IMG/VR virus record: IMGVR_UViG_2684623081_000001
DNA from: a virus
Lineage: Duplodnaviria > Heunggongvirae > Uroviricota > Caudoviricetes
Reading direction: 5' to 3' (one strand)
Length of the DNA: 10,678 nt
Part shown: positions 1 through 10,678 of the stretch, piece by piece
How positions within the stretch are numbered: the first letter of the stretch is position 1
How the letters are laid out: each line of letters starts with the position of its first letter
Translations under genes and position numbers: made by a program
Notes under the pieces: generated by a model
Told to the model about the DNA's origin: nothing
Seen by the model: the letters and a program-made list of their open reading frames with translations, nothing else
Database searches by the model: none

Positions 1-201
1 TTACCCATTGGCGCGGCTTAAGAGCTTATTTTTGAATTCACAATGGTCACGATATAACCATCTTGCTCGCCCGTGGATAACTTTGGCTTTTGGCAGGTCG
101 CCTGACTTAATCCGGTCATAGATGAAGGTTTTACCAAAGCCAGTATCAGCCATGATGAATTTCAAATCAACCAGTGAATCAGGCTGTAGTTCGTGTTGCA
201 T
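1..201 (-). CDS. torI: AlpA/Xis-family excisionase (recombination directionality factor), TorI-like, 66 aa
   Basis: 66-aa ORF whose sequence (MQHELQPDSLVDLKFIMADTGFGKTF...) I recognise as a small AlpA-type HTH protein matching TorI in size and sequence. SD-like GGAG about 9 nt upstream of the ATG at 199-201. Window starts exactly at its stop codon. Confidence 0.65.
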   Translation of the reverse strand: MQHELQPDSLVDLKFIMADTGFGKTFIYDRIKSGDLPKAKVIHGRARWLYRDHCEFKNKLLSRANG

Positions 202-332
202 GAGTGCTATCTCCGAATAGGGAATCGAACCTGCAAATCAGGTAATAAAAATACGCTCTATGACGGCGATGGTAGATCAGGATATTTTAAGAAACTGACA
301 GGCCTCATCGAGTGTGAGGCTGTATGGCTCTA

Positions 333-638
333 TTATTTCACCTCTTGTTGTGACATTGTTGAAAAATGGATACCAGCTCGTTGCTGCCAGATGATCCAAC
401 CGAGAGTCATATCCCATGCCATGTATTCGTTATCGCCGTTTTTTGCTCTCCGACGATCTACTAAGTCACCGAAACGCTTTTCCATGAATAATTCATAGGC
501 TTCGCGTTCATCTGGCTCTACTTCCAGAGATACGAGTGCGATTTCATAAGCACGGCGCTCAATATCGTCTCGAACCTCTAGGCTGCTGATTCGTTCTTTG
601 ATTTCTTTAATCAGTTCTTTATTGGTAAATGTGGTCAT
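333..638 (-). CDS. yfdT: Hypothetical prophage protein, 101 aa
   Basis: Intact ORF whose length and position match yfdT of KplE1 by synteny. Start overlaps the stop of the upstream gene (TAATG). Sequence itself not recognised. Confidence 0.5.
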   Translation of the reverse strand: MTTFTNKELIKEIKERISSLEVRDDIERRAYEIALVSLEVEPDEREAYELFMEKRFGDLVDRRRAKNGDNEYMAWDMTLGWIIWQQRAGIHFSTMSQQEVK

Positions 639-1000
639 TATGCTCCAGCCTCCGGTGCTTTTGGCATTACTGCCCAGTGAGTGATATTGACGTTTTCAAG
701 GTCCCCAACCTGAAATGTCCACTGCCATTCTCCGGTTTCTTTTTGTCCCCAGGTGTACCAGAGAGAACGCCAGCCAATCAGCCAGCCTTCTCCGTTAGCA
801 TCAAATAACAGAACACTTTCATTTGCTGGTGGCAGTTCAGCTGACACTGGTATTATTTTGTTTTCCAGTGCCGCACATTTAGCTTCAAGCGCGTCGAATT
901 TACGTACCAGGTACTCAGCATTTGTTTCGTTCACTTTCAGATCTCGCGGTACACATTTCCCGCGAAGAAACCCTTCCATTTCGAAAACATTCATGCGCAT
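638..1000 (-). CDS. yfdS: Hypothetical prophage protein, 120 aa
   Basis: Intact ORF, length and position consistent with yfdS. Overlaps the 3' end of the upstream yfdR-like gene by 10 nt, suggesting an operon. Confidence 0.5.
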   Translation of the reverse strand: MRMNVFEMEGFLRGKCVPRDLKVNETNAEYLVRKFDALEAKCAALENKIIPVSAELPPANESVLLFDANGEGWLIGWRSLWYTWGQKETGEWQWTFQVGDLENVNITHWAVMPKAPEAGA

Positions 1001-1527
1001 TTGCGTAACTCCGATAAATCGTTAAAACGTTCCATAAACATCCCGTAGGCATGACCCGGTGCCAGTGGAATCACGTTGAACATCTCTGTTGCCGGGATGC
1101 CTTCCAGTACAGGCCAGAAAGAGCCATCATCAAGCCCGAGATCACGGCGTTCGGTTGCCAGCATAATGAGATCGGCATATTTCACTGGCGTGCTCATAAC
1201 AGGAGGTAACCCGTATTTCTCACGGATTACTGCATCTATTTTTTCTTCCATCCGTTTATAGTCAGGAAGAAGGCGTTTCAGTGGTGCGGGGATGTCCTGG
1301 CAATACGCTTCTGTTGCATCATGCATTAATGCTTCAAAAGCAAATTCCTGCGGCACCAGCTGGCTGCAAAGCACCGCATGTTGGGCGACACTGTAGAAGT
1401 GAGAAAGATGACCGGCAAAGCGGCAGATATTTGAAAGGGAAACCGCGATATCGTTAATCACGATGTCGTCTTTATTTATCTTGTCATAATAAAAATGCTT
1501 CCCGGAAAAAGTTTTAATAAATGACAT
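991..1527 (-). CDS. yfdR: HD-domain phosphohydrolase, YfbR-like 5'-deoxynucleotidase, 178 aa
   Basis: His and His-Asp motifs with HD-superfamily spacing (FYSVAQHAV ... LMHDATEAY ... ERRDLGLDD). Start chosen at the internal ATG 1525-1527, which has GGAG 8 nt upstream and gives 178 aa; the ORF track's longer 187-aa start lacks an RBS. Confidence 0.7.
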   Translation of the reverse strand: MSFIKTFSGKHFYYDKINKDDIVINDIAVSLSNICRFAGHLSHFYSVAQHAVLCSQLVPQEFAFEALMHDATEAYCQDIPAPLKRLLPDYKRMEEKIDAVIREKYGLPPVMSTPVKYADLIMLATERRDLGLDDGSFWPVLEGIPATEMFNVIPLAPGHAYGMFMERFNDLSELRKCA

Positions 1528-1620
1528 TTTGTTCTCCACGTATATGCGCTGCACCGCGCTGAGTTTGGGTAAAAGGAAGCCCTCACCATCCGGTGATTAT
1601 TGAGTTAATTACGTTTCCAT

Positions 1621-1642
1621 AAATGCCCCCGCAGGGGCATTT
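1621..1642 (-). terminator. Candidate hairpin between yfdQ and yfdR (9-bp stem AAATGCCCC / GGGGCATTT, 4-nt loop)
   Basis: Perfect inverted repeat read directly from the sequence, about 12 nt downstream of the yfdQ stop on the minus strand. The following tract is only partly U-rich. Confidence 0.3.
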
Positions 1643-1654
1643 GCAGTAATGAAA

Positions 1655-2479
1655 TCAGGCGGTGAAAGTACCAATAAAGGTTTCTACTTTGCTGTCTTTG
1701 AATTTCTCAACAAGCAGATCACGAAATTCGTTAGCCATATCTTCCTGCACCGCTTCCAGCTGAATAATGCGCAGAACCAGTACAGGACGATCGCCAGTGA
1801 TAATGCTGAGGCGTAATTTAAACGGACGTTCTTTCAGACCTTCAAACGGAACGCATTTAAATTCAAATGCCACTGGCATAATGTCTTTGGTCTTCGCTTC
1901 GACAGATTCCATCAGGGAGCGTTTGCCGCTGAAGTCATTATCTTCAAAATCAGCGGTCTGGTTTGCTTCAATCGTGATTTTACGGATTGCCGCAGCCGCT
2001 TTTGTTGCCTGAATGGCGTCACCATTAGCATCAAAGCCCACAAGGTAGTCGGCCCAGTCTTCAATCCATTCTGCCAGTGATTTCTGGGAGTTACGCTCGC
2101 CGTTAACAGACAACAGGGCAGAGAACGGTGCTGTCTTTTTCAGTTTGAGAGTGGCGGTGTTATCTGCGTGACCTGGTTCATCAATAGTACCCAGGTTAAG
2201 CACACTGACGGCACGCATATTATCAGCATCGATAAAGCAGCGGGTGCCTTCATCTGCAAGATCTTTAGAATAACGGGTAAAGTCATCGATGCTGGCAGTG
2301 GAAAGCGCACCACGGAAACGGAAGCGATTTAAATTAAATTTTTCCAGATCATGAATGCGGAAATTCTCAGGCAATGCCACAGCATCGGCACCAATCTTAC
2401 TGATAATTTCATTAACACCCTGAGCAGAAATAAGGGCATGGATTTGATTAATTGCGGTTGCGTCTAAGTTCTGAGACAT
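1655..2479 (-). CDS. yfdQ: Hypothetical prophage protein, 274 aa
   Basis: Long intact ORF with GAGGA 7 nt upstream of the ATG at 2477-2479. Length and position match yfdQ by synteny. Confidence 0.55.
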
Positions 2480-2544
2480 AATAAGTCCTCACTATATTAA
2501 GATATTCAGTGATGAGATAAATAATTAGTTAATTAAGAATGATA

Positions 2545-2907
2545 TTAATGACCTGCTGCGCGGAGTTTTCCGTCAGGCTCACCGGCAAGAGTCAGTAATT
2601 GTCCCTGGTCTTCCTGCAGAATAGTCAGGCGACCACCGCGATTGACATACATCGGCGTTTCGGTGGTGTCTTCTTCGGAAATTTTCCCACGGTTAGTCGG
2701 GCGAACATATGAGAGTTTGTGTTTGATTTTCAGACGGTTCTCATCAAATGGTTCGATTTCCAGGTTGAGTGAGACCTTACCTTTGGTTTTCGTGTTCATC
2801 ACACCGGAAGCGACTTCACTGAGAACTGCGCCGATTTTGGTTTCAAATACGCCGCCGTCCAGCTCCCCGATAAATGCCTGCACATCAGTACTGCGTTCGC
2901 TAGCCAT
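2545..2907 (-). CDS. yfdP: Hypothetical prophage protein, 120 aa; first gene of the leftward block
   Basis: Start placed at the ATG 2905-2907 (MASERSTDV...), which has GAGGAG 7-8 nt upstream; the ORF track's 148-aa upstream start has no RBS. 120 aa matches yfdP. Confidence 0.55.
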   Translation of the reverse strand: MASERSTDVQAFIGELDGGVFETKIGAVLSEVASGVMNTKTKGKVSLNLEIEPFDENRLKIKHKLSYVRPTNRGKISEEDTTETPMYVNRGGRLTILQEDQGQLLTLAGEPDGKLRAAGH

Positions 2908-2993
2908 TTTGCTGCTCCTCATCATAACCGCAATGCGTCGAATGTTTATCAGCTTAACGTTGCGAAGCTTCAGGCAGCGGCATTTTCTCAACT

Positions 2994-3068
2994 GTCAGAC
3001 TCTGACCCGTCAAAATCTGACGCATCAAAATCTGACCCGTCAAAATTTGATGCGTCGAAATCTGGCAA
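2994..3068. repeat. Five tandem 15-bp iteron-like direct repeats (consensus GTCAAAATCTGACCC), each with internal GTCA-N5-TGAC dyad symmetry; degenerate copies continue to about 3145
   Basis: Units at 2994-3008, 3009-3023, 3024-3038, 3039-3053 and 3054-3068 read directly from the sequence. Further CCGTCAG-containing copies at 3084-3101, 3105-3119 and 3128-3145. Confidence 0.8.
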
Positions 3069-3264
3069 AAAATCGGGTTTTCACCCGTCAGAATCTGGCG
3101 GGGATCCGTCAGTAAAATCAAAACATGATCCGTCAGATAAAAAACCTTCTCGTCCGGACGCTTCGCAACCGGACACGCAGACGGATGAACAGGATTTTTT
3201 AACTCGCCATCCTGATGCGGTTGTATTCAGCCCTAAAAAGCGCCAGTGGGGAACGCAGGATGAT

Positions 3265-3633
3265 TTGACCTGCGCACAGTGGCTCTGGAAAAAAATCATC
3301 GCCCTGTACGAGCAGGCCGCCGAATGTGACGGCGAGGTGGTTCGTCCCAAAGAACCGAACTGGACAGCCTGGGCAAACGAAATTCGCCTGATGTGTGTGC
3401 AGGATGGTCGTACTCACAAACAAATCTGCGAGATGTACAGCCGCGTCAGCCGCGATCCGTTCTGGTGCCGTAACGTGCTCAGCCCGTCGAAGCTGCGGGA
3501 AAAATGGGATGAGCTTTCCCTGCGCTTATCGCCGTCCGTCAGCACGTACACAGAAAAACGCGAAGACCCGTACTTCAAAGCCAGTTACGACAATGTGGAC
3601 TACAGCCAGATCCCGGCAGGATTCAGGGGGTGA
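3265..3633 (+). CDS. yfdO: C-terminal fragment of a lambda O-like replication initiator (TTG start as drawn, 122 aa); probably a 5'-truncated gene
   Basis: The frame is open without any ATG/GTG/TTG from the stop at 2770-2772 to 3265 and reads through the iterons as a Ser/Asp/Pro/Lys-rich linker, as expected for an origin embedded in an initiator gene. Length matches yfdO, which I recall being annotated as a defective O-family protein. Confidence 0.55.
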   Translation: MTCAQWLWKKIIALYEQAAECDGEVVRPKEPNWTAWANEIRLMCVQDGRTHKQICEMYSRVSRDPFWCRNVLSPSKLREKWDELSLRLSPSVSTYTEKREDPYFKASYDNVDYSQIPAGFRG

Positions 3634-4124
3634 GCATGAGTCTTTTGAATGACGTTCAGAAATTCATTGAAGCCCATCCGGGCTGTACTTCCGGAGACAT
3701 TGCGGATGCTTTTGCAGGTTACTCACGGCAGCGCGTTCTGCAGTCAGCAAGCAAGTTACGTCAGAGTGGGCGTGTGGCTCACCGTTGTGAAGGAGATACA
3801 CACAGACATTTCCCGCGCCTGACTGAGAGAGCGCAGGATCCGGAACCACAACCAGTTCGTGAAACCAGACCTGTGCGCAATTTCTATGTCGGCACTAACG
3901 ACCCGCGGGTGATTTTGTGCCTGACCCGCCAGGCGGAAGAACTGGAGTCCAGGGGCTTATACCGTCGTGCTGCAACGGTGTGGATGGCGGCATTCCGTGA
4001 AAGCCACTCCCAGCCAGAACGAAACAATTTTCTGGCGCGTCGTGAACGGTGTTTACGGAAAAGCAGTAAGCGGGCTGCATCAGGTGAAGAGTGGTATCTC
4101 TCAGGGAATTACGTGGGGGCTTAA
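3630..4124 (+). CDS. yfdN: Hypothetical prophage protein, 164 aa from GTG 3630 (162 aa from ATG 3636)
   Basis: Intact ORF. AGGGGG lies 6 nt upstream of ATG 3636, so that may be the true start. The GTG start overlaps the yfdO stop (GTGA). Confidence 0.55.
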   Translation: MSMSLLNDVQKFIEAHPGCTSGDIADAFAGYSRQRVLQSASKLRQSGRVAHRCEGDTHRHFPRLTERAQDPEPQPVRETRPVRNFYVGTNDPRVILCLTRQAEELESRGLYRRAATVWMAAFRESHSQPERNNFLARRERCLRKSSKRAASGEEWYLSGNYVGA

Positions 4125-4399
4125 TGAGTAATAAATATTGCCAGGCGCTGGTGGAGCTGCGGAACAAACCAGCCCATGAACTGAAGGAAGTGGGCGATCA
4201 GTGGCGCACGCCGGACAACATTTTCTGGGGAATTAACACCCTGTTTGGCCCGTTTGTTCTGGATCTGTTTACTGATGGTGATAACGCCAAATGTGCCGCG
4301 TATTACACTGCGGAAGACAACGCGCTGGCGCATGACTGGTCAGAACGTCTTGCGGAGCTTAAAGGTGCTGCCTTTGGTAATCCCCCGTACCCGTGGTAA
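4124..4399 (+). pseudogene. yfdM: N-terminal fragment of a phage DNA N6-adenine methyltransferase, truncated just after the catalytic NPPY motif (91 aa)
   Basis: Sequence [10 protein letters not shown]...[27 protein letters not shown]...GNPPYPW followed by a stop. Phage Dam-type enzymes normally continue well beyond NPPY. ATG overlaps the yfdN stop (TAATG). Confidence 0.6.
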
Positions 4400-4448
4400 C
4401 CCCCAGACCGGCACGCCTGCCACCGATCTGGATGATGACTACTTTGAC

Positions 4449-4967
4449 ATGTTGCAGGAGGAGCTTTGCAGCGTTGTGGAGGCCTCCGGTGCCAGCCTGG
4501 AGAAGGGGCGGCATGACCAGCTGCTTACCGCGCTTCGTGCGCTGCTGTTAAGCCGCAAGAATCCGTTTGGCGATATCAAATTGGACGGCACGGTGCAAAA
4601 GGCTCTCGAAAACCTTGGTTTGGGAGAAGCGGCTAAAAGAAATGTAGGGACAGGGGCGAATCAGATACCTGATATGGGTAGTTTTATGCTTTCTGCTTCA
4701 GTTCCTGGATATCAAAAATTGCCATCCGGTTTAATTATTCAATGGGGGCCAATTGATGTTCCGCTGACGTCTCAGGACACAGTAACCTATTTTCCGATTG
4801 CATTTCCGAATAGATGTCTGCGGGTATTTGCGACTCAGGATTACACTCCCGGCAGTGCAAATGTTGGCTATATAGCTTGTGCCGGTTATAACCAGGACCC
4901 GGTGAAATTTATTTCCAGAGCAGGCGTACCCGGTATCGGTGCTTCATTTTTCGCATTAGGGTGTTAA
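4449..4967 (+). pseudogene. yfdL: C-terminal fragment of a phage side tail-fibre protein, 172 aa from an internal ATG
   Basis: Tail-fibre C-terminal-like sequence begins within a few codons of the methyltransferase truncation point. No upstream tail-fibre shaft or baseplate genes. The ORF track's 240-aa version starts inside yfdM in another frame and is an overlap artefact. Confidence 0.55.
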
Positions 4968-4993
4968 TTTCTTTTAACTTTATGGAGTGAAAA

Positions 4994-5434
4994 ATGAATT
5001 ACATATATTCCGCGACTACAAACTCTTTCTATCCCTTGGAGATGAAAGAGGATTACACGCAAGCTGGCTCATGGCCAGATGATGCTGTTGAAGTTGATGA
5101 GCAAGTGTATATTGAGTTTTCCGGATTACCGCCGAAAGGAAAAATCCGTATCGCTGGAGAAAATGGTTTTCCTGCATGGTCTGAAATTCCACCACCAACA
5201 CATGAGGAACAGATTGCTGCAGCCGAACTGAAAAAGCAGCAATTGATTAATCAGGCCAACGATTATATGAACAGTAAACAATGGGCTGGTAAAGCGGCTA
5301 TTGGTCGTCTGAAAGGTGAGGAACTGGCGCAATATAATTTGTGGCTGGATTATCTGGACGCACTGGAGCTGGTCGATACTTCCAGTGCGCCAGATATTGA
5401 ATGGCCTACTCCTCCGGCAGTTCAGGCCAGATGA
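4994..5434 (+). CDS. yfdK: Tail-fibre assembly protein (Tfa family), 146 aa
   Basis: C-terminal DTSSAPDIEWPTPP motif characteristic of lambda Tfa-like chaperones. GGAGTG 6 nt upstream of the ATG. Confidence 0.7.
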   Translation: MNYIYSATTNSFYPLEMKEDYTQAGSWPDDAVEVDEQVYIEFSGLPPKGKIRIAGENGFPAWSEIPPPTHEEQIAAAELKKQQLINQANDYMNSKQWAGKAAIGRLKGEELAQYNLWLDYLDALELVDTSSAPDIEWPTPPAVQAR

Positions 5435-5750
5435 CATCCGGCGCGGTGCTGGTATCTGTTGCCGTCACCGCGTCAATGTAATCCAGCACAGTGTTAAGTC
5501 GGGAGGTCTCTGCCTGCATCAGCTTCCGCCCAGCCTGTAATTTCAGTTGAATCAGACTAATGGAAGCCATTGCAGTATCAATCAGCGACTGGCGCTGTGC
5601 TTCTGCTGCATCTACTGCGACGCTATGCTGTGCCTCGGTATCCGTCACCCATTTCTCACCATCCCATTTATCGTATGGCGTTAATGGGGCGATAGTCGCG
5701 GGACGCATACAAACATAACCCCTGGATGTTATGTGTCTATCGAGAATCAA
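5406..5750 (-). pseudogene. tfaS: Tail-fibre assembly protein fragment (C-terminal half only), convergent with and overlapping yfdK
   Basis: Aligns by eye to the C-terminal half of lambda Tfa (YDKWDGEKWVTDTEAQ ... DTSTAPDVIWPELP). N-terminal half absent; ORF as drawn starts at TTG. Confidence 0.6.
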
Positions 5751-6018
5751 AGTGGAAGTCCTTATGTTAAGTATAAGACAGGAATCACTTATAACGATAA
5801 TCAGTTAGTATATGTATCTATCACTGTTGATGATAATATCAGCACTTGGTTCTGGAGGGGGTTTGTTGTGGGCAATGATGCATTTAAGTTATCGTCTGCA
5901 GATAGAGGAGATATTACAATAAACAACGAATCAGGGCATTTGATAGTCAATACCGCAATTCTATCAGGAGATATAGTCACTCTAAGAGGAGGAGAAATTA
6001 GGTTGGTATTATAGCTTG

Positions 6019-6040
6019 TGCGCGCCATGATTGGCGCGCA
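6019..6040 (-). terminator. GC-rich hairpin (9-bp stem TGCGCGCCA / TGGCGCGCA, loop TGAT) 9 nt downstream of the yfdI stop
   Basis: Perfect inverted repeat read from the sequence, sitting at the 3' end of the gtr operon. No clear U-tract on either strand, so terminator function is uncertain. Confidence 0.35.
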
Positions 6041-6048
6041 ATTTAAAC

Positions 6049-7380
6049 TTAGTGCTTTACATCGCTATTGTCTTGATTTCTTTGAATTATTTTATAAATT
6101 AAAAAAACGACTGTTATGTATAAGCAAAGGTCGAACGAAAAATACATTCCAAATAAATGCTTGCTTAAATCTCTATATCCTTCCCCGAAAAATGACACAT
6201 AAAATTGAGATATTCCAAAAAGAGATACTACAAATAAAGATGCCTTTATTTTATTATTTCTAATAAAAATAGAAGCAATAAAAAATAATAACAATGATAT
6301 AAATCTAATGTTTTTAAATATATTGTCTTTTATGTTAGTAATAGTCGTTAGTATGTTTGATTCTCCATATATTACGTGTAGTTTTTTATATACATGGAAA
6401 TAATTTTCTTTATACTGAGACATCACACCATCATCAAATGGAAGTTTGAAGATGGTGCTTGGTTTGCTAACCAATAAAAAGAGTGCATTCGAAAACGTTT
6501 CATCTTTATGAGATTCGAAACATTCCGTTCCAACTTCTGTTGGGGTTGCGCCAAATGATATGTCGAATTTATTACCCCAGGCATCTAACCCAACACACTT
6601 ATCATCAACATACGATGGCATTTTATACCCGTTGTTTTTCATATAAAGATAACTACCGAAGTATGTTGCATGGTACTTATTTAATTCAACAACACCTTTT
6701 GAATAAGATATTGCAAATATTGACGCAAGCAAGCACACCACGCATATTACAGATTTAATAATTAGTTTGTGTCTATCAAAAAAAATATAATATGAATACA
6801 CTATTAGTGGGGTTAATATAAATTGATTTTTAGCAGTAGATATTATTAGCAACGAAAAAAATAGCAAAAGCATAGATTTATTGTTTTTGCATGTTAATGA
6901 ATACACCAAAAATGGAAGGAAAATTATAACTATTTGCTCTTGATAGAATGATGCAAACATTGACAGTGTTGATGAAGAACACATAAGAAAAGCTAAAATA
7001 AAGAATGTAAATAAAGTTACATACCTTTCTGTTTTTATATATGAAGTAAATATCGCATATAATGAATAAATATATATTACTTTTAGAAATAACGATAACA
7101 CCCTAGCATCAAGATATTCAGTAAAAATGCTAATAAACAGGACGTATGTATACAAAATATAACTATATGAACTTATATACTCATAGCTATCAATTGAATC
7201 AATATGACCTTTCAATTTATACAATAAAGGTAAGTCATATGTAAATGCTGGTATGTCTTCAATTAATGGCTTAATGGCTCTTCCGAAATCAGATGTATTT
7301 AACATCATTATGTTTTTAGATAAGGCGCAAATAATCAAAACAAAAGATATATACAATGATACTTTTATTGCTTTATTCAT
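6049..7380 (-). CDS. yfdI: Polytopic membrane protein, putative serotype-specific O-antigen glucosyltransferase (GtrS-like), 443 aa
   Basis: Third gene of a gtrA-gtrB-gtrX arrangement. Very AT-rich and highly hydrophobic with many predicted transmembrane segments. Start overlaps the yfdH stop (ATGA). Size matches yfdI. Confidence 0.7.
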
Positions 7381-8297
7381 TTTTTGACTCTCTTGATGAT
7401 GTATTTCGGGCGTTTTTTGGTTTCAATGTATGTGCGTCCAATATATTCACCTAATACTCCTATTCCAATCATCTGAATTCCACCTAAAAACAGTATTGAA
7501 ACAAGTAGTGAAGGATATCCCCTAACAGCATTTCCAAATATGATAGTATCTAAAATCATCCACGCCCCATAAATAAATGCTACACTGGCTACCACTAACC
7601 CTATGTATGTCCAGATGCGAAGAGGGAATGTGGAAAAGCTTGTAATACCCTCAAGTGCTAAATTCCAAAGTTTCCATCCATTAAATTTTGTATCTCCAGC
7701 AATTCTTTCCGCTCGCACGTATTCAACAATATCTGTCTTTCCTCCTACCCAGCTCAGAATACCTTTCATGAAAAGGTTTCGTTCTGGCATAAGTTTAATA
7801 TTTTCGACAACATCACGGCTCATCAGCCTGAAATCACCAACATTCTCTTCAATTTTAGGATTGCTTATTTTATTGTGGAGCTTATAGAACCACTCAGCCG
7901 TTTTTCGCTTCAGGCGTCCATCAGTTGAGCGGTCAGATCTTTTAGCAAGAACCATATCAGCACCTGCTTGCCATTTTTCAATAAGATGAGGAATAACCTC
8001 AATCGGGTCTTGCAGGTCAACATCAATTGGGATTATCGCATCCCCGGTTGCATGGTCTAACCCTGCAAACAATGCTGGTTCTTTACCAAAGTTGCGTGTA
8101 AATGACAGCGGAACAACTAGAGGATCTGAAACAGCCAGAGCATTAATGATTGACTCCGTAGCGTCTTTGCTGCCGTCATTTATGAAAACGATTTCCACTT
8201 CATATGACTTCAATTCTTCGAATTCACGTACCGTTTTATAAAAAATTGGTATCGCTTCTTCTTCATTGAAGACAGGAACTACAAGAGATATCTTCAT
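7377..8297 (-). CDS. yfdH: Bactoprenol glucosyltransferase (GT2 family, GtrB-like), 306 aa
   Basis: N-terminal GT2 signature ([26 protein letters not shown]) and C-terminal transmembrane segments. Start overlaps the yfdG stop (ATGA). Confidence 0.85.
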
Positions 8298-8656
8298 TTC
8301 GCATCCCTAAAGACAATGAACTTTGAATAGACGAAACCGCACACCAGGCTGATGGCGGAGAAGGTGACAAGAGTTATCATCGGGGGAAGTGCGCATCTAT
8401 CAGCAGCCCATCCAACAGTAGCACTCAGTGTCCCCATGAACCCAACATATAGCATGTAGCGCATCGTTGTAGTCGATGCCTTGAATGTGAATTTTGCATT
8501 CGCGAAGAAGCTAAAGCTCACAGCCACAACGAAACCTGCGAAGTTTGCAAGAGCTTGGTTTGTATGCGCGACATAGATACAAACACCAAAAACCACCCAG
8601 TGTATAAGGGTGTTCAGCACACCAATAGAGGTGTACTTTGCAAATAGCTTTAACAT
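8294..8656 (-). CDS. yfdG: GtrA-like small membrane protein (bactoprenol-linked glucose flippase), 120 aa
   Basis: 120-aa hydrophobic protein with about four predicted transmembrane segments, first gene of the gtr operon. Confidence 0.8.
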
Positions 8657-8808
8657 TTCTTCTATCAGCTAATAATCAAAGGAATGAAGTCTATCATCCA
8701 AGTCTTAATCGATCGATACTTGCTGTGGTTGATGAGACAAAACTTATACACACAAAGCTTTGCACTGGATTGCAAGACTTTGTGCTATTCGATAGTTGTT
8801 AAGGTCGC

Positions 8809-8871
8809 TCACTCCACCTTCTCATCAAGCCAGTCCGCCCATGAAGTCAGCCCCATACGATATAAGTTGTT
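8809..8871 (-). pseudogene. intS: Probable 3' remnant of the prophage integrase (last ~20 codons), truncated by cassette insertion
   Basis: The minus-strand frame ends at a stop at 8809-8811, about 152 bp upstream of the gtrA start, matching the expected integrase-gtrA spacing. Upstream, the frame runs straight into vector sequence at the SpeI site 8872-8877. Assignment is by synteny only. Confidence 0.4.
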
Positions 8872-8892
8872 ACTAGTGCTTGGATTCTCACC

Positions 8893-8921
8893 AATAAAAA
8901 ACGCCCGGCGGCAACCGAGCG
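8893..8921 (-). terminator. Phage lambda t0 intrinsic terminator, oriented to stop the cat transcript
   Basis: Minus-strand hairpin CGCUCGG-UUGCCG-CCGGGCG followed by UUUUUUAUU. The flanking 79 nt (8893-8971, minus) match my recollection of lambda oop RNA. Confidence 0.85.
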
Positions 8922-8998
8922 TTCTGAACAAATCCAGATGGAGTTCTGAGGTCATTACTGGATCTATCAACAGGAGTCCAAGCGAGCTCGATATCAAA

Positions 8999-9658
8999 TT
9001 ACGCCCCGCCCTGCCACTCATCGCAGTACTGTTGTAATTCATTAAGCATTCTGCCGACATGGAAGCCATCACAAACGGCATGATGAACCTGAATCGCCAG
9101 CGGCATCAGCACCTTGTCGCCTTGCGTATAATATTTGCCCATGGTGAAAACGGGGGCGAAGAAGTTGTCCATATTGGCCACGTTTAAATCAAAACTGGTG
9201 AAACTCACCCAGGGATTGGCTGAGACGAAAAACATATTCTCAATAAACCCTTTAGGGAAATAGGCCAGGTTTTCACCGTAACACGCCACATCTTGCGAAT
9301 ATATGTGTAGAAACTGCCGGAAATCGTCGTGGTATTCGCTCCAGAGCGATGAAAACGTTTCAGTTTGCTCATGGAAAACGGTGTAACAAGGGTGAACACT
9401 ATCCCATATCACCAGCTCACCGTCTTTCATTGCCATACGGAATTCCGGATGAGCATTCATCAGGCGGGCAAGAATGTGAATAAAGGCCGGATAAAACTTG
9501 TGCTTATTTTTCTTTACGGTCTTTAAAAAGGCCGTAATATCCAGCTGAACGGTCTGGTTATAGGTACATTGAGCAACTGACTGAAATGCCTCAAAATGTT
9601 CTTTACGATGCCATTGGGATATATCAACGGTGGTATATCCAGTGATTTTTTTCTCCAT
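8999..9658 (-). CDS. cat: Chloramphenicol acetyltransferase, type I (Tn9/pACYC184-type), 219 aa
   Basis: Full-length sequence recognised ([25 protein letters not shown] ... [28 protein letters not shown]). Confidence 0.97.
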
Positions 9659-9790
9659 TTTAGCTTCCTTAGCTCCTGAAAATCTCGATAACTCAAAAAA
9701 TACGCCCGGTAGTGATCTTATTTCATTATGGTGAAAGTTGGAACCTCTTACGTGCCGATCAACGTCTCATTTTCGCCAGATATCGACGTC
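9659..9790 (-). promoter_or_regulatory. cat promoter and 5'UTR (Tn9/pACYC184-derived), up to the AatII site
   Basis: Minus-strand sequence ACGTTGATCGGCACGTAAGAGGTTCCAACTTTCACCATAATGAAATAAGATCACTACCGGGCGTATTTTTTGAGTTATCGAGATTTTCAGGAGCTAAGGAAGCTAAA immediately precedes the cat ATG. Confidence 0.9.
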
Positions 9791-9865
9791 TAAGAAACCA
9801 TTATTATCGTGACATTAACCTATAAAAATAGGCGTATCACGAGGCCCTTTCGTCTTCACCTCGAG

Positions 9866-9925
9866 GATAAATATCTAACACCGTGCGTGTTGACTATTTT
9901 ACCTCTGGCGGTGATAATGGTTGCA
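9866..9925 (+). promoter_or_regulatory. Phage lambda PR promoter with operators OR2 (9876-9892) and OR1 (9900-9916); OR3 truncated at the XhoI site
   Basis: -35 TTGACT at 9890-9895, 17-bp spacer, -10 GATAAT at 9913-9918, expected start at A 9925. Operator sequences TAACACCGTGCGTGTTG and TACCTCTGGCGGTGATA recognised. Confidence 0.92.
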
Positions 9926-9938
9926 TGTACTAGAATTC

Positions 9939-10678
<740 letters not shown>

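Follow-up and report, generated by a model that had tools for sequence, protein, structure and literature searches.

The window analysed here, a stretch of 10,678 nucleotides, is the CPS-53/KpLE1 cryptic prophage of E. coli K-12 according to the RefSeq annotation of the identical sequence, and its positions 2500–3700 are 100% identical to the E. coli K-12 strains ER1709 and J53. In RefSeq the minus strand of CPS-53 carries torI, yfdT, a gene for a phage protein, yfdR, yfdQ and yfdP, and the plus strand carries a pseudogene, yfdN, a truncated yfdM and tail-fibre genes. The yfdP gene (2545–2907, minus strand; RefSeq annotation, PHROG 204) is the last early-left gene kept before a deletion, and the PerC-family gene yfdN (3630–4124, plus strand) is the next gene after the initiator in all intact relatives. 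A first-pass annotation of this DNA had drawn attention to the interval between the divergent genes yfdP and yfdO, given as only 357 bp with no repressor or cro. This distance, from the yfdP start at 2907 to the yfdO start at 3265, was confirmed, and the cI and cro genes of intact relatives are absent.

The pseudogene at 2926–3633 on the plus strand is a 5′-truncated O-type replication initiator that retains codons 79–313 of 313, as judged from PGAP and from alignment to the intact gene at L002:4768–5709. The yfdO open reading frame (3265–3633), which matches PHROG 391 at 9e-58, is the tail of this pseudogene. The DNA of 2926–3633 is 98–99% identical to the 3′ three-quarters of a 313-amino-acid gene, of which O157 prophages and SfII have intact versions. 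The truncation itself is already known, since RefSeq/PGAP marks a pseudogene at identical coordinates as a ‘helix-turn-helix domain-containing protein, missing N-terminus’. Between the TGA at 2770–2772 and the stop at 3631–3633 the frame is uninterrupted, and its first ATG, GTG or TTG codon is the TTG at 3265. The earlier description of a frame that stays open for about 490 nt without a start codon and runs into yfdO was therefore accurate, but the first 153 nt (2773–2925), taken there as initiator sequence, are the antisense of yfdP and its leader, and are open by chance.

The O157:H7 prophage contains the intact initiator gene (942 nt, 313 amino acids) in the order cI-like repressor, cro-like gene, cII-like ymfL, DUF4222, initiator, yfdN and a complete adenine methyltransferase gene. 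The O157:H7 initiator has a 99.7% identical counterpart in Shigella phage SfII, gp41 (‘O protein family protein’), which lies in the same context. The intact initiator matches PHROG 391, ‘replication initiation O-like’, at 4e-135; its residues 23–70 form an HTH_36 winged helix (PF13730, 4e-11), accompanied by a weak DnaD_N match, and residues 166–277 share 39% identity with the C-terminal domain of λ O (pairwise E 1e-26). The corresponding region of homology in the window, matching λ O residues 171–270, extends over 3187–3522 on the plus strand (tblastn E 1e-17, BLASTP E 1e-26). A Pfam search with the K-12 fragment alone returned nothing useful, and the homology emerged via the intact relatives, PHROGs and tblastn. 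The Pfam family PF04492 (Phage_rep_O N-terminal domain) had no match in the intact relative, whereas the λ O control matched it at 6e-36. The kinship with λ O is confined to the C-terminal domain. Relative to these phages, CPS-53 has lost initiator residues 1–78, including the HTH_36 part, together with the upstream DUF4222, cII-like ymfL, cro and cI. The first-pass proposal of an O-type initiator deprived of its N-terminal domain and of the adjoining immunity region is thus borne out both by the λ O and PHROG 391 homology and by the presence of the missing HTH_36 domain in SfII gp41 and the O157 prophages. No homologue of λ P, DnaC or DnaB was found next to the initiator in SfII/CPS-53-type phages, in which the neighbour is yfdN; YfdN was also considered as an analogue of λ P, and sequence comparison showed no similarity.

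The deletion junction lies at 2925–2926 (CATCA-TA-ACCGC), with a 2-nt TA microhomology that is common to both parents, and corresponds to codons 78/79 (GGT/AAC) of the intact initiator gene; it is placed by alignments and by Megablast matches that break at query 426/427. Part of 2500–3700 was found in 2,818 E. coli genomes, the matches stopping sharply at 2925/2926. Many genomes match 2925–3700 only and have a full-length ‘helix-turn-helix domain-containing protein’ annotated there, and others match 2500–2926 only, with yfdP. In K-12 an illegitimate deletion at the TA microhomology removed codons 1–78 along with DUF4222, the cII-like ymfL, cro, cI and the early-left genes as far as yfdP.

Within the retained part of the initiator gene, five in-phase 15-bp iterons with the core GTCA-N5-TGAC occupy positions 2994–3069, as supported by repeat analysis, codon-level constraint and a published protein footprint (SrsR). 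Units 1–5 start at 2995 (TCAGACTCTGACCCG), 3010 (TCAAAATCTGACGCA), 3025 (TCAAAATCTGACCCG), 3040 (TCAAAATTTGATGCG) and 3055 (TCGAAATCTGGCAAA), and every one of them holds the dyad (G)TCA-N5-TGA(C). Tandem Repeats Finder reports a period of 15 (81% matches, score 86) as well as a period of 30 (88% matches, score 100). Further to the right lie a degenerate iteron, GTCAGAATCTGGC (3087–3099), whose DNA phiP27 L17 reads in another frame, and a variant iteron, ATCAAAACATGAT (3117–3129; ATCA-AAACA-TGAT), of which the part TCAAAACATGA is conserved in one or two copies, 24 bp apart, in phiP27/Proteus/Providencia-type genes. The five exact-phase repeats and degenerate copies noted in the first-pass annotation are accordingly present, but they extend over 2994–3129 rather than over the whole of 2773–3264. 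The motif TCA-N5-TGA occurs nine times in the window, with four occurrences inside 100 bp, and in 500 dinucleotide shuffles of the window the largest cluster had a mean of 1.15 and a maximum of 3. In the intact gene the repeats fall at codons 102–126 and beyond, beginning ~70 nt past the part coding for the winged helix, and so between HTH_36 (amino acids 23–70) and the λ O-like domain (amino acids 166–277). Directly to the right of the iterons is the most AT-rich 40-mer of the initiator gene (3109–3148; composition scan), a candidate unwinding region, although at 70% AT over 40 bp the signal is a modest one. It contains a GATC at 3127–3130, and a second GATC lies just upstream at 3103–3106.

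Repeats of other kinds are found in other alleles of the initiator. An E. coli allele with a different winged helix (L003) has GTGCA-N5-TGCAC repeats at the corresponding place, likewise with a 5-5-5 geometry. A third allele (L010), which joins the K-12 sequence only from window position 3134 on, carries GGTCAAARTGA at intervals of about 23 bp, in all three reading frames and followed by its own AT-rich stretch. In phiP27, an SfII-like winged helix and repeats are combined with a different C-terminal domain and a DnaC/helicase pair. These comparisons of phiP27 and of the alleles therefore indicate that the winged helix, the repeats and the AT-rich stretch travel as one module. Movement of the initiator DNA-binding domain and the origin repeats as a module is also a feature of λ, φ80 and P22. 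A probable origin and its specificity module (winged helix, repeats and AT-rich stretch) are in this way defined by sequence for an initiator type whose allele is carried by SfII, e14-like and CPS-53-like prophages in about 1,580 (1,577) of 5,426 complete E. coli genomes (~29%). The type also occurs in serotype-converting Shigella phages; no origin had been described for it before, and the papers on SfI, SfII and SfIV do not mention one.

Because the 15-bp period is a multiple of 3 and the repeats encode the peptide S-K-S-D-P/A, it had to be tested whether they are a mere coding repeat, that is, a low-complexity disordered linker produced by slippage and without a function as DNA. A period of five codons, the position of nearly all copies in frame 0 and a low-complexity peptide with a poorly conserved amino-acid sequence would all suit such a linker. 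The codons, however, speak against it. Fifty-nine loci from ~20 genera with the same winged-helix type were sampled, from which 48 distinct genes were used, and repeat units were chosen for the codon counts by peptide pattern only. Nearly all of the sampled loci keep an in-phase TCA-N5-TGA array from gene nucleotide 304–319, with 2–6 exact copies. In the 48 genes the first serine of the units is encoded by TCA in 95% of cases (147/155), against 11% in the winged-helix part; lysine is AAA in 107 of 107 cases, against 58%; and the second serine is TCT in 84%, against 8%. The serine codons AGY, TCC and TCG are nearly absent at the first serine of the units. In comparisons of the Shigella gene with 12 counterparts in other genera, identical residues had the same codon in 87% of cases in the units and in 43% in the winged helix (Fisher p = 3e-28, which overstates the independence of the data because the pairs share one reference and common ancestry, although the contrast is still large), whereas amino-acid identity across these 12 inter-genus pairs was lower in the units than in the winged helix. 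Shared ancestry and homogenization of the repeats could inflate this codon test, and the constraints on coding and on DNA are entangled because each repeat is a whole number of codons long and the copies, with few exceptions, stand in one frame. One copy nevertheless survives in a different frame in phiP27 and in L053. In phiP27 L17 and in a Citrobacter gene a 1-nt indel has left GGTTTTGACCCTTCAGAATCTGG in place, where it is read as VLTLQNL and not as GFHPSES. The codon pattern is the signature of selection on DNA rather than on protein. Taken with the repeats of other alleles at the same place, which in one case have a non-coding-phase period of 23 bp, and with the footprinting of the repeats as DNA by a protein (SrsR; PMC9181523), these data already largely refute the reading as a coding repeat, which the first-pass annotation had named as the outcome that would speak against an origin and which we regard as highly improbable.

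The protein in question is a host regulator. In the work of Kobayashi et al. 2022 (PMC9181523), the spacer between yfdO and yfdP was the highest gSELEX peak of the LysR-type regulator SrsR (YgfI). The operator is an 11-bp box, TCAGATTTTGC, that SrsR footprints, the footprint on the array spans 66 bp, and the flanking genes are SrsR-dependent; SrsR acts as an activator of both divergent transcripts, yfdONMLK and yfdPQ, and has a part in tolerance to H2O2, and deletions of yfdK, yfdO and yfdS render cells H2O2-sensitive (PMC9181523). Four boxes were listed there, TCAaATTTTGa, TCAGATTTTGa, TCAGATTTTGa and TCAGAgTcTGa; reverse-complemented, they correspond exactly to the units at 3040, 3025, 3010 and 2995 (units 1–4). 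Four of the repeats are therefore already published as SrsR boxes. The DNA is identical, but that paper treats it as an intergenic promoter region, with the word ‘iteron’ nowhere in its text and a replication origin never mentioned, whereas here the array is traced to an ancestral phage origin. Both sides were thus known already, and what appears to be new is the connection of the SrsR boxes with the iterons of a phage. A weak σ70-like candidate promoter facing yfdP (2921–2948, minus strand) was also found by a consensus scan (9/12 matches; 1 found versus 0.3 expected), with its −35 element TAAACA within initiator DNA and its −10 element TATGAT across the deletion junction, ~50–100 bp from the SrsR-bound repeats. 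This consensus match would fit a promoter that arose through the deletion and that the SrsR array close by would serve.

Given that SrsR is the only protein shown to bind the repeats, that it has no stronger site in the genome, and that it leaves a 66-bp footprint there and activates both flanking operons, it could be supposed that the repeats evolved as SrsR operators in the phages too and merely happen to be located inside the initiator gene. This is very unlikely, as the array lies in the middle of a gene in intact phages, with no divergent promoters to serve, and the divergent-promoter context in K-12 was produced by the deletion. The motif also tracks the winged-helix type of the initiator and not the host: other E. 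coli alleles have other repeats, and the motif is kept in prophages of Proteus, Providencia, Yersinia, Rosenbergiella and Tatumella. A different question is whether the orphan origin retains an activity or a use in trans, with the initiator of a matching phage binding the array and either firing it in situ or being titrated by it, so that the array would be a decoy hindering the phage. Nothing is missing from the repeats or the AT-rich stretch, which are ~99% identical to those of functional phages, and the same initiator allele is common in E. coli (the 1,577 genomes above). Furthermore, two publications report that ectopic copies of oriλ inhibit λ (PMC4488673, PMC3349717). Against this, the K-12 array is a single chromosomal copy, and transcription through the origin (pR) has been lost. 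The oriλ decoy effects, moreover, are said to have been obtained with plasmid-borne copies. The matching winged helix that K-12 itself possesses, in e14 ymfN, is cut, probably within the wing of the domain. Use in trans is accordingly considered unlikely.

The interval is thus most probably a cis-acting vestige of a lambdoid origin of replication, left within an initiator gene that has been beheaded, and its iterons would later have been taken over as an array for a host regulator. The relic origin in the linker of an O-type initiator, as first proposed, draws support from the homology, the position of the repeats, the constraint at the DNA level and the AT-rich neighbour; from the analogy with λ O, φ80 gp15 and P22/L gp18 we infer that the initiator bound the repeats and that the origin fired. 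The intact 313-amino-acid initiator consists of three parts: the HTH_36 winged helix (amino acids 1 to ~90), a low-complexity linker whose DNA would carry the origin, and the λ O-like C-terminal domain. In the intact relatives the origin would comprise about five head-to-tail 15-bp sites, CGTCA-AAATC-TGACG, and two or three variant sites, followed by the AT-rich stretch. By the same analogy, winged-helix dimers would bind the dyad sites, the resulting nucleoprotein complex would open the adjoining AT-rich DNA, and the C-terminal domain would recruit the helicase. In K-12 the origin is orphaned because the deletion left no cognate DNA-binding domain in cis and no pR. A puzzling published result, that the top SrsR site is a tandem array in a cryptic prophage, is hereby explained: the array most probably represents the iterons of a dead phage's origin and is therefore a clear candidate for the capture of phage replication DNA by a host regulator. 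This raises the question of whether SrsR interferes with the replication of live SfII- or e14-type phages.

The same allele is broken at the same codon in a second prophage of K-12. The e14 gene ymfN starts with codons 1–78 of this initiator allele (99% identical), to which a terminase fragment is fused in frame at CAGGGT/GATGG, and in the MG1655 annotation ymfN is oweE, a ‘chimeric replication protein/phage terminase’. In e14 codons 1–78 are kept and in CPS-53 codons 79–313; unlike CPS-53, e14 retains the winged-helix part and has no iterons. Strain H22 carries a complete e14-like prophage with the whole initiator gene. In total, nine distinct junctions were found, each with a different partner and all within the six bases GGTAAC (codons 78/79), ~68 bp to the left of the first iteron. 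The right part is kept in K-12 CPS-53 (partner, the yfdP leader), in NCTC9038 (mid-ymfL) and in two viral contigs (the start of ymfL in L124 and the end of cro in L160). The left part is kept in K-12 e14 (terminase), in NRZ100214 (a tail fibre, in frame) and in three viral contigs, with an in-frame junction in L201 and out-of-frame junctions in L200 and L202. The probability of such clustering by chance is negligible, since three further hits within 6/942 nt would already amount to ~3e-7. Partial copies are almost lacking in a different allele, which has GGTAACT at these codons: of its 935 records, 919 cover the full length.

The evidence for a restriction-type cut at GGTNACC is mixed. The hotspot sequence GGTAACC forms a palindrome of the type GGTNACC, the reach of the ends that were kept agrees with a staggered cut of 5 nt, a GGTAACC sits 10 nt from the junction in the terminase partner of e14, and the second CPS-53 junction (window positions 4388–4390) adjoins an intact GGTAACC. 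A GGTNACC-type site was, however, absent from the four left partners of the right-keeping junctions. The DNA fold at the hotspot was no better than that of shuffled sequences (z = −0.48), giving no indication of a hairpin, and a Pin-invertase crossover site is improbable, the hotspot being unlike the hix/gix consensus. Transfer of a 3.3-kb segment (ymfH to codon 78) from CPS-53 to e14 was also considered, as both ends coincide within 1–4 nt. It was rejected as a necessity because the xisE–ymfH junction is natural in complete e14-like prophages (H22, NCTC9038) and because the right end common to e14 and CPS-53 is accounted for by the breakpoint hotspot; no single two-break event reproduces both K-12 junctions. 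A sequence-specific nuclease, or else an event tied to the activity of the origin, might cause the break at GGT/AAC. Tentatively, the truncation may be non-random, with a site-specific break at GGT/AAC, the end point of at least nine independent rearrangements, that repeatedly beheads initiators and yields defective prophages with an orphan origin, that of K-12 having been captured by SrsR; this is a possibility that we consider less likely than not. If the breakpoint does reflect a specific cut, it would be a mechanism that generates defective prophages and would account for the presence in K-12 of two halves of one initiator gene in two prophages.

Among known systems, the φ80 record marks four gp15 binding sites at an equivalent position within gene 15, and in both φ80 gene 15 and P22/L gene 18, as here, each initiator type carries its own repeats in its own coding region. 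For phage L, six 11-bp repeats in gene 18 were proposed as the origin on sequence grounds alone (PMC8022706), which is the same level of evidence as that for the CPS-53 array. The repeat sequences, N-terminal domains and helicase partners of φ80 and P22/L differ from those described here. Parallels are also offered by λ, whose origin contains four ~19-bp dyad iterons and an AT-rich region. Several features nevertheless set the two apart. The N-terminal domain is HTH_36 here and the Pfam Phage_rep_O domain in λ O, and no λ P homologue follows the initiator here. The present sites are 15 bp long, contiguous and in coding phase, whereas the exact repeats of λ start at gene nucleotides 349, 393 and 416; the 15-bp spacing is tighter than the ~20–24 bp of λ, and neighbouring sites share their flanks. 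In both cases, however, the origin lies inside the linker region of the initiator gene, between the DNA-binding N-terminal domain and a homologous C-terminal domain (39% identity), and consists of dyad-symmetric sites with a 5-bp centre and an AT-rich stretch to the right. When applied to λ O as a control, the same analysis places the iterons at gene nucleotides 349–430 and the AT maximum (80% AT) at 436, just to the right of them.

Rearrangements of the SfII-type initiator gene recur at a single point, GGT|AAC at codons 78/79, where nine distinct junctions with nine different partners all lie inside 6 nt, the right part of the gene being kept in four of them and the left part in the other five. 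These junctions are located at 2925-2926 in the window (the CPS-53 deletion), at 8404/8405 in L070 (the K-12 e14 region), at ∼11092 in L071 (Escherichia coli NCTC9038) and at ∼3205 in locus L074, as well as in the viral contigs L124, L160, L200, L201 and L202. The breakpoint sequence is a GGTNACC palindrome; no hairpin was found at this site, and the recurrent-breakpoint pattern is absent from an initiator allele with GGTAACT.

One initiator allele is split over two K-12 prophages: codons 1-78 are found in oweE/ymfN of e14 (L070, NC_000913.3 1196000-1212000, positions 8171-8404) and codons 79-313 in CPS-53 (window 2926-3633). The segment lost by the CPS-53 deletion is very nearly identical in extent to that kept by e14, namely the 3,327 bp from ymfH to codon 78, and the ends agree to 4 nt on the left and 1 nt on the right. 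A simple cut-and-paste between the two prophages is nevertheless not required, because the xisE-ymfH junction occurs naturally in complete e14-like prophages.

A sigma-70-like promoter match is present on the minus strand at window 2921-2948 (−35 TAAACA, 16-nt spacer, −10 TATGAT); its −10 element straddles the deletion junction, and the match and the SrsR-bound repeats are ∼50-100 bp apart. It is a candidate fusion promoter of yfdP, which the deletion would have produced. CPS-53 also carries a second internal deletion at window 4388-4390, which joins the truncated yfdM and yfdL, a tail-fibre gene, through a TAC microhomology; an intact GGTAACC lies 5-7 nt to its right at 4395, and from there onward the sequence is 94% identical to e14 stfP (ycfK). 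In the e14-like prophage at icd of NCTC9038 (L071, 11092-11833), the initiator fragment from codon 79 is followed directly by a tail tube gene, so that here, as in CPS-53, a putative orphan origin has again been kept between two deletions.

Two Dam sites adjoin the iterons, one in each copy of GATCCGTCAG, which is present twice, 24 bp apart, across the left edge of the AT-rich stretch 3109-3148 (window 3103-3112) and within it (3127-3136). The adenine methyltransferase yfdM is encoded two genes 3′ of the initiator in intact relatives and is truncated in K-12. In the SfII-type phage group, the gene next after the initiator belongs to the PerC family (yfdN, window 3630-4124; 5706-6200 in L002, which has an intact initiator gene; 4945-5430 in locus L004), and no λ P, DnaC or DnaB homologue follows the initiator. 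The last ∼33 initiator residues (REDPYFKASYDNVDYSQIPAGFRG and those preceding it) are common to alleles with unrelated C-terminal domains; the C-terminal domain of the SfII-type group resembles the P-binding domain of λ O.

Follow-up and report, generated by a model that had tools for sequence, protein, structure and literature searches.

A probable deletion scar joining a Dam methyltransferase stub to a tail-fibre remnant in the cryptic prophage CPS-53 (KplE1) of Escherichia coli K-12

Results

Genes at the locus

A BLAST search of complete E. coli genomes showed that positions 1-8841 of the analysed stretch of 10,678 nt (the window) match the chromosome of E. coli K-12 strain ER1709 over all 8,841 nt with 100% identity. 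In the ER1709 annotation this region carries torI, yfdT, a yfdS-like gene, yfdR, yfdQ, yfdP and a 5'-truncated helix-turn-helix (O-like) gene, followed to the right by yfdN, yfdM, a gp53-like domain gene, yfdK, a 5'-truncated tail-fibre assembly gene, yodE and the gtrS/yfdH/yfdG cluster. Beyond this cluster, the K-12 record continues with intS and then a tRNA-Arg. By this identity and by the gene order from torI to intS at argW, the locus is the cryptic prophage CPS-53 (KplE1) of E. coli K-12, with the order torI - yfdT to yfdP - yfdO' - yfdN - yfdM' - yfdL' - yfdK - tfaS' - gtrS/B/A - intS next to argW; intS and argW themselves lie past the engineered right end of the window or are replaced there. 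KplE1 has been described as a defective remnant of 10.2 kb at argW that comprises 16 ORFs, lacks a repressor and is still capable of excision (PMC2951348), and the gtrABS genes of CPS-53/KplE1 are responsible for O16 antigen glucosylation (PMC11990801).

The identity to K-12 stops at position 8841, after approximately 33 nt of the intS 3' end, and positions 8842-10678 are synthetic. This engineered end contains the chloramphenicol acetyltransferase gene cat (8999-9658, minus strand), the lambda PR promoter with its OR operators and a synthetic RBS in the style of the pZ vectors (about 9866-9961), and a gene for a YFP-type GFP variant (9962-10678), which runs off the window. Since this synthetic cassette is located in the 3' end of intS, the window originates from an engineered K-12 strain carrying a PR-YFP cat cassette in intS.

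The gene yfdM (4124-4399, plus strand) is a 5' stub of a phage gene for a Dam-family N6-adenine methyltransferase, as assigned by Pfam and PGAP. The match to the phage Dam family PF05869 is clear (E=2.5e-23, 83 bits with a cut-off of 28.1), in agreement with the earlier note, which had described a methyltransferase-like frame ending near the NPPY motif. The complete catalytic domain is nevertheless absent, as the stub covers only positions 3-69 of the 169 profile positions (67/169), whereas an intact homologue of 217 amino acids, the length found in every intact homologue inspected, covers positions 3-167. Native Dam codons 1-89 of 217 are kept, the last one being the tyrosine of NPPY. From there on the frame reads G-N-P-P-Y-P-W-stop, with the stop codon at 4397-4399 and a product of 91 amino acids, so that the stop does not follow six residues after the motif, as had been claimed, but two. 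The codons for P, W and stop are tail-fibre DNA read out of frame. Consistent with all this, PGAP labels yfdM in the K-12 record as 'incomplete; missing C-terminus'. Since about 60% of the Pfam domain is gone, methyltransferase activity of YfdM appears unlikely. A PDB sequence search with the intact 217-residue Dam, which was to show where the motifs missing from the stub lie, gave no match at E<=0.01, and the loss-of-function reading for YfdM is therefore drawn from the Pfam profile coverage.

Directly behind the stub lies the remnant of yfdL (4389-4967, plus strand), a tail-fibre gene of the Mu/e14 (StfP) type. It is read in the +1 frame relative to the Dam frame of yfdM and ends with the stop codon at 4965-4967. 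Its C-terminal domain matches PF21882 (Gp53-like_C) over the full profile (positions 1-84 of 84, E=3.4e-18). The change of frame into fibre sequence had thus been recognized correctly; the fibre is not reduced to its C-terminus, as had been assumed, since codons 22-213 and the stop codon are present (192 of 213 codons, 90%). What is missing is the gene's own start codon together with the first 21 codons, that is, the intact N-terminus behind a baseplate gene. These codons are present in the phage vB_EcoM-720R4, in E. coli strain 1409 and in stfP loci, where a YmfQ/Mup48-like gene immediately precedes them, and the yfdL-type fibre measures 213 amino acids in every intact homologue inspected. 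The remnant is 98.1% identical to the 'putative protein YfdL' of 720R4 and 99.84% identical to the locus with the full-length gene in strain 1409.

Because the two frames are offset by one base, no yfdM-yfdL fusion protein would be made. The junction does create a chimeric ORF (4332-4967, plus strand), which begins with an ATG in Dam-derived DNA outside the Dam frame and encodes 19 new residues before it enters the fibre frame. PGAP annotates this ORF as a 'gp53-like domain-containing protein' of 211 amino acids (WP_042405267.1); in the K-12 locus annotation it occupies positions 6233-6868 (window 4332-4967) without a pseudogene flag (RefSeq/PGAP).

On the left, yfdM is directly preceded by the PerC-family gene yfdN (3630-4124, plus strand, PF06069), and the order O - PerC/YfdN - Dam is common to the phages SfII and 720R4, the prophage of strain ECKH-257 and the K-12 left flank. 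On the right, yfdL is followed by the tail-fibre assembly gene yfdK (4994-5434, plus strand, PF02413, E=1.9e-39), an order that is also found in 720R4 and strain 1409. An Rfam scan of the whole window gave nothing at the gathering threshold, and a promoter and terminator consensus scan of positions 3500-5600 yielded the same counts as shuffled sequences, with none at the junction.

The breakpoint

Among the listed matches that reach the junction, taken from 3,796 E. coli and 90 phage records with homology to the query, the Dam homology extends as far as query position 791 (window 4390) and the fibre homology begins at query position 789 (window 4388). The breakpoint is thus defined by an overlap of three nucleotides, TAC at 4388-4390, of which one copy has been kept; TAC is at the same time the tyrosine codon of NPPY. 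In base-by-base alignments of the junction with 720R4, SfII, ECKH-257 and strain 1409, the Dam parent has ...GGTAATCCCCC(A)TAC to the left and AGCCGCGCC... to the right of the point of joining, the fibre parent ...AACGGTTTTAC to the left and CCGTGGTAACCCCCAG... to the right, and the window itself reads ...GGTAATCCCCCGTACCCGTGGTAACCCCCAG... across it. TAC alone is common to both parents at this point. The yfdM and yfdL pieces abut without any spacer; a gap of about 10 nt, as given in the earlier note, does not exist. The expectation that the breakpoint could be mapped to a few bases by alignment to an intact relative, and that microhomology should be looked for there, was well founded. Yet the TAC microhomology is barely above chance (an overlap of at least 3 nt has P about 0.05 under random joining), and it is only marginally informative, so an involvement in the joining may be proposed with weak support.

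We found neither a recombinase target nor the end of a mobile element at the junction, no inverted repeats there, and no IS or att sequence in either parental alignment at this position. A site-specific deletion by an invertase, an integrase or an IS element is unsupported, as repeats and recombinase sites are missing at the junction. An imperfect direct repeat, TGGTAAYCCCC (10/11 positions), does bracket the breakpoint, with TGGTAATCCCC at 4375-4385 and TGGTAACCCCC at 4394-4404. One copy belongs to the Dam parent (Gly-Asn-Pro of GNPPY) and the other, 19 nt apart, to the fibre parent (Gly-Asn-Pro of RGNPQ). A match between the flanks as good as this one occurs in 1.4% of shuffles, in a test that was made post hoc. 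We rejected this repeat as the crossover site, because both copies survive and the switch of homology takes place at TAC between them.

Within yfdL, at 4603-4628, there is a putative crossover site of the Hin/Gin/Pin type, CTCTCGAAAACC TT GGTTTGGGAGAA, which we take to resemble hix and gix sites. It consists of two imperfect inverted 12-mers around a central TT, with the core AAACC TT GGTTT at 4610-4621, and it sits at the boundary where the homology of yfdL to stfP genes ends; in the stfP locus of strain 102651, the homology to yfdL breaks exactly at the central TT. The window holds a single copy. This sole site lies approximately 220 nt from the junction, and an invertase-mediated deletion was rejected on these grounds. 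The partner site and the invertase have presumably been lost. It would fit these observations that yfdL, yfdK and tfaS represent one half of a formerly invertible fibre segment, whose other half was lost together with the invertase at the scar at position 5696 (see below).

Intact relatives and the missing interval

Both parental sequences occur together in intact phages. In Escherichia phage vB_EcoM-720R4 (ON470603.1), window positions 2925-4390 correspond to 27920-26455 (98.0% identity) and positions 4388-5696 to 1621-313 (98.1%); the two flanks are collinear and on the same strand, and the two copies of TAC are 24,836 bp apart. Shigella phage SfII (KC736978.1) likewise has both flanks in one genome (left 98.5%, right 94.8%), with a distance of about 26.2 kb between the breakpoint copies as calculated from coordinates; SfII contains extra IS elements. 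SfII has been described as a lambdoid phage of Myoviridae morphology that carries gtr genes (PMC3772137). Either phage possesses a full Dam of 217 amino acids and a full YfdL-type fibre of 213 amino acids in the same orientation.

The interval between these points begins in 720R4 and SfII with the rest of dam, a LexA-like gene, rusA, a KilA-N gene, a DUF968/YdfU gene and Q, and in 720R4 it also includes a second methylase. It continues with holin, endolysin, Rz/Rz1, HNH and the small and large terminase subunits, and then with portal, protease, major capsid, connector, sheath, tube, tape measure and DNA-circulation protein. Mu-type baseplate genes (homologues of Mup44-48) and the first 21 fibre codons close the interval. 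Late-regulator, lysis, packaging, head and tail genes thus separate the two flanks in the intact phages, exactly as the earlier note had stated. Its estimate of tens of kilobases for the deletion was also right, while the claim of one deletion is a matter of parsimony, to which we return in the Discussion.

A third relative is useful for the left flank only. ECKH-257 (NZ_CM181232.1) harbors an intact prophage at tRNA-Thr with yfdT-yfdP, yfdN and a full-length Dam at 96-99% identity. Behind the same Dam region, however, follow tail genes of the lambda type (gpJ, Lom and a long S74-peptidase fibre). Due to this tail and the unrelated fibre it was rejected as an intact comparator for the whole junction; it illustrates an early-region module that is shuffled between tail types. 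Downstream in ECKH-257, there is also a SMODS/SLATT pair and a gene for a pPIWI-associated nuclease. 720R4, SfII and ECKH-257 are all mosaic relatives and none is the direct ancestor. We recovered no intact argW prophage with the exact int/attP/torI module of CPS-53.

Further scars within the remnant

The Dam/YfdL junction is not the only scar in this prophage. From BLAST coordinates and base-level alignment, a second, independent deletion scar with a 2-nt overlap (TA) is located at 2925/2926, where 3,228 bp are missing relative to 720R4. The immunity region with cI, cro and genes like ymfL/ymfM has been lost there, as has the 5' end of the O-like replication gene, of which a yfdO fragment remains, and PGAP describes the helix-turn-helix gene at this scar as 'missing N-terminus'. 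A third scar lies at 5696/5697, where the homology to 720R4 ends at position 5696. It truncates tfaS (5406-5696, minus strand), a tail-fibre assembly gene in the opposite orientation of which the 3' part is left; this part matches PF02413 only at profile positions 34-131. About 104 codons are absent from its 5' end (PGAP: 'missing N-terminus'), and tfaS abuts unrelated DNA that leads to yodE and gtrS.

A sister remnant in strain 1409 and the distribution of the junction

E. coli strain 1409 (NZ_CP063369.1), a chicken isolate, carries an orthologous element at the same dsdC/argW site (locus coordinates 11849-24823). It is 99.93% identical to window positions 1-2695 and 99.84% identical to positions 4388-8841, and many proteins, among them TorI, YfdT, YfdQ, YfdH, YfdG and IntS, have identical RefSeq accessions in strain 1409 and K-12. 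The element is without yfdO, yfdN, yfdM and the 5' part of yfdP. In place of yfdO-yfdM, it has four baseplate genes and a YmfQ-like gene, preceded by the 3' part of a DNA-circulation gene and followed by a yfdL of full length (213 amino acids); the sequence to the right of the K-12 breakpoint thus continues leftward into tail genes in the sister lineage. Strain 1409 has a junction of its own, near 14539-14543 in locus coordinates, which joins yfdP to the DNA-circulation gene, two points that are approximately 25.3 kb apart in 720R4 coordinates.

The remnants in K-12 and strain 1409 are thus complementary survivors of one ancestral prophage that possessed both the dam and the tail region. The truncation of tfaS at position 5696 occurs in both strains, and the tfaS scar is therefore older than the split of the two lineages and older than the Dam/YfdL deletion. 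Strain 1409, in contrast, has a full-length yfdL and a different deletion, and the Dam/YfdL scar of K-12 therefore postdates this split. The argW prophage has decayed independently in the two lineages, with torI, intS and gtrABS kept in both.

Of 5,426 complete E. coli genomes, 360 contain, with 100% identity over its full length, a 54-mer that spans the junction; the junction is therefore no product of chance or of assembly. We sampled 27 of these 360 evenly down the ranking, and all 27 are K-12 strains or isolates with genomes of ~4.6 Mb in which the sequence is identical. The junction is restricted to such K-12-type genomes. It is identical in MG1655, W3110, DH5alpha, BW25113, TOP10 and other independently sequenced genomes. 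The same 54-mer is present in none of 50,697 phage records, and none of the 90 matching phage records spans the junction.

Discussion

The junction in the window corresponds to the yfdM/yfdL pseudogene pair that has already been annotated in the defective prophage CPS-53, and it is a real but ordinary case of prophage decay. The site is very probably the scar of an illegitimate, i.e. homology-independent, deletion inside CPS-53/KplE1. According to the gene content of the relatives, the ancestor would have been an SfII/SfV-type lambdoid myovirus with a Mu-like contractile tail, not with a lambda-type tail. We propose that this serotype-converting phage, of the SfII / vB_EcoM-720R4 type, was integrated at argW and that its genes were arranged as early region, O, PerC (yfdN), dam, nin-region, Q, lysis, terminase, head and Mu-like contractile tail, followed by baseplate, fibre (yfdL), tfa, gtrABS and int. 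A break-and-join event or a template switch then probably connected the NPPY tyrosine codon of Dam to fibre codon 21/22 across TAC. About 25 kb with all late-regulatory, lysis, packaging and morphogenesis genes would have been removed in this way. Due to the frame offset of one base, the Dam stub ends two codons further on with about 40% of the methyltransferase domain, and the fibre gene has been deprived of its start and its first 21 codons. The resulting element is no longer able to form particles or to lyse the cell; the int/torI excision module and the gtrABS genes for O-antigen glucosylation have been kept. CPS-53 is cryptic because Q, the lysis genes and all morphogenesis genes have been lost.

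A single junction fits one deletion as well as several nested ones, and one deletion is the parsimonious reading. The junction could also be the end product of successive deletions, each later one erasing the junction of the earlier one. The locus has certainly been hit repeatedly, as there are two other independent scars in the same 10-kb remnant (2925/2926 and 5696/5697) and another large deletion accounts for the decay in strain 1409. However, no intermediate has been seen. The junction is the same in each of the 360 genomes that bear it, and among the four further genomes with the tfaS scar but not this junction (364 against 360 genomes), those inspected do not include a visible intermediate. 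Together with parsimony, which prefers one event, this makes a nested series rather unlikely in our opinion. A very improbable origin is recombination between two co-resident elements, a lambdoid prophage with dam and a Mu/e14-like element with an stfP-type fibre. One could think of it since the 5' region of the fibre gene is widely common to stfP of e14-like elements, a second match of 30 nt exists within K-12 itself, presumably in e14, and lambda-type tails occur in some relatives with Dam, such as ECKH-257. Against this, the two modules stand together, in the required orientation, in the genome of 720R4 and in that of SfII, and strain 1409 has the torI-yfdQ arm and the baseplate-yfdL-yfdK-gtrABS-intS arm in one argW element with more than 99.8% identity to K-12.

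A short methyltransferase-like gene next to a tail-fibre gene might be the natural, functional arrangement in some phage lineage, which is what the earlier note had named as the finding that would speak against its own reading. The continuous ORF of 211 amino acids that PGAP predicts over the junction and a phenotype reported for YfdM in a preprint (10.1101/413146) could be quoted in favor of it, but such a case is absent from all 90 matching phage records, the intact homologues inspected all have 217 (Dam) or 213 (YfdL) amino acids, the stub covers 67 of 169 Pfam positions and the fibre has no start codon. We consider a natural arrangement extremely unlikely. The probability of an artefact of strain engineering or assembly is just as negligible: positions 8842-10678 are indeed synthetic, but the cassette is 4.4 kb away and the same junction exists in MG1655, W3110, DH5alpha, BW25113, TOP10 and others. 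The illegitimate deletion in an SfII-like ancestor hence remains our preferred reading of the site.

It is conceivable that the scar has made new functional genes, either the 91-residue YfdM stub or the putative chimeric ORF of 211 amino acids, but we regard this as improbable. If it were true, the YfdM stub would act by something other than methylation, since ~60% of the domain is missing, and the chimeric ORF would encode a tail-fibre receptor-binding protein with a new N-terminus of 19 residues, retained by the host alongside YfdK. In the preprint mentioned above, deletion and overproduction of yfdM changed the propagation of the T1-like phage SW1, and YfdM was interpreted as a Dam methylase (10.1101/413146). 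The truncation of yfdM, as far as the sequence can tell, argues against the Dam-methylase mechanism put forward there, not against the phenotype. Published descriptions of YfdM as a "putative Dam methylase" should be viewed with some caution, as the protein is a 41% N-terminal stub ending at the catalytic NPPY.

The yfdM/yfdL pseudogene pair of this well-known K-12 prophage is already known. In a search of the literature that was not exhaustive, we found no description of the breakpoint at base level or of the sister remnant in strain 1409. What is gained is a base-level record of how one of the nine cryptic prophages of K-12 lost its late genes, which is of little consequence beyond bookkeeping. 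The decay in two lineages with int/torI and gtrABS kept would fit a retention of useful modules for O-antigen modification and excision.

Illegitimate deletions at short homologies in E. coli are RecA-independent and involve a few bases of overlap. The CPS-53 junction resembles them in that one copy of the shared short sequence is kept and that neither a mobile-element end nor a site-specific site is present. It differs from them in its overlap of just 3 nt, which is near chance (P about 0.05).

SfII and 720R4 share with CPS-53 the early-right segment O - PerC - Dam (98.0-98.5% identity) as well as the short fibre and assembly genes (94.8-98.1%), which in the phages stand behind Mu-like baseplate genes. 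In SfII, gtrA and gtrB moreover adjoin int as they do in CPS-53, with 82% identity to window positions 7393-8781. In contrast to CPS-53, the two phages are complete, with late genes separating the two points by 24.8-26.2 kb, and the serotype-specific gtr gene of SfII/720R4-type phages differs from that of CPS-53. In addition, int and xis are neighbours on the SfII genome map, whereas intS and torI of KplE1 lie at opposite ends of the prophage. With CPS-53/KplE1 of K-12 itself, the window agrees in locus, in RefSeq gene names and in the junction, which is without any difference; it departs from the standard prophage in that intS is disrupted by the cat/PR-YFP cassette in the window's strain.

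Follow-up and report, generated by a model that had tools for sequence, protein, structure and literature searches.

Why do two tail-fibre assembly genes, yfdK on the plus strand and tfaS on the minus strand, run towards each other and share their last bases in a piece of viral DNA? The DNA analysed here, called the window throughout, is a stretch of 10,678 nucleotides from an IMG/VR virus record, and an initial annotation had likened the pair to the invertible segments G of Mu, C of P1 and P of e14, proposing a decayed host-range switch. We conclude, with a probability of about 0.88, that what survives is the left half of a segment of the Pin/Gin/Cin type, and that its other half was probably replaced by DNA of a P22-like phage before the deletion that joined yfdM to yfdL.

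The prophage in the window

Positions 1-8841 of the window are 100% identical to Escherichia coli K-12 strain ER1709 and represent the cryptic prophage CPS-53 (KplE1), running from torI to the final 33 nt of intS. From 8842 to 10678 an engineered cassette stands in place of intS, of which only those last 33 nt were kept; the DNA thus stems from a laboratory strain that had been marked, and not from wild-type K-12. The features of this cassette are the following:

8999-9658, minus strand: chloramphenicol acetyltransferase gene
about 9880-9960: lambda-PR-like promoter and synthetic ribosome-binding site
9962-10678, plus strand: GFP gene, reaching the end of the window

The yfdO' pseudogene region of the prophage (replication-protein-like, HTH) contains, at about 2990-3115, tandem 'CAAAATCTGAC(C/G)CGT'-like repeats, which resemble the origin iterons inside lambdoid O genes.

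The convergent chaperone genes

The features on which the question turns are:

4994-5434, plus strand: yfdK, intact tail-fibre assembly chaperone of the cassette of the variable fibre end Sv (Caudo_TAP, full length)
5406-5696, minus strand: tfaS', the C-terminal 96 codons of a second, convergent Tfa (residues 105-200 of 200)
5381-5500: conserved block over both Tfa C-termini, including the overlap 5406-5434, where both strands are coding

The product of yfdK has 146 aa and ends in ...DIEWPTPPAVQAR, and the mechanical open reading frame of tfaS (5406-5750, minus strand) encodes 114 aa ending in ...DVIWPELPEE. The ORF coordinates bear out the description of two convergent genes that both end in the WPxxP motif and overlap by 29 nt (5406-5434), and both products belong to the family Caudo_TAP (Pfam PF02413), above its gathering cutoff of 22.1 bits. 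For yfdK the match covers the whole profile (1.9e-39, 135 bits) and the homologues in the E. coli BH100 prophage and in phage vB_EcoM-720R4 (hereafter 720R4) cover the same 441 nt; for tfaS' it covers profile positions 34-131 of 131 only (7.2e-25, 88 bits), and RefSeq already marks tfaS as a pseudogene without N-terminus. Alignment with relatives and megablast end-points place the end of the Tfa homology of tfaS at 5696, and the rest of the frame (5697-5750) is antisense to the remnant of a different gene. What is left of tfaS corresponds, with 97% identity, to residues 105-200 of the 200-aa Tfa' of 720R4. The span first proposed for the segment, 4449-5750, does contain both genes, but its limits have to be moved on both sides: the right one to 5696, and the left one from 4449, which is the annotated ATG of yfdL, to 4389, where the fibre-gene remnant truly starts.

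The window was aligned with four relatives, namely the BH100 prophage, an O157:H7 prophage, phage 720R4 and Shigella phage SfIV. All four have this convergent Tfa pair, again with the 29-nt overlap, and the arrangement in the window is therefore not due to chance. The block 5381-5500 is 92-100% identical in every one of them, also in those whose neighbouring cassettes reach only about 45-70%, and an imperfect inverted repeat is present at 5344-5361 and 5470-5487. This conservation agrees with a coding constraint that acts on the two strands; moreover the block, like the constant part of the fibre gene and the crossover site, is likely to serve as a homologous-recombination anchor for cassette exchange. 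These approximately 120 nt are the most conserved stretch of the region, also seen in a 28.8-kb IMG/VR predicted viral contig (L011).

The fibre gene and its crossover site

Upstream of yfdK the fibre gene yfdL is divided as follows:

4389-4602, plus strand: constant part (Sc) of yfdL', starting with codon 22; 94% identity to its counterparts in 720R4, the O157 prophage and SfIV
4603-4628: surviving left crossover site of the Pin/Gin type, CTCTCGAAAACC-TT-GGTTTGGGAGAA, read in frame within the fibre gene
4629-4967, plus strand: the fibre gene's variable end (Sv) for receptor binding (Pfam Gp53-like_C, 5e-18)

Crossover repeats had been suggested to lie in 4390-4460 and 5700-5800. None was found in these two intervals; the site is at 4603-4628, inside yfdL. 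Its full sequence, CTCTCGAAAACCTTGGTTTGGGAGAA, encodes ..ALENLGLGE.. and, when up to 3 mismatches are allowed, occurs just once in the window, 0 occurrences being expected by chance. The right half of the site agrees with the e14 P-segment repeat TTGGTTTGGGAGAAGG in 15 of 16 bases, and the e14 P segment, which has the same repeat core, inverts experimentally (PMC12529663). The constant part also matches stfP of e14.

The site is 96-100% conserved in all relatives compared. The four aligned relatives are near-identical through it and diverge directly 3' of it, which places the site, in frame, at the constant/variable boundary of the fibre gene. Sv is 99-100% identical to BH100 and 720R4, versus about 46-54% to O157 and SfIV, and it is fixed in the expressed orientation. 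According to the per-region identities, the relatives separate after the site and come together again at the 120-nt block of the Tfa termini, and this mosaic is precisely the one of a cassette system.

Intact relatives of the segment

The BH100 prophage is 97% identical to the window over 4551-5687. Both BH100 and O157:H7 have the order fibre gene, Tfa, full-length convergent Tfa' (197-200 aa), a second promoterless fibre end (Sv') and pinE. In both, the top-scoring inverted repeat has a left arm homologous to window positions 4610-4627 and a right arm, TCTCCCAAACCAACGTTT, just upstream of pinE at 1816-1863 bp from the left one. The site in yfdL shares its core with these repeats. In the intact relatives the central dinucleotide reads TT in the left site and AA in the right one (plus strand), as required for sites in inverted orientation. 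The crossover-site repeats and the neighbouring invertase that were expected in relatives are thus both present, the repeats flanking the BH100 and O157 segments and a pin-type invertase gene lying immediately beyond tfa'-Sv'.

Two further phages extend this picture. SKA5 shares the Mu-like baseplate genes and continues with Stf-Tfa-Tfa'-Sv'-invertase-dinI-integrase, and the P2-like phage of O157:H43 T22 carries a yfdK-like cassette in the invertase-proximal position. Over the shared cassette and/or the tfa-tfa' block, the intact relatives (SKA5, BH100, O157 and O157:H43 T22) are 86-100% identical to the window at the nucleotide level, and for BH100, O157 and SKA5 the figure over the parts in common is 90-100%. 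The window lacks what all of them possess, namely Sv', a site on the right and a gene for a DNA invertase. The parts that the window does have are homologous to complete, site-flanked and invertase-linked segments with 86-100% nucleotide identity (BH100, 720R4, O157). The proposed descent from a segment of the Mu G, P1 C and e14 type is supported by the site in yfdL together with these complete relatives.

We infer, from homology and from e14, that the intact relatives function as switches. In such a switch a serine invertase would recombine two 26-bp sites in inverted orientation, one in the fibre gene at the constant/variable boundary and the other beyond the second, promoterless variable end. 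The flip of a segment of about 1.85 kb would exchange the variable end and the matching Tfa chaperone joined to the constant part, and the host range would be changed.

Phage 720R4 shares with the prophage the yfdP, yfdQ and yfdR-like early genes in addition to the fibre cassette, and its gene content shows what the CPS-53 progenitor may have looked like.

What the switch has lost

Instead of two full convergent cassettes, the window has one (4629-5434) and the 3' 96 codons of the second Tfa gene; the first 104 codons of tfa' and the whole of Sv' are absent. No second crossover site was found in the window or in the 12.4 kb of K-12 CPS-53, either at up to 3 mismatches or with a loosened core pattern. 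A tblastn search with the PinE of BH100 gave no match at E<=10, neither in the window nor anywhere in K-12 CPS-53, and the same query recovers the BH100 and O157 loci at 96-100%. An invertase is also absent from the RefSeq annotation of CPS-53. The earlier statement that the second variable region and the invertase are missing is therefore correct. The serine invertase gene of known fibre switches also carries the recombinational enhancer. Lacking half of tfa', Sv', the right site, the invertase and the enhancer that belongs to it, the switch cannot invert. The CPS-53 locus is a fossil of a Pin/Gin/Cin-type fibre switch by logic and descent, not a working member.

The right joint and the tailspike remnant

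To the right of tfaS' the window contains:

5696/5697: right break-point, where tfa' is joined to the 3' remnant of a tailspike gene and all homology to invertible segments ends
5697-6014, plus strand: last approximately 105 codons of a P22-type tailspike gene, in a frame open from 5685
6049-8656, minus strand: gtr-type O-antigen glucosylation module yfdI, yfdH and yfdG (RefSeq names), of low GC (24-43%, against 52-57% to the left)

At 5696/5697 the identity to all relatives falls from 86-95% to 24-37%, and the GC content from about 54% to 24-38%. The AT-rich DNA beside tfaS, which had been taken as consistent with a truncated switch, is not featureless: it holds the tailspike remnant and the gtr module. 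Beyond the point equivalent to 5696, BH100 diverges from 720R4, O157 and SfIV. The possibility that 5696 is a mere domain boundary of Tfa was rejected: 720R4, O157 and SfIV can be aligned with one another beyond this point, and the window aligns with none of them.

With the 93-aa ORF as query, a word-indexed protein search brought up nothing but near-identical short proteins, and the tailspikes became visible only by exhaustive phmmer against 1.84 billion proteins. In that search, proteins of 519-862 aa matched by their extreme C-termini, with E down to 9e-19. The best match (P0005, E 9e-19) carries the P22 domain PF09008 (Head_binding) at residues 1-112, and the remnant aligns to its last approximately 105 residues; other tailspike matches have Tail_spike_N or beta-helix regions. 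Along its whole length, the product of 5697-6014 shows 36-37% identity to the very C-terminal ends of two proteins, a podovirus beta-helix fibre and a P22-like tailspike, the podovirus protein being a "tail fiber" with Pfam Beta_helix (36% identity). The C-terminal domain is thus homologous to that of tailspikes with the P22 head-binding domain; the N-terminal head-binding domain and the beta-helix body are absent, and the frame begins at the 5696/5697 joint. With no more than the last approximately 105 codons left, it is a remnant rather than a gene. A P22-like viral contig (L014) encodes a 638-aa tailspike that has this C-terminus, and immediately adjacent to it an integrase with 61% identity to IntS.

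We also considered the DNA from 5697 onward as the missing Sv'. This was rejected, as the frame is on the plus strand (Sv' would be on the minus strand) and matches tailspike termini, not gp53-like fibre ends.

The gtr module sits where the intact relatives have Sv', the invertase and other cargo, with intS beyond it. A 100-bp stretch of the module is 76% identical to gtrIV of SfIV, and the order yfdI-yfdH-yfdG-intS is that of gtrIV-gtrB-gtrA-int in SfIV.

The left joint and the order of events

The left limit of the fibre gene is a second joint:

4388-4390: left deletion joint of CPS-53, where yfdM' is fused to a tail-fibre gene without its first 21 codons

Homologues of yfdM match until 4390 and those of the fibre gene begin at 4388, so that 3 bp (TAC) are common to both parents of the joint; in the alignments the window departs from intact fibre genes just upstream of ACCCGTGG. 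The yfdM' product is a truncated Dam-type methyltransferase (Pfam Dam positions 3-69 of 169), cut directly after the NPPY motif and joined to fibre codon 22. The lysis, head and tail genes are all absent between yfdM' and yfdL', and this is the deletion that rendered CPS-53 cryptic.

Two histories of the locus were compared. The second half and the invertase could have been deleted within the K-12 lineage, during the erosion by which CPS-53 became cryptic, leaving a pre-existing gtr module adjacent to tfaS'. CPS-53 has indeed suffered at least one large deletion, the one at 4388-4390; the K-12-type arrangement occurs in only about 362-365 of 5426 complete E. coli genomes, and CPS-53 has been stated to be confined to K-12 strains (PMC7498339). 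However, alignment revealed the identical tfaS'/tailspike' joint in contig L011, which has an intact Mu-like baseplate (gp44-48 families), another Sv-tfa cassette than CPS-53, and a fibre gene that is complete at 226 aa and contains the crossover site. Because the same joint is present in L011, the 5696/5697 joint is older than the deletion of the morphogenesis genes, and the loss of the second half predates the yfdM'/yfdL' joint. Furthermore, the DNA to the right of the joint is a truncated podovirus-type gene, a better fit to recombination between two phage types. We therefore consider a deletion within K-12 unlikely.

The truncation is common to a contig with an intact tail module, and module replacement in a phage ancestor therefore fits better than decay in K-12. 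The word decayed is apt in so far as half of the switch was lost, but the loss is better described as a replacement, which probably took place in a phage ancestor. The ancestor would have been a temperate myovirus of the SfIV/SKA5/e14 kind with a Mu-like tail. While the phage was still complete, illegitimate recombination with a P22-like phage would have put the terminal part of the latter, 'tailspike 3' end - gtr - int', in place of the missing half. What the window retains is the constant part short of its first 21 codons, the left site, the complete Sv-Tfa cassette yfdL-yfdK and the 3' half of the second Tfa gene (tfaS'). The yfdM/yfdL deletion of the morphogenesis genes would later have turned the phage into a cryptic prophage. 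After the loss of the half switch, the remaining cassette continued to be exchanged between relatives.

A scan of genome contigs with the tailspike remnant as query gave K-12-type genomes only. No donor for 5697-6048 was found at the DNA level in phages or E. coli genomes, where this stretch occurs only together with the 5696/5697 joint, and for this reason the direction and mechanism of the replacement are something we can only infer.

The most economical reading is that P22-like phages have repeatedly contributed 'tailspike 3' end - gtr' DNA to the space between fibre module and int of this myovirus family, displacing the invertase half. A fuller account would be that the switch was traded in a viable SfIV-like myovirus, where illegitimate recombination within tfa' and within a P22-like tailspike gene gave up the second fibre end and the invertase for a tailspike 3' end and a gtr module (with int, perhaps), that similar exchanges happened independently at least twice (CPS-53 and SfIV, with unrelated remnants), and that the leftover tailspike C-terminus was co-opted as the small protein YodE; we see this account as evenly poised between right and wrong.

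Possible use of the orphan site

An extension, much less likely, is that the orphan site is still used in trans by the Pin invertases of K-12. PinE, PinQ or PinR would then act on the yfdL site together with cryptic nearby sites or those of e14. The site is intact, its core is identical to that of sites used by Pin, and K-12 encodes three Pin invertases that all invert the e14 segment (PMC12529663). Nevertheless, the searches of the window and of the 12.4 kb of K-12 CPS-53, loosened core included, gave no partner site, and no enhancer-bearing invertase gene is present in cis. Hin/Gin invertases need the enhancer and a defined synapse topology, and very distant sites are strongly disfavoured. 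A BLAST survey that included a CPS-53 query found inversions only in e14 (PMC12529663), and we hold such use of the yfdL site to be highly improbable. An orphan Pin site in the K-12 reference genome is all the same worth knowing, because K-12 has three Pin invertases.

That yfdK and tfaS came from unrelated tail modules and were never part of an invertible segment is effectively refuted already: Tfa genes are indeed common and mobile among E. coli prophages, and 3648 of 5426 genomes have a match to some part of the region, but the same pair, with its 29-nt overlap and 92-100% identity, lies within complete site-flanked segments beside invertases, and the upstream fibre gene has kept its crossover site.

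Comparison with known systems

The closest relative among the known systems is the P segment of e14 with PinE (stfP-tfaP / tfaE-stfE, pin), with which the site core TTGGTTTGGGAGAAG is shared in 15 of 16 bases. In e14, stfP is homologous to the constant part of yfdL and the convergent Tfa pair is the same, several tfaS homologues being named tfaE in RefSeq. While e14 has both sites, both cassettes and the invertase, and inverts, CPS-53 is left with a single site and one and a half cassettes and lacks the invertase. The G segment of Mu (Gin) and the C segment of P1 (Cin) share the same logic, in which the fibre is split at the crossover site and two sets, S-U and U'-S', converge; in addition, a Mu-like baseplate (homologues of Mup43-48) lies upstream in the phage family of CPS-53. 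These two are complete, experimentally proven switches, whereas CPS-53 retains only the left half.

Shigella phage SfIV (ORF-21 and ORF-22) is of the same phage type and has the same order as CPS-53: fibre, Tfa, convergent truncated Tfa', C-terminal remnant of a tailspike, gtr(type)-gtrB-gtrA and int. Its tfa', however, is cut at a different point, by ISEhe3, and neither its tailspike remnant nor its type-specific gtr gene is related to the counterpart in CPS-53. Between ISEhe3 and gtrIV of SfIV there is an unannotated frame of 203 codons (8688-9299, plus strand). This frame matches the C-terminal 168 positions of the tailspike family phrog_17420 (5e-77) and is 70% identical to a Providencia phage fibre. 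The extra Tfa gene of SfIV (ORF-22) was noted by the authors as unique among the Shigella serotype-converting phages and left without explanation (PMC3851460). In the literature searched, the arrangement of CPS-53 or SfIV was not found described as a truncated invertible segment, nor was the orphan site mentioned, though the conclusion that the switch is truncated is straightforward for a phage specialist.

The known workings of invertible segments are unchanged by the finding in CPS-53. It does explain three oddly annotated K-12 genes, yfdL, yfdK and tfaS, as one unit, and it identifies the space between fibre module and integrase in this phage family as a point of exchange, where host-range switches and O-antigen modification modules take each other's place. 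Both kinds of module address the cell-surface receptor.

The small protein YodE

The tailspike remnant presumably arose in the same recombination that truncated the switch, and it contains one further feature:

5868-6014, plus strand: YodE, a 48-aa toxic small protein on the RyeG RNA (Pfam PF23504, RefSeq)

YodE was described as a toxic small protein encoded on the 199-nt RyeG RNA (Hör et al. 2020, PMC7498339). Comparison of the frames suggests that YodE is the in-frame C-terminal 48 residues of the tailspike remnant, and no link of YodE or RyeG to a tailspike was found in the literature searched. An origin from a tailspike would give this exceptionally toxic protein a concrete evolutionary source and a structural hypothesis. 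This link is peripheral to the question of the switch, but we regard it as a more interesting result than the fossil itself, and it may be of wider use.

Because no Rfam family matched (gathering thresholds, positions 4000-6500), RyeG is placed only roughly, at 5846-6044, from the description in PMC7498339. A scan for promoter and terminator consensus sequences gave counts not above those of shuffled sequences and was left unused. An extended -10-like element, TGnTAATAT, is present at 5831-5839 within the tailspike remnant, and a GC-rich hairpin at 6019-6040 just after it; from the description in PMC7498339 both presumably belong to RyeG.

Follow-up and report, generated by a model that had tools for sequence, protein, structure and literature searches.

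The intS stub upstream of gtrA is almost certainly the left junction of an engineered intC::PR-YFP-cat allele in the E. coli K-12 prophage CPS-53/KplE1

A short minus-strand coding frame is found at positions 8809–8877 of a viral DNA record of 10,678 nucleotides (the window, that is, the whole stretch of DNA analysed here), between a SpeI site and the upstream region of gtrA, and next to a chloramphenicol resistance cassette. Is this frame what remains of the prophage integrase and, if so, can the element still leave the chromosome? Judging from the sequence, 8809–8877 is almost certainly the left junction of an engineered allele that replaces intS. The locus is the documented construct 'intC::PR-YFP-cat', which is already known, and not a natural feature. 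The features of the window are listed below, with the evidence for each.

1–201, minus strand: torI, the retained recombination directionality factor (excisionase) of CPS-53/KplE1; 66-aa ORF, MGY annotation
8294–8656, minus strand: gtrA/yfdG, bactoprenol-linked glucose translocase family; annotated yfdG, Pfam GtrA_DPMS_TM, E=2.6e-13
8657–8808, no strand: native intS-yfdG intergenic region, 152 bp; 100% identity to wild-type K-12
8794–8841, plus strand: lambda-Red homology arm, the standard 'intC' left arm, 48 nt; exact match to primer intC_PtetO1_F3 (PMC9090333)
8809–8841, minus strand: genuine intS 3' remnant, WADWLDEKVE and stop, IntS aa 376–385; alignment and IntS sequence
8842–8871, no strand: end of a ColE1-type plasmid origin, 30 nt, PCR priming site; plasmid matches, RNAI nearby
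8872–8877, no strand: SpeI site ACTAGT, vector module boundary; read directly
8878–8983, minus strand: module consistent with the t0 terminator (lambda oop/cII region); plasmid and lambda-type matches, terminator scan, fold
8984–8989: SacI site GAGCTC
8999–9658, minus strand: cat (chloramphenicol acetyltransferase); ORF, MGY annotation 'type A-1 chloramphenicol O-acetyltransferase'
9890–9918, plus strand: lambda PR promoter driving YFP, TTGACT-17-GATAAT; promoter scan, MRR genotype (PMC2872608)
9962–10678, plus strand: YFP, GFP family, GYG chromophore and Tyr203; PDB sequence matches to GFP/YFP, E around 1e-160

The genomes of strains MGY (NZ_CP019629) and KLY (NZ_CP008801) were 100% identical to the window over all 10678 bases. 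Among the matches listed from 5426 complete E. coli genomes, these were the only two with full-length identity and, among the listed best records, also the only two in which the match continued past 8841. Wild-type K-12 genomes showed 100% identity to window positions 1–8841, and none beyond. By these identities, the window seems to come from the MGY or the KLY genome. The source note of the MGY record reads 'P1 of YFP-CAM to MG1655', and published strain histories tie both strains to MRR (PMC5479142, PMC2872608). MRR is MC4100 galK::lambdaPR-CFP intC::lambdaPR-YFP, from Elowitz et al. 2002 (PMC2872608), and its YFP-Cam allele was P1-transduced into MG1655 to give MGY and into KL16 to give KLY (PMC5479142, PMC2872608). 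When the Elowitz MRR 'intC' allele, as carried by MGY and KLY, was compared with the window, we found the same cat, lambda PR and YFP, with no detectable difference.

In wild-type genomes, the gene that occupies the position of the stub and continues past 8841 is annotated intS ('prophage integrase IntS'); argW (tRNA-Arg) comes next, 161 bp further on. Therefore, the element is the defective E. coli K-12 prophage CPS-53/KplE1. This bears out the original prediction that a cassette had replaced the integrase, the cassette occupying the window from 8842 on. Both window ends coincide with stop codons, that of torI at 1 and that of YFP at 10678. As the window is bounded by these two stops, attR, T1, the right junction, the remaining part of attL and argW all lie outside it, and were read from the MGY record (loci L001 and L006).

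The non-native DNA is made up of cloning-vector modules, namely an origin remnant, restriction sites, the segment assigned to lambda t0, cat, lambda PR and YFP; the module names that we use are presumably those of the pZ vectors. Transcription of cat runs towards the stub and gtrA. To the right of cat, GACGTC and CTCGAG sites precede the promoter at 9890–9918, the sequence of which we take to be lambda PR, and GAATTC, a ribosome-binding site and GGTACC lie between this promoter and YFP. The reporter has Gly65, Gly67, Lys69 and the motif LSYQSA (Tyr203), a set that we assume to denote an early YFP variant (Q69K type) and not Venus or Citrine. In MGY, RefSeq/PGAP labels this YFP 'hypothetical protein', an artefact of annotating synthetic DNA.

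The minus-strand frame 8809–8877 translates as TSNNLYRMGLTSWADWLDEKVE, followed by the stop codon TGA at 8809–8811. With gtrA at 8294–8656 and a gap of 8657–8808, this stop lies 152 bp upstream of gtrA, as had been predicted, and the SpeI site that had been noted at the other end of the frame is indeed present, as ACTAGT at 8872–8877. In the case of the integrase sequence itself, the prediction was too generous, since it had counted about 60 nt of integrase frame and the native part amounts to 33 nt. When the window is aligned with MG1655 and with a cloning plasmid, the junction falls between 8841 and 8842: up to 8841 the frame consists of TGA and the last 10 codons of intS (WADWLDEKVE), with 100% identity to MG1655, whereas K-12 identity stops there and 8842–8871 is vector. 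Over 8657–8871, the stretch singled out by the prediction for comparison with K-12, the window is accordingly identical to K-12 up to 8841 and different from 8842 to 8871.

Could the whole 60-nt frame at 8812–8871 (NNLYRMGLTSWADWLDEKVE) nevertheless be the integrase C-terminus, with the vector starting only at the SpeI site? Between 8877 and its stop at 8809 the frame is uninterrupted, and its last 10 residues do match IntS. However, the C-terminal end of wild-type IntS reads ...MMQWWADWLDEKVE before its stop (also given as ...QWWADWLDEKVE and ...YLDKRREMMQWWADWLDEKVE), and the residues that precede WADWLDEKVE are ...YLDKRREMMQW, not NNLYRMGLTS; at the point where K-12 identity ends, at 8841, IntS continues into REMMQW, and 8842–8871 is an exact plasmid-origin match. 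We therefore give this reading practically no chance, and the alignment with MG1655 and with the plasmid refutes it. Of the peptide that had been proposed as the IntS C-terminus, the WADWLDEKVE half (aa 376–385) stands, and the NNLYRMGLTS half belongs to a plasmid origin.

The origin of the 30 nt at 8842–8871 could be traced. A 30-mer search returned 19 exact plasmid matches, in plasmids of the MOB-suite type 'rep_cluster_2335', and in pKD071 the segment aligns adjoining ACTAG. In this plasmid, the 30-mers from both cassette ends bracket a 796-bp segment that contains RNAI (Rfam RF00106, 97.7 bits); because RNAI lies between the two 30-mers, 8842–8871 represents the terminal 30 nt of a ColE1-type origin. 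We take this origin remnant to be the p15A module of a pZA-type Lutz-Bujard vector, bounded by AvrII and SpeI. When 8842–8998 was compared with plasmids by megablast, the t0 part alone was matched, and the exact order origin-SpeI-t0 was found in no PLSDB plasmid. As read from these matches, NNLYRMGLTS (8842–8871) is in frame with the stub by accident and is vector read-through, not integrase, and on the same grounds the peptide encoded at 8812–8871 is a chimera of 10 vector residues and 10 IntS residues. At this engineered junction, a native reading frame happens to be lengthened by vector sequence, and the locus can serve as an example of such cases.

Full-length IntS has 385 aa, and its Pfam domains are Arm-DNA-bind_3 (2–86), Phage_int_M (93–188) and Phage_integrase (199–365). 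All three domains are in the deleted part, and the stub (aa 376–385) lies outside all of them; by Pfam analysis of full-length IntS, no catalytic or DNA-binding integrase domain is retained in the stub.

We next consider the other side of the cassette, as it determines how much wild-type DNA was removed. In MGY, the YFP stop is followed by an rrnB-T1-like terminator segment, by CCTAGG (AvrII) and by 30 nt from the opposite end of the origin (GATATATTCCGCTTCCTCGCTCACTGACTC), after which native DNA restarts at TGCGGCTGTCAACGATC. In MG1655, the distance from this restart point is 54 bp to the intS ATG, which lies downstream, and 106 bp to the 3' end of argW. The wild-type DNA removed thus amounts to 1179 bp, comprising intS codons 1–375 and the 54 bp upstream of the ATG.

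Lambda-Red primers for placing other cargo at the 'intC' site are printed in PMC9090333, and both junctions agree to the base with the primer arms given there. On the right, the homology part of intC_R corresponds exactly to MGY L001 7642–7691 and ends at the right junction. On the left, the homology of intC_PtetO1_F3 matches 8794–8841 and ends at the left junction; therefore, the 10-codon stub forms the inner portion of a recombineering arm of 48 nt and has no biological meaning of its own. The primer arms and the strain genotypes also indicate, indirectly, that 'intC' is the old name of intS.

These end-points bear on the idea that the stub is a remnant of natural integrase decay and that the cassette was inserted beside an already truncated gene. 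CPS-53 is defective and contains several pseudogenes, which would fit such a history. Against it, MG1655 and hundreds of K-12 genomes have a full-length, 385-aa intS at this place, MGY is a direct derivative of MG1655, and both ends of the deletion are synthetic primer arms. The chance that decay came first is, in our estimate, close to nil, and natural truncation of the integrase is refuted by the full-length intS of the parent MG1655 and by the primer-arm end-points.

Man-made replacement is thus the preferred reading, and none of the observations speaks against this identification of the construct. The anatomy of the junctions suggests how the construct would have been made. The PCR template would have been a pZ-type plasmid with the order SpeI-t0-SacI-cat-AatII-XhoI-lambda PR-EcoRI-RBS-KpnI-YFP-T1-AvrII, and each primer would have combined a chromosomal arm of roughly 48–50 nt with the terminal 30 nt of one end of the plasmid origin, as its annealing site. 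The PCR product would then have been recombined into intS (intC) of CPS-53/KplE1. The Elowitz strain MRR was the donor from which the allele later reached MG1655 (MGY) and KL16 (KLY) by P1 transduction, and 8809–8841 survived only as part of the homology arm.

Related alleles help to delimit what is particular to this one. The W3110 intC::PLtetO1-mcherry-cat allele (PMC9090333) has the same arms and the same deletion end-points as the cassette studied here, but other cargo and other priming sequences, and it lacks the 30-nt origin remnants and the SpeI-t0 module. Keio-type deletions of intS (JW2345 intS::kan; LCB1024, the delta-intS strain of Panis et al.) are likewise loss-of-function alleles of the KplE1 integrase. 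The Keio design is said to keep the start codon, the last 6 codons and the stop, and to leave the upstream attL/PintS region intact. In contrast, the present allele keeps 10 codons and the stop at the 3' end and has additionally lost 54 bp of attL/PintS, and for this reason it would not be simply complementable, if the arm sites matter.

What remains of the recombination module was assessed against the known system. Site-specific recombination of KplE1 is mediated by IntS together with the directionality factor TorI (PMC2951348, PMC3509656), and a 16-nt core, CTGCAGGGGACACCAT, occurs in duplicate, once at each boundary of the element (PMC2951348). The attL site overlaps the intS promoter: five TorI sites precede the −35 box, TTGACA, the −10 box overlaps with P'1, one of the arm-type sites, and TAAA occurs in every P' site (PMC2951348). 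Expression of torI from a plasmid suffices for excision, chromosomal intS being always weakly expressed (PMC2951348), and the attL substrate used for excision in vitro measured 220 bp and reached into the first intS codons (PMC3509656). Excision of wild-type CPS-53 occurs in fewer than 1 per 100,000 cells (PMC3105296).

On the side of what was kept, the torI-like gene that the original prediction had described as retained is torI itself: window 1–201 on the minus strand corresponds to MGY 2477906–2478106, annotated 'response regulator inhibitor TorI'. No Pfam family was found for this 66-aa protein, and its identity comes from the RefSeq annotation. Both 16-bp cores are present in MGY, that of attL at L001 7748–7763 and that of attR at L006 381–396. 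On the attL side, five TorI-site motifs (GTTCG/GTCCG/GATCG) and the −35 box of PintS, with 6 nt of spacer, were also kept. All of these elements, that is, torI, both cores, the TorI-site motifs and the −35 box, are identical to those of the wild-type KplE1/CPS-53 module (argW-attL-intS ... torI-attR).

In contrast, MGY lacks intS codons 1–375 and, with the 54 bp, the −10 box of PintS, the transcription start and three GGGTAAAA motifs, all of which the wild-type module has. In MG1655, these motifs are located at 4768–4775, 4783–4790 and 4805–4812 of locus L002, a 6.6-kb sequence in which 0.27 copies are expected by chance; they lie within 45 bp, between the PintS −10 box and the intS ATG, two of them facing one way and the third the opposite way. 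As all of them contain TAAA and one overlaps the −10 box, in keeping with the description in PMC2951348, the GGGTAAAA motifs are probably the arm-type P' sites of IntS. The attL of MGY is thus not a complete arm, and it is shorter than the 220-bp in vitro substrate.

According to the original prediction, an element with an excisionase gene and no integrase would be locked in place. The RDF gene torI is present, the integrase gene is absent and attL is partial; intS was reportedly found to be required in vivo by Panis in 2007 (JBC). With no recombinase, a partial attL and excision that is already rare in the wild type, one may soundly infer that the prophage, together with its reporter, can no longer be excised by IntS and TorI. 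Because attL is truncated, IntS supplied in trans may not rescue excision either. For users of MGY, KLY, MRR-derived and other 'intC' strains, this means that the reporter lies inside CPS-53/KplE1 and should be immobile.

Residual excision might still be expected if another K-12 tyrosine integrase stood in for IntS or if homologous recombination took place between the two 16-bp cores. The cores, torI and the TorI-site motifs are all intact, and K-12 has other prophage integrases, e.g. intD, intE and intF (PMC2951348, PMC3105296). However, core and arm sites are recognised specifically by the cognate integrase, and the candidate arm sites of attL have been deleted. A 16-bp repeat is, moreover, far too short for efficient RecA recombination, and wild-type CPS-53 remains below 1 excision per 100,000 cells even with IntS. 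We consider that excision by either route is very improbable. A comparably small likelihood is given to a further effect of the deletion, namely that the attL remnant binds TorI as a decoy or that the orphan −35 box forms a new promoter together with vector sequence; either effect could subtly alter Tor regulation or local transcription relative to the parent strain, although the sequence gives no sign of it.

We also examined the segment between cat and the stub, as the prediction had placed the t0 terminator between cat and gtrA and had regarded the intergenic region upstream of gtrA as native. The second statement agrees with the data, 8657–8808 being 100% identical to wild-type K-12. In the case of t0, the matches, the terminator scan and the fold coincide in position. 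The module is a 100% match to cloning plasmids and a 98% match to lambda-type sequence annotated cII; the scan revealed a hairpin with a 12-bp stem and a T-run on the cat strand, at 8925–8898, and the RNA around it folds with −24.9 kcal/mol (z=−2.3). Judged from its sequence, the segment agrees with the lambda t0 (oop) terminator. Our use of the name t0 follows from the Lutz-Bujard pZ vectors, which we understand to carry t0 between SpeI and SacI. We infer that t0 stops cat transcription before it reaches the native upstream region of gtrA/yfdG, which is the first gene downstream of the stub and encodes a product of 120 aa. Within the t0 module of MGY, at 8878–8949 on the plus strand, PGAP calls a pseudogene, a partial 'hypothetical protein', which is an artefact on synthetic DNA; the corresponding DNA carries a lambda cII family annotation in a plasmid match.

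The terminator also matters for a longer reading frame that runs through the junction. On the minus strand, 8809–9081 forms a 90-aa ORF that starts at an out-of-frame ATG inside cat and reads on through t0, SpeI and the origin remnant to end in the tail of IntS. That it encodes a functional fusion peptide has a vanishingly small probability in our view. The ORF does exist and lies on the cat transcript, but it has no Pfam match, is out of frame in cat, joins synthetic parts only and is absent from the PGAP annotation of MGY. It also crosses the t0 hairpin, at 8925–8898, and terminated transcripts would lack its stop codon. Given the missing Pfam match and the terminator hairpin in its path, the ORF is almost certainly meaningless.

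Finally, in other K-12 laboratory strains the prophage stretch, window 1–8841, matched in two pieces, with extra DNA between them. An IS3-family element, with about 1.26 kb of extra DNA, is present in the prophage of C600, RV308, GM4792, NEB Turbo and others, and ET12567 has an ISVsa5-family (IS4-like) transposase within the prophage stretch. In EPI300, the matched prophage place includes trfA and araC, with about 3.3 kb of extra DNA. CPS-53 therefore seems to have received insertions repeatedly, natural as well as engineered ones.
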